A DNA stretch of 62,011 bases, the filler included. It is 12 parts of 12 records of this genome, joined end to end, with 100 filler letters (N's around TTAATTAATTAA, not from the genome) between each part and the next. Parts side by side here need not be neighbours in the genome. Positions count along the whole stretch, not along the records: positions 36,741 to 41,253 come from SRR7504441_16319; 11 more parts are not named here. One strand, 5' to 3'. Shown one piece after another: positions 1-62,011 of this stretch (position 1 is its first letter; each line of letters starts with the position of its first letter). The translations under genes and the position numbers were made by a program. The notes under the pieces are model-generated. The model searched no databases. It was not told the DNA's origin and worked only from the letters and a program-made list of their open reading frames with translations.

Positions 1-469
1 GTATGAGTCCAGTCTCGGCCCCGCCAGCCATGCGCATGTGCATGGCCGCCTTCTCTGCAAGTTGCTTCAGCGCGGGCAGTGGTGGCTCGACTCTACGGCG
101 CACCGCTTGGGCTCAGTCATCGGCCCTGAGAAGACAGCAGCTGCGGACCATTCGGCTGGTGCGCGCTGTTGCTGAGTCCAGCTCGAGTCGGCGGATCCGC
201 TGGTTCGCTCCCAGTTGGGGTCGATCGGCCTCGGCCTGGCCTGCTGCTGGGCTGGCGGCGTCGGACGGCCATCCGGTGAGGGCGGGAGCGGGATCGAGAG
301 CTGCGGCGGGGCGGCCGGCGGCTCGCACTCCCAGCCGAGCAGCTCCAGTTTCATCCAGCACTTCGCTGCGGCGGGTGCTCGACAGCGTCGCCTGCCTGCT
401 GGCGGGGCCGACTCCACAAATGGCTCAGCCTGCCAGCCGTTGGAGCCGTTGCTGATCATCGGCATAGCC

Positions 470-2037
470 ATGCTGCGATCGGCCTTGCGCAGGGCCACCA
501 AGGCGGGCCTGCGGGCGGTGGCAGGGTCGCGGTCGGCGCGGGCGGCGGGTAGCTTGGTGCGCCGCGCGACCCCCTCAGCTCGGCTTAGGCTGGTGGGCGC
601 GCCGCGGCTGGCGCGGACGTTCTCCTCAGGAGGACTGCCGCCGCATCAGATCCATGGCTTGCCGGCGCTCTCGCCCACCATGGAGATAGGCAATCTTACC
701 GAGTGGCTGGTGAAGGAGGGCGACTCGTTCAGTCCTGGGGACGTGCTGGCCCGGATCGAGACAGACAAGGCTACAGTTGACCTGGAGGCGCAGGATGACG
801 GCGTGGTGGCCAAGATCCTTGTACCCGCTGGCACCTCAGACCTGCCGGTGGGCTCTCCAATCTTCGTTGTGGTGGAGGAGGCCGAGGACGTGCCGGCTTT
901 TGCTGAGTTTGACCCAGCCGCTGCCTCGCCTGCTCCGACCGCACCCAGCACCCCTGCTGCCGCTGCTGCTGCTCCCACCAGCTCACCGGCGGCTGCCAGC
1001 GCGCCCGCCTCCAGCCCGGGCGGCCGGATATTCGCCTCGCCACTCGCCAAGAAAACAGCCGCCGAGCAGGGGATATCGCTCGCCAGCCTTCAGGGCACTG
1101 GCCCCAGCGGCAGGATTGTGCTGCGCGATCTAGCCAACGCGCCCGCCCAGCCGGCCGCTGCCGCCGCCGTCACGCCGGCGGCCGCTGCAGCCCCATCGGC
1201 GCCGGCTGCGTCTATCCCGAGCTCCGGTGGATTCACTGATGTGCCCAACAGCCAGATGCGCAAGGTCGGAGCTTTGCGAGGCGGCCGGTTGAGCTGTGGC
1301 AGGTGATCGCCCGGCGGCTGGTCGAGTCCAAGCAGCAGATCCCGCACTACTACCTCACCGTCGACTGCGAGATGGACACGCTGCTCACTCTGAGAAAGGA
1401 GATGGCAAGTGAGCACGGAATCAAGGTCTCGGTGAACGACTTTGTGGTCAAGGCCTCGGCCTGCGCCCTGCGCCAAGTCCCAACGGTACCTGCCCGCTCG
1501 GATCCAGCTCAGCCGGGGCTAGGTGAACGCTCAGTGGGGGGCGGATGCGATCCGGTATCTGGACGATGTGGACGTGTGTGTGGCTGTTGCAACTGAGGGC
1601 GGGCTAGTCACGCCAGTGGTGACAGACGTGCCGGGCAAGGGGCTGCAGCAGATCTCGGCTGCGGTCAAGGACCTGGCCACGCGGGCGCGCGATGGGCAGC
1701 TCAAGCCGGCCGAGATGTCCGGCGGGAGCTTCACTGTATCCAACTTGGGCATGTTCGGAGTCAGCCACTTCACCTCGATCATCAACCCGCCACAGGCAGC
1801 CGAGTTGCCCCGCAGCCGCTCACGGGCGGGCAGGTGGCCATTCTAGCTGTGGGGGCAACCATCCCGCGAGTGGTGCCCACTCTTGACGCTGACCCGGACG
1901 CTCCGCAATACAAGACTGTGCAGACAATGACTGTGACGCTCAGCTGCGACCACCGGGTGGTGGACGGAGCAGTGGGCGCCCAGTGGCTCAAAGCGTTCAA
2001 GGGATACATCCAGGATCCGATCAAGATGATCTTATAA
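470..2037 (+). CDS. DLAT: Pyruvate dehydrogenase E2, dihydrolipoamide acetyltransferase, mitochondrial
   Basis: Arg/Ala-rich targeting-like N-terminus, lipoyl domain (PALSPTM...IETDKAT), E3-binding domain (ASPLAKK...GTGPSGRI) and catalytic [10 protein letters not shown]. Introns at 1265-1302 (GT-AG), 1486-1522 (GT-AG) and 1796-1833 (GC-AG) join the frames. Confidence 0.95.
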
Positions 2038-2346
2038 ATCAGCCGGGCCTCACCTATTGCAACAAGCCGTTGGTCGGTCTGCGCTCTCCAAGCTCTAGCG
2101 TTGAAGGCGTGGGATCTTGAAAGGGTTAGAAAGGGTCACGTCATTCAACTGATTAAATTCTTGAACTATACGGACAGCAGATGAACACTTGAGCATCAGG
2201 TTGTCTAGAACACTTCAGATTTGCTCATTGGTCCAACATCGCAACATATTGACATGATTGACAGAGTCAGTGCGACTTACTTCTGTTGCCTAAAGTCGCT
2301 CAAATATAAAATCTGAGATGGCTCTCGACTGGCTTTGACAGCCCAG

Positions 2347-5300
2347 ATGGAGGACGAATCCTGGGCTGATGCACTGTATGAAGACCCACCGGACAATCCA
2401 CCGCAGCCGCCAGCGCCGCCGCAGCCGCCGCCGCCGCCGCCACCGCCGCTGGCCGACCAGATCGCCAGCCGCCGGGCCGAGGCGCTCCGAAAGCTCGAGC
2501 TTTCGCGGACCCGCCGGGCGGCGCGGTGGGGGCCGGAGGCGGTGAGCGGTTCGACCGGCCGGTGGCCTGGGCTGTGCTCTGGCTGCCGGCACACGCTGCG
2601 GCGGCAGGAGAATGGGCGCTGGGCCTGTGTGCGCGGCTGCCGGGGTGGGGAGGAGGGCAGGCAGGTGGTGCTCGAGTGGGCCCCGGGCTGCGCGGGGGTG
2701 CGGCTGCCTGGGCTGGATCTAACGGACTTCACCGGTCGGGCGGCCGATGGATCGGTGGGCCTGGCCGACCACGACCGGCTGGTGGAGTGGCTGGCCAGCA
2801 AGCTGCCGGAGGGAGTCAGCTCGGTGGGGATCCCGGCCCCGATCCGGAAGGCGGTCGCCGGGTACTGCGCAGGGCTGTGGGGGGCGGCGGAGGTGGCGGC
2901 CGGGATGGAGCGGGCGGCGGCGGCGGCCGGGCGGTTGGTGCGCCAGTTGCTGCCGTTTCAGCGCACTGGAGTCGAGTTTGCGCTCCGGAGGGGCGGCCGC
3001 TGCCTGATTGGGGACGAGATGGTACCCCCTACTGTATTCCAACGGTAACCGCTGGACAGGGGGTGGGTAAGACGCTGCAAGCGCTGGCCGTGGCGGCGGC
3101 GTACAGCAGAGAGGGGCCGCTGCTGGTGGTGACCGGGTTGAGTAGAATTGGTTTGATCGGTTTTAGGTGTGCCCGTCCTCGCTCCGGTTCGCCTGGGCGG
3201 AGGAGATCGAGCGCTGGCTCCCGTTGATCCGGCCGAGCCAGCTGCAGGTGGTCACGCACCGGGCCGAGTGGCGGCCTCCAGGCCCGGTCAGCTGCCAGGC
3301 AAACCAGTGCTGACTGTGCGACAGGAGGGGGTGGTGGTGCTCTCTTACCATCTGGCCGCCAACTTCCTCAAGGCGGAGCTCCGGGCGGTCGGCTGGGCGA
3401 TGCTGATCGCCGATGAGGTCCGCACGCTCCGAATCCCCAACCGACGTGCTGTGACAGAGCCACGAGCTGAGTTCGGCGATCAAGCCCGGCAGGGCAGACA
3501 AGACAGTCACGCAGGTGCTGTGCGGGCTGATTCGAGACAGTCCGCACGCCGTTTTGCTCTCGGGCACCCCGTCAGTCTCCCGGCCGGCCCAGGTCGGTTG
3601 GCGACTAGCAGCGCCGGCTCACGGTCGCTCGCAGCTGTTCGCACAAGTGTCGGCCGTCGCCCGGTCGGACGTGCTCTTTGGGCAGACCGCCCGGCAGCTG
3701 GCGCTGAGGTACTCCGCAGAGAAGCGCTACTCGTCCCACAGCGGCTCCGGTGAGCCGAGCACTGATTGGTCGATCAACAATTGGCAGGGTTTGAGCCGAT
3801 GAGCGCCGCGGCCGAGCTGGAGCTGCACACGCTGCTGGTGGCCACTGTGATGATCCGGCGGCTCAAGGCCCAAGTGGCCGCCCAGCTCCCGCCCAAATGG
3901 TCTCCAGTCGGATCGAGCTGCGCCTGAGCCGGGTCTCAGCCGGCAGGTGGTGCGCCTGGCTGTTGAGCCGCAGGGCGCCGAATCCGAGCTAACAGACTAC
4001 GAGCAGGTGCTCGAGTGTGATGGATTAATCTGATTGGCCGCAGGTGGGCCTGGCCAAGCTCGAGCCCGCCAAGGAGTTCCTAGGAACTCTGCTGGCCGGT
4101 CCAGTGATCAGTTGATTGATCTAATCGGCGGGCAGGGATGGCCTCTGACCGGAAGCTGGTGCTGTTTGCCCACCACAGATCTGTTTTCTCTGGGCTTTTC
4201 GGCTGGGCAACAACCCAACTGGGCGATGCCGGTGGCTAGCCCAGATTTAGCTGGCGCTGATGGCGCGCAGGGTTTAGTCACCTCGACGGGAGCACGGAGG
4301 CCGAAGACCGGAGGGAGGCAGTTCGAAGGTTTAACGGCGACTCGAGCTGCAGACTGGCGCTTGTGTCGGTCAGTTGTGTTGGATCTGCCTAGCTGACTGT
4401 GGGTCAGGTGACTGCTGGCGGCACTGGGATCAATCTGAGCGCGGCCGACACTGCAGTGTTTGCTGAGCTGCCTCCGCACGCGGCCACGCTGCTGCAGGTT
4501 GAGCTTGGTTGATCTCCACTGACCTAGTTGACTGCAGGCGGAGGACCGGCTGCACCGGCGCGGGCAGGCCCGCCCAGTCCACATCTACTACCTTTGCGCG
4601 GCCAGCAGCCAGCACGACGAGCGGCTCTGGCAGGTATCGGTCGAGGCCTAGTGGGCGGCTCAGCAGTGCGTGGACTGCAGCAACTGGACAGGAGTGCCCG
4701 GAGCACTGCCGCGGTGCTCAACGGCGCGGGCGACGCCCTGGCCACCGACGGACTGGCCGTGCACCACGTCGGTCGCAGGTGACGACTAGCGTTAACAGCA
4801 GCGAGCCTGTGGGGCTGTCAGTCCGCAGGCCGCGCCCGAGTCGACGGCTCTACAGCCGGGCCCAGCGCCGACAGAAGCTCTGGTCGAGTGGCCGGTCCAC
4901 CTGGACCGGGAGAGCCTCCAGTTCCAGGCACGGAGCGATTAATCGAGCGTTAAGCCGGTTTAGGTCTCTCACGCCACTGGGCGGCTGCACCTGTTCTGTG
5001 GCGGCGACCCGATTGGACTCAATGGCCGGCTGCTCGACAGGTCTGCCGTCTGTTGATTGCAGTTGGGTTATCAAGGTCGGTTGCAGCCCGGAGCTGCCGG
5101 ACCGGTGTGTCGACCTGCCAGACGGGCTGCTGGTCGAGCACGGAGAGGTCCCTGATTTATAAGTTAATTGGCTGAGGGCTGTGCAAGGCGATAAGACAGT
5201 TTGTGGCTGGTTGGACAGCGCTGCAGCGGCGGCATCAGCGCCGGATCGACCAGCCTCACTCGGCCAGGTCGGCGCCTTGAGTTCGCATCTGACGGTCGGC

Positions 5301-6492
5301 GCAGGTCTCTGCAGCAGGCAGTGGCGGCGTTGGCAGCCCAGGTGGAGTCGCTAAATTGCACGGCCTGACCGACTGTCAGGACGCGGCCCGGCGCGAGCAA
5401 CGACCCAAGAGCTCGGCCCGACACACCAAGGTGGACGGTTGATTCTGCTCAACTGATTGTGGATAGCTGGGTGCGATCCCGGACGATGCAGAAGCTCGGC
5501 ACGTGGAGTGGCTGTGTCGGCGGTGGGGGCGCAGGCCTGACTACTCTAACTGTGGTTTAGGTCCGGCGCAAGTTGGTGGCAGCAGCTGGGCCCAACCGGC
5601 CGGCCGCGGTGCCTGCTCTGCCGAGGGGAATATGCCGAGCAGGCCGGCGGGAGCGACGGGCAGTTTGAGCCAGCCGAGGGGCAGTCAATCCAAGGTGGGA
5701 CGGACTGCTCGATCAAAATTAACACAAGCCGACAGGGCTAAGACTGAACAAAAGGACTTTCTTCTGCACAGATCAGTGCCTCAAGGAGTGGGATATTCAG
5801 GCAGGTGGCTACCGGACGGCAATATTTGAGCTCGAACGTGGGGTGCCCTCTTGTTCGATTGGACTGGATTGATCGCACAGCTAGGTGTGCCAGGAGTGTC
5901 GGCTGGACGGGCACAAGCTGTATGAGAAGATCAGGAGACTACCGGAGCCGCTCAGGGCAGCAGCGCTGCAAGCCGAGCCGCGGTGCGACTTGCTACTTGT
6001 TTAACCCAGCATGACTGGCTCAGGTTCGATCGCGGGCTGAGCAACCGTCGACGCGCGGCGATTCTAACCAAACCAGTTGAGGGCCATTTCTGGGAGGTGC
6101 ACCATCAAGAGGCGGTCAAGGATGGTGGAGGCGAGTGTGGGCTCGAGAATCTAGTCACGCTGTGCGTAGTGTGCCACGCCGCTGAGACGCGGCGCCAGCA
6201 CAAGCAATGGGCCGAAGAGCGGAAGGAGCAGCGCAATGCTGAACAACGGCAGCAGAAACGGGCAGCTACGGAGCGGCGGCTGAAGGAACGGAAGCGCAAG
6301 TTTGTGGAATCATCGGACGAAGATGAAGCGACCGAGGGGCGAGTGTGGGCAGAGGCTGAGGGGCAGCTGAGCCTGATTGGGGAGCTCAAGGTAAAAAAGT
6401 CGGGCAATGGCCGGGTGGTGACGGCGTTGCCTCTGACGGCGGAGCTGACTGCGGCCCTCGAGGCGACGGGGAAGATGGTCGACAATGGTTGA
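2347..6492 (+). CDS. ZRANB3: SNF2-family annealing helicase with C-terminal HNH endonuclease (ZRANB3-like), about 20 short introns
   Basis: After splicing: LLPFQRTGV, DEM|GVGKT, DE|SH, LLSGTP, MIRRLK, GINLSAA, Q|AEDR and HNH motif WEVHH...GGGECGLENLVTLCVVCH. Example introns: 3022-3059, 3129-3166, 3277-3314, 3418-3457, 3750-3787, 3900-3939, 4928-4963. Confidence 0.85.
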
Positions 6493-6813
6493 ACCCATGG
6501 ACAAGGACGGTCAGATCAAGATAATGTTCAAAGACACTCACTGCTTACGTAATCAAGTGATGTAAAGTGATGCTAGGCGGACTAAATTAAATTCGTACGT
6601 GCGTAATATTCCGTGGGTGTTCCTAGCCTTGGATCCTAGCTAGCTTTGGGTAACATTCGGGATGACAAGCCACTTTCTCTTTAGCTCACACCACTATGAT
6701 AGTCTAGTTATTGCTCTACTTGGTACTACTTTGATTGTCTCTAATTCACACATCTGCTGATTCACTCCAATACGCCCCATTGCAAACATTTATTCTGCGC
6801 TGCTCAAACCTGT

Positions 6814-8980
6814 TCAGAAAATCTGGAGTCTGTTGAAATAAAGATCATTTTGAGAAGGTGTCGTAACCAGATGAACCTCTGGTCGTTGCGCAATGGCTGG
6901 GACAACATCTATTTCACTGACAGCTCTGCAACCATGTATGTACACGGCAGTAAGTAGAGGGCACCGCTCCATTAGTCTCGCTATGCCCTTGGAGCTAACT
7001 TGGGTACATCCTTCTGTACTGACAACGTGTAACTTTGAACAATTCCCAGCCAGAGCACAGATCCCAATGTCCGTCACAGAGTGGCATCCACGCAGCAGCA
7101 GCAATTCAAGCATGTGACAGTGATTTGAGAGCTGCTCCATTCCTCCATCTGTCAACAAGTGGCACTCAGACACGTTGAGAGACAACAAGTGAGTCCCATG
7201 CGATGCCAAGTTTGCCAGCCCGTCGTCAGTGATTGCGCTACATCCTGCAAGGTCGACGCTTTCAAGATGATTCCAGGCTTCAGCAAGTACTCTCATTGAA
7301 TCGTCTTTGATCTGAGGATTGTTTGACAGATTCAAATGTTGCACTGCTGGGCAGCTCTGCACTAGTGACTCCAGTGCCAAGCGACTCAGCCAAGGACATG
7401 CTGACAACCTGACCTTTGTAAGACGATTGCAGCTCAAGGGTTGCAAAGCGAGCTCACTCAAATGAGAGCATCCTGACAGACTAAGTTGCAAAAGCTCTTT
7501 TGCACCAGATAAGTAATCGAGTGTTACATCACGTGCTTGTGGTCCTGCTAGAGAGATGCTGGTTAAGTGCTGCTCACATCGAGAGAGAATTTCACCCAGC
7601 ATCTGGCCTGGCACCCGGCTGTCGCGCATGTGATCTGCGCATTTTTCTAGATCTAGTAATGCTATCTGGCCTCCACTAGCCTGAACCAGGTGGCGTAACA
7701 TCATCGTACTGCGCGGCTTTGCTGAGACTCTCACTAGTTTCAGCGTATCTCTCCACAGCCGACTTGTCAAAGAGACATTGCAAAAGCCCCGTTTGCTAAC
7801 CATGACCAGCCTTGTGAGGATACGAAGAGATGCAGCAACCCCGACCACGCGGACCGGGTCTGGCAGGCGCGGAGCCTCTCTCTCAGCCACGGGAGCATGA
7901 GCAAGTGGGCTAGTTCCAGCCTCTGCGTCTGCTTTCATCGCTAGAATCAGAAGGAAGACAAAGACAGCGACACCTGCTACCATTAGATGCGGTGTTGCAT
8001 CCTCCAGTGTGTTGATTCCAAACACACCCGGAAGCAAGCCTGCACTAGCAGCCGGGCCGGTTCCATTGACCCAGTCTGCCAGTAGACCCAAAGATGGCTC
8101 CAGCTGAAGAGTTCCGAAGGCTGCAGCGAGGCCCACCAGCCAACCAAAGAATCCATGTACTGGATGTCCACCGGATAGCCACAGCCGAACAGCTATCCCA
8201 ACAACAAACAAATAGCCGCCAGAGGCAGCTGCTCCAAGCACAGGTTGCAACATAGGGATGGTACCAAAGCTCAGTGCAGTCCATCCAGATATCGTGCCCA
8301 CTGCCCCAGCGATGCAGATGCTTCCAATGGCCACAAGCCTACTAGCTTCGAAGCACAGCAATATGCCTGCAGTAGCTAGGCTTATTGTAACTGTGCAAGG
8401 AAGGTGGAGCAGGACTGTGCCCACACCGGATTCAGAACTCTGCACAAATGCTTCCACTATGCATATTGCCTGCTGGGCATTATGCAACAGCTGGACTAAT
8501 ACGACACCCAGAATGACTGAAGGTCCTTGCGCATCTGGGATGACACTGGAAGCAAAAGCGAGGTTGATTCCGCAACCAAGGCCCAGTGTAGTTGTCAAAG
8601 TCCCAATTTCCATAAGAGCTCTCTCGGACATTTCTGAACTGCCTGTGATGAGCTCCGATTTACTTGCACAAGTTAATCCGAGCAAACTGCCCGCGGCCAT
8701 CCCAGTTAACAGCTGCCTTGCCTTGGGGCCAGAGGGCGGTTGTCCAGGTAGTAGAGCTCTAGAAAGGAAGAAACTTGTAAATGTAGTCCACAGGATGGAG
8801 CACAATGAGATGATCCAAAGCGTAAGCCAGGGCAGATCGCTCTCTAAGGCATAAGGATTCCACCCACAGAGCTCTAAAACATAGGCGATTGTTGTCTGCC
8901 CAAGGTACTTCTTTCGCTGTTTTCTAGGTTGGTGTCTGGCCTTGTGCCCGTATTCAGAATCTTCGTAGTCTTCATCTAAC
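6814..8980 (-). CDS. Multi-pass membrane (ZIP-like) domain fused to F-box-like and LRR (FBXL-type) domains; 5' truncated
   Basis: Frame is open to the contig edge. Hydrophobic helices include LLHN and LLHLP. These are followed by LPDPV...VSLTSRLWR and about 9 cysteine-containing LRRs (e.g. LESVDLAGCSAITDDGL). Confidence 0.75.
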
Positions 8981-9080
8981 NNNNNNNNNNNNNNNNNNNN
9001 NNNNNNNNNNNNNNNNNNNNNNNNTTAATTAATTAANNNNNNNNNNNNNNNNNNNNNNNNNNNNNNNNNNNNNNNNNNNN
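8981..9080. other. Artificial contig-joining spacer (44 N + TTAATTAATTAA + 44 N); first of 11
   Basis: Identical 100-nt cassettes also at 14090-14189, 17863-17962, 22630-22729, 32932-33031, 36641-36740, 41254-41353, 45403-45502, 49285-49384, 53140-53239 and 58899-58998. The 12-mer places stop codons in all six frames. Confidence 0.98.
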
Positions 9081-9608
9081 CGGCCCTCTCCAACGCCACC
9101 ATAGCCCACCGAGTAATCCGGGCGCTTGGTGCCTGCGGCCAGTGGGCCGCAGGCGGCGGGGCGGGGGCACCGGCAGCCCGAGCTGTTGCCGCCCGGTCCG
9201 AGTGAACACCTGTTGCAGCTTCTCCAAGTCCCCGGCGGCGCAGCAGGCCTGGCCCGGGCTCGTAAAGGCTGCCAGGACTGGGGCACACCTTGACATAGTG
9301 CGCAGTGGTCTCTTTAGTCACCGGGATCATGGCCCTGCCGGCCGGGTGAGCGACCAGCCCCGGGGGCACCAACACCGGTTGTACATCTGGACCATCGGAA
9401 ACGCGAGCGCGTCGAGATGCTGCTGAGACTCCACCCCCCGAAGCAGCTGGTCCAGTCTGCGCGCGCCCGGTCGGTTGTGCCGGCGCAGCTGGGCGTTGAG
9501 CGCTGGACCGCACGGGTGAGGCGGCCGGTCCCGGGCTGACCCACCCGAGAAGATGAGACCAGGGCTCGCGGTCGCCGTCGAGCAGAACAGCCGCTGGGCC
9601 CTCAGCAT
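9081..9608 (-). CDS. Hypothetical protein, possibly mitochondrion-targeted; 3' truncated, several introns
   Basis: Starts MLRAQRLFCSTATAS. Frames are joined by roughly 40-nt GT-AG introns (MYNR|AMIPVTKETTAHYVK|ACCAAGDLEKL). Confidence 0.45.
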
Positions 9609-9746
9609 CTTCCGCCCGACTGACTCCCGAAGCCAACAAGGCGATCACCTTTTCTTTTCTTTTTTCCAGTCCAGAGTTGACCGGCGAATCTCACAAGGAC
9701 CGGGACCGCGGAAGGAGAGGGCCCGGACGAGCGCCGCACCTGCAGA

Positions 9747-10739
9747 ATGAACGGCGGGCCGCGGCCGTGGCACCTGTGGCTGCTCGAGTGGCTCAGTGTC
9801 AATTTTACGCTGGTCTGCCTGGCCGTGCTGGCGCTCACCGGCCGGGGGCGGTGCGTGCGGCAGTGGGGCCTCGGGTGCGTCTGCGGCGCGCTCGGTGAGC
9901 TGTGGGTGGCAAAGAGCGGCACCCTGGTCTGGGAATACCACCAGTGGCGGAGCCACTTCATCTACCCGCCGACCGCCGTCGTAATGATGTGGGGGCTATG
10001 GAGCGCGCTCTTCGCGGAGCTCTCCGCCGGCTGCACCCCGCGCTCTCTTGTTGGGCTCTCCGTGCGCGAGGCGGTCCACGCCGTGCTGCTCGCGGCCTCG
10101 ATAGAGCCGCTGGCGGTGCGGCTCGGCTGGTGGGAGTACAGTGCGTTCCCGTACCAAGGCCTCAAAGTGCAGCAAGTGCCGGTCTCAGTACACGCGGCCT
10201 ATTTCTTTGCGTTCGCGACCTTGAGCGGTTGCTCCAGATTCTGGGAGCACAGGATGCCGCCCCAGCAGTCCTGGGCGAGCGCGGCCGGCGGCATGTTACT
10301 CAGCGGGCTGTGCGCGCTACCGATAGGGTTTGTGGGCTTCCAGTGCTATGTGTTGGCTGCCACTTTGGCTGGCGACTTTTGGGCGATCCGGCTGGTAGCC
10401 TTCACGCTGTTTCTAATGACCGAGCACCTAACGCAGCTTGCTGTGACGCCTGCCAAGCCGGACATGACCACAGTAATGATGTGCACAGTGATGGTGATCG
10501 CGGTGCACGGATACTGCTGTGCTGTCGGATATCTTGAGCTAAGAGATTTGCAATACTGCTTGTTCGCCGCGGCCATGTTATTGATACACTGCATCTATCT
10601 GCTCACCTGTCAGAAACAGCTGTGGCTGTACCTCTCGCAGACGCGCTGTGCCGAGTGCCTCACGCCTGTCGTTCACATCGCGGAAGGAGCCTCGCTGGCA
10701 GTTGAGGGGACTATCCAAGTTTCCACTACCTTCATTTAG
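9747..10739 (+). CDS. Polytopic membrane protein, possibly CruF/DUF422 (carotenoid-biosynthesis-like) family
   Basis: 330-aa intronless ORF with about 8 hydrophobic segments. Motifs GELWVAKSG...WEY and IEPLAVRLGWWEY...VPV resemble the two repeated halves of that family (recalled similarity only). Confidence 0.6.
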   Translation: MNGGPRPWHLWLLEWLSVNFTLVCLAVLALTGRGRCVRQWGLGCVCGALGELWVAKSGTLVWEYHQWRSHFIYPPTAVVMMWGLWSALFAELSAGCTPRSLVGLSVREAVHAVLLAASIEPLAVRLGWWEYSAFPYQGLKVQQVPVSVHAAYFFAFATLSGCSRFWEHRMPPQQSWASAAGGMLLSGLCALPIGFVGFQCYVLAATLAGDFWAIRLVAFTLFLMTEHLTQLAVTPAKPDMTTVMMCTVMVIAVHGYCCAVGYLELRDLQYCLFAAAMLLIHCIYLLTCQKQLWLYLSQTRCAECLTPVVHIAEGASLAVEGTIQVSTTFI

Positions 10740-10880
10740 CATCCAAGATCCAGTCCTAGAAACAAGATGAAATTTAGCGCACAATAACAATCATTTAAGC
10801 GTCTATCGGCTCACATAGCCAATCACTTAGACAATCTCTCACGTCTCTCAATATAATTATCTCAACTACTGATCATGATG

Positions 10881-12008
10881 TTAACAGTCGCCTTGCGTGG
10901 CCATTTTGTTCAGCTGTACCTCGTCCTCCGCGTCGGCCATGCCTTTCATCTCTTCCCAGAACGCGTCCTTGGGCACTGGCTGGGGCGGCTTCTTGGCTGC
11001 TGGAGGAGGCCGACACAGGCCATCCCATAACAAAAGCTCACCAGTTGCTTTGGTGAGACATCCCAGAAGCCCGTCGCCGCCAAACCCGACCGCCCGAGGC
11101 CGGTGGGCGCACTGTTGGAGCGACGGCCCGGCTGATATTGTGGGGACTTTCATCTGTGAGTGAATCAATCTGGTCCGAGGAGTGCTCTCGCAGCTCGCCT
11201 CCAGAATGTTAACCGTCCACAGCTTCACCAGTTTATCATCTCCAATCGTGGCCACCAGCCGCCGGTCGCCGCCCTCGCCCCCCCAGCTGGCGCAGCCGTA
11301 GCACTCGCTGGCGTGCAGTCGCTGCTTGGTCCGTAGCGCTTCAAGTCGCTGCACGTATTCGCGAGGAGAGGAGAGTCGCTCATTGAACAGTCCCCGATCA
11401 GGCGCCGGCTGGAGCCAAAGTTTGAGCGCGTTGTCGGTTCCCACCGTCAGCACCCAGCCGGTCCGCTCAAGCTGGGAGATCCCCATGACGGCCCCGTCAT
11501 GCCCCTCGAGCATCGCAAAGCACTCCTGATTCTCCAGATCCCAGCAGCGGACAGTCCGGTCATCGGAGGCGCTGAGCAGATACCCGGCCGTGCTGAACCG
11601 CATCTGGCGCACAATCGAGCGATGTCCCGAGAGCGAGCACACCGGCTGGTCGGACTGCAGACTCCACAGCTGGATTTGACCATCGAGCCCGGCCACCGCC
11701 AGCCAACGGCCACACGGCGAGGCCGCGACGCATTTTATCATCCGATCTTGCTGTACGAGCGTCCGGGCCGCGGCCGCCTGCTCCACCAGTCGCCCGTCCA
11801 GCCCCGCAGTGACCGGTGGCCGCCCGGGTGGGAGTGCAACCGAACTCACGCCGTCACCGTGGGGCGTCAGCTCGGTCGGGCGCCCGTAGTCGAGGGCCCA
11901 TCGGCGCACGCTGCCGTCCTCGTATCCGCAGACCGCGTCGGAGCCGTCGAGACACAGGCTGAGCCCCGCTGGCCCGCCGGCACAGGACCGAAACGGGGGT
12001 ATCGCCAT
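10881..12008 (-). CDS. WD40-repeat protein
   Basis: Repeats such as GHRSIVRQMRFSTAGYLLSASDDRTVRCWD and GHDGAVMGI...DNALKLW. Confidence 0.85.
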   Translation of the reverse strand: MAIPPFRSCAGGPAGLSLCLDGSDAVCGYEDGSVRRWALDYGRPTELTPHGDGVSSVALPPGRPPVTAGLDGRLVEQAAAARTLVQQDRMIKCVAASPCGRWLAVAGLDGQIQLWSLQSDQPVCSLSGHRSIVRQMRFSTAGYLLSASDDRTVRCWDLENQECFAMLEGHDGAVMGISQLERTGWVLTVGTDNALKLWLQPAPDRGLFNERLSSPREYVQRLEALRTKQRLHASECYGCASWGGEGGDRRLVATIGDDKLVKLWTVNILEASCESTPRTRLIHSQMKVPTISAGPSLQQCAHRPRAVGFGGDGLLGCLTKATGELLLWDGLCRPPPAAKKPPQPVPKDAFWEEMKGMADAEDEVQLNKMATQGDC

Positions 12009-12071
12009 CCTAACCGCACCGATCTCATCTCTGCAGCTGGCCGGGTGCTGCTGGGTCCTCCGTCACCCGTC

Positions 12072-13723
12072 ATGGCGTGCCCCCGGCTGCCATCAGGCCG
12101 GGACCGCGGACGACTGTGTCGCAGCTTGCCCTCCCGCCGCGCTGTCCGGCTTGCGCGGGTGCCAGCCGATTGGCCGGGGCTGGACTCCTCCGGGCTGCTC
12201 GGGCGGCCGACCGGCGGGCAGTTGGTGGCATGGCTGGTGCTGCTGGACGGCCGCGCCATAGGCGGCATGGCCCTGGCGCTCTCCCGGCGGGCAGTGAGCA
12301 CAGACGCCTGCCGGATTTGCCTGGCCACCGACGGGCAGCTGCTCCGGTCCGTTTGCGCCTGTCGCGGCTCCTCCTCCGCGGTGCATCAGAGCTGCCTGCT
12401 CGCCTGGGCCGCTCATAGACCTGACCAGTACCACCGCTGTCCCACCTGCCGCCAGTCGTTCACTGGCCCCGCCCGGCTAGCACTAGAGCAAGAGGCTGTC
12501 CAGCGAGCTGCAGCACGGGCGGCCGAGGCCGAGCCGGGCGAAGCCGAGCTGATGCGAGGCCAAGCCGAGCTGTCGCTCGCCACCAGTCTGTGGCACTCGG
12601 GGGAGAGCGAGCGGGCGGCCGAGCAGTTTGAGCGGACGCTGAGCCAGTTGCCGGACGGCTCTACAATCCAATTAGTTGGGAGGCTTAATTACGGGATTGC
12701 GCTCCACGGAGCGGGGCGGGCAGTGGAGGCGCTGGCGCAGGTGCAGGCTAGCCTGACCGGGCTGCTGGCGCGGTGCGGGCCGGGGCATCAGTACGTGGTG
12801 CAGGCTCGGCATAATGTGCGCGGCTGGCGCAGTTGCGCGCTGACGGCGGGCAGTTAGGGCTTGTCCTCCAGGCAAACGGGGACCTGTCTGGCGCCGCCGA
12901 CCAGTACACGGAGGTGCTGGCGGTGCGCAGGGCGGCGCTCGGTCCCGGGCACCTGCACACGCTCCGCACCCAGTGCAACTTGGCGCTAGTGCAACGACAG
13001 GCAGGAGAGACTGATGAGGCGCTCAAGGGTGCCAAAGAGGCGGCGGAGGGGCTCGCCAGGCTGCTCGGGCCCGGGCATCCGGACGCTATCTCGGCCGAGT
13101 TTAATCTGGCGCTCGCCATGTCGCAGGCTGGCGCGGCCCAGTCCGAGGCTAGTGGCCGAGGCTAGTGGCCGGATGATTTGTTTGTTACAGGTCTCAGAGA
13201 AGATGCAAACTTGCTTGGCTGGGCGACAGGCGGTGCTGCGGGAAGGCCATCCGGATATCATCCAGGCAGCCGGCGGGGCGGGCCGGGGGTTGAGTGGGGA
13301 TAGGTGCAAGTGGAGCTGGCACGGTCTTTACTCAAGGCGGGAGGGCGGGCGCGGGAAGCGATGCGGCTGTTGGACGGATCCAACGAGGCTGCACTTATAG
13401 AGGAGGCCAGCAAGCAGCTCGTGGAGCAGCCCAGTACACAGTCCCGACCCAGGCGAAGACAGCCGTCGGCGCCGGAAGCCACGGCTGAGGAGGATTTGCT
13501 TGTGGGCAGTCTGGTGGCATTGGATGGCGCCGCCGCTGAATGGTTGGGCCTGATCCGGCAAGCGCTGGGCGGACCAGTGTTGCTGGAGGCGATCGTGTTG
13601 GAGAAGGCGAGCGGGCGGCGCCGAATGCTCGAGGAGTGTGGATTCGGGCTGGCGACAGAGATGGCTTGGGTGGATGAGGGTCAACCGTCGGGCGCTAGGG
13701 TGCTCACCCGGCAGCTAATGTGA
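12072..13723 (+). CDS. RING-CH (RINGv) zinc finger plus kinesin-light-chain-type TPR repeats
   Basis: CRIC...CACRGS...VHQSCL..W...CPTC followed by TPRs (LGPGHLHTL, LGPGHPDAI). Introns at 12816-12853 (GT), 13148-13190 (GC) and 13266-13303 (GC). The start could instead be the ATG at 12267. Confidence 0.8.
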
Positions 13724-14427
13724 CACGGCCGGCCAAATAATTATTAAACACGGCTAATAAGAATATGTTTATTGCAATGCACGAGGTCATAATTATGCTA
13801 GTTGACCTATAATCATGCCGCCACTCTCCGCTCGTTCCCCACTCATATTTCTTGTTGTAGTTCTCACAACTGAGACTCGGCATCAGCACTGTGGGTGACA
13901 GTGCCTGAGTGGGTGAGCGTGGAAATCTATCGATAGACCATTTGAATGATCAGTTGTGGGGGGTGTACCTCACATTCCAACCATCACCCAAGTGCACAGC
14001 GCCACCTCTTTGGCAGACATTTGGCAAGGCCTTCCGGATGGCATCATCAGACATCCCATTGATTTGATGTCGTCAGCGCTCCTTGGATTNNNNNNNNNNN
14101 NNNNNNNNNNNNNNNNNNNNNNNNNNNNNNNNNTTAATTAATTAANNNNNNNNNNNNNNNNNNNNNNNNNNNNNNNNNNNNNNNNNNNNATTTTATTTTT
14201 TCTCGAGTCGGCAACTCTGCCTTGTAGTACTTTTGTAGTACAATACCGTAGTACCTGGTAATAATTATAACAGTATCGGATCGCCGCCTGCCTCCTTTTG
14301 CTGTTTCAGTTCACTGTCCCGGCGGGTGCTGCACCGGTCACGGCGCGTCGGCGCTGTACTGGTACAGACCCTGTCACTTTCGAGGGATAGGCCACAATAA
14401 AAGCAGGCCAACAGAGAGGCGGGGGGG

Positions 14428-15561
14428 ATGTGCGGGCTTGTCGTCGCCGCCCTCTGCCTACAGCTCGTCCAGGGCGCAGTCGTGCTGCAGCCGTCGATGC
14501 GCTCGTTTGGAAACGCACTGAAGTCGTTTCCTACCAAGGGGGGGCACGAGCAGCTGCTGTTCAATTTTAGCTCGACGCCGCAGCCGGGCAACACTGCGCC
14601 TCACGTGATCACGGAGCAGTGGTTCAGCCTGTTTGGTGGCAAGCAGCCTGCTGACCCCAACACCGACGCTCGAATTCGCATCTATGTGGATGGCGAGGCT
14701 ACCCCGAGCCTGGATTTTCAGCTCTTCTTTGCACACACGGTTGGGCTCCAGAACTGCGTAGATGACGTGTGCAGCGATCCGCGTGTGCCTTGGGCATCGA
14801 GCGAAGTGCAGCACATGGCTCACGCTGGGGCGCTCAAAAACCGCTACAGAATCCCCTTCACTCACTCGATCCGAATCACGGTCACCCTGCCCACCGACGG
14901 CATTGTGTACTACTACTGCCGTGGGATGACGCACCTCCCAGTTGTCGTCGGAGATCTCCAACTTCCGGACGCTGCTCGACTGAAGCTCCACAAGAACTGG
15001 AACATCACAGTCCCCCCGCTTGGCCAGCTACCGCTTGTGCCACCAAGGCTCAACTCCAGCGGACTGCTGTATGCTACGATCTGGAGTGCCGAGTCTGAGT
15101 TCATCGGTTTCATGGAGGGCTGTGTCAGAGCCACGCCAGATCACCAGCCGACAATCTTCTTATCCAGCGGAACCGAGGATTATTTTGAGAGCGCCAACTT
15201 CTTCAACGCGGGCCACCCCGTCGATTCCTCGCCGGGGGCCTTCCCCTGGCCCAACAAGAGCATGGTACAGCGCAACAACCTCTTCACCTCGGCCGGGGCA
15301 GTCAGTGCTCCCGAAAGCGGTGTGGGTTACTTGCGCGGTACCAACCCGGGAAACTACTCCATGTCCGCATACAAGTTTCACATCTCCGACCCGATTGTTT
15401 GGTGGAATTCGTTCACATTGACCGCATCGAACTTTGACGGTGGAGGTGAGGACCCAGAGGTGGGAGGGATGGGCTGCCGTGGAGCAGCTGAGGGGATGAA
15501 GCCGCAGAGGGCGAGCCGCCCAGTGACGATGTGGACATACGCCTGGACGTATGAGTGGTAA
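14428..15561 (+). CDS. Secreted DUF2961 (GH172-like) putative glycosidase
   Basis: Signal-peptide-like N-terminus, then RIRIYVDGE, RIPF, FMEG, SSGTEDYF and SAYKFHISDPI motifs typical of DUF2961. Intronless. Confidence 0.75.
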   Translation: MCGLVVAALCLQLVQGAVVLQPSMRSFGNALKSFPTKGGHEQLLFNFSSTPQPGNTAPHVITEQWFSLFGGKQPADPNTDARIRIYVDGEATPSLDFQLFFAHTVGLQNCVDDVCSDPRVPWASSEVQHMAHAGALKNRYRIPFTHSIRITVTLPTDGIVYYYCRGMTHLPVVVGDLQLPDAARLKLHKNWNITVPPLGQLPLVPPRLNSSGLLYATIWSAESEFIGFMEGCVRATPDHQPTIFLSSGTEDYFESANFFNAGHPVDSSPGAFPWPNKSMVQRNNLFTSAGAVSAPESGVGYLRGTNPGNYSMSAYKFHISDPIVWWNSFTLTASNFDGGGEDPEVGGMGCRGAAEGMKPQRASRPVTMWTYAWTYEW

Positions 15562-16028
15562 GGGGCAGCTAGATTTCCAAATGCAGGGCCGCTACAGATT
15601 TACTCTACATGGCATTGTATCTAAGCCTACGATAGGCTAATGATTTATAATAGATTCATAATCACTTCGTTTGCGCGTTTGCGGCTATCGCACGAAGAGA
15701 CAAGCGCGCAAGGTAGTGCAAAGGGGGAGCTAAGGTGGACTGGGCCGCATCCCGAGTACTTACATTCCGAGCGGCGTCAGGATAATCGATCTCACCGATA
15801 CTCGTACGTCAATCACCACTTTTCCAGTCCTTGCTCGAGTTATCTGGCCACCAACATGAAAGTTGGCCAGATTCAACTCGTCGTCCGTGATTGGCCGGCC
15901 CATTGCTTGCATTACATGCAGCATCTGGATGACCGAGATGAAGCCGTTGCCGTCCCATCATCCAGGACTCCTCGACCCGGTTCGCAGGTCTGGTCACCGG
16001 TCGCCTCCCTCACTGGTGATCATTACCA

Positions 16029-17564
16029 TTATGTTTGGTCGGCAAGAACCTGTTTGCTAGTCTCGTTGCGTATGAGTAACACGGCAAACCCACCGCACGC
16101 GAAAGAGGCGGCGTATGTAAAGAAAATCGCTGGCAACGAGAAGTCCATAAGGGCATCGCCCACCGCGGTGCTCACAACACCTCCTATCCGGCCAATGCCC
16201 ATTGAGAGCCCGAACGCGCTGCTTCGCACCGAGGTTGGCTGGAGCTCTGCGAGTAATATGTACAGGTTGCACCAAAGCATGTCTTCAAACAGTGCCTCCA
16301 ACCCCATCGAGAACAGCATCACTCCAGGCAGATCAGTGCTCGCATAAACGACCAGTGATACTGCACACCCCCAAAAGCAAGCGCACAGCGTGCGCAGTCG
16401 ACCTGCACACGCCACAAACTTGAAGTTGATCGCATCACCGCTGATCTTCCCCAGTGCCCGCACGTAGTACATGGATACAGCGACCTGATGAGCTGCAGGT
16501 CCGAGCTTTCGCTCTGTGTACACCGCTGCCCAGAGCTCGGTGCCTTTGGCTCCAAAGTTGAGCAGAAAGGCTACGAGGCCGCCCAACAGCAATTGACTGC
16601 ACACCCCCACCCGCCACAGCTGGGCCCACCGCTCCTCGGCCGCGGAGTCTGCAGAGTCGCTCGGCGCTGCTGCGAGTGAGGCGGTCTCGCTTTCCTGGAC
16701 CTCAACCCCTAGCACGTCGAGCTCTTTGGTTACGGGCGGTTGTGTGGCGGTGGGGTGGGGTGCAGACGAGGGCTGCAGACACAGCCGCTGGGGCAGCGGG
16801 CGAGCCGGCTGGTCGCTGTTGAGTGCTTGAAGCAGCTCCAGCACCTCACGACACCGGGCAGTACGACCGGTGACCAGCAGCCAGCGGGGCGACTCGTACC
16901 TGAAGAGAAACCGGCAGGTGGCCAGCAGGCAGACCAGCGTGGGCAGCGTGTTGATGAGCAGCAGCAGGCGCCACTCCTCAGGCGGCAGCAGCGCCGCGAT
17001 TGTGGTGGTGAGTATGATTCCTAGCTGGACGCCGGCATGCATCAGACTGAGGTAGACGGAGCGCTGCTCAGTTGGGACCAGCTCGGCCACCCAGGTGTTG
17101 CTGGCTAGATAGGCCGTCACAAGCGCCGCGCCCACCAGCAGCCGGCTCCCGATGAATAGCGCGAACCCTTGGCTTAGCAGCAGCAAGCACGGGGCCAGCA
17201 GCAGGAGCAGCATCGAGAGCAGCATCGTTCTGGCCGGCCCGAGCCAGTCGGTGCACAGCCCGCCCACCGGCGAGCCCGCGGCCATCCCGGCGAACATGGC
17301 CGAGGCCAGCGCCCCCTGCTGCCAACGGGAAAGCGACAGCTGAGCTGAGACCGGTCCCATCAGGAACGGCGCCACCCCGCCGGCCATTCCGGCGCAGCCG
17401 TACACACAGAGGCCCACGACGAATATGAGCCGGTGGCAGCGGCCGTGCCCGATCCGCCGATCAATGAGCTCGCCCACAGTCCACTGATCCTGCCCGCTAC
17501 CCTCCGCATCGGGCGCTGGGTCCGGCTCCCAGGCCTCCAGCGGCCGGAAAGCTTCGGCCGGCAT
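16029..17564 (-). CDS. MFS transporter (SV2/SVOP-like)
   Basis: About 12 TM segments with DWLGP, ELVPTEQRS, ESPRWL and ELQPTSVRSSAFG motifs. Intronless. Confidence 0.88.
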   Translation of the reverse strand: MPAEAFRPLEAWEPDPAPDAEGSGQDQWTVGELIDRRIGHGRCHRLIFVVGLCVYGCAGMAGGVAPFLMGPVSAQLSLSRWQQGALASAMFAGMAAGSPVGGLCTDWLGPARTMLLSMLLLLLAPCLLLLSQGFALFIGSRLLVGAALVTAYLASNTWVAELVPTEQRSVYLSLMHAGVQLGIILTTTIAALLPPEEWRLLLLINTLPTLVCLLATCRFLFRYESPRWLLVTGRTARCREVLELLQALNSDQPARPLPQRLCLQPSSAPHPTATQPPVTKELDVLGVEVQESETASLAAAPSDSADSAAEERWAQLWRVGVCSQLLLGGLVAFLLNFGAKGTELWAAVYTERKLGPAAHQVAVSMYYVRALGKISGDAINFKFVACAGRLRTLCACFWGCAVSLVVYASTDLPGVMLFSMGLEALFEDMLWCNLYILLAELQPTSVRSSAFGLSMGIGRIGGVVSTAVGDALMDFSLPAIFFTYAASFACGGFAVLLIRNETSKQVLADQT

Positions 17565-17962
17565 GGCGGACGTGGTCACCGAGGGACTGCCCACTGTGCC
17601 ACGAGGCACTGTGCCTGAGGCGGCATCACGGCCGGGTTGCCGTTACGCTGAGCCACCACTCCCACCAGCAGTGAGAGCAGCTTCTCTTCTCTTTACAAAG
17701 CGTCAAGACAGAGCTGCATTCTCAAAGAGAGCCGAGCTCCTGAAGGAAGTGATGGAGATCTAGATTGATCTTGGGAAAGACAAAAGAAGAGCAGCCTTCG
17801 CTATAAGTACAAGACGAAGAGCGCTGGATCCGATCTGTAGCGTAGTGCGCGCTGTCGAGGGTNNNNNNNNNNNNNNNNNNNNNNNNNNNNNNNNNNNNNN
17901 NNNNNNTTAATTAATTAANNNNNNNNNNNNNNNNNNNNNNNNNNNNNNNNNNNNNNNNNNNN

Positions 17963-20945
17963 AGAAGCGGAAGACCGAGCCGCCGCGGACCACCGGGCAG
18001 CCCAGCAAGAAGCAGGGCTCGCCCATGCTCAAGCCGATGCAGCCGCTCGAGGCCCGCTCGCCACCGCCGCGAGGCGAGTTCGTCGTGATGAAGTTCGGGG
18101 GCTCGTCGGTGGGCAAGCGGCTGCCGGCGGTGATCCAGCTGATCCAGCAGACGGCGGCGGACCAGCCCGGCCGGCTGGCGGTGGTGGTGTCGGCCATGGG
18201 TGACACCACTGACTGGCTGCTCGATGCGGCCGACTACGCGGCGGTGGGCGACCAAGAGGCTGCCGACCTGCTGGTGCCGCCGGCCGGGGCGTGGGGTGGG
18301 GAGCGCGGGGCAGGTGGACCGGATCTCGGACCTGGTGACCACCAACGCGATCACCTGCTGCCACCAGTGCTCGGCCGACCGGCCCGACTTCGTCCGTCTC
18401 GTCCGCGAGTTCCTGGCCCCGCTCAGACAGGTGGCACGGTGCAGCCGGGGGCCCAGCTGGAGCCAGGTGCTGCTCGGGGTGTCGATCGTGCACCAGAAGA
18501 CCGCCCAGGTCCAGGACTACGTGCTCTCCTTCGGCGAGCGGCTCTCCGGGTTCGTTGTGACGCAGGTGACTCGTGCGGCGCGCCCGCCCGCAGCCTGACC
18601 AGGTGCTCAACGCGCACGGCACCAGCGCCGAGTATGTGGACGCCCGCCGGTGGGTGCAGACGGATGACTGCTTCGGGGCGGCCCAGATCGACTTCAAGGT
18701 GAGCACGTGGCGGCCGAGCCTGAGTCCGGTATCAGGTGAGTTCGCAGAACGTGGTGAGTTTGGCCCACGAATGGCCTGTGGACACCGTCACCATACACAC
18801 CGGGTTTTGCGGGTCGACCGCCGACGGCCGGACCACCACGATCGGGCGAAACGGGTCTGATTACACCGCGACGGTGCTCGGGGCCGCGCTGGGCGCTTCC
18901 AAGGTGGTGATCAATACGGATGTGGACGGTGTGTACACGGCCGACCCTCGGATCGTGGCGTCGGCCTACCCGGTCGAGCGGATGTCGTACTACGAGGCGA
19001 TCCAGCTGGCCATGTACGGGACCTCACTCTTCCACCCGAGGACGTTCCTGCCACTTGTCCAGTCCAAGGTCCCGATGCTCATTAGGAACACGCTCCGGCC
19101 GGAGTCAGGCACCTTGATAGGCAGCGGCGAGCGGGAGGTGGATGCCAACCCGGCGTGCATCAGTTCTCTCAAGGAGCTGGTGCTGCTTGAGCTGGTCGGG
19201 TTGAGCACGAGCACTCAATACAGCATCCCGGCCCGGGCCGCCCGGCTGCTCCACCAGAATGCGGTGCTGGTCCACCTGTCGACCCAGGCCTCCCAGGGCC
19301 AGGTGCTCGCGTTTGTGATCGGGCAAGCTCAGCAGCAGCTCGCACTCGAGCTTCTCAATCAAGAGTTCCAGCCGGAGCTCTCGTCCGGCGAGATCCGGCC
19401 GATCAAGCTGGTCGAGCAGGCAGCGCTGGTCTCCGTTGTAATGGACGGGCTGGCCGGCGTGCTGGCCAGGGTCGTGAGCACTTGTTCTCAGGCGGGCCGG
19501 CCCGCGCCTCCCGGCTGATCGGGCCGGCAGGCGCTTGTGGACGTGGGCGTGCCAGTGCTGATGCTCGGCCAGGGCCCGAGGACGCTCTCGTGCGTTGTCA
19601 GCCAGGAGCACACAAACCTGGCGGTCGGGGCGCTGCACACGGCGTTCAACCTGTCCAGCCAAGTCAGTCTGATGCTGCTCGCTGGGAGCAGTGGCTGGTC
19701 TAACACAGTGGCGCCTCACGTGCTAGGCCTGCTAGACGAGCAGGCCGGCGCGCTCCAGACCGGGCTCGGGCTCTCCACCAGGGTGGTTGGGCTCTGGTGC
19801 GCCAATCGGTCACAGTTCAGCGACACCGGGCTGAGCCGGGAGCAGTGCGCTGAGTTGCTCCAGGCCGAGGACCAGCCGCGCGACGGGCCGTCGGTGGGCT
19901 CTGTGGAGCTGGACAAGCTAGCGCAGCAGCCGGCCCCGATCCTGGTAGACTGCACCGCCTCGGACGACCCGCAGATCGAGCAGCTCTACTCGGCCGCCCT
20001 CAGCAAGGGCATCTCGGTGGTGGTGAGCTCAGCACGGTGCCGCGGCTGGCTCGGGGCCGGCTGAGCGCTGGGCAGCTCGCTCCAGCACCTGTCGAGCGGG
20101 TTTGTTGCCGACTACTGCGGGCACCAGAAGAAGGGCTCGCCGAGCTACTTTGGGTGCGCCTCCACCGTGGGCGGCTCGATTCCAATCATTGCCACGCTGC
20201 ACACGCTCATGCGCACCGGCGACACAGTCGGCCGCCGGCTCGGCCGGCTGGGAGCTTGGGCAGGTGTTGAGCGTGGAGTGTGCGCTGTCTGGTTCGATGA
20301 ACTTCGTGACCAACCAACTGGTGGCGGGTGAGACGCTTGCCGGGGCTGTCCGGCAGGCATACGAGCAGCAGTGCGCGCTGGGCCCGACTGCTGGCTGACT
20401 CGGGCGCAGGTACACTGAAACAGTGATGCAGGAGGATTTGACCGGGGTGGACATGGCCCGGCGGCTAGTGGTGCTCGCCCAGCAGCTCGGGTACACGGTG
20501 GAGCCAAATCAAGTCCAGACCGAGCCGCTCGTCCCGGCCGAGCTCCCGCCGATCAGCCAGCCGGCGGTCGAGGGCGTGTTCGCCGCGCTGGAGGCGTACC
20601 AGCAGCAGTTTGCAGCGGAGCAGAAGGCGCACTCGGAGCACCGGCTGCGCTACATGGGTAAGCTGAGCATCAGCGATGGCAAGGTGCGCTCGGGCCCGGG
20701 GGGCGGTGAGTGGCTGGCAGGCGAACTGCTCAGTGCGGCCTGAGTGGGTGAGTAAGGATAGCGAAGTTTACACGATGCGGGGCACCGAGCTGTATGTGGC
20801 GTTCAATACACAGCGCAGGGAGTCGAGGGTGTGCATGCAAGGAGCAGGCCAGGGCGGAGCCAATGGCGCTGTGGGAGTGGTCAACGACATTTTGACCATC
20901 GCCACCAGAATCCACAAGACACCAAAAAGATCGATGCTCTATTAA
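17963..20945 (+). CDS. Aspartokinase-homoserine dehydrogenase-like fusion (HSD domain degenerate); possibly 5' truncated
   Basis: AK motifs MKFGGSSV, VVSAMG, GRNGSDYTA and TDVDGVYTADPR, then ACT domains, then HSD-like VDCTAS, TVGGSIPII and LSGSMN. Introns at 18274-18313, 18431-18466, 18566-18602, 18699-18735, 19492-19530 (GC), 20037-20075, 20227-20263, 20371-20409 and 20684-20720. First ATG is at 18025 but the frame is open to the contig edge. Confidence 0.9.
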
Positions 20946-21143
20946 TTCGGGACGAGAATGGATCCGTCAATTAATTTTAAGTAAGAAAGTCGCGTGACCC
21001 TGACGCCCGGTCAGTGAGCGTGTAGCATGAATTCATTTAAATCGCATCGCATGTTGATCAGTCAAAGACTAACGGCAAGTGCCCGGGTTCTGTGTGCCGT
21101 GCGGCTGTGCCCGGGTCTGTTCCTGACTAGGATGGCTTGAGCC

Positions 21144-22629
21144 ATGTACTGGACGCCGCGGGGGCGGCCACCCGCCCCGGGCCCACTCTTCCGGCAGCCG
21201 GGCTCGACTGTGCTGGGCAGGGCGCCGCAGCTTGCCGGCGCCAGCTCGCCAGGGCTGCGCACGGCGGGCGCATCGCCACGGCCCTCATCGTTCGGGGCCC
21301 AGATCCCGCCGGCAGTCCACACGGGCCAGAGACAGGCGGGACTCCCTGCCCTGCGCCAGAGCGTCCTGCCGACCCGGGCGCCTACCCAGGCACGGCCACC
21401 TGGCGGACCTCCGTCGCGGCCAGTGCCAAAGAAGCACAATCGGCCGCCCAAAGGACAGATGTCCATGTTCGGGCTGCCGGCCGCGACTGTCACTCAGCCC
21501 AACATTAGCCAGCACTGGGGTCGCGATCCAGCACGCCCTGCAGGATCCAAGGGAGGGCGAGCACGCGGTGCTCCAGAGGAGCGCGAACCGAACGACGCGC
21601 CACAGCGCCCCCCCAAGCGGCCCAAGGTGACTCAGTCGCCGGGGCGTGACAGCTTTATAGAGCTCGATCCCGCCGCCAAGCTGGCCGCCTGCCGCTCGGG
21701 CTTCGAGGTGGTCACTCAAAGCACTGTCGCAGCTTTCACTGCAGAGCTGCTCGGGCGGGGGCCGTGCGCCATTGGCGCTCTGTATGAGGTGCCTGTCAGC
21801 TTTGCCAGGCGAATCACCGGGCTGCTGCAGGATCGAACCACCAACTTTGGGCAGAGCATCAAGCGTGCCCGCGCTGGCTCCAACCTGCATGGTCTGGGAT
21901 TCTTCCTGTCCAAAACCGAAACTGGACCCGCTTTCTATTTCCTGGAAGCTTCGCTGCTTGAGCTGCCCAGTGTCTGCAAGCATTTGCACCAAGTGCTGTC
22001 CAGGTGACTGCCAGGCCGTCTGGCGCTGACAGGCGCGCAGCATGACTCTGGCGAAAGTTATCTTCAACGCTCACGCTGTCCTGACCGACCTGCTGATGCT
22101 TCTACCACCAGAGTCAGAAGCGCACCAGGCAACTTGCCCTACGCAGAGCTGACCTAACTGGTCTGACAGGCCTTGTTTCCTCTGGGGGAGCACCGCTTTG
22201 GCCGAGTGCTAGATCCGCTGATCGCTGTCTGGGTCTACCATCCAGATCTGCCAGATTTCAATTTCTTTGACGTGTCTCGATTGTATTTGGGGATAGCTGA
22301 GTCGACCAACACGCAGACTCTGACTACATCCCAGCCGCCTGTCAAGCTTTCTGCCCTGAGCAGAGATCTGGTCATCAGCTTCGACCTGTTCAAGAAGATC
22401 TGTTCGTTGCTTGGCCAAGCGAAACTGCTCGGGGCATTCCTCGGGATGGAGATGTCATGCACTCCTGTGATCGCTGAGATGGAGTCTGTCGGCGTGCCGT
22501 TCGACAAGCAGCTGCTGGTGTCTGCACAGCCCATGATGGAAGAGCGAACAGCAGAGCTCGAGAAAGAGATTTACGGACTGGCGGGCAAAGTGTTCAACAT
22601 CAAATCGCCACAGCAAACCGCAGGTTGCT
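21144..22629 (+). CDS. Family A DNA polymerase (Pol nu/theta-like), N-terminal part; 3' truncated
   Basis: LDPLIAVWVYHPD, MEM...VIAEMESVGVPFD and EIYGLAGKVFNIKSPQQ (thumb region). Introns at 21789-21830, 22004-22040 and 22129-22169 (GC). Confidence 0.8.
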
Positions 22630-23289
22630 NNNNNNNNNNNNNNNNNNNNNNNNNNNNNNNNNNNNNNNNNNNNTTAATTAATTAANNNNNNNNNNNNNNN
22701 NNNNNNNNNNNNNNNNNNNNNNNNNNNNNACTACTAAGTTGGCTCGTTGACCATTAAGTCAGCCAGCTAGCCATTCTCTAGAAGTACCTTAAGCACAGTA
22801 TCCGAAACCTATTTAAAAACGTAAATCAAACCTGACAATTTCCACAATTTGGTTGGGCAATCATGACGCTTCGATTCATGATTGTGCGATTTATGCCATG
22901 GATTATGCAGTTCACCGACGGTCCTACGACGGTCCGAGCCGCTTCACCGTCACGTCGTCATCAATAAGTCGTGCATGTATCGTGTGCACATGTGCACATG
23001 AAATCACAATATGTACAGTTGCACACGTGATCTATGACGGATCATTGATCAATACTAGTTAGTTGACCATCCATGATCCATGATTGTATTCAATGCCACC
23101 AGTAACATCGATTTAGTCCATTAATTAATAATTTAAAACCGGTGTCTGACGATTTAATAATTATTGAGTCGTTCAAGTTCACGCAAGTTTGATTCGTTTG
23201 TGATGTTTAAGAGCTCTTAGTTGTGGTTTGGGCCCATGACTCCATTTGGCCTAGTCCTTACTGGGGGGCACCTTGAGGCACCACCGTCA

Positions 23290-24634
23290 TTATCTGCCGA
23301 CAAGATTGAGCTGTGTCATGATGGCGACCCGGATCGATTGATCGAATGAGCCGAACACCACTAGCCCCTCCTTGTCGGTGTTGAAGTCCATCGAGCAGAT
23401 CGGCTGCGTCGAAAAGTTCTTGGACTGCAGCAGCTGGCAGCTCCCGGGCACGCCTGAGAGCCAGCGGTCGATTCGGTTGGGCCGGCCGGCGCACCATATT
23501 CATAGCCATGCTCATCCTTAACTGTCCTCTGGGCCGGGTAATTGCTGCAGCACGCAGTCAGCCACCGCAGCTGGCGGCTCGCACTATCGGTACAAGTTGA
23601 TGTTGCCGTTGCCGCCGCCGGTGGCGAACAAGTCTCGGTTCTGGGGCAGGAATCTGCCGCACCAGACAGTTGACTTGTGCGCCTGCTCCGTGAGCGAGCA
23701 GAAGCCCTTTGTCGGGTGCAGCGTGCGCACGTCGTACATCCGGAACCGCGACTCGAGCGTGCACGCCAGCAGCTTGTTCATCTCGATGTTTTTCCTGTCG
23801 AACTCCACCCAGCACGCCCCGTTGCTCACGTTGCCCTCCCAGCGGATCTCGTTCATCCGCAGATCAAACAGCTTCACGTCGCCGTTATCAAAACCAGCCG
23901 CCACGCATCGCTCCTCGCTGTTGTAAGAGTTGCCTGCCGGCCTGCTGAGAGCATCCGACGGGGGGCGCACCGAATGCCACCGACCAGCAGTCCTGGGCCG
24001 CCTGGCCTTCCTCTGGCTCGAGAGAGGCCACTGGCTTGTCTCGCTGCCGTGGATCCCACACCCTGACCGAGCCTGCGGCCCGCCCTCAGCCCGACCCGCC
24101 CCGCGCACACCGTCCCGACTGCCTGTCACCAGCTCCGGCGCGCCCGAGCCGATGTTGAGCCCGCCGCAGCTGCCGGCCGGTCGAGCCAGCGCTGGAGGGC
24201 CGGCACCCGTCGATGGCGTTGACGATCACGTCGTGCGCCTTGACCGAGAATACCGGCATCTCGGTCCGCTCCAGGTCCCTGCCCGGGCTCGCCCAGCCGT
24301 TGCCGGAGCGCACCAGATCGACAGCCGGCCGTCGAAGTCTCCGGTGGCCAGATGCCGCTCGGCCAGGCTGGACGCCCCAAAGGTGCCGCACTTGAACGCG
24401 GCGTGCTTCTCCGACTGGCCGCGGGTGGGCTGGGCCGGACCGTGGGCGCACCTCGTGCACCAGCTCGACTCCGCCCTTGCGCAGCTCCATCACTTGGAGC
24501 GCGCCAGTGCCGCGCGGGTGGCAGCCCAGCACAACGAACCGGGCGCTGGACGGAATCCAGCGGGTGTCGTACACCACATAGTTGAGCGACTTGTAGCAGT
24601 GCTCCACGATCTGCGGCCGGTCCGTCGCGTCCAT
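23290..24634 (-). CDS. WDR92: WDR92 / dynein axonemal assembly factor 10
   Basis: Spliced product PQIVEH...[12 protein letters not shown]...[10 protein letters not shown]...[12 protein letters not shown]...[18 protein letters not shown]...[11 protein letters not shown]...YPAQR...TQPICSMD. Seven short GT-AG introns. Confidence 0.93.
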
Positions 24635-24770
24635 CGCGCTGCCCGGCCGGTGAGCCCGCCCCCGCCAGTCGATACCGTGTGGTGTCCGGGTGGTTGCGCT
24701 CTGGTCAGTTGTTGCTAAACATAGGGGCGAACAATAATAAAAATCTGGGATAGCGCGGGAGGATCAGAGG

Positions 24771-25471
24771 ATGGAGCTGGCCAACCCGAACCCGACGGTG
24801 GCGCGCTCGGGGCGGGATGGGGGGAGCGGGGGGTCAGGTGCAGCAGGGCGGGTTCACCGGGCGGAAGCAGCCGCCGGTCGGGCCGGAGGAGCAGCCGGAC
24901 CCGATCGATCGGCTGGAGGTCTTCGACCTGGTGCGCGACATCACCGACCCTGAGCACCCGCACTCGCTCGAGCAGCTCAAGGACCCCAACCCGGACCCAA
25001 CAGCCTGACCCGGCGCAGGTGCTCACCCTAGACAACATACAGGTGGACGATCTGGCCAGCCGGATCTCGATCCAGTTCGCCCCGACCGGTGCCGGCCGCG
25101 GGGGCCCGGCCGATGGCTCGGCCAGTGCCCGGATGCAACATGGCTCCGCTGATCGGGCTGAGCCTGCGAGTCAAGCTGATGAACTCGCTCCCCAAGCGGT
25201 TCAAGGCGCCGGCCTGCGCGGCCGTAGCTGTAGCCAGCCGCAGGTGGACATACACATCGTGCCGGGCACCCACCAATCCGAGGAGGCCGGTGCGGCCCGG
25301 TCCGGGCGCCAGCAGCTGGCCGGGCAGTCAACCGACAGCTGAACGACAAGGAGAGGGTGGCGGCGGCGCTAGAGAATCCGAACTTGCTCTCGGTGGGCTG
25401 CTGCAGGCAGAGTGGCGCCAAAGGGGGGGCAGGTAGTTCACAGGTGCGTCGAGGGCTCGATAGATGGCTGA
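24771..25471 (+). CDS. CIAO2B: Cytosolic Fe-S assembly component CIA2 (FAM96/MIP18 family)
   Basis: MELANPNPT, EVFDLVRDITDPEHPHSLEQLK|V, FAPTVPGCNMAPLIGL and QLNDKERVAAALENPNL. Introns at 24798-24837, 24982-25018 (GA-AG), 25089-25125, 25206-25243 (GC-AG), 25290-25327 and 25393-25432. Confidence 0.92.
24982..25018 (+). other. 37-nt non-canonical GA-AG intron
   Basis: CTCAAG|GACCCC...CTGACCCGGCGCAG|GTGCTC. Removal restores the conserved CIA2 frame. A CTGAC branch-like motif is present, and no GT donor is available nearby. Confidence 0.8.
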
Positions 25472-25564
25472 TACTGCCGCCGTGCCGCTCTCGGGGGGTC
25501 GCACTATGTTAAAACTAAATGTGTATATCATAGAAATTCCCGAGTCCCCCCAAAATCGGCATGT

Positions 25565-25735
25565 GCACTCGTACTGCACTCGTACGAACTGTATAAAATA
25601 ATTGATTGTACTCGTACTCGTACGAGTACGTACTCGACTCAGTACTGAGTCTCGTACTGTCTCGCACTCGTACGTACTCGACTCGGTACTGTCTCGTACT
25701 CATCCGAGCACTTGTACTCCGAGCAGACTCCGAGT
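25565..25735. repeat. Degenerate GTACTC/GTAC palindromic microsatellite between convergent genes
   Basis: About 14 GTAC sites in about 150 nt, including perfect palindromes GTACTCGTACGAGTAC and ACTCAGTACTGAGT. Confidence 0.8.
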
Positions 25736-25801
25736 AACAGCTTAACAGCTGCTCGAAAATCGATGGGAGCGATATCTATTAAATTTTATAGTTATTACCG
25801 G

Positions 25802-26474
25802 TCATTGCCTGGCTGATATATCTTCGGCCCTCTCCGGTGCCGACCCTTCAGGCAATGTTTGGCACCTTAGGGCGCCTTCCGGCAGCGGGTCCCCATGCGG
25901 CCCCTTTTCCTCCCCGGCCTCCGGCTCGGAGGCCCCCTCCGGTTGGACCAGCCCGTCGCGGAAGGCCTGCCCACCCTCAGCCCGAACCCCCAACGAGCGG
26001 CCACCGAGAGCCTTCTTTGGAGGGCCCTGACCCCGCGCCGGCCCTCGATCTTCTCGAATTCCTTGTGCCAGAAAGCAAGCCACTCCTCGCGGGCGATCTG
26101 CAAGTCGGCGTTGTCGTCCATGTCCCGCAGCATCTGGTCCCACGAGTCCTCCGCCCGCTGCTGCGACTCGCCCAGCAGCAGCGCCGCCTGCCACCGCTCT
26201 TGGCCCGCCCCAGGCCCCGGCACCTGCACGGCCTCGTCCTGCTCGATGAAGCCGTTGCCGTTGCCGTCAATCAGGTCAAACACCCGCTCGAGCAGGCAGA
26301 ACGTCTCTTGCGCCTCCCGCTGCTGCTGCCGGCTCCCCAGCTCGGCCGCGTCGAACGTGAGCCGGTGGCTCTTGGTCACCACCTCGACCGCCTCCTCTGC
26401 CCCAAGCTGAGCGCCGCGGCTGGAAGCTAACCTCGGCCGACCGTCCAGTGGTCCCGCGGGCAACAGCCAGACAT
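25802..26474 (-). CDS. EF-hand protein
   Basis: EF loops DGNGNGFIEQDE and DDNADLQIAREE. Three 35-38-nt GT-AG introns are inferred; the start is tentative. Confidence 0.65.
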
Positions 26475-26635
26475 CTCCCGCCCCAGCTAGTCGCAAGCCG
26501 GGCAGCGCCAACCAGCGCGCGCCATTGCCTTGTTGCCCTGGGGTCCCAGACAGGTCAACTCCAGGTAAGTCAGCTGCAGGCAGTTCACTGCAACAGAACT
26601 CATGAACGTGCAAAATTCGTACAAACACGAAAACC

Positions 26636-27609
26636 ATGCCCGAAGAGGGTGGTGCGCCGTCCGCTATGGGCGAGTGGCAGCTGCTGGTGAGCCAGCAGCA
26701 GCAGCAGATCAACCAGCTGCTCATCCGTCAGTCGCAGCCGGAGCTCTCGGACATCCGCCAGTCGCTCGCCCAGCTCTCGCAGCAGCAGGCCGCCATCGCG
26801 CAACAGCTCGCCCAGCTCACCCGCCGCCGCCCCGCCAGCACCCGCCGCACCAGCCCACCCGCCGACCAGACCGCCAGTCCTAGCACGTCGGCCAGCCGCA
26901 CCAGCCCGTCGGCCGGTCGCACCAGCCCGTCGGCTGGCGCCAGGCTCGGGGGGCTGCCTGCGGGGCTCGCTGCGGCGCTTGAGGGCCTGGTGCCCTCCGG
27001 GGGGCGGGTGGTGCTCATGCCCGGACTCCCGGGCGGCGGGCTGCCTCCCTCGTTCGGCCAGTTCATGGCGGCCATGCTCGGGGCGGACCGGTCGGCCACC
27101 GGGGCCCCGCCGGCGTCGGACGAGGCGATCGCCCAGCAGCCGCTGACTGTGGTGGACGACCCGGCTGACTACCCGGAGCCGTGCAGCGTGTGTCAGGAGA
27201 GGCTGGCCTCCGGCGAGCGGGTACGCCGGCTGGGATGCGGGCACTATTATCACGCCGAGTGCGTGGACCGGTGGCTCGGAATGCACAACTCTTGCCCAAG
27301 CTGCCGACAGCCGCTCGACCAGCCACCGAGCACCCCTCCCCAGCAGACCCAGCCGCTGGCCAGCCGGACCCCGACCAACAGCAGCCGGACTGGCCACCGG
27401 TGCGCCGCGTGTGGAGCGGCCGACCCGGCGCTGCGGTGCGGCTGGTGGGGCAACGCGGAGGCTGAATGGTCGGCAGGTGCTCCAGGTGCAGAGGGGTGAG
27501 CTACTGCAACCGACAGTGCCAGCGGCGGGACCACAGGCAGCACAGGCAGATCTGCCAGGCCCTGTCCGATCCGGCGGACGAGCTAGGCGACGAGCCAGTG
27601 GACGTTTGA
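26636..27609 (+). CDS. RING-H2 E3 ligase with C-terminal MYND zinc finger
   Basis: CSVC...CGHYYHAECVDRWL...CPSCR. After intron 27436-27476 the frame reads CAAC...RCSRC...YCNRQCQRRDH..H...C, ending at TGA 27607-27609. Confidence 0.85.
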
Positions 27610-28019
27610 AGCTCACTGGCTCTACAGCGCACACACCTTCAACCTGACATAAATCCGACACGAAATCACTCTAGCCGACTTAAGCCGACTCAAGACTACA
27701 TAATTTTACTGGGTGTGCGCACTATCTAGTAAACGTAGATACGTGTACAATTCCGGATAGATCCATGTTACGAGTAATTAATGTTAGAATCATCCATCGG
27801 AATGATCGGACCCATGGAGGTATCGATTTGAACAATGATTAAACCTTCAGGAGTGCCTATGAATAAACCAGGATCGGAATCGCCAAAGGCCGTGCAGGTT
27901 AACCAATGATAGATCTAATTCAATGATCGATCTACGTAGTTCTAAATGATCGTTGTGAGCCGCGCCTTGATTTTCATGAATGTCACGGCCGTTGATCTAT
28001 AAATTATTATCTATTCGAT

Positions 28020-29608
28020 CTACATGCTGGACCGGCCGCTCTTGGGTTGTGTGAGCAGCTTGTCGGTGTCGTCCAATTTGTCCGGCTCTTGCCACTCGTG
28101 CCGGGACAGTTCGATCGTCTGATCGGCCGGCTGCGCGAGCCCGTCCCCTAGTGCGTCGCGCGCCTTCCCGATGTGCCAGGCCTTCTCAGGTATGTTGAAC
28201 GCCCGGTTGTGCGCGTTGGCCTCGCCGGTCATCTCGAAGTGCTCGGTGTGGTCCTGCTCGAGCTGGCTGACCGCCTGGTGCAGCGAGGCTTGCTCCGGGA
28301 TCATCAGGTCGTAAGGGTGGAAGAACAGCCACTTGCGCCCACTCACCTTGGCCCACGCCCGGACCGCCTCAATCTCCCACCCGATCGCCCAGGCCAGCCC
28401 GACCAGCGTGCCGGCCACGCACTTGCGCACCCCGTGCAGACACCTGCCCAGCCTGCCGCCCGGCCACTGTGGCTGGCCGTTCACTTGAGTTTGACCGTAG
28501 GCAGGCACGAGACGGGCGGCTCCGGAGGCTCGGCACGCCCGGCGCGCGGGCTCTGGAGCTCGAGCTCGATCGACTCGCCGGGCGGCGCCGGGGGCTGGTC
28601 CAGCCGGCAGAGCTTGCGCACGCTGAGCCGGATCACCTGGCAGTGGGCTTGATGGTCTCACAGCGGCTGGTTGGACCTGGAGCAGAGAACCAAACGAGCG
28701 GTCGGAGCAGATGGCCACCTTGGGGTGCAGCCCGGCCACGTTGGCGGCTATCCCGCCCCCGATCGACCGGGCGTGGAACAGGATGAGCTCCTCGGGCACT
28801 CCGCAGTGCTGGTGCACATACTGCGACCACTCAGCCGCCCCCGAGCGCTAACTGACCTGGAAGATAGCGTCGCCGTCACGGATGGTGCCGTCGACCGTGA
28901 CTCGGCCGGTGGACTCGCACACCCCGCGGTAGTTGAACAGCACTAGATTGAGCCCGGCGGTCATGTACATGGCAGCAGTCGTGTGCGATGAGGCGCCTTC
29001 GAGCAGCTGCATGTTGGCGTTAAAGTAAATGCAGGTCGGCCCGCTCGGCTGGCCGCCCGGCACCACAAAGTGCACCACGTCGAGCAGCAGCCCGTCCGCC
29101 GTGCCCACCCGCACGTTGACGCAGCCCGCGAACCCGGCCATCAACGCCTGCCGCCGCCTGCGCAGCTCGTTCACTCCGCGCCGGCCGAGCAGAGCGGGGT
29201 CAGATCCGAGGCTCCGGAGCATATTGAGGAAGCATGAGGGCACCTGCCCGGCCGCTCGCCCGGCGGGATGGCTGCAGTCGCCTCTTTGGCCACGTTCTGG
29301 GCCGGAAAGATGATCGGGCCCACCACGTACGCGTGCAGCAGCCGGCGGCACAGACCGAGCAGCCCGACCGCTAGGAGCAGTCCGGCCGCCCATCCCGGGA
29401 AGCCCGGAACTGCGAATAGCCCGCAGGCCAGCGGCAGGAGCAGCACCGTCTCAAGGCCGACCAGCGGGTACCGGCCAGCCCAGCCGAGCGCCGGCCGGAG
29501 ACTCGGGTGCCACTCGGCTCGGAACACCGGCGGATCCTCCCGCGGAATCGGCGGGTCTGCGGTCGTGTCCAGCCCCGGCTCGAGCGTCGGCACCGCGTCG
29601 GCCTTCAT
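28020..29608 (-). CDS. Alpha/beta hydrolase (ABHD13/16-like) with N-terminal TM segments
   Basis: FNYRGVCESTG, nucleophile elbow ARSIGG, DRSF, YDLMIP and NAHN. Four short introns, including a GC-AG at 29244-29281. Confidence 0.8.
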
Positions 29609-30602
29609 GCGCGCCTTGCTTCTGCCGGCTCGCACCACTGTCCGCCGGAGGCTTGGGACAACGGACTTTTTACTCGCTCGCGGCCGCACTGGTGTCTTAG
29701 GTGTCCCACCTAGTGCCCACCGTAGCCCGGGTAATAGAAGCGCTTATAGCAAGCTATATTATTACGTGAGCTCTGAAGCTCCCCCGACTGCGTTTGTCCT
29801 ACAGTGTAGTCCTCGTCTAGTCCTCATGGTTCCTCTGAACGGCGGATTGGGAGTGAAACCTAGGCTGCGCTGTAACCGGGTTGGTGAGTCACCAAGGTTT
29901 GCTAAGTCGCCGCTAAGTCGCCGCGGTCGGCGAGATCTGGAGGGGGGTATGTGCCACAGCCTAGACCTAGGGTATTGGCTTATTCTAGAGTGCGCCGGGT
30001 CTGTGGCGTCGTCACCAATCGCTGTAAAGAGTTTCCCTGTCCGCGCTGGGGGGAACCGGCTGCCACTACTGACAGGGCACCTCTGGAGCACGCGCCGTCA
30101 GGCTCACCAGCCGGCGTCAGTAACCGCTGGTCTGCACAATCCAATAGGGAGTCGTCCGGGCAGGAAGGGCTCAGGTGGCTTGAACGGCAACAGATCTCGA
30201 GCGTGAGCAGATGGCCCGAGCGCAAGCCAGACTCACCCAGCGCGCCCAGCCGATGGAGCCAAGCTCTACCGGTGAGCTAGAGGAGAGCATGCGCACACGG
30301 TCAGTAATGAGTCACTTTTGACACTGCCGTCAGGTATAGTCAGGTACGTGGGTATCTTCTCGCCAAAATATTGCCCATACTGTCTAACGTTAAAATCACA
30401 ATCCAACGCTCGATTATTGATAACGAAAACGACTTGAAGTGTTATACATGTTTTAATCGTTCGCTATATGGTTACAACATCGCCACAACTCAGGACTTGT
30501 AAGGACTTGTCACACAAATCGTTGACAAGCGATTACTCGTACTTATTCCTCTCTTGTACTCATCATGAGTCTCGCGCCGGTATTCCTCGCTCAAATCGCC
30601 GT

Positions 30603-31613
30603 CTAGACGGTAGGAGCTGCCGGCACGTAGCCGACTGCCCTCCGCATGTCCTCAATGGTGAATGAGGCCTTGGGCACCGCGCACGGAGTTTCTAGCAGTG
30701 TCGATCCGGCCACTCTGTGCCGCACTTGGCCTGGGAACGATCCCATCCGGGTGAGTGACGAGTGCGCCGCCAGCTCCTGGTTGCGCGACTGGAGCGCGGC
30801 GATCGTCCTGGTCGAGCGCATCGCCGGCGAAAGCAGCAGCGAGTGCCGGAGCGCATTCTCAGCCTCCTGGCCGTCTTTCATTGTCTGGGCGTTTGAACCG
30901 TCCCGGAGCGCGCGCAGGTGCTCCTCCTCGCGGATCGCTTGTTGCATCCGGCTGTCGAGCGCCGCGTCCCGGATAGCCAGGTCCCGCGCGTTCATGGCGT
31001 CCTCGAGCTCCTCGCGCGCCTTGCGCCGGGCGTGCTCCTCCGCCCGGAATCGCTGCCCCCGCGGTGAGAACGGCGCTAGCCCGGGCTGTCGACGTGCTGT
31101 CGACACTCAGGCAGAGGATGGGCACCTCCTGCCGGGCGGCGAGCGCCTCGGACTCGATGCACACCGAGGGCCCCATCTGGCGGACATGATCGGCGATCAT
31201 CCGCTCTTGCTCGGTCTGGTACATGTTAGGCTCACTGGCATGGTGCGCCCGGTAGGCGTCGAGCTCCTCCCTGCCACCCGACCCATCGGCCCCGAGCCCC
31301 GCCCGGGCCGGTGCACCAGTGCCGCAGCGAGGCGTGGGGGTCGCGCCCGGCCCGCCGGTGGTCCCGGACCACAGAGGCGTTCGGATGGGTCTCCGGGTGG
31401 TACAGCCGGGCGAGGTACTCCTTCCGATCGGTGGCCCGGTACGCGGTGGCGTACGGGCCCTCGCCGTGGGTGAAGGTCTTTGCAAATTCCTGGCGCCGGC
31501 AGGTCGGCGATACTGGAAGATGCAGCGCCATAGTCTAACGTCTTTCTGATAATTCTTCGCCCCGTCAGCTGCGAGGCACAGCGTAGCGCGGGGAAGTGAT
31601 CGGTCGATGACAT
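30603..31613 (-). CDS. Hypothetical protein with coiled-coil segment, several short introns
   Basis: Overlapping ORFs are joined by 39-46-nt introns (RHW|EELDAY, ARQE|PGLAPF). The 5' exon structure is uncertain. Confidence 0.5.
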
Positions 31614-32147
31614 GGGGTCGCGCTCTGTATCTTACATGTAACCACCCTGCACTAGCGCGAGCGCATGCGACGGTCTGAGCGCCACCGCGATAGCTAGCGC
31701 GACGGCGCGAGCGTGCATGAGGCGGTTGTCTGCAGGGAGTCCGACGGTCCGATTGGCTTGGCCGATTGATTTATTCTGTTGAGTCGTTAACGTTCCACTG
31801 AAGCCAGCCCATATTCGGTTTGCCAAATACCATCACGGGAAGTGGAAGGGAACCATCACGTGATCGTTTCATTACGAGATTACGCTTCCTCTGTCATGTC
31901 CTCTGTCAGCATTGAACTTGGATAGATCTGCGATCGTGAAGGTTGATCTCCGAATCCGGTCGTAGACCTCAACGTCAGTGTAGAGAAGAGACTGAGTCGC
32001 TTAGTATGGTTAGCACCATGGCCAGTGTCTATCATCGCACTGCGAGGCTTGCCGACAAATCACAAATGACCGCCTTGATGACGTATAGCCGTACTGCAAC
32101 GGAAAGTGACTGTTGGGGTTGTGACGCCGCCGTCCCTTCGTTGCCAG

Positions 32148-32676
32148 ATGCCGGCCACAGTGGAGGCGTTGTTCAACCAGCTGGACCTGGATGGCGACGG
32201 TCAGATCACCCGAGACGAGTTCCACAAGGTGCGGGCGTTCACGGCGTTCCTGATCGGGAGGGCAGGGCATGACCGGCAAGCGCAAGCAGAAGCTCCGGTC
32301 CATGCTTCATGACTGCGTCATACCTGAAGCCTGCGCCCGTGAGGCCGAGGCACAGCCGGCCGAACTCTGGAAGCACGTGGGCGAGATCCAGTACATGTTC
32401 GGGCTGAGGGGCCGGCTCAGCTTGGCCGAGTTTGAGGGGGCAGTGGAGGCCGAACGCCAAATGTGGCCAAGGAGCGTGCCAGAAGACAAGCAAGAACAGG
32501 AGCGTCAGGATGCCATGGTCCAGCGCCTGATCGCTCTTGATACCGGCAGGACCGCGACAGAAGCGGTCTGGCGGCAGCGCGTGGCGAAATACCCTTCAGG
32601 GAATGTACCGGTCCTTTTCAAATACCGGCCTGAGGATCGTACCCTTGAAGACATCTACCTGTACAACAGCTCGTGA
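32148..32676 (+). CDS. Small EF-hand protein
   Basis: DLDGDGQITRDE loop. Intron 32229-32265 joins it to GMTGKRKQKL. An upstream exon is possible. Confidence 0.65.
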
Positions 32677-33113
32677 GTATCGTGCGCCGCGTTCACGTTA
32701 TAAGCGGTTAGCTAGTATATGCATACAACCAATGTCACTCATACATGATTGTACAATTTATAGTATACGTAATTAACGATCATCAGTCTCCATCACTCGA
32801 GTCCAGGCTCATAATTGTTGAGATCGGCTCGGGGGCTCGATCTTCGGCTAGCCCGGTCCATCGCATGATGGCCGTCCGCTCGCCCTCCTTGTCAGTCATC
32901 AGGTGCGCAATGTGCAGCTCGACGCAACAACNNNNNNNNNNNNNNNNNNNNNNNNNNNNNNNNNNNNNNNNNNNNTTAATTAATTAANNNNNNNNNNNNN
33001 NNNNNNNNNNNNNNNNNNNNNNNNNNNNNNNGTGTCCACTGTTATAACGACATCAAGTACACGCAAATTTATTTCAACACAAACCATCGGGCCAACCACC
33101 TCTGCGGACGCCG

Positions 33114-36100
33114 ATGGTCCAGCCTCTTGTCCCCCAACGCCGGTTCGATTCCGCCGGCTCGGTGACCGTGCTGGCGGTCGATGCCAACGGGTACCTCTAC
33201 ACCGGCTCCGCCGACGGCTGTTGCCGCCAGTGGACCTCTTACAATACCAAGATCCCGGTGCGCGCCTACGGCGGGCACAGGGCCGAGCTGAGCGCGCTGA
33301 GCGTGCACGAGGACGTGCTGGCCACGGGCGGCGCAGACGGGCTGATATGCGCCCACCGGGTGGTGGCGGACCGGCCGTCCATGTACGTGAGTGACAGCAG
33401 CCTGCGCAAGCTGGACCAGACTGTACTAGGCCCAGCGCTGCAGGCCGACTGCGGCTCCCACCGTGTGACCGCTACCGGGTTTGGTGCGGGCTGCGTGTTC
33501 AGCGGACTAGCCGAGGGCGTGGTCCAGCGCTGGGAGTTCCCGTCAGGACGGCTTGTCGGATCGTACGCCGGGCAGCAGGCCGAGGTGACCGCGCTGCTCG
33601 TCGACAAAGACCGGCTCACCGCCGTGGGCGGGGACGGCTGGCTCCGGCGGTGGCAGCTGGACGGCCCGGAATGCGTCGACAGCGTCGAGGCTCACCAGCA
33701 GGCGGTGACGGGCCTGGCTCGCCTATCGGACCGCTTGCTTGCCACCGGCTCTCAAGACGGGAGTGTTAAGTTGTGGGCCTCCGACTCACTAGAGCTCTCC
33801 GCAACGATCAGGCCGGCCCAAGGCTCGCCAGTGGTATCACTCTGCTGCGCGTTCGAGGGCTCGGTAATCTGGTGCGACCACACTGGGCTTCTGGTCCAGT
33901 ACTGTGCTGAGCAGCGGAGGCAGCTCGCATGCTGGCAAGGCAACCAGCCGCAGCAGCTGGCTGCGGCCGAATCCGGGCTATTCGGGCGGACAGACGAGAC
34001 GGTGGTGTCTCAATACACCTCATGCGTGGTCTCCTGCCGGGCCGGATGCGGGATGCAACTCCAGCTGTCAGAGAGGAGAGCGCATGAGACTGACGAGTGC
34101 CCAGAGAGGCTCGCCGACTGCCCTCGCCGATGCGGTGCCCGCGGGTTGCGCGGTAAAGACCTGGCCAAGCACGAGGTGCCCGACCGGCTGGGCCTAGCCC
34201 AAACGACGAGTGCAGGCGGAAGAGTGCCCGGAGCGGATCGTGGAGTGCGAACTTGGATGCGGGATCGGCAGCCTCAGAGCGCGGCACGCAGCCCGGCACT
34301 GCTTTGAGTGCCCCAACCAGGTAGATAACTGGATGCACAGCCTGACCGGTCGGCAGATGGTGCATTGCCATTTCGGGTGCGGTGCCGCCAAGATGCTCAG
34401 GAGTGACTTAGCTGAGCACCAGCGCACTTGCAGCAAGCGACCGACGGCTTGCCCTTACGAGTGCGGCGAGACTGTGACTGCTCAGGAGCTCAATGAACAC
34501 ATGGATACCTGCAAGATGCGTCCAGTCCCGTGTCCGCTTGGATGTAGCGCTACGCCGATGGTCATGGTGCTCGATGAGCACATGGCTGATCAGTGTCCTT
34601 GTCGCCTGGTCGACTGCCCTAACAAGTGTGGGGAGCGTCCACAGGCCGGCCACTTGGACGCTCATCTAGCCGATCAGTGCACAGAGCGGCTCGTTCCGTG
34701 CGAGTACTGCGGCGAGTCGTTCAAAGCCAAGCGGCTGGGCGAGCATCGCGAGTCGGAGTGTGTGCACAGGCCAGTCGAGTGCCAGCTGTGCGGTGCCGTG
34801 CTCCCTGAGCTGGATTTAGCTGAACACCAAGCCACCACGTGCTCCCAAAGGCCAGTCGAGTGCCCAAACAACTGTGGGGCGTGCGATCTCTGGGCAGCTT
34901 GTCTGCACAGGCACCTGGGCGAGTGCACGCACCGGCCTGTTGAATGCCCCAGCTGTGGCGAGGGCCTTCCCCTGGCCAGCCTAGAATTTCATCAGCAGAA
35001 CAGCTGTCCGCTCCGCCTTGTGTCCTGCGAACTGGGCTGCGGCTTCCAAACCACGGCGCAAGAGCTCGAGGCACACATGAAGGATGACTGCCAGCGCCGG
35101 CTTGTGTCGTGCTCGCTCGATTGCGGCAAGAGTATGCCTGCGGAGGAGGAAGAGGCCCACCAAATGACCGAGTGCTGCAACAGATTCCTGCAGTGCGCAA
35201 AGTGCCACGGGATGGTTCGAGCCGGCAGCCGAGCAATCCACGCTCGGCAGCAGTGCCCGATGAGGATTGTCGAGTGCCGCAACCAGTGATAACCGCCCAT
35301 GCCGCAGCTGCGAGCCTTGGGTGGTAGGTGCGGGATCCAGGGCCTGACAGCGAGAGATCAGCAGCAGCACGAGATGCATGAGTGCCAGGAGCGTGAGGGA
35401 CTGCAGGTCAGCTGCAAATATGGCTGCATAGTACCCAAGAAAGAGCTAATAACGCATCAGCGCCGGTCTGACAGCTGCTTGGTGCATTGGGCTAAGCGAG
35501 TCTGGCAGCTTCTGTCCGTTTAGACCGGTGCAGTGCCGTCGAGGCTGTGGCATCACCGACCTTGTGGCAATGGACAAAGCTGACCATGAGGATCTCTACT
35601 GTCCAAACAGAGAGGTGTGCGCCGCAGTGTCTGTGCTGAACGGCTATGGCAGACAAGCTGCAAGCGGTGCGGCGAGACTTTCACTGTCAACAAGCGCGCC
35701 GCGCACGAGAAGCAATGCAAGGCCCGGCTGAGTCAGTGTGACCACTGTGGCGAGCACATGCCCTTCTGCGAGCTGCAGGTGGCTCAGGCTGGCGGAGTTG
35801 TTGTTAGGCTTGGTGGCAGGCTCACCGTGAGCAGAGCTGCCTATGGCGACAAGTGGCGTGCCTGCAATGCGCGGCTGAAATGTGCTACCACGAACTGGCC
35901 ACCCATAAGGCAACCTCCCACCCTAACAGGACCTAAGCCCTGCGCGCTCAGGCTTTGAGCTGCCCAAAGCGCCCAATGCGCTGCCCGCTCAACTGTGGGC
36001 ACGACACCAAGCTCACGTTTGAAGGGCTGCATCATCATCTTGAGAGCGTGTGCCCTCATCGCCAGGTGGAGTGCGAACTGTGCAGCGGAAGCTTCATGGC

Positions 36101-36571
36101 CGGCTCGCGGTAACAAGCATCAATGCTTGCGGCTGAGCTGGCAGGACCAGCGCTGCGCACCGCCTTGTATGTTCCAAGCGACCGCAGAGCTGCCCGCACT
36201 GCCAAGCCTCAGTTCCAGCAGACCAGATTGTTGCTCACGTACACGAGTGTCTGGAGAGACCAGTCGAATGCCCTCTTGGGTGCTGGACCCGAGGTGCCGC
36301 GAGATTGGCTGTCGGCATGACACCGGGCAGGACTGACCGCGGATAGTTGCAAGAGCCATCTGACAGATGAATGCCCAAACCGGATGGTGGTCTGCCGATG
36401 TGGAGTCGAAATAACGGCGAGTACTCAGATTGTGCTGATGGCTCACCTCAGTTGCAGGCGCGGCTGCTGACCAGTCATCAGCAAGGACTGTGTACTAGCA
36501 AGATTTCGTCCCCACTCCGTTGTCAGCCATGCTCCATTGTTAGTCACGCAACTAGCCCGCCTACGGCCTAG
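33114..36571 (+). CDS. WD40 propeller followed by a long array of TRAF-type zinc fingers
   Basis: WD40 repeats (TGSADG..RQW, TGSQDGSVKLW), then about 20 or more Cx2-3C...H...C(P)xRxVxC units. Example introns: 34176-34215 and 35286-35327. Confidence 0.85.
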
Positions 36572-36740
36572 CGACTACAGTACCTAGCGATCTATACTAT
36601 AATAAGTTTATGGAAGAGCGCGTTGAAATGAGCCTGTGCGNNNNNNNNNNNNNNNNNNNNNNNNNNNNNNNNNNNNNNNNNNNNTTAATTAATTAANNNN
36701 NNNNNNNNNNNNNNNNNNNNNNNNNNNNNNNNNNNNNNNN

Positions 36741-39700
36741 GGCACCTTCCAGCTCGAGGAGGAGGACAGAGCAGTGCAGCCGTCCCCCACAGCTAGCGAC
36801 GGCCCCTTTCAGCGCAAGCTGGGGAGCCGAACGTTCAGTCGCTTTGATCAAGACACGATACTGGCCCAGAGCCTGCGACGCTCGGAGAACAAGCGTCCCA
36901 AGCACGCCTGTGGAGCTCAAGGGGCCCGCTGCTGGGTAGAGGTGGAGGATGGTCACAATAGCGTGGGCCAGGATGATGCTGCCACGGTGCCAAAACCGGA
37001 AGCCACGGATGCTTCTCCGGCACAGGACGGACTGTCGCTAGCGGTGAATCGAGTCGACAAGAGGAAAAGAGACGATGCAGGGCTGAGATGCCTTCCCCAC
37101 AGTGGAACTCAGCGCAAGGCAAGAGCGGGAGAAAGGCAGGGCAACTGCAAGGCTACTGAACAGACTGTGACGGAAAGCACGCTAGGGGCTTACAGTGGTA
37201 AGGGCCAGGCAAAAGCGGGAAATGAGTGCTGCATCCTGTACGATGCTTCTGTGGAGGAAGTATCGTATGATACGATGGAAGAGACGCATTGGGTGTGCAA
37301 CATGACCCATCAAGGTCAGCATAGCGATTTGATATTAAGATTTTCAAGTATCCCAAGTGCAAAAGATCTTTCTGACGCAGTTGAGAGAGAGCATGACTGC
37401 AACAAATGCTCTAGTTTCTTGCCAGGCCCTCCTGAGCGCGATCTGCTCGGAGAACTCCCGATTTCAGAGCCCTTTTCAGTTAAGGTGTTCACGTCAGGCC
37501 AGCGCGCATCATGCACATACGTCCCAGATTTGCTTTGTTCAGTAAATTCAACTCAAGGAGCAGCTGGAAATGAAAAAATACACATGGATCAATGGGTCAT
37601 AGCCCAGGAAATTGCGGAACGGATTCGCCGGATTTATGATCTTGAATGGCCAGAACTTTATCAGAAGTTCAAGAAGGTGGACTTTGTCATATTCACAGCC
37701 AACCTGTGCACAGTTGCGGATCAAACCTTGCGACGAGTGGAGGCAACTGGTGTCTGTGAGGCGTCACAGGAGCCTGAAGACCGTGTCCTGCGGTACAGTC
37801 AAGCCAAGCCAGTAAAAAAGGCATTTGTTGACTTCAAGGAAAGGTGCCGCCTTCAAGTGGATACTATGTTCATCATGATCATGGACGAATGTCATTGGGG
37901 GGTGCTGAAAGGCAGCGCCCATGACGACTACATCAACGACACCTTTTTAAATCAGGCAGAAAATGTAGTGATTTTGTTGGTGTCCGCCACACCATACTGT
38001 ACCCTGACCCTTGACAGTAGGTTGCCACAACGCTTAGTCTCTAAGGACAATGACAAAGTCAGCGCTTACATCCATACAAAGTCAAATGGGAAGGAAAAGT
38101 TTTACAGCTGCAATGAAGAAGGCCAGCTATTTGAAGCAGAGCCAGATTCAAGCTCAATGACAGACCTGCACCTAGTTTCTTGGGGCGAAGTTGTGGGTAC
38201 TGGTGCTAACCCACACCGCCTATGTGGAGAGACTGAGAACTGGCACCAACGAGAAGAACAGACGCACAAGTATCTCTCGCTCGATTACATCTTCAAATCG
38301 TCACAAGAAAGCAACAAAGAGTCCAGATTGTTGCGTTGCGACGATGATTTTGAGAAATTACTGCAAATGTCTTCGTTAAAACGATTTGACCCATCAGAAA
38401 TTTTGGCAGTAGATTACGTCTTTCACTTACTTCACCAGTCCCAAAACCCTAAGGAGCATTCTGAATGGTTCGTGAATTTGCCGTATGGATTTGGCAAGAT
38501 TGCCAAGCCCTACATCAAGAGCTTCATGGGTTCACTGGAAATTATGAATAAGGTTACACCAGCCCATGTCGAAGAGGTGATTACCTCTGAGAAGATCAAT
38601 AGAGACTGCGAAACCTGGAATATAGTTGAGGGGTTGCTCAACCCGCAGAAGATTCGGATGCAAGTAATCAGAGTTGGAGAGATCAAACATGGAGAAAATA
38701 TTCTCAAGCTTCTTAAAGCAGCGAGGAGTCGTTTCGGTTTTGAGTCCAAATTCGAGTTATTGGGCGATTTCAAGGACCTCAACATCAAGAAGGAAATGGA
38801 CCGCGGCTGGTTTGACAGCCTCCAAGTGGGCCGCAAGTGTGAGCACCGAGTGGGAAAGCTGCGAGTTCGATGCACATGCGATGCGTATATCCCTCCACCA
38901 CAGCACAGTGCCAAACGCAAGATAAAAAAATGTCATGTGTGTGGGCACAGCCATAACGCTGTTTGTTCTTATGGAGACTTGTCAAACAGGTCGCTGCTAC
39001 TGATCCTAGTGGCCAAAGGACGCCTTGGGGACACTTTCCCGAAAACTTTGAGAGCCTTGGACATGCGAGCAAAGCACCGGAGTGAGACACCGAGTGTCTC
39101 TACACTGGTGCAAGAGATCGGCCGTCTCTGTGGCTATTACAAAGAGGGCGATGAAAAGCCATTTGCCCTGTTGAGTAGATCGCTGTATTCGCAAATCCAA
39201 TGCGGTTCTACTAGTCAGCCCTTGGATCTGGTTCGTAAGCTGTCGAATTTGGATAACCACATGCGTCTTAAAAATGAGTCGGTCTGGAAGAGGGAGGGTG
39301 CCAAGGCGCGGTCATTGCATGAACTGGCATCCGTGATGCGGCAATCATTTGTTGCTCGTGACAGAGACGATGGTGGCCCCTGCAAGACGATGTATGATGC
39401 AGGGAGAAGCGCAGCTGTGCCGTTCCCAAGCTCTCCAACTCTAGAGCATGTCAAAGAGCGTTATCACCTACGGAGGCTGCTGTTATTTGCAGAGCCACAA
39501 CAAGGTAAGACCGGAGCATTTCTTGGACTGATCAAGGTGGCTGCGTTTGATCATTTCGACGTAAAGGTTGGTATTCAGGTGCTTCGAAGGAGCTTGGTGC
39601 CTTCACCAGGGCTTGAAGTTAACGACGACGGATTGATAATGATGAGGGCGGGTGTGTTGGTGGTTCTGGTGACATGCTTAAAGCTAGACAGAGATGGCAC

Positions 39701-41253
39701 TTGTGACTCAGGTGATGGTAGGTGTCACATACCCAGACTACAATGTCATGCAAGGCCAGATATTTGAGCACACAGCCCAAACTCCAGGTTATGTGACTCG
39801 ACCCCACTGTAGTGAGGTCATAACGATAGTAATTGGCTCACATTTTGTGTACCTACCGTCAGAGTATCGAGGGTCTGGCCTACAACTCATTTGGTTACAG
39901 GTGTAGGCAAGTATGGTGATCCAGCTGATGATGTGGTATGGCATCATTATTTGAGTGGCAAGAGGGGCAGCGCTGTGCCCCCTGAGGTCAAGGCTGGAAG
40001 TCGCCCTTCAACAGCTGGAGCTCGCCCTTCTGGGAGCAAGCCTGCCACTAATGCTGGCAGGGTTCAGGCGCTTCAACGACCTTGCACTGGGCAAATTGAA
40101 CTATGTAGGTTTGCTCGTTATGAGGCACGCATGCCGTGTCTAACTGAACGAAGCCTGGCACAACCCCAACGTGTGAACCTCTGCGCAGCAGGGTGCAGAT
40201 TGTCCGTAACTACACGAAGCCTGGCGCACGACTTTGATACCTCAACGGCGCAACCTCAGCTGCTTGGCTTTGGTGATCAGATGAAAACCAGTAGGGTGCT
40301 GTTCCCAATTTTCATCCCGTCAAGTGGCCGCCCCACGACAGCAAGGCTCGACCTTACGGATGCAATGCAGAATGGTACAGAATCTGAAGACTGGGGCTAT
40401 GTGCAATTTGTGTGCGTCAAGAATACAGAACTTGCCGAATATGAAACTCATTCGCCGCATTTGAACTTCGTGGTGCTACCTGAGTCCGCAAATGAGCTTG
40501 GAATTGGAGCTGCGCGCTTCTTCGCCCTTAAAGTTGCTGCTCGCATCTGTCACCCGAGCTTTAGAATGATACTCATGATGGATGACAACGTCCAAGCATG
40601 GAAAGCTGTCAACATGGGGAACGACGACCCAGTGTTCGAGAGCTTGAATTACCCTCTGGAGAAATTTAAGGATTCAAGACTAGGAACAAAGAAGGACTTA
40701 CCACTTCGGGAGGTGCTCAGTCACTTCCAAGACCCAGAATTTCGAAGCAGTTTACACAAATTTGCCATGATCGGCTTTGATAGATTCGGTAGGCTAGCCA
40801 CAACAGTGGTGCAGCCATATGCTCGTCGTCATGTCTACAAAGCCGTCATCATGAACTTAGATGTAATCGGATCAGCAAATTACAAGGAGCGCCAATTTGT
40901 ATGGGAGGACTTGGAGTTCAATCTCAGAGTTAGTGGCCGGGAACGCACCAGTGGGGGAGGAAGCAAGTTGCTTGCGGAGAGGGAGGCACGGGAAAATGGC
41001 GGGGTGTGGCTTGATTTCAGCTCCAGGCGTGCAAATGGGGAAAATATTCTGCAGGAAGCTGATCAGCCTGGCCCAGGTGTGATACTGAAGTGCTATAGAT
41101 TTCAGTACATTCAAGATCAAGCAGCCACCAAGCATGGTGGCTGCAGCGAGGAAGTTCTGCGACTCGATGGAAGCAAGATGAATCATGACGTTGTGCCCGA
41201 TTCAGACGGGGTTCCGAATGGTGCTCTTGAACAAGACCCTCCCCAAGCTTCAG
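36741..41253 (+). CDS. GREB1-like protein: circularly permuted SF2 helicase plus TET/JBP-associated-type (TAGT) glycosyltransferase; both ends truncated
   Basis: Walker B DECH (37884-37895), SAT (37983-37991), KGRLGDTFP and QEIGR all precede Walker A FAEPQQGKT (about 39486-39512). Then FPIFIPSSGR, LGIGAAR, MMDDN (40581-40589) and WEDLEFN. Frames can be joined by introns 39669-39711 and 39788-39900. Confidence 0.8.
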
Positions 41254-41353
41254 NNNNNNNNNNNNNNNNNNNNNNNNNNNNNNNNNNNNNNNNNNNNTTA
41301 ATTAATTAANNNNNNNNNNNNNNNNNNNNNNNNNNNNNNNNNNNNNNNNNNNN

Positions 41354-42871
41354 CACGATAGTGAAAACATTGACACGGTGCGGCACACTGGGTGCTATTT
41401 CGGCTCTGCCACCCTCGCAATGTTCCCCGAATTCGCTAACCGAACACTCCCGGACAAGAGAACCGTGTTCGAGACCGCGCAGGCGTGGGAGCAATTCACG
41501 CATTCGTGGCTGGGCGCCAAGGCGCTTACCGGTTTCTTTGATGAGCTTGGCTCTTCAGGGTATTGGACCAGGACCTGGCCATGCATCTGGGCGCTCCACA
41601 CCCTCTCCGAGGTGGGCTCGCGCGTGCGGCAGCGTGCCGAGATGTTTATTGATCTGGCCATGCTCGAGGCTGAGCTCTCTTCGATCGCGGGGGTGCGGGC
41701 GGGGCAGAAGAGTCGCGACAAGAAGGCAACATGCCCGAGCTGCAGCCGGAGCGGAGGGGTCAATCCGGCGTTGGAGCATCATATGTATACGGCGCTCACG
41801 CCGCAGCTTTACGGCGACGATATGAACGGGCCGGTTGCGAGCTCGTATCGGGCGGGTATTTCGACTCAGCAAGTGGGCGACTACCGCATGTCGAATGTTT
41901 CTATTCTGGTGCACGTGCTCGGTGCGGCCCCGGAGACCAACGGTGTGTTCACCATGCAGAACCGAATGATGGGCCAGATCAACAGCAGCCAAGTCCAGAG
42001 CTGCACCGCTGACCGCTGTGCAGAGACGCTCCGCCCTTACCCTTGCGCATGCACAGGAGGCGGCAGCTGGCACGCACTGCTCCCTCGACCGCGACAGGTG
42101 CATGTTGTCTCCCACACGCCGGCCTATGCGCTGGCCGGGGTGGTCTTCAGTCCGAACGACGCTTTTGTAGCCAATTGCCAACAACGCGGCACCGGGCTGG
42201 TATTCTCAAATCCTGTGCACAGCGCGGTGGCGCTGCCGCATCTGACAGGCGAAAAGTGGGGTCTGGTGGACCAGGACGTGATGGTGGTCCAGCGGTGTGG
42301 ATCGTGCAACTACGGCGGGCCTGCCGGATTTAACGTGTTCAATGCATCCCAGCTCTGGAAGCGAGGCGAATGGTGGTTCATGACCGCTGGAGGTCAAGGC
42401 GCTGACACCGGCTGGGCGGCCATGCGACCGGCCTGGGGCGGTACAAACTTCACTAACGCCACATCGGGCACGGCCGAGCTGATCAGTGGCTACATATACC
42501 TCCTGGACACTTGGTCGCCGCTCGTGATTGTAGCTGCGGACGCCAAGCAATACAACAGCCTCCAGAATTTCACCACACAAATCGCAGCCGCCAAGCTCAC
42601 TGTGAACGACCAGCGCTCGAGTGTCCAGTTTGACTGGCACGGCCGGTCGTTTGGATTCACGCCAGGCCCAGCCACCTGGAAGGGCCATTGGACGCTGCCC
42701 ACAGTGGACGGCAAGCAAGTCGATGTGGATCCGCCGTTTGTTTACCGGAGCCCGCATATGAATGCCGAGCTCAACTCGCAGGTGGTCACCGCCAGTTACG
42801 GCGATTATAAGCTGGAGTACAACTTTGCCGATGATACTGTTACCCAGAAGGGACTACTCTCACGAGTATAA
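41354..42871 (+). CDS. Hypothetical protein (helical N-part, beta-rich C-part; possibly polysaccharide-lyase/heparinase-like); 5' truncated
   Basis: About 500-aa intronless ORF. The segment GFFDELGSSGY...IDLAM...GVRAG.KSR recalls uncharacterised bacterial proteins (impression only). Confidence 0.55.
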   Translation, partial: HDSENIDTVRHTGCYFGSATLAMFPEFANRTLPDKRTVFETAQAWEQFTHSWLGAKALTGFFDELGSSGYWTRTWPCIWALHTLSEVGSRVRQRAEMFIDLAMLEAELSSIAGVRAGQKSRDKKATCPSCSRSGGVNPALEHHMYTALTPQLYGDDMNGPVASSYRAGISTQQVGDYRMSNVSILVHVLGAAPETNGVFTMQNRMMGQINSSQVQSCTADRCAETLRPYPCACTGGGSWHALLPRPRQVHVVSHTPAYALAGVVFSPNDAFVANCQQRGTGLVFSNPVHSAVALPHLTGEKWGLVDQDVMVVQRCGSCNYGGPAGFNVFNASQLWKRGEWWFMTAGGQGADTGWAAMRPAWGGTNFTNATSGTAELISGYIYLLDTWSPLVIVAADAKQYNSLQNFTTQIAAAKLTVNDQRSSVQFDWHGRSFGFTPGPATWKGHWTLPTVDGKQVDVDPPFVYRSPHMNAELNSQVVTASYGDYKLEYNFADDTVTQKGLLSRV

Positions 42872-43726
42872 GCTATTGAAGCTAGCGCTCTTTGTGAGGC
42901 CTCGGCTTGAATATTAATACGAGTACTGTCTACGAGTAGTTGGCACGTCTAGTATCCGTTCATAGTGGAGTTTAAAATCTATGAACTAAAGCTCAATCAG
43001 CTGGCTAATGCGTACAAAAAGCATGCATAGGGCAATGGGGCGCTTGTTGGTTGATAGTTACGTCAGCCTCGAGTTGTCAGCCTCGTACTTTGTCCAGTAT
43101 TAAAACCGGCCCGGCTTGCTGGCAAAAAGGTAAGCACAGGCGGCCGCTGCGACCGCGGACAGCGCTGCCCCCCGAGCTCACACGCCCGAGCGCCCTCCCC
43201 GCGCACCTACGCATCGTCCCTCGCTGCCGGCAATGAACGGCAGCGCTGCTGCCAGCACGCCTGCCCCTGGCTGCGGCATGCCCGCTCGAGGGTGGCACCC
43301 GCGACACCGGCGCCGGGCACCCGATCGGCGACGGCCACTGCGGCGCCTACGGAGGCCACGCCGGCCAGCGTCTCCGAGCTGAAGCACGCTGGGCTGGGCG
43401 CGAATGGGCAGCTGGGCTTCTCGTCCTCACTCGACTGCTCAGCGCTGGGCGCCTTGGTGCTGGCTCGGGCGATGAACCCTGCGGTGGGATCACTGAGTTG
43501 GGACCGCGCGGGGTGGACCGATCCCGTTGACCATCAGCGCGGTGGCCGCCACGTTGGCGACATAAAAGCGAGTGTCCCTCTCTGACATTTGTGTGATTTG
43601 TGCAACGGATCTGCACACAAATCGCCGGTGGAAACGTGAACTGCTTGCAAGCAAGGAGGGCTAGATTATTCTGTTTACTCTAAACAAGTATCCATAAACG
43701 AAAGAGACTATTCAGTTCTTCTACAA

Positions 43727-45402
43727 TCACGGTTTAGTAGCATTGAATTGTGCAATTGTGAACGAGTAGCCTGGAAGTGAGAGCGTGCCACCGCTACCCA
43801 ACGTCACTGTCCTGGTGGTCGGACTGACCAGTGTTGGAGCTCCAGGCGGATTCGCAGCTCCAAGATCGGTGGCTGTCAGCACTGTGACAGTGGCGCTCGG
43901 GCTGGTCTTCATTCCCTGAATCTGGACCACCAGACTGACAGCGTCCTTTTGACTGTTGACCAGCATAACGCGCAGCTGCGAGCCGTCAGCTGCCTGCTGG
44001 GCTGAGCCACTCAGGCCTGATGGCACATCGAGTTCGAGTGCATCCGGCAGCCACGTTTCATGGATCATCTTGTGCACGTATCCCGGTGGCTGGATCCACG
44101 AGCCATTGGGCAGAAAGAAGCTGATGCCTTGATCAAACCCATCAAAGTGGCCCGATCGCTCGGTGCAGAAACTTGCGGTCCGGGCCTTGATTCGGCCGAT
44201 GCTGTCGGCACTGGTGGCTGGCACATGCTGGGTGAAGAAATCGTTGAGGTCGGTGGCCTCGGCCAGTGCACGCTTCATCTCATGGTGCCCGTCGTTGGTC
44301 TCGAGATTGAGCATCCCCTCGCTCTGATTGGCAACAAACATCTTCTCGGCAATCTCGACCGCACCGCCCGCTCCGACGTGGAAATCCTCAAGAATGTGGT
44401 CCTTCAATCCAAGAGCCTCAGCACGAGCTGCGTCGGCTGGCTTGAGCCACTGATTGTTGTTGGGAGAGATGTAATAGAGCTCCCCAGCCTTGCCTACCTC
44501 TTGCGCCCGCTGCTCCATGGCGGCGACCTGTGGCACAACTCAGTTGATGATCAATCAGGCGCCACCTGCTCAACAAAGTCGCTATTGTATTGCTCGTTGC
44601 CCAACTCCACAAACCGCAGCTTGTACGGCTCCGGGTGTCCATCTGCCGCCCGGAGAGCTCCCCACTGGGTGCTCGAATTGCCCCAGCAGTACTCGACCAG
44701 ATCTGCCATGTCAGCCGGTGCGCAGCAGCCGGTTGTCTGGCCAGTTGTGGTGATGATCGGCTCAAAACCGGCAGCTGAGCACATGTCGATCATCTCAAAC
44801 GGACCCCACGACGAGATCAGATTGGCGCCCCAGGTGGCCCCGACGCTAGGCCGCGACTCGAGAGGCCCGCGCCAGTTTTTCCAGAAGTAATAGCCCGGGT
44901 CAGTGAACGATCCGCCTTGTCGAATGGCTTTGATGCCCATCGATTGAAGTGTCTCGACCGTGTCTTTGATAACCGAAAGCCCGGAGAACCGGCCCCAGTC
45001 TCCCGGTTCGAGCCACACAAAGTCAACCAGCGCCGCGCCCGGCTGGCTCAGCCCCACGGCAAACTGACCGCCACAACGGACACAAATGTGACCTGGGCCG
45101 GAGCCCATCTTCCCGCAGTCCACTGAAGGGTCGGACCCCGGCACGATCCCAACGCACTCAGTCCCAGCGGCCGGGGTGAGCCTGAAGCTGAGCCTGGACC
45201 AGTTGCCGCCTCCAAACTTGAGCGTTTGCTCAGCGAGCTGCTTCCCTGCCGGGACAGGCGCGGGCGGCTCGGGGTCTGATCGAGCCCATATCTGTGTGGC
45301 CACGCCGTGATACGGCTCAGGCGCGGAGCATTTCGAATAGATCCGACAGCCGTCATCCTCGAAGTAGGTGATGTGCGTGCACTGGTTGTGAAGGTTACAT
45401 TG
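43727..45402 (-). CDS. GH51 alpha-L-arabinofuranosidase-like glycosidase; 5' truncated
   Basis: GIKAIRQGGSF, DLVEYCWG...WGALRAADGHPEPY, VELGNE, NLETN and a C-terminal beta-sandwich (LPGYSFTI). Intron at 44528-44565. Confidence 0.82.
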
Positions 45403-45502
45403 NNNNNNNNNNNNNNNNNNNNNNNNNNNNNNNNNNNNNNNNNNNNTTAATTAATTAANNNNNNNNNNNNNNNNNNNNNNNNNNNNNNNNNNNNNNNNNN
45501 NN

Positions 45503-45769
45503 GAGCAGCGTGAGCTGGGCCGCCTCAGCGCCGGTGCCGTCCGTTGCCTCCAGGAACCGCTCGTATGCTAGCGCCGCCTCGGCTTTGGCCTCGGGCTCCG
45601 GCTCCGGCTCCGGCTCGGGGGGTGGCTGGGCAGCCTCGGGTGGGGGCTGGTTCTGCTGGCTGTCGAAGTACATCTGGACGGCGAAGTCCAGGTTGCCTCC
45701 GGCCATATCCACCCAGCGCTCCGCCTCCTCAAACGGGAGTCCGGTCATCCCGGCGAAGGCCTCCGCCAT
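45503..45769 (-). CDS. UBA-like domain protein, N-terminal fragment
   Basis: FAGMTG...AERWVDMAGGNLDFAVQMYF followed by a PEPEPE linker. Confidence 0.6.
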
Positions 45770-45859
45770 GCTGCTGAAGAGACCGGTAGGCTCACCGCGC
45801 CAACTGCCCGAGATTTTCCGTTACCAAAGGGTCACAGCGCCGGCGGTGCAAAACGGCCG

Positions 45860-47458
45860 ATGGCGGAACTGCCGAGCCCAGCAGCGCTCCGAGCGAGCTC
45901 AGGCTCAGCACTCCGAGCGAGCTTGATATACCGGGAGAAGCTCAGACCACCCACGACAGATTGCAGGGCCGAGCAGTCAGCGGACCTGGAGAACTCTCTA
46001 CTGCCGGAGACCCGCGACACCAAGTGGAAACAGAGTGCGCTGTTGAGCTTCTCGCTGGCGTGCCTGTTCACCCAGTACATGCTACTGACATTCCTGGTGT
46101 GCCCCGGTTGCGGGATAGGTGGACTGATCTCGGCCGGGCAGGCGCCCTTCTTGCCGCGCGTGGCAGATGAGCACGGGGTGAGCTCCTCGCTGGTCGGTCT
46201 CATCCTGGCCTCCGACGCCATCGCCACGTGCATCTTCTCACCGGTGATAGGCTTCCTGATGACCGAGGCCCGGAGGCGGCGGTTTCTGATGTTGGGGCTC
46301 GGGCTGGTCTCGGCCAGCTGCCTGGCCATGGGTTTCATACCGGATCATCTGGAGGGAGGCTCGATGGTGCCTCCATTCGTGGTTGTGCGCCTGCTGCAGG
46401 GCCTCGGTGGGGCAATGGTCGAGATTTCTGCCTATGGCCAACTGCTAAACACGTTCGCCGGGCAGCGGGGGAAGGTTATGGCTATGTCTGAGACATGTAT
46501 CGGCCTTGGGGTGATTGCGGGGCCCCCCTTTGGTGGAGTCATGTACGAGCTCGGTAACGGTGGCGAAGACTTCTCGCTGCCCTGCTTTGTACTTGCAGCC
46601 TTCCCGTTTGTCTTATTGCCACTCGCTGTAGTTTGCATGCCGGGGGAGTCGACAGCGTCGGACGAGCAAGCCGAGCTAATGTCCCAGAGCACGCAGCTCG
46701 AGGACACAAAGCCCACCAAACCGTTCGATCGCAGTGTGATGCTCAGCTCGCCCTTCCTGATCACGGTCGTGTGCGTGGTACTCTCTTCGTCTGCGCTATG
46801 CTTCATTGACCCCGTGCTGGCTCCTTACCTCCAGCAGCAGTACGGGCTTAGTTCAGGGCTGGCTGGAGTCTTCTTCATGATCCCGGGCTTGGTGTATATT
46901 CTGAGTGCAATGGCCACGGGATCTCTCGTAGATACCTTTGGAGACTCAGACACACCAAACCAAGAGTGAGTACCCATAAACAGAGCTGCCTGACCGTCTG
47001 ACTGCGACTGCAGGGCGCGCCTCAAGCGGCTTGGTCTAATCGGGTTTGCATTATTAGCCATCAGTTACCTTTTCATGGCTCCTGTGTTTGCAAAGAGGAC
47101 CTTTGAGAACCTAGGAGTGCTCAGTGCGGCGCTGGTGGTGATGGGGATCGGAGTGGGATTAACTATTCTGCCGACAGTATCTGACATGCAAAGCATCGCA
47201 GAGAGGCACTGTGGGAAGGCCGACTCGACCTTAACCTCGAAGGTGGCTGGATTGTGGGGCTCCGCATTCGGGGCGGGTGCTGCTCTCGGCCCGCTTGTGG
47301 GAGGCGGGCTTGATACCGCTGTCGGGATGAATTGGGGGGCGTTTGCATTCGCAATGGTATGTTGTGTTGGCATGATGCTCAATGCCTACGGGGTGGTGGC
47401 TGCGAAAGCTAGGGAGAAGCAACAAAAGCGGTTGATGAGCTCATCTCATGATCAGTGA
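45860..47458 (+). CDS. MFS transporter (SLC18/VMAT-like)
   Basis: APFLP, VRLLQGLG, GVIAGPPFGGVMY and DPVLAPYL. Intron at 46966-47013 and a probable in-frame intron near 46097-46141. Confidence 0.85.
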
Positions 47459-47598
47459 TGAAATGCTATGCTCAATGCTATTGAAAACCACTAAAATCAA
47501 CATTAAAAAAGGGTAAGGGTTAGGGTTTTCACTAAAATAGATTGAAACCACTTTCCGTTGCTCTAGTGGGTTGGCGTTAGCACAATCCTGAATAAAGT

Positions 47599-48231
47599 AT
47601 GACGTGGTCCCGGCTGTTGAACGGAACGCACGCGGGCGACGAGATGGCGATGCCGACAACCGGGCTGACGACGGACGAGCTACCCAATGCGCGCGAGATC
47701 CAGCCCAATCCAATGCGCGAGCTCGGGGCCTCCTCCATGTGTGCGGATGCAGACATCCGTACAGCTGTCGGCGCGTGGTTGAGCGCCGAGAAGGGCCGGG
47801 TCGCCCTAGAGCAGAAGGAGCGGATCGCACGGCAAGAGAAGGGGCTGATCCGGGCGCTCGAGGCAGACCGGCAGGAGAGCCGCCTGCTGGCCGCCCGGAA
47901 GGCGGACCAGCGGGTGAAGATGTCCGCCGGGGCCCGGGATATGGAGTGGGTTAAGGCACTCAAGGCACTCAGGCGAACTGAGTGCGAGCTCCGGCTCGAG
48001 ACCGGCGACCAGGAGGTCACAAGCACCCGCGCTGATCGGTACGAGACGGGCCAAACAGGACAGACGGAGCGGCTTGAGCCAGAGGTGAGTGACGAAGTGA
48101 AGCCGGGCGAGTGCTTGCTCCAAGAAGCCCGGAGCGCGTGGGCGCGTGCCGGGCCGGTCGGGCGTTGGGACGTGACTGGCATAAGAGATATGATGTGCCT
48201 GTTCAACGGTGCCGATCTTGACAGCTGCTAG
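47599..48231 (+). CDS. Hypothetical protein with charged helical segment
   Basis: 210-aa ATG-started ORF with coding-like composition, flanked by AT-rich intergenic DNA. Confidence 0.5.
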   Translation: MTWSRLLNGTHAGDEMAMPTTGLTTDELPNAREIQPNPMRELGASSMCADADIRTAVGAWLSAEKGRVALEQKERIARQEKGLIRALEADRQESRLLAARKADQRVKMSAGARDMEWVKALKALRRTECELRLETGDQEVTSTRADRYETGQTGQTERLEPEVSDEVKPGECLLQEARSAWARAGPVGRWDVTGIRDMMCLFNGADLDSC

Positions 48232-48353
48232 AGCCACCGCTGCCCAGTGATCGTCCACAAAGGTGCAAGGTTGTACTGATACAGTACGATCATGATTGTA
48301 TACTAGCAATTCTTTCACTTTAATGTCAAGGCACAATGTAGACAGAATGTACA

Positions 48354-49284
48354 TTAAAAGTTCCGGCCATGAACCGACTCAGCCCGAGCCACTTCGACAT
48401 GAGCCCACTCGTGCACTGAATCTCGTATGGCATCGTCATGTACCCGGCTAGGCACGGCACACGAGTCCCTCAGGGGCCGCTGTGAGAGCTGGCTCGGCCA
48501 GCCAGGGACTGCAGCTCTGACGCGGCGCGAAGACACCTCACGCACCTCTAGATACCGCCTCAGCCGCCCATTGGCCTCGCTAGCCATCCCAGCGGGCAGC
48601 ATCCCGTTCCTTTGCGCAGCTGCAAACTCCTCAATTGAGATCACGCCGTCGTGATTAGTGTCGATCAGGTCAAACAGCTTGTTCGGGTCCGGATCAACGC
48701 TCTGATCGGGCGGCCTCTCTGCCGGGATTTTGAGCTCAGTTGGCATCTTTGAAAGCTTGCCCAGGAGCTCGTCGAATTCGCCCTGTAGCGACCCGCCAAC
48801 GGAATCGACGCACAGCTGCATCTTGGCGACGCGCCACTTTGACTTGAAATTGTTCAGACTGGTCATCAATGCCACCGTCTGACGGGCGCGGCAGGCTCCA
48901 GTGATGGCCTTAAACATCGCAGACGCAGTCATACGCGAGACTAGACACTCAGCAGCGCCGGTTATCTTTCGCAGCTCGGCCAGCCTGCTGCCCACATGCT
49001 CGGACCTGTTCCGGTACCATGAATGCACCAGCCGAGCCATCCGCCGCCTCCCAGCCCGGACCGCGCCGTGCAGCAAGAGCCGCACAGCGCCTCTCTTAGA
49101 CTCCAAACGGACTTGGCGGCCGATTCCTGCGAGCCGCGAAGAAGAGGTGAGCTCTTGTTTTAGAGTGTTGGCCTGTTGTTTGAGGGCGTCAGCGTTCTGC
49201 TGTGCGACTTGAAGCTGGAGTTTGAGCTCGGTGGCTTGAGCATCTCGCGTGCTGTGACGCGCTTCATCTGTCGACGAGACCAGC
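48354..49284 (-). CDS. EF-hand-containing protein, C-terminal fragment
   Basis: LFDLIDTNHDGVISIEEF. The frame appears to run toward the contig edge. Confidence 0.6.
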
Positions 49285-49632
49285 NNNNNNNNNNNNNNNN
49301 NNNNNNNNNNNNNNNNNNNNNNNNNNNNTTAATTAATTAANNNNNNNNNNNNNNNNNNNNNNNNNNNNNNNNNNNNNNNNNNNNCCAGAATTTGTGAAAA
49401 TTTGGTGATTATCGAGATCCCAACAGCATCCCAACCGACCCAACGCCGGGTGACGGGGTGACCGAGGCAATTTAAATACCCAATTCGGTAGGACTAGTGT
49501 ATTGTCCAATAGCTGTATACAGAACACCGGATTCTCATGATCAACAAAGAGCTTATGATTATTGGCTCTCGAGAGCTCCTAGTATATACCCAGTTATCTA
49601 TTACATATCCTGCTCTAAAATCATCCATCTTG

Positions 49633-50826
49633 CTAAAATGCAAAACCCAAGATATCGCCGAGCTTCGACCCTCGGTCATAGTGCCATGTCCCACCTCCGA
49701 CTTTGTGCTTGTGGGCATGCTGTGTGGAGAGCACCTCGCCGGTATTAGCATCAATCAGGTCGTAACGATAATTCCGGTGCCGCGCATGCCATGGCCCTGC
49801 TTGCAGCTTGCAGAAGACTCTTGCACCGGGCTGGTCCTCCGCACAAGCAAAGGCGCGTGTATAATTCTCCTGTGTGTAGTGGAAATGCCGGACCAGCTTA
49901 GCCTTTACATCTCCTCCCGAAGGGACCAGTCGGTACAATGAGGCGCCGCTCGCATCCTGGGCTGGGGCTCTTGGGAAGACCCACGCCAGTATGTGCGGCT
50001 GATGGCTGGAGTGCACGCCGGGGCCGGCCTGAGCAGTCACCAGAAAGTCAGGGGCGTGGTGCATGTCCAGCCGTGTGCTTCGCTCGGAACCCGATTCCAG
50101 ATCAAACTGAACCAGCCACCCGTCGATTGTAGCCACAACAGTCTTGCCTGCGAGCAGCACTGCTCCTGAGCCCCATTCAGTCAGTGCATCGGGCTTCTTG
50201 CCAACAGAATGCCCAAACGAGCTGGTTAGCAGCCTCGGCTGGCCACCCGGCCGCAACGCCCATATGGTGCTGTTGTAATTGGCCGGGCAGCAGTCCGTGG
50301 ACAGGCTGACGCCCAGCAGAGACCCGTCAGGCGCGAGGCCCACCAGCTCGATCGAGCCTACCAGGGAAAGGTTGCCCAGTCCGCCCACCACCCAGGCCGC
50401 CGCAGGGCAATGCTCCGAGGCCCCGTCCCACTCTCCGGAGCATGTGTCGCTGCAGTCTTGCCCTGGGTACCCTTTGGCCACCCAGGCCAGCAGCGGCCGC
50501 TTGCCCCGGCTGTTGCTGCAGCAGCAATGCGAGCCTGAGCTGCCGCACTCGCCCGGCCACGGGTTGGCGCAGCCCTCCGGGCGTGCTCTAACCTCCCAAA
50601 GCCGCTTCCTGCCGTCGATCGCGTAGAAGCCGGTGCCGTCTTGGCTGGGCAGCCCGGGCCCGAACTCGTCCGCGTACGAGTCGCCCAGCGAGAGGTTGAG
50701 CAGCGGGCGGCTGCTCCCGTCGGCCGGACCGAAGCGGAGTAGGGTGGTTTGGTTGTCCGTGCCAGTCGAATACCAGTCGTGGGAGAGCGATATGATGGTG
50801 GCCGCCAGGCTGGCCGCTCCGATCAT
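49633..50826 (-). CDS. Secreted hypothetical protein with Cys-rich insert
   Basis: Hydrophobic N-terminus and Cys-rich CANPWPGECG...HCCCS...CSDTC segment. Beta-rich remainder. Intronless. Confidence 0.6.
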   Translation of the reverse strand: MIGAASLAATIISLSHDWYSTGTDNQTTLLRFGPADGSSRPLLNLSLGDSYADEFGPGLPSQDGTGFYAIDGRKRLWEVRARPEGCANPWPGECGSSGSHCCCSNSRGKRPLLAWVAKGYPGQDCSDTCSGEWDGASEHCPAAAWVVGGLGNLSLVGSIELVGLAPDGSLLGVSLSTDCCPANYNSTIWALRPGGQPRLLTSSFGHSVGKKPDALTEWGSGAVLLAGKTVVATIDGWLVQFDLESGSERSTRLDMHHAPDFLVTAQAGPGVHSSHQPHILAWVFPRAPAQDASGASLYRLVPSGGDVKAKLVRHFHYTQENYTRAFACAEDQPGARVFCKLQAGPWHARHRNYRYDLIDANTGEVLSTQHAHKHKVGGGTWHYDRGSKLGDILGFAF

Positions 50827-51041
50827 CTCAGCAGCCGCCTGCAGCGGGCGTACGACTCTCTAGATCCCAGCGACTCTTCACGTGCAGCCAGGTCCGAATT
50901 CGGTTGGATGTGCTGTCTGGCTTTGTGGGCCGTCCCCAGAAATAATTATATTTTTCATGCTGGACCCATCAAATAGTTAAGTACACGATTGCTATTGTAA
51001 TAAGATTTGTAAGGAAATCAAACAACAATTAACCCAGCTAA

Positions 51042-53139
51042 TCAAATCAGGAGGACGTCAGCTACTCCCGGCGGAGTCAGCGACCTAACTCTGCTCTCCC
51101 ACCACAGGTCTATTAACGGCTGCTTAGGACTCTTTAAGCCTCCCAGCTGGCCAGGATGCGGGTAGGCTGTGATAGCGTCTCTATCTAACTCCGTCGGAGG
51201 ACTGACTGTGCTGCCAATTGGACTGCCACATGTCCTGCGAGGCTCATCTGCAATATCTGCGTGCACCTCATCCTCCACAACTGGCTGTGCAGGCTGTGCA
51301 ACGGCCGTGAGGGCCTTGATGGCCTGTGAGGCGGCGGCCTGTACTTCCTGACTTGGTGACCCTGGATTGGGGGCTTCGAGCAGCTGCTGTGCCTCCTTTA
51401 TAGCAGCCCACATGGGCCCATTGGGGCTCACATCTTCTTCAGTGAAGCCAGAGATCTGACCAGTCAGGCACTGCTGGATGTAAACCAAAGCACGCTTGTA
51501 TCGGTCTCCATCTGTTGTGCTGACTGGCTGTTCCCGTTGAGCACTCTTAGCAAAGTCGGTAAACATGGCATCGAGCTGCTGCTCCGCCTGCGCCAGCTCG
51601 TCTGTCTTGGTCGCTAGTTGTGCATTAAGTTGGTCCACCCGAGCTACCAGCTCGGCCTCTTTGGCCTGCCATTCGTTGCTCTTCTCATGCCGCCACTGCA
51701 GCGAGTGCGATTTGAACTGCTCCATCTCGTCGCGAGCGATGATCCGGCGAACTTTATCGCCCACCAACTCGCGTGCCTTCTGTGCACGTAACTTCCTATT
51801 GACAGTGTCGTGAGACTCCTTCAGTTCAGATCCAGCTTGCTCTGACATTGTCAAAGCAGCCTCCGCTTGCCGTTGCTGCTTGTCACTATGCTTCATCTCC
51901 AAAGCGATATCATCATGCTTCTTCTCCCACGTCGCCTTCTCAGCACTCATGCTTGCCAGCTCTTCCCGAGTTTTGACCAGCAGCTCCTCCTGTTCTTTCA
52001 TCTGACGAGTTACTAATATGTGCGACTCACCTGCAGCCGTCTTATCAGCCTCCAGTTTGGAGATCTGGATACGGGTCTGAGGCAGCTCAGCCCCAAGCTC
52101 TTGTATGTGCTCAACCAGCGCAGTCTTAACTTCGCTCCAGCCCGCCTCGTCCACTCCCCACAGATTCATCATCTCTTGGCTCTGCCTGTCGAGCCGTTGC
52201 CCTGCCTGTATTTCCTGCAGCAGCAGCGCTTGTTCTCGCGTCCACATTTGCTTGTCTTCCTGAAGTATGACCTGCAGACTGTGTTTGGTCTTAGTGAGCT
52301 CTTCAAAAACATCCTCTTTGAGATCAGCGCTGCTGCCGGTAGTCTTCGACACTATCTGCTGCTGGACTTTAGTCCACTCGACTTGATTTTGCTCGAGCTT
52401 CTGGCTAAGCTCTAAACGCTCCTGGTTGGCCTTCTCCTCAGCTCGCGCCAGCACCGACCGCAGCTCCACTAGCTCACCCTCGGCCCGTGCCAGTGCCTCC
52501 TCCTGCTCGTGTAAGTCTGCCTCCAGCTTGGCTTTCTCATCCTGCCACTGCGACTCACTGGTCTGCCGCGTGGTGAGCTCAGCCTGGGCTTTGGACAGTC
52601 GAGCAGTCTGATCCTGGACAGTAGCATGCAGTGCGCTATGCTCCTGCTCCAGACTCACCTTGAGTGCATCAGCTGTCACAGCTGCAGAAGCTGCCCTCCG
52701 GTTGCTGGCTCTCTCCGCCTCAAGATCTGCCTTAAGCTCGAGCAGCTGTGACTCCAGCTGACCTACCTCAACCTTAGCATTCTGCCTGACCTCCGACAGC
52801 TGCTTTTCTAGCTGCTCCAGCTGCCTGCTTGCCCTCGCGCTGGCTTCTTGCGCTACCTGCGCTGACGTGGCCTCCGTAGCGCATTCACTCATATAATCCT
52901 CAGCCGCTTTCTGTGCCGCTACCAATGCACGCTTGGTTCTATCCAACTCGATCTGCAGCTCTGAAGTCCTGGCCTCCGCCACCTCCAAATCATCCTCGGC
53001 AGCAGCAGCTTTCACCGACGACTGCCTTGCAGCTATTAGCGCTGCCTTGGCCTCACTTAGCTCAGCCTGCAGCTCGGCAATCCGCTCATTGCTTGCCTTC
53101 TCGGCCGCTGCAGCCGCAGCCATCCATTTGCTGGAGTTC
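51042..53139 (-). CDS. Long coiled-coil protein; 5' truncated
   Basis: About 700-aa E/A/Q/K/L-rich ORF with heptad periodicity. Confidence 0.75.
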
Positions 53140-53239
53140 NNNNNNNNNNNNNNNNNNNNNNNNNNNNNNNNNNNNNNNNNNNNTTAATTAATTAANNNNN
53201 NNNNNNNNNNNNNNNNNNNNNNNNNNNNNNNNNNNNNNN

Positions 53240-55253
53240 GCGATGCTTGTCGAGAACCACGACGGCCGGTCCGAGCTGGCCACCGCGATGGGCCTGATCG
53301 GAGTCTCGTACGGGGTCGGCATGACTGCCGGCTCGGCCGTCGGGGGGATGCTGGGGGTGGTCGACCTGAGGCTGCCCTATGTGGCTGGGGCGGGGGTGCT
53401 GCTGCTGGCGCTGGCGCATCTGGTGCTGGTGGTGCCGGAGCAGGGCAGGCAGTCCAAGCCTTTCGACTGGCAGCTGCTCAACCCGTTCAGCACGCTGATG
53501 GTCCTGTGGGAGACCAGCGGGCTGCGCCGGCTGTTTCTAATCTACGGGCTGCATGTGTTCGCCATGGCTGTCTTCGACATCTGGGTGCTGTACGCCAGCC
53601 TCAGGTTTGGCTGGAATGTGGAGCAGAATGGGTATTTTCTCTCAGCGCTCGGGCTCGCCGTGGTGGTGGCCCAGGGCCTGCTGCTCGGCTGGCTCTCGCC
53701 GGCCCTCGGGGAGCGCCGGCTGCTCACGCTGTGCATGCTGCTGCACGGTGTCGAGTTCTGGCTGCTCGGGCTGGCCACAAAAGGCTGGCAGCCGTACGCG
53801 ATTGTAGCCGTGCTGGTGGTGGGCAAGATGGTCTGGCCGCTCCAGCGGGCGATGGTGGCCAGGCAGGTGTCGGCCAGCCGCCAAGGTCAGCTGATGGGCG
53901 CGCTCGGCGCAGTGCACAACATGAGTGAAGTGCTTGCACCGCCACTCTTCGGAACGCTGTTCGCGGTGCTCGCCAACAAGGCCGACGAGATGGACGCCCC
54001 GCCGAGCGTGTGGTGGCTCGGCACGCCTTTCTTCGTGGCTGGCAGTTTGTATCTGCTGGCCTGCGTGATCTGGATCCGGGTCGGGCAGTCAATCTCGCTC
54101 GAGCAGCCCGAGGACTCGGTGATGCTCAGGACGCTCGCCCTGCCCGAGTTTGGCGGGAAGTCGCCGCGCGGACACAGCGACTATGTGCTCGCCTGCCGCT
54201 TCCACCCGGACGGCAAGACGATCGCCAGTGGTGGGCACGACTGCAAGATCAAGATCTGGAGTGTGCAGGACGGCAGGTGCACGAAGAGCATCAACGCGCA
54301 CAGCCAGCCGGTGCTCTGCCTGGATTTCACCCCGGAGGGCGACTGCCTGGCCTCGGGCGGCAAGGGTGGGTTCGTTCGGCTGTGGGACACCACCAGCTAC
54401 AAGTGCTTCAAGGAACTGACAGGGCACAAGAGCGAGGTACGTTACCTACGATTCTCGGACGACGGCTGCTGGCTGGCCACTGTAGGGTACGCTGCCCCAC
54501 GGTGCAGTGCATTGAGACTGTGCGGACAGGTATGACAGCACAGTGAGGCTGTGGATCTTCGACGACAAGCCAAACACCCCGGATCGGCACATTTCAGACG
54601 ACGAGATCCGGCTGTGCTACACATGGGAGGGACATAAGGGGTTTGTGCGTTGCTGTGCCTGGTCTCCAGATTCAAGGGTGGTCGGCTCTTGTGGAGACGA
54701 CAAGACGATCCGCCTGTGGGACGTGCCTGAACTGGAGACGGCTTGCACCGAGCCTCAGCAGGCCCCGACCTCGAAAGTGCTCACTGGGCATCAGCATCAG
54801 GTGTTTGCTGTCGCATTCAGTCCTGACAATTGCACGATGGCCTCGGGCGCATATGACGACACCTTGAAGCTGTGGAACTACCGACTAGAGACATGCTTGG
54901 TCACCTTGCCGATTGGTGCGCACGTGTTGTCTTGTGACTTTGGACCCAAGGGCGAGTACGTGGTTGCTGTCGGCGACGATAAGATTTTGCATCTGTATAA
55001 TGTGGAGGCTCAGAAGGAGGTTTGTCTGACGCCGGCGAGCCGTTTGACTGTGGTGCAGGTGGCCCAGCTTGTAGGCCACTCGGACTCGTCATTCGGCGTT
55101 GACTTCAGCCCTGTAGAGAATCTGATTGTCAGTGGATCACATGACAGAACAATCAAGATCTGGGATTGGGCACGAGCAATTAACGAGTTTGGGCTAGGGG
55201 CGACAGAGGGAGTTGAACTAGCGATGGTAACTCCAAGGCTCGAAGAAAATTAG
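53240..55253 (+). CDS. MFS transporter (TetA/MFSD14-like) fused to a C-terminal WD40 propeller; 5' truncated
   Basis: TM helices with LNPF, RFGW, LGERR and QGQLMGAL run in frame into WD40 repeats (GHSDYVLACRFHPDG...). Introns at 54487-54529 and 55020-55058. Confidence 0.82.
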
Positions 55254-55599
55254 TTGGGCCAGTTTGCCCTTTTGAGTCTTGGCACGGGAAGCCTGATCAT
55301 CTACACTAGGTACTACGACGATACTAATTGCTATGCTACGGTGCTCTATCCTTTGACACCATTAGCACTACTAAAGTCTTTGACTAAACAAAGTATAAAC
55401 AAATAATAACCAAAGGTTCGAAGCAATATGAGACGATCGTACTACGTCTTAATCAAAGCTGCAATGGCTAATGCCATTCATAAAATTAATGAAGACAATG
55501 AAATTTTAAGTCAAAGGTATTGCTTCGCAGTATACACTATACAATTATCGTACAATTATGTCATGGACGGATATTTAGAATGGGCGTCGGAGAATTTTG

Positions 55600-58206
55600 T
55601 CAACTGACTAGCTCAGTAGGTTCTTCATCATGGATGCTCTTCGGGATTACTTGAATTTCGACCGCACCATTCACATCGGGGCCAGGTTCGGGACTAGGAT
55701 CGCTACTGTTGCAGCATGCCTGTTGCATACAATGTGCGAAGCAATACACTGCGGGTTGGAGCCAAAGCGCTTGCAACAGCCCTAAGCAAACAATCCCAAA
55801 AAGCATCTTGAACATGTTTTTCATGATCCCGCTGCTCCCGAGGGCAAGCGCACTCACCGCTAGCAGTGTAGTGATTCCTCCATTTAAGATGGCACCGCCC
55901 ATGTTTTTGATACTGTCTGCAGTCCGATGTTGCAAGGTGAGGTCATGATTCTGGACTGATGCAACCCTGATGCAGATGTGAAGAGAATAGTCGACAGCAA
56001 ACCCAGCTGCCAACATCAAGGCTGTCACTGTGACTGCGTTGAATCTGAGGTCTAGCCACCACATGTATGCTAGCAGCTCCAAGTACATGGTTGCAATGAG
56101 CAGCACTGCAATCAAAGTAATTAGTGGAGACCAAAGCATGACGAGCGTCACGGCAGCTACGCATGCACCTGACACTAGCATTGCCTGCCAAGCTTCGCTT
56201 TTTAGACTCTTTATCTGGTCGTATTCGAGGTATTCTTCACCAGAAGCGAACGAAATACTGCTCAATCCAAGTAAGTCAATCTTGTCCGCAAGGTCGTCCA
56301 TCGCATCAATCATTTTCTGTGTGCTGTCCAGCGGCCGGCGATGGCACCAGAATCTTGTGACTAGACCCACCCCGGTACCTGAGACAGCTTGACTGTACGC
56401 GCTGCCAGATGTCCCAGTCCACTCGACTAACTTCTCTCGGTATTGGCTTTCTGATGATATAGAAATGCTATTTGCGGTGAGGTAATCCATAAATGGAGTG
56501 TACCATGTACTGACACGCACATACATCTGAGTGGCACTAAACTGTATAGCTGCCTCGAGACTTGCCAGTGCACCCTGAGTTGCTACTGTAGAGTACTCAG
56601 CCCCGGTCTCAAACATGATATCCACCCTCAGCGGCGTTCCAGAATAATAATCATCAGCTCCTTCGAGATACTTGTAGTAGTAGCTAGATGTCGGGTAATA
56701 ATCGGCAGCCTTGAAGCCTGCCTCGAGTTCAAGCACTGCTATTATGCCAACAGCTGACCAAGCCACAAACAGGATGCACGTGATCACAACAAACCAGCCA
56801 CTGCTAGGCCCTGCAAGGAATCTAGCATACGCGTCCATCAGTCGTGACAAGAGGTCAAACAGTGAACATCTACAAGGAGACTGTGATTCCACAGTGTCAG
56901 TCTCATCCGAGGTTGCTCTCTCGAGTGTGTGTGCATCGTCATCGCCTTTAGATTCACTTGGCTCGAGCCCTATAGATGGCACTGGCTCCGAGGTCTGTGC
57001 CTGGCTAGTTGGAGTCTCTGTGGAGGGCTGAGCAGGAGTGCAGCAAGCAAGCACCGAGACAAGGAGCGAGATGTGGAGTGAAAAGTCGAGAAGCGTGCCA
57101 AGCAGACAGTAAATAGCAAAGTATCTCAGGGCATCAATCGCTGAAAAGACGCCACCGACAAATATTACTGCGGTGGTGAGAGTAGTCAGGGTGATTGCAG
57201 GGCCGGCGTGCCCAAGTGCCCTCGCTAAGCGCTCTTCATTCTCCAACTCTACTGGCTGCTCAGCAAAACAGCTGATGATCACAAAGCAATCGTCGATCCC
57301 TATACCCATCAGCAGGAATGCAGCAATCGGAGTAGCAGAATGGAAAGGAACGCCAAAACCAGCCGCAAGGCCAAATCCTGCAGCAACTGCTAGCAAGGTC
57401 ACACCTACGCCTGCTAAACCAATGAGGCTGAAGCAAGCCCCACTGCCAGCGAGAGCCAGAGGCACATACAGTGACAGCAGCCCCACGGATAGAGCGACTA
57501 GCACCATATCGCCACCAATTGCGGCATTGAGCTCTTCATCTTGCGAATCGGGGATCTCATAGAGCACTTCTAAACCAAGTTCTGCTGGATAGCCACTTGT
57601 CATTACAGATTGGAATGCAGACTGATCGCCAGACTCAACCTGCAACCGGAACGAGCTAGCATCCGTCAGCTGGCCATCGCTGCTGCTCACTCCGCCGACC
57701 ATTCCTTGAGCTATCAGTTGGTCCAGTGAGTTATCGGCATGTGACATGAGCCGGCCGATAAGCTCGGATTTGGTAGTTTGCGAGATCGTAGTAGCGTCAT
57801 AACTATAGAGTGTCAACACACTGTAGGCTTTCGAGCTGTCATCAAGCGTGCAGTACCGGCAGCCATTGACATCACGGATCCGTGTGTATAGATCTAGCAC
57901 CGCCTGGACTGTCTGTGCGTCCAGGACACTTCCGCCGTCCTGACGGAACAGCAGGGCGGTCGCGTAGCTGGGCACGTAGAATCGGGACAGGAGGCGCTCG
58001 CGCTGGCTGTACGTCTCGGAGCCGGTCGGGACCCAGATCTCGAGCGTGTCGGTCATCTCCAGGTTTAGAAACCCTGCCAAGCATGCCACAGAACAGACCA
58101 GGCTCGCCACAATGACAGTGCACCGCCAGCGATGCGCCGTCCGACCCCACCAGGCAAAGATGCGCTCAAAGCCCGCCATGCACTCCGCTCTGCTGGGGCA
58201 CCCCAT
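55600..58206 (-). CDS. Patched/NPC1-like sterol-sensing RND membrane protein
   Basis: LLMGIGIDD, GPAITLTTLT, GFAVDYSLH and GGAILNGGITT in a two-half RND architecture. Intronless, 868 aa. Confidence 0.88.
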   Translation of the reverse strand: MGCPSRAECMAGFERIFAWWGRTAHRWRCTVIVASLVCSVACLAGFLNLEMTDTLEIWVPTGSETYSQRERLLSRFYVPSYATALLFRQDGGSVLDAQTVQAVLDLYTRIRDVNGCRYCTLDDSSKAYSVLTLYSYDATTISQTTKSELIGRLMSHADNSLDQLIAQGMVGGVSSSDGQLTDASSFRLQVESGDQSAFQSVMTSGYPAELGLEVLYEIPDSQDEELNAAIGGDMVLVALSVGLLSLYVPLALAGSGACFSLIGLAGVGVTLLAVAAGFGLAAGFGVPFHSATPIAAFLLMGIGIDDCFVIISCFAEQPVELENEERLARALGHAGPAITLTTLTTAVIFVGGVFSAIDALRYFAIYCLLGTLLDFSLHISLLVSVLACCTPAQPSTETPTSQAQTSEPVPSIGLEPSESKGDDDAHTLERATSDETDTVESQSPCRCSLFDLLSRLMDAYARFLAGPSSGWFVVITCILFVAWSAVGIIAVLELEAGFKAADYYPTSSYYYKYLEGADDYYSGTPLRVDIMFETGAEYSTVATQGALASLEAAIQFSATQMYVRVSTWYTPFMDYLTANSISISSESQYREKLVEWTGTSGSAYSQAVSGTGVGLVTRFWCHRRPLDSTQKMIDAMDDLADKIDLLGLSSISFASGEEYLEYDQIKSLKSEAWQAMLVSGACVAAVTLVMLWSPLITLIAVLLIATMYLELLAYMWWLDLRFNAVTVTALMLAAGFAVDYSLHICIRVASVQNHDLTLQHRTADSIKNMGGAILNGGITTLLAVSALALGSSGIMKNMFKMLFGIVCLGLLQALWLQPAVYCFAHCMQQACCNSSDPSPEPGPDVNGAVEIQVIPKSIHDEEPTELVS

Positions 58207-58383
58207 CGGCCGGGCGGGCTACAGGCTGGGCGCGACAGGCTGTAGGCGCCTTAGGCCGATGGGCACAGGCGGGAGCTTTTGGAAGGCACTGCTGCTTCAG
58301 GAAGATCTGTCTGATCAGCTTCTCAACGGATTCAAGTCCCCAGGGACGAGTCCGGACGACTCGTGCAGGTGGGACCCGCCGGG

Positions 58384-58898
58384 ATGATGCGGCGGAAGCT
58401 GGTGCACTTTGTGCGGCATGGCCAGGCGCTGCACAACCCGCGGGCCGAGGCCGCCCGGGCCGACGGCTGCTCGCGGGCCACCTTCCTCCAGCTCATGACC
58501 GAGGACGACGCGCTGGACGCCGAGCTGACCGCGCTCGGCCGGGAGCAGGCCGCCGAGGCCGCGGTGCGCTACGCGGACCGGCTGGGCCCAGTGGAGCTAG
58601 TGGTGGCCTCGCCGCTCTCGCGAGCAGTCGAGACCGCCGACGCGCTGGTCCCGCCTGCGCACTCAGGCCCCCCGCGGGTGGCGCTGGACCTTCTGTGCGA
58701 GATCTCCGGGTTGCTGCTGAACGCCAAGCGGCGGCCGCGGAGCGAGCTGGCGAGCAGGTTCAGTGAGTGGGACTTTGACTCTGGCCTAGCCACCGAGGAG
58801 GACCAGCTGTGGACGGCCGAGCGGCTGGAGGCCGAGGAGTCGGTGGCCGCTCGGGGAAAGCAGGCGCTGGACTGGATCATGGAGCGGCACGAGTCCAA
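58384..58898 (+). CDS. Histidine phosphatase (phosphoglycerate mutase-like); 3' truncated
   Basis: VHFVRHGQALHN, LTALGREQA and VVASPLSRAVETA. Confidence 0.85.
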
Positions 58899-58998
58899 NN
58901 NNNNNNNNNNNNNNNNNNNNNNNNNNNNNNNNNNNNNNNNNNTTAATTAATTAANNNNNNNNNNNNNNNNNNNNNNNNNNNNNNNNNNNNNNNNNNNN

Positions 58999-61900
58999 AC
59001 ACCAGTTGATGAGTCCACCACAGTAGGCGTCGCCACACAATTCGGAGCACCTGTCGGCGTCGTAGCCCTCTGATGTGAATTTCTGGTCAACAAAGAAGTG
59101 AATTCTGATTTTCTCACCAACGGAAAATGAAATGGCTGGTGCTGGCGCCCCAGCCATTTCATTTTCCAGCTCCAGCTTGGCGATGTGTGTCCGCAGCACC
59201 GCAGCGGCCTCACTGTAGCTCAGCCCTCGTAGCTCAGCCGGTGCTGGCGCCCCAGCCGGTGCTGGCGCCCCAGCCGGTGCCTCTGCTGGGGAATCCACAT
59301 ACTCTGTGGCCAGCGCCTCCACCGCCCCAGCCGGTGCAGATCCATCTGCCTCCATCTTTCCGAGCGCATACATGAAACCCATTAAGCGTTCCGATTGCAG
59401 ATCCTCTCTGCTGGGGCAGATCCTCTCTGCTGGGGTTGTCTTTGCCGCCACTTCGAGCCTCTTGATCCCCTCTTTATAGACCGCGATCTGTGTTGTACTC
59501 CGCCTCGCCAGCTCCTCCTGATCCAACACACCATCCCCATTCCTATCGTACTTGCTGAACTCCTTCGGCTTAGCTCCACTAAAATACTCCTCCGCATCCA
59601 CCATGCCGTTCTTGTTCTTGTCCATCCTCTTCAGAAATTCTGTGTAACGGTGTATCAACCACAGATCTCCAACGAGACCTTGTATTGGCCTACCCTTTGG
59701 TGCTAATACAAGATCAGGATTCGTAAAATCGACCTGAAATGGGTTGCGTAGAAACGGGTCCCCATGTTTTTCAAACTTCCGCCCATCCTTAAATGTGACC
59801 AACTTTCCGAGCCAGGATTGTGGGAAGTCCTGATATGTGGCGGGCAGACCACATTGATATATAGATATACCAAACGACGCTGAGGGTTTAAGGCCAATCG
59901 CACACACCTTGCAGTCGTCCTTCTTGCAGCGATCTGCTTCTGGACACGTCTGTTTATCCATCCACCCATCCTCAAACTCCTTTTCACTTAGCTGCATGTC
60001 CTTGGATGGGCTTTTGCTGCAGTCTTTGGAGGACCACGCTTGAAATGTGTCGAGCTGCGCGAGCATCCCGCTGCTGCTGTCCATCACATCATCTTCCCAT
60101 GCCAACCAACAAAAGATCTTGTAGGATCCCTGCCGTGAATATTTCTCGAGGTATTTTACATCTTCTTTCAGGAATTTCTGACAGCTGTTCTTGGGAAAAC
60201 TGCGGAGGATTTGCAGGGCTGCGGCTGGGGTCCCGAAGTCGCCAATCTTCAGATCCCCAGCACCGGCTGGGGCGCCGGCTGGGGTGCCAGCGCCGGCTGG
60301 GGCGCCTGCACCGGCTGGGGCGCCAGCACCGGCTAAAGGCTCGGGGCACGTCATGGATTTTGATCGTCCTCGCACAACCTCAGTGATCCCTCGTTCAAAC
60401 TTGCATGATTTTTCCGTGGGCCACAACACAATCATCTTAGCCTCTTGGCCTTCCTCGGTCGAGGCCATCTCTGTATGGACGTCGCCTCCCTCTTTCCAAA
60501 ATTGACTGGTTGTATCCAGTACACGCTGAACGCTGTAAGCTGGAAACCTCCAATCTCGCCTGCACACACGCAAGTCAGGCTCCAGGCACCAAACTGATAA
60601 CAAGGACAACTCACATCGAGACAATGATTTTTCTCAGAACTCCCCATATGTCGTGGCATTTATCCAGATAAGAGCAAGTCCTCCACTCCTTCAGAAAATT
60701 CGTCTTCCCTCCATATATTTCATCGATTACAGCTGCATTTTCCGTGTACCTCGCCTCTAGAACGCTTTGGCGCCGAGGAGTTTGTCCGACCAAAAAACAA
60801 TTGTGGCGTTCCAGCTCCCATTTGGTCGGATGTACTACGCGGTCGATAATGTAGCCAAACAGCGAACCTGCGAGGCTAATGTAAGCCCAGCTTCCTCCTG
60901 ACCCTTCTGACAGTTTAGCTGCCAAGTTGATTGCAGACTGCTTTGCAATCCAGGTTACACCATCAGTCCAGTACACAACTCCAAACTTTCGGTCGCCATA
61001 AAATGTTTCCTTAAATAGCTTGATCATTCTCTTCTCGAAAGAATTCAACCGACCTCTTTGAGTCTTTTCACACCGACCTGCCTCTGCGAACATAGCTTCC
61101 TTCATTGATTGCATGATGTGCTTTGTTGCAGCATCGAAAAACCCATCGTTTGAGATCCACTCTTCGGCTCCTAATGCTGAGTAGAAAGTTGTGTATTTCC
61201 GAATTGTACTACTACCCGGTCGAGAATGGATGGCTACATGTCGGTCTTTGATCATCTTCTTTTGTTCCCCTCTCCCCATGTCAAGGGAAACTTCAGTTTG
61301 GAACAGATCGATATTTAGAAGTAAGGCTTCCTTGATAATTTCGTGCATCTTGCGTTTGGTATAAATTCTTCGATCTCTTCGTGAGAAATCTTTTGCTCTG
61401 CGAAAACGCTGGTTCATATATTGTACACCTCGGTTCACCCTGGTACCGGGGTCACTCACCGCCGATACTTCCGGCACAATTCGATCGCTCTGGAGGAATT
61501 CAGTCTCGATCTACACACAGGGCTCAACAGCGTGCATGAGTTGACAGTTGACGACCTGCTGGTGGTCGGCGACGTTGATGTGGTGCTCAGATGAGCCAGC
61601 CATACCGGTTGCACCGTTGTCCTGAGGAGCCTTGTTACTGTTCGGGGCAGACTGCTAGGCGGAGGCAGAGCACACATGACACAGATCTAAGTGTTACCTT
61701 GGAGGGTTCCGCTGACGTGTACTTGGTGCCGACCAACACTTCGAGACCTATTCACCGATACGAGAGTTAGAAGGATACTACAGCTGTGATGTGTCGAACT
61801 AAGGCTGAGCCGGGGATCGAGGCAGCAGAGCCGGCGCTAGAGGCAGCCACCATTATGATAAGCATCTGGGTCTTGCGCTCGAATGTCCTCGAGCACCTTC

Positions 61901-62011
61901 GTGAGGCCGGGCTGCAGGCCCGGAGGGGGAGGGGGGGCTCGCTCAAGCTCGAGCAAGTGGTCCGAGCTGTTTGTGACCTGCGCTGGCTCAGAAGAGTTGA
62001 CTGTGGCAGGA
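58999..62011 (-). CDS. Large hypothetical protein with two EF-hands and AGAPAP repeats; both ends truncated
   Basis: ORFs 60611-61477 and 58951-60624 are joined by a 55-nt GT-AG intron (60560-60614). EF loops DKNKNGMVDAEE and DRNGDGVLDQEE. Further exons lie upstream. Confidence 0.6.

Follow-up and report, generated by a model that had tools for sequence, protein, structure and literature searches.

GREB1-like proteins have been reported in Haptophyta, Heterokonta, Cryptomonada, Heterolobosea and other groups (PMC7968844), and the same source, citing Iyer et al. 2013, describes the family's permuted helicase and relates the family to the DNA glycosyltransferases of base J and of phages. Human GREB1 is the only member of the fused family with experimental data. 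Its helicase is described as catalytically inactive, and the protein is reported to sit on chromatin and to O-GlcNAcylate a protein, ER-alpha (PMC7968844). The one experimentally studied member is a protein modifier with a dead helicase. JGT, for its part, is described as the base J glucosyltransferase (PMC8616854). The architecture of the gene analysed here had been published before for Haptophyta and other protists (PMC7968844); the gene adds one member to a protist family whose architecture and occurrence in haptophytes are already known.

The window, by which we mean the whole stretch of 62,011 nucleotides that was analysed, consists of 12 short contigs stitched together with spacers of N's around TTAATTAATTAA. 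One entire contig of 4513 bp fills positions 36741 to 41253 (plus strand) and has an artificial N44-TTAATTAATTAA-N44 spacer on either side; since it is a separate contig between such spacers, its neighbours in the window are not its genomic neighbours. The gene that it carries is truncated, as its reading frame is open at both ends:

36741..41253, plus strand: GREB1-like gene fragment, open reading frame at both contig ends, N-terminus and C-terminal tail missing
36741..37574, plus strand: N-terminal region preceding the helicase, with weak BLASTP continuity with the relative L002 from residue 129

L002 has about 310 extra residues upstream and about 200 downstream of the part encoded on the contig. 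Residues 1-280 gave no Pfam match at E ≤ 0.01. Every motif named for this region by the original prediction was recovered in direct translation, and its setting is that of a separate, whole contig with both ends cut. This motif set and the Pfam scores given below are far beyond chance. Almost certainly, the contig holds part of one nuclear gene from a marine eukaryote. This truncated copy encodes a GREB1-like protein with an N-terminal region, a permuted SF2 ATPase that ends in the strand, loop and helix of Walker A, a short spliced linker and a TAGT (TET-associated glycosyltransferase) domain of the GT-A type. The nearest named relative comes from the haptophyte Prymnesium polylepis. With a GC content of 0.50 the contig is the lowest of the 12 (the others range from 0.52 to 0.65), which makes it uncertain that it shares an organism with the contigs beside it in the window; the GC3 of the gene (0.54-0.60) falls inside the range seen for ORFs on the other contigs (0.47-0.86).

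The first recognizable domain is the helicase, and its features are as follows:

37575..39536, plus strand: circularly permuted cpSF2-GREB1 helicase (PF20692), made up of RecA1 strands, an insertion domain, RecA2, a helical linker and then the terminal strand, P-loop and helix
37884..37895, plus strand: motif II (Walker B), DECH
37983..37991, plus strand: motif III, SAT
38838..38954, plus strand: Cys/His-rich insert in RecA2 (C-x-H ... C-x-C ... C-x2-C-G-H-x-H), from an alignment of 17 rows
39015..39032, plus strand: motif V region, KGRLGD, from direct translation and alignment
39111..39125, plus strand: motif VI with its arginine finger, QEIGR
39495..39512, plus strand: Walker A, PQQGKT, behind all other helicase motifs

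The match to PF20692 is strong (E 2.1e-78, 265.1 bits against a Pfam cut-off of 26.2). The motifs run in the order DECH, SAT, KGRLGD, QEIGR, PQQGKT, both in the translation and in the aligned relatives, which bears out the claim that the SF2 motifs are out of order with Walker A last. They are also intact, as had been proposed, and here the comparison with animal-type rows is instructive. Motif II reads DE[CA]H in 13 of the 17 aligned rows, motif III [ST]AT in 15 and motif VI Q-x-x-G-R in 15, and Walker A ends in GKT in all 16 rows that cover the site. In contrast, the two animal-type rows carry DQAH, SHT or TPT, and EEIGL or QEIGL, and are missing the glutamate of motif II, an intact motif III and the arginine of motif VI, a loss consistent with the inactive helicase described for human GREB1 (PMC7968844). 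With a full Walker A GKT, a DExH motif II, a SAT motif III and the motif VI arginine set, the helicase is predicted from its sequence to be an active SF2 ATPase.

AlphaFold models the domain confidently as a two-lobed SF2 fold (pLDDT 86.6, pTM 0.89), placing Walker A between a strand at residues 658-662 and a helix at 669-682; this terminal strand, P-loop and helix have pLDDT values of 92-95. The top structural matches of the model are SF2 helicases, with Z up to 10.4 and, in Foldseek, MDA5 as the best hit (E 7e-4), and they comprise two-lobed duplex translocases and helicases such as MDA5, Dicer, FANCM, INO80, SNF2h and HsdR. Some of these matches would suit an RNA-directed enzyme, in which the helicase would act on RNA that is structured or double-stranded, while a modified RNA base would be glycosylated by the TAGT domain. 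The dsRNA-dependent helicases MDA5, Dicer-2, LGP2 and RIG-I are the best Foldseek matches, and DEAH-type RNA helicases share the highest Z scores in VIA-align. However, such structural matches score low (Foldseek TM about 0.26-0.30, Z about 8-10), the DNA translocases FANCM, INO80, SNF2h and HsdR score equally, and an RNA-binding domain beside TAGT was found in none of the 77 relatives described below, among which SNF2, HMG and bromodomain partners are present. We regard an RNA target as very improbable. The RNA helicases with equal scores among the fold matches also count against the DNA reading proposed below.

A Cys/His insert inside the helicase had been noted from the letters alone, and it is there: CTCDAY at 38871-38888 and CHVCGHSH at 38931-38954 lie within it. 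It is shared by five of the 17 aligned family members (the window protein, P0003, P0004, P0006 and P0007), whereas the other 12 are without it; L002 likewise carries it. The insert is clade-specific and probably zinc-binding.

The glycosyltransferase follows in the last exon on the contig:

39901..41253, plus strand: last exon on the contig, with a basic linker, a small beta unit, TAGT and conserved C-terminal strands, running off the contig
40302..40934, plus strand: TAGT domain, GT-A fold (PF20691)
40305..40331, plus strand: PIFIPSSGR, direct translation
40500..40517, plus strand: GIGAAR, direct translation
40581..40589, plus strand: DDN with its acidic pair
40905..40919, plus strand: EDLEF, direct translation, with the acidic pair ED at 40905-40910

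The PF20691 match (E 4.6e-22, 79.4 bits against a Pfam cut-off of 27.5) completes the expected pair: both Pfam domains exceed their cut-offs, cpSF2-GREB1 first and TAGT second, which is the GREB1-type architecture originally proposed. R143, Y180, G202, D228, G291, N318 and D336 are invariant across 43 aligned relatives, and D227, D228, E335 and D336 vary little or not at all. All are kept in this TAGT domain, so that the metal-binding residues of the GT-A-like domain, including the DDN and ED pairs, are indeed intact. AlphaFold returned a confident GT-A glycosyltransferase for the last exon (pLDDT 84.7, pTM 0.86). Its best PDB folds are GT-A enzymes, the best solved one at E 2.6e-4, and the best viral models that match it are phage TET-associated glycosyltransferases (E 2.7e-9 to 3.5e-6), aligned over 277-305 columns with a TM of 0.5-0.65 for the phage side, with a phage enzyme named beta-glucosyl-HMC-alpha-glucosyltransferase also among them. 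Structure thus supports the predicted kinship with the phage enzymes.

Whether the two halves form one protein depends on the sequence between them:

39537..39578, plus strand: in-frame GT..AG segment of 42 nt that could be a tiny intron or could encode 14 inserted residues; the BLASTP alignment with L002 skips precisely these 14 residues
39631..39721, plus strand: zone of a one-nucleotide frame shift, with GT/GC..AG joins enumerated
39722..39787, plus strand: small linker exon (YPDYN...AQTP), matching YPEYN... in P0006, FPNYN... in P0007 and YPVYA... in L002
39788..39900, plus strand: clear 113-nt GT..AG intron, whose join restores TP-x-x-GKYGDPA, conserved in P0006, P0007 and L002

The original prediction had called for one transcript across 39500-39950. 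An intron is present there, at 39788-39900, but a single simple intron does not suffice: the helicase frame as given meets a stop at 39765-39767, and upstream of that intron one further frame change is needed within 39537-39721. When the 42-nt segment is left out, the linker aligns with a higher score to each of the three relatives. For the frame change, the candidate introns are 39652-39721 (70 nt) in the sequence as given or 39669-39721 (53 nt) with an extra A after 39631. A marine-metagenome contig spanning 39570-39719 has just such an A inserted behind 39631, and this variant gives the best linker alignment against the three relatives (277/220/189, compared with 254-259/207-220/177-180). 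Joining the halves in the contig as given would, on sequence grounds, take either a candidate splice or this one-nucleotide correction. The dependence on such a splice past the stop, and the environmental contig that differs by one inserted base exactly in the frame-shift zone, could also mean that this copy yields no working fused enzyme, the break being a genuine lesion or having arisen in assembly; the cut at both contig ends would fit this as well. Alternatively, the low GC could point to a contig from an organism other than that of the bin. In either case conclusions about this lineage would not follow. We consider this unlikely, as no catalytic or invariant residue of either domain is lost in about 1400 codons, the frame can be restored with no base change by several GT..AG joins, conserved sequence flanks the clean intron at the second junction, and the GC3 lies inside the range of the other contigs. 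Helicase and TAGT lie on the same strand, helicase first, with a conserved linker across the clean GT..AG intron, and both domains occupy one chain in L002 (an uninterrupted ORF of 1918 aa), P0006 and P0007.

A domain scan of 77 TAGT relatives, each of at least 400 aa, gives the company that this glycosyltransferase keeps. In 30 of the 77, TAGT is paired with cpSF2, one of these 30 adding a bromodomain; nine pair it with an SNF2 ATPase, one with ResIII/SWI2-SNF2 and one with HMG boxes. The cpSF2, SNF2, ResIII/SWI2-SNF2 and HMG pairings indicate that TAGT has repeatedly been tied to modules that track DNA or chromatin. A POLO box was also seen as a fusion partner among the TAGT relatives. No TET/JBP domain was fused to TAGT in the 77 relatives, and the other 95 ORFs of at least 150 aa in the window (about 57 kb of unlinked contigs) gave no TET/JBP match.

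The analysis establishes which domains are present, the order of their motifs, that the catalytic residues are intact and that both domains are modelled with confident folds. We tentatively propose, with confidence a little short of even, that the protein is a live permuted translocase driving its TAGT domain to glycosylate a hydroxymethyl-pyrimidine in DNA; that it works as an ATPase, that it tracks on DNA, and which acceptor and sugar it uses are what we infer. The intact motor, the intact TAGT residues, the phage kinship and the DNA- or chromatin-tracking fusion partners would all favour such a role. Motor motifs are intact in this protein and in non-animal relatives and lost in the animal-type rows, which suggests that a motor given up by the protein-modifying animal enzyme is retained here.

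The caveat that the substrate could instead be protein was apt, given the reported action of human GREB1 on ER-alpha (PMC7968844). The enzyme might be a chromatin-tethered protein O-glycosyltransferase of that kind, its helicase only bringing TAGT to chromatin, where Ser/Thr of histones or transcription factors would be modified. Human GREB1 has the same two-domain core, belongs to the same fused family and is reported to sit on chromatin and to modify a protein, which weighs against DNA as the substrate, and the same type of modification has been proposed for GREB1-like proteins of Haptophyta and other protists (PMC7968844). Bromodomain, POLO box and HMG box partners would fit the targeting of chromatin proteins (bromodomain, HMG and SNF2 partners suit these as well as they suit DNA), and the lack of TET/JBP among the other 95 ORFs and the 77 relatives also counts for a protein target and against a DNA base. 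Such an enzyme, however, would have no obvious need for a fully intact translocase, the known protein-modifying member having lost its motor motifs; the closest structures to the TAGT model are phage enzymes from DNA-modification contexts; and this TAGT domain lies in a different clade of the TAGT tree from the animal-type GREB1 rows, with 22-25% identity. We judge a protein target a possibility to be taken seriously, though doubtful.

For glycosylation of DNA bases, the proposed sequence of events is that the helicase module, a nucleic-acid-stimulated ATPase, would track along duplex DNA in chromatin and present bases to the tethered TAGT domain, whose acidic DD/ED metal site would move a sugar from a UDP-sugar onto 5hmU or 5hmC. 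A separate dioxygenase would supply the hydroxymethyl-pyrimidine acceptor, the reaction would leave a base-J-like mark, and the Cys/His insert in RecA2 may provide an added, zinc-dependent grip on nucleic acid. More speculatively still, but conceivably, in a haptophyte-like marine algal clade a permuted SF2 motor with a zinc module would drive TAGT along chromatin and write a base-J-like mark in nuclear DNA, a hypermodified-base system outside kinetoplastids and their relatives; this would be the ancestral role of GREB1 before animals disabled the motor and turned the enzyme to proteins. If DNA bases are indeed glycosylated, many algae and protists would carry an unrecognised epigenetic mark and the origin of GREB1 would be explained. 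Non-animal members, including this one, have a complete motor and are structurally closest to phage DNA glycosyltransferases. The fragment adds a clear case in which the motifs are intact and a putative zinc insert, specific to the clade, is present; coming from an uncultured organism, truncated and without usable genomic context, it gives no special leverage.

Among known systems, the kinetoplastid base J pathway (the hydroxylases JBP1/JBP2 and the glucosyltransferase JGT) is similar in its proposed logic, a TAGT-kind GT-A enzyme adding glucose to 5hmU in DNA. JBP2 couples an SNF2 ATPase to the DNA-modifying step, a coupling that resembles the cpSF2 or SNF2 modules joined to TAGT. JGT is a stand-alone enzyme, unlike the fused protein described here, and the two are likened by description rather than by sequence comparison. 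Phage TAGT proteins (e.g. that of Ralstonia phage phiRSL1) share the Pfam family name and are the best structural matches to the TAGT model, but they are single-domain proteins of about 230-310 aa with 10-20% identity to it, and tblastn of the TAGT and helicase sequences against 50,697 phage records gave no match. The SNF2-TAGT fusions of uncultured eukaryotes (P0008, P0049 and others) likewise tether TAGT to an SF2-superfamily ATPase, but they use an ordinary SNF2 motor that has Helicase_C and is not permuted, and their TAGT domains form a separate, well-supported clade.

Animal GREB1/GREB1L is alike in having a permuted SF2 followed by TAGT, a Walker A GKT at the end of the helicase and the invariant TAGT residues. 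The animal-type rows P0131 and P0154 lack the Cys/His insert and carry GREB1_N, GREB1_2nd and GREB1_C, none of which was detected in residues 1-942 and the TAGT pieces of our protein, that is, in the part on the contig only. The Prymnesium-type proteins P0003, P0004, P0006, P0007 and L002 have 38-49% identity to it over the helicase and share both its Cys/His insert and the linker motif that precedes TAGT, and the nearest relative found is P0009, with 69% identity over the TAGT region. Motif II is DECH in this protein and its own clade, whereas most other protist rows have DEAH, and the copy differs from its protist relatives in being truncated and broken up by short introns. From protist GREB1-like proteins as such there is no categorical difference: the same two Pfam domains occur in the same order, with intact DE[CA]H, SAT, QxxGR and GKT motifs.

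Direct translation of the contig at 36741-41253 (plus strand) contains every motif named in the original prediction, in the order stated there: DECH, SAT, a Cys/His-rich stretch, KGRLGD and QEIGR come first in the helicase part with PQQGKT last, and PIFIPSSGR, GIGAAR, DDN and EDLEF follow in the downstream glycosyltransferase part. Pfam searches agree with both domain assignments. In the first reading frame, residues 279-809 match cpSF2-GREB1 (PF20692, E 2.1e-78), described by Pfam as 'circularly permuted SF2 helicase found in GREB1 proteins', and the downstream frame matches PF20691, 'TET-associated glycosyltransferase' (TAGT; E 4.6e-22). Profile E-values of this size exclude a chance ORF.

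The window is made up of 12 short contigs of 3.0-10.2 kb each and is not one chromosomal stretch; 36741-41253 coincides exactly with one of these contigs (4513 bp). Between one contig and the next lies an artificial spacer (44 N, then TTAATTAATTAA, then another 44 N) with stop codons in all frames; it occupies the following sites and seven others:

8981-9080, artificial spacer
14090-14189, artificial spacer
36641-36740, artificial spacer
41254-41353, artificial spacer

Because spacers lie on both sides of 36741-41253, its neighbours in the window are not genomic neighbours and gene adjacency across spacers has no biological meaning. The GREB1-like gene runs off its contig at both ends. At 0.503, this contig has a lower GC content than any of the other eleven (0.52-0.65), and the GC3 of the gene (0.54-0.60) falls within the spread of the other contigs' ORFs (0.47-0.86); an origin from the same organism as the other contigs is plausible, not secure. 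Three further regions of the window carry recognizable domains:

5926-6489, plus strand, ORF matching an HNH endonuclease (E 2.6e-7), in a stretch of lower GC (0.52) within an otherwise GC-rich contig
33048-35286, plus strand, WD40 region, with at least five TRAF-type zinc fingers (E 5e-28) behind it on this contig
53240-55250, plus strand, one stop-free frame matching an MFS transporter and WD40, with a further WD40 ORF after it; read-through of neighbouring genes or exons, or a mis-join, is the probable cause

Seven public sequencing runs share words with the GREB1-like contig (5-8% of words each), all of them marine or aquatic metagenomes and no RNA run among them. Read assembly from four of the seven gave eight contigs of 151-200 nt that are 99-100% alike to the GREB1-like contig; together they span about one fifth of it and contain no splice joints.

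The helicase and TAGT halves share a nominal frame, with stops between them. Across this junction a linker motif, Y-P-x-Y-N ... T-P-x-x-G-K-Y-G-D-P-A, is conserved in the protein relatives P0006 and P0007 and in L002, a metagenome contig with an uninterrupted ORF of 1918 codons carrying both domains. Two segments of the junction stand out:

39788-39900, plus strand, clear intron of 113 nt (GT..AG) whose removal restores the second part of the linker motif
39537-39578, plus strand, 42-nt in-frame GT..AG segment corresponding to an exact 14-residue BLASTP gap against L002

The small exon with YPDYN is one frame off from the helicase exon, and the frame shift must fall within 39537-39721, where many GT/GC..AG pairs would give it. 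One marine-metagenome contig of 151 nt, aligned at 39570-39719, has G>C at 39663 and an extra A behind 39631, exactly where the frame must change; the extra A could reflect strain variation, or one of the two assemblies could be in error there. The best linker alignment was obtained with the extra A included and both a 53-nt intron (39669-39721) and the 42-nt segment removed, giving raw scores of 277/220/189 against the three relatives. With the sequence as given, scores were 254-259/207-220/177-180 when the 42-nt segment was removed and 231-236/191-197/154-157 when it was kept. The structure with the extra A and the 53-nt intron is suggestive only, and the one contig behind it, of low depth, may itself be in error; the sequence as given also splices in frame with an intron at 39652-39721. 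If the 42-nt segment is an intron it is unusually short, and the 42-nt, 53-70-nt and 113-nt candidates together hint at an organism with very small introns.

Because a clean intron with conserved flanks lies between the halves and relatives carry both domains in one ORF, we conclude from the sequence comparison that the two halves probably form one gene, with the exact position of the first junction a candidate only. The alternative of two separate genes was rejected since the linker conserved in relatives runs across the junction and both domains share a single ORF in those relatives. Between the helicase and TAGT, after GKYGDPA, 39960-40060 encodes a basic patch rich in Ser, Thr and Gly (…S-T-A-G-A-R…) that recurs in P0006, P0007 and L002 and, we infer, may serve as a signal for nuclear localisation or as a flexible tether that contacts DNA. 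Among full-length relatives L002 (1-5757; 1918+ aa) is the closest, and its gene has no introns within the contig; its long N-terminal region contains repeated 'ALRTLFNLA.DDAN' units and its Glu/Lys-rich C-terminal tail is probably a coiled coil, and neither region has a Pfam match.

A search with the TAGT-bearing piece, exhaustive and profile-free, covered 1.84 billion proteins and matched 224 representative proteins at E<=0.001, so the family is small. The closest relative comes from a metagenome, with 69% identity across the TAGT region, and the nearest named one is a transcript product of the haptophyte Prymnesium polylepis (43% identical over the helicase). We scanned the domains of 77 proteins: the 76 listed matches of at least 400 aa and one further relative, P0008.

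Domain architectures among the 77 scanned proteins
cpSF2 + TAGT: 30 (2 animal-type, 1 with bromodomain, 1 with methyltransferase)
cpSF2 only: 1
SNF2 + Helicase_C + TAGT: 9 (1 with POLO box)
ResIII/SWI2-SNF2 + TAGT: 1
TAGT + two HMG boxes: 1
TAGT + methyltransferase: 1
TAGT only: 33 (many are fragments)
Unrelated bacterial Ig-repeat protein: 1

In uncultured eukaryotes the fusion partners of TAGT thus range from SNF2 ATPases (nine proteins) and an ATPase of ResIII type to two HMG boxes and to bromodomain, POLO box and Methyltransf_8 domains (fusion relatives P0008, P0049, P0058, P0078, P0084, P0087, P0095, P0134, P0140, P0119, P0083, P0132, P0030 and P0056). A quick tree of TAGT domains groups the window protein with P0009, P0010, P0006 and P0007 (support 87-98), places the animal-type proteins elsewhere with one protist row (support 99) and gives the SNF2-linked TAGTs a clade of their own (support 100). 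Two scans of viral contigs found no true relative of the window protein, with viral contig L003 matching only the low-complexity linker (E 5e-4), and the TAGT and helicase parts found no tblastn match among 50,697 phage records. A giant-virus origin was rejected because spliceosomal-type introns are present and these scans gave no viral relatives.

The helicase of the window protein was aligned with 16 relatives, including two with the full animal set of GREB1_N, GREB1_2nd, cpSF2, TAGT and GREB1_C.

Helicase motifs in the 17-row alignment
Motif II, DE[CA]H: intact in 13 of 17 rows (one further row truncated and one misaligned at the site); animal-type rows DQAH
Motif III, [ST]AT: intact in 15 of 17 rows; animal-type rows SHT, TPT
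Motif VI, Q-x-x-G-R: intact in 15 of 17 rows; animal-type rows EEIGL, QEIGL
Walker A, GKT: intact in 16 of 16 rows covering the site; animal-type rows keep GKT

Non-animal members of this alignment differ from animal-type GREB1 on exactly the catalytic residues. The degenerate motifs of the animal-type rows fit the human GREB1 helicase, which is described as catalytically inactive (PMC7968844), whereas the window protein has the full active set, in keeping with the earlier claim of intact ATPase motifs. The predicted Cys/His-rich insert was also found (C-x-H ... C-x-C ... C-x2-C-G-H-x-H). It is common to the window protein and its four closest relatives and absent from the other 12 rows, and is a clade-specific, probably zinc-binding insert in the second RecA lobe.

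An AlphaFold model of the helicase built with a 37-row alignment (pLDDT 86.6, pTM 0.89) runs from RecA1 strands with motifs II and III through a large insertion domain, RecA2 and a helical linker to a terminal strand, P-loop and helix (model residues 658-682, pLDDT 92-95). All of its best structural neighbours are two-lobed SF2 enzymes: MDA5, Dicer-2 and LGP2/RIG-I in Foldseek (best E 7e-4), and a spliceosomal helicase, FANCM, HrpB, INO80, SNF2h, HsdR and RecG by VIA-align (Z 8-10.4, ~300 aligned residues). Such modest model-based scores are to be expected of a permuted chain.

The TAGT domain was modelled as a GT-A fold (pLDDT 84.7, pTM 0.86). Its best matches among solved structures are TarP, chondroitin polymerase, LH3, B3GalT5 and B3GNT2 (E 2.6e-4 and weaker), and a PDB sequence search with the TAGT piece returned only chance-level PIP4K rows (E 0.18). 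The best predicted viral structures comprise 21 rows (E 2.7e-9 to 3.5e-6); seven, all from phage, are named TET-associated glycosyltransferase and one is a phage protein named beta-glucosyl-HMC-alpha-glucosyltransferase. At the level of predicted models, structural kinship with phage TAGT proteins is confirmed. The window protein keeps all seven positions that are invariant in a 43-row TAGT alignment and all 16 that are nearly so, D227/D228 and E335/D336 among them, which bears out the proposal that the glycosyltransferase residues are intact. That the contig holds a non-functional gene copy, with stops between its halves but catalytic residues intact in both, is a minor alternative.

Both domains are curated Pfam families. 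The GREB1-type architecture has been described before, as have its occurrence in haptophytes and other protists, its relation to base-J and phage glycosyltransferases and the idea that such enzymes might glycosylate DNA (PMC7968844, PMC6163654, PMC4111573). The literature collection searched contained no functional study of any protist GREB1-like protein. Details that may be new are the clade-specific Cys/His insert, the DECH variant and the very short introns.

The protein is a fused or fusable pair of apparently catalytically competent modules, an SF2 NTPase of duplex-tracking type and a metal-dependent GT-A sugar transferase; the nearest structural kin of the latter come from phage DNA-modification systems. 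That TAGT has been tethered repeatedly and independently to permuted SF2, SNF2, ResIII, HMG and bromodomain partners points to action on chromatin. With a little less than even confidence, we suggest that the motor would track DNA and hand hydroxymethyl-pyrimidines to the TAGT domain, which would glycosylate them. The main rival, to which we allot about a third of our confidence, is O-glycosylation of chromatin proteins, an activity reported at chromatin for human GREB1 and proposed by the same authors for protist homologues too (PMC7968844). The main argument against a nucleic-acid substrate is that no dioxygenase partner was detected, with a TET/JBP domain in none of the 77 scanned relatives, together with this sole experimental precedent. 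The main argument for a nucleic-acid substrate is that the complete motor is kept here but was lost in the animal enzyme. An RNA target is a minor alternative. Fold matches of the helicase model do not separate DNA from RNA enzymes. The most far-reaching reading, that marine algae have a base-J-like system for glycosylating DNA, is less likely than not. For the proposed pairing of a DNA-tracking motor with TAGT, the kinetoplastid base-J hydroxylase JBP2, which joins SNF2 to a hydroxylase, and the base-J glucosyltransferase JGT would offer a parallel.
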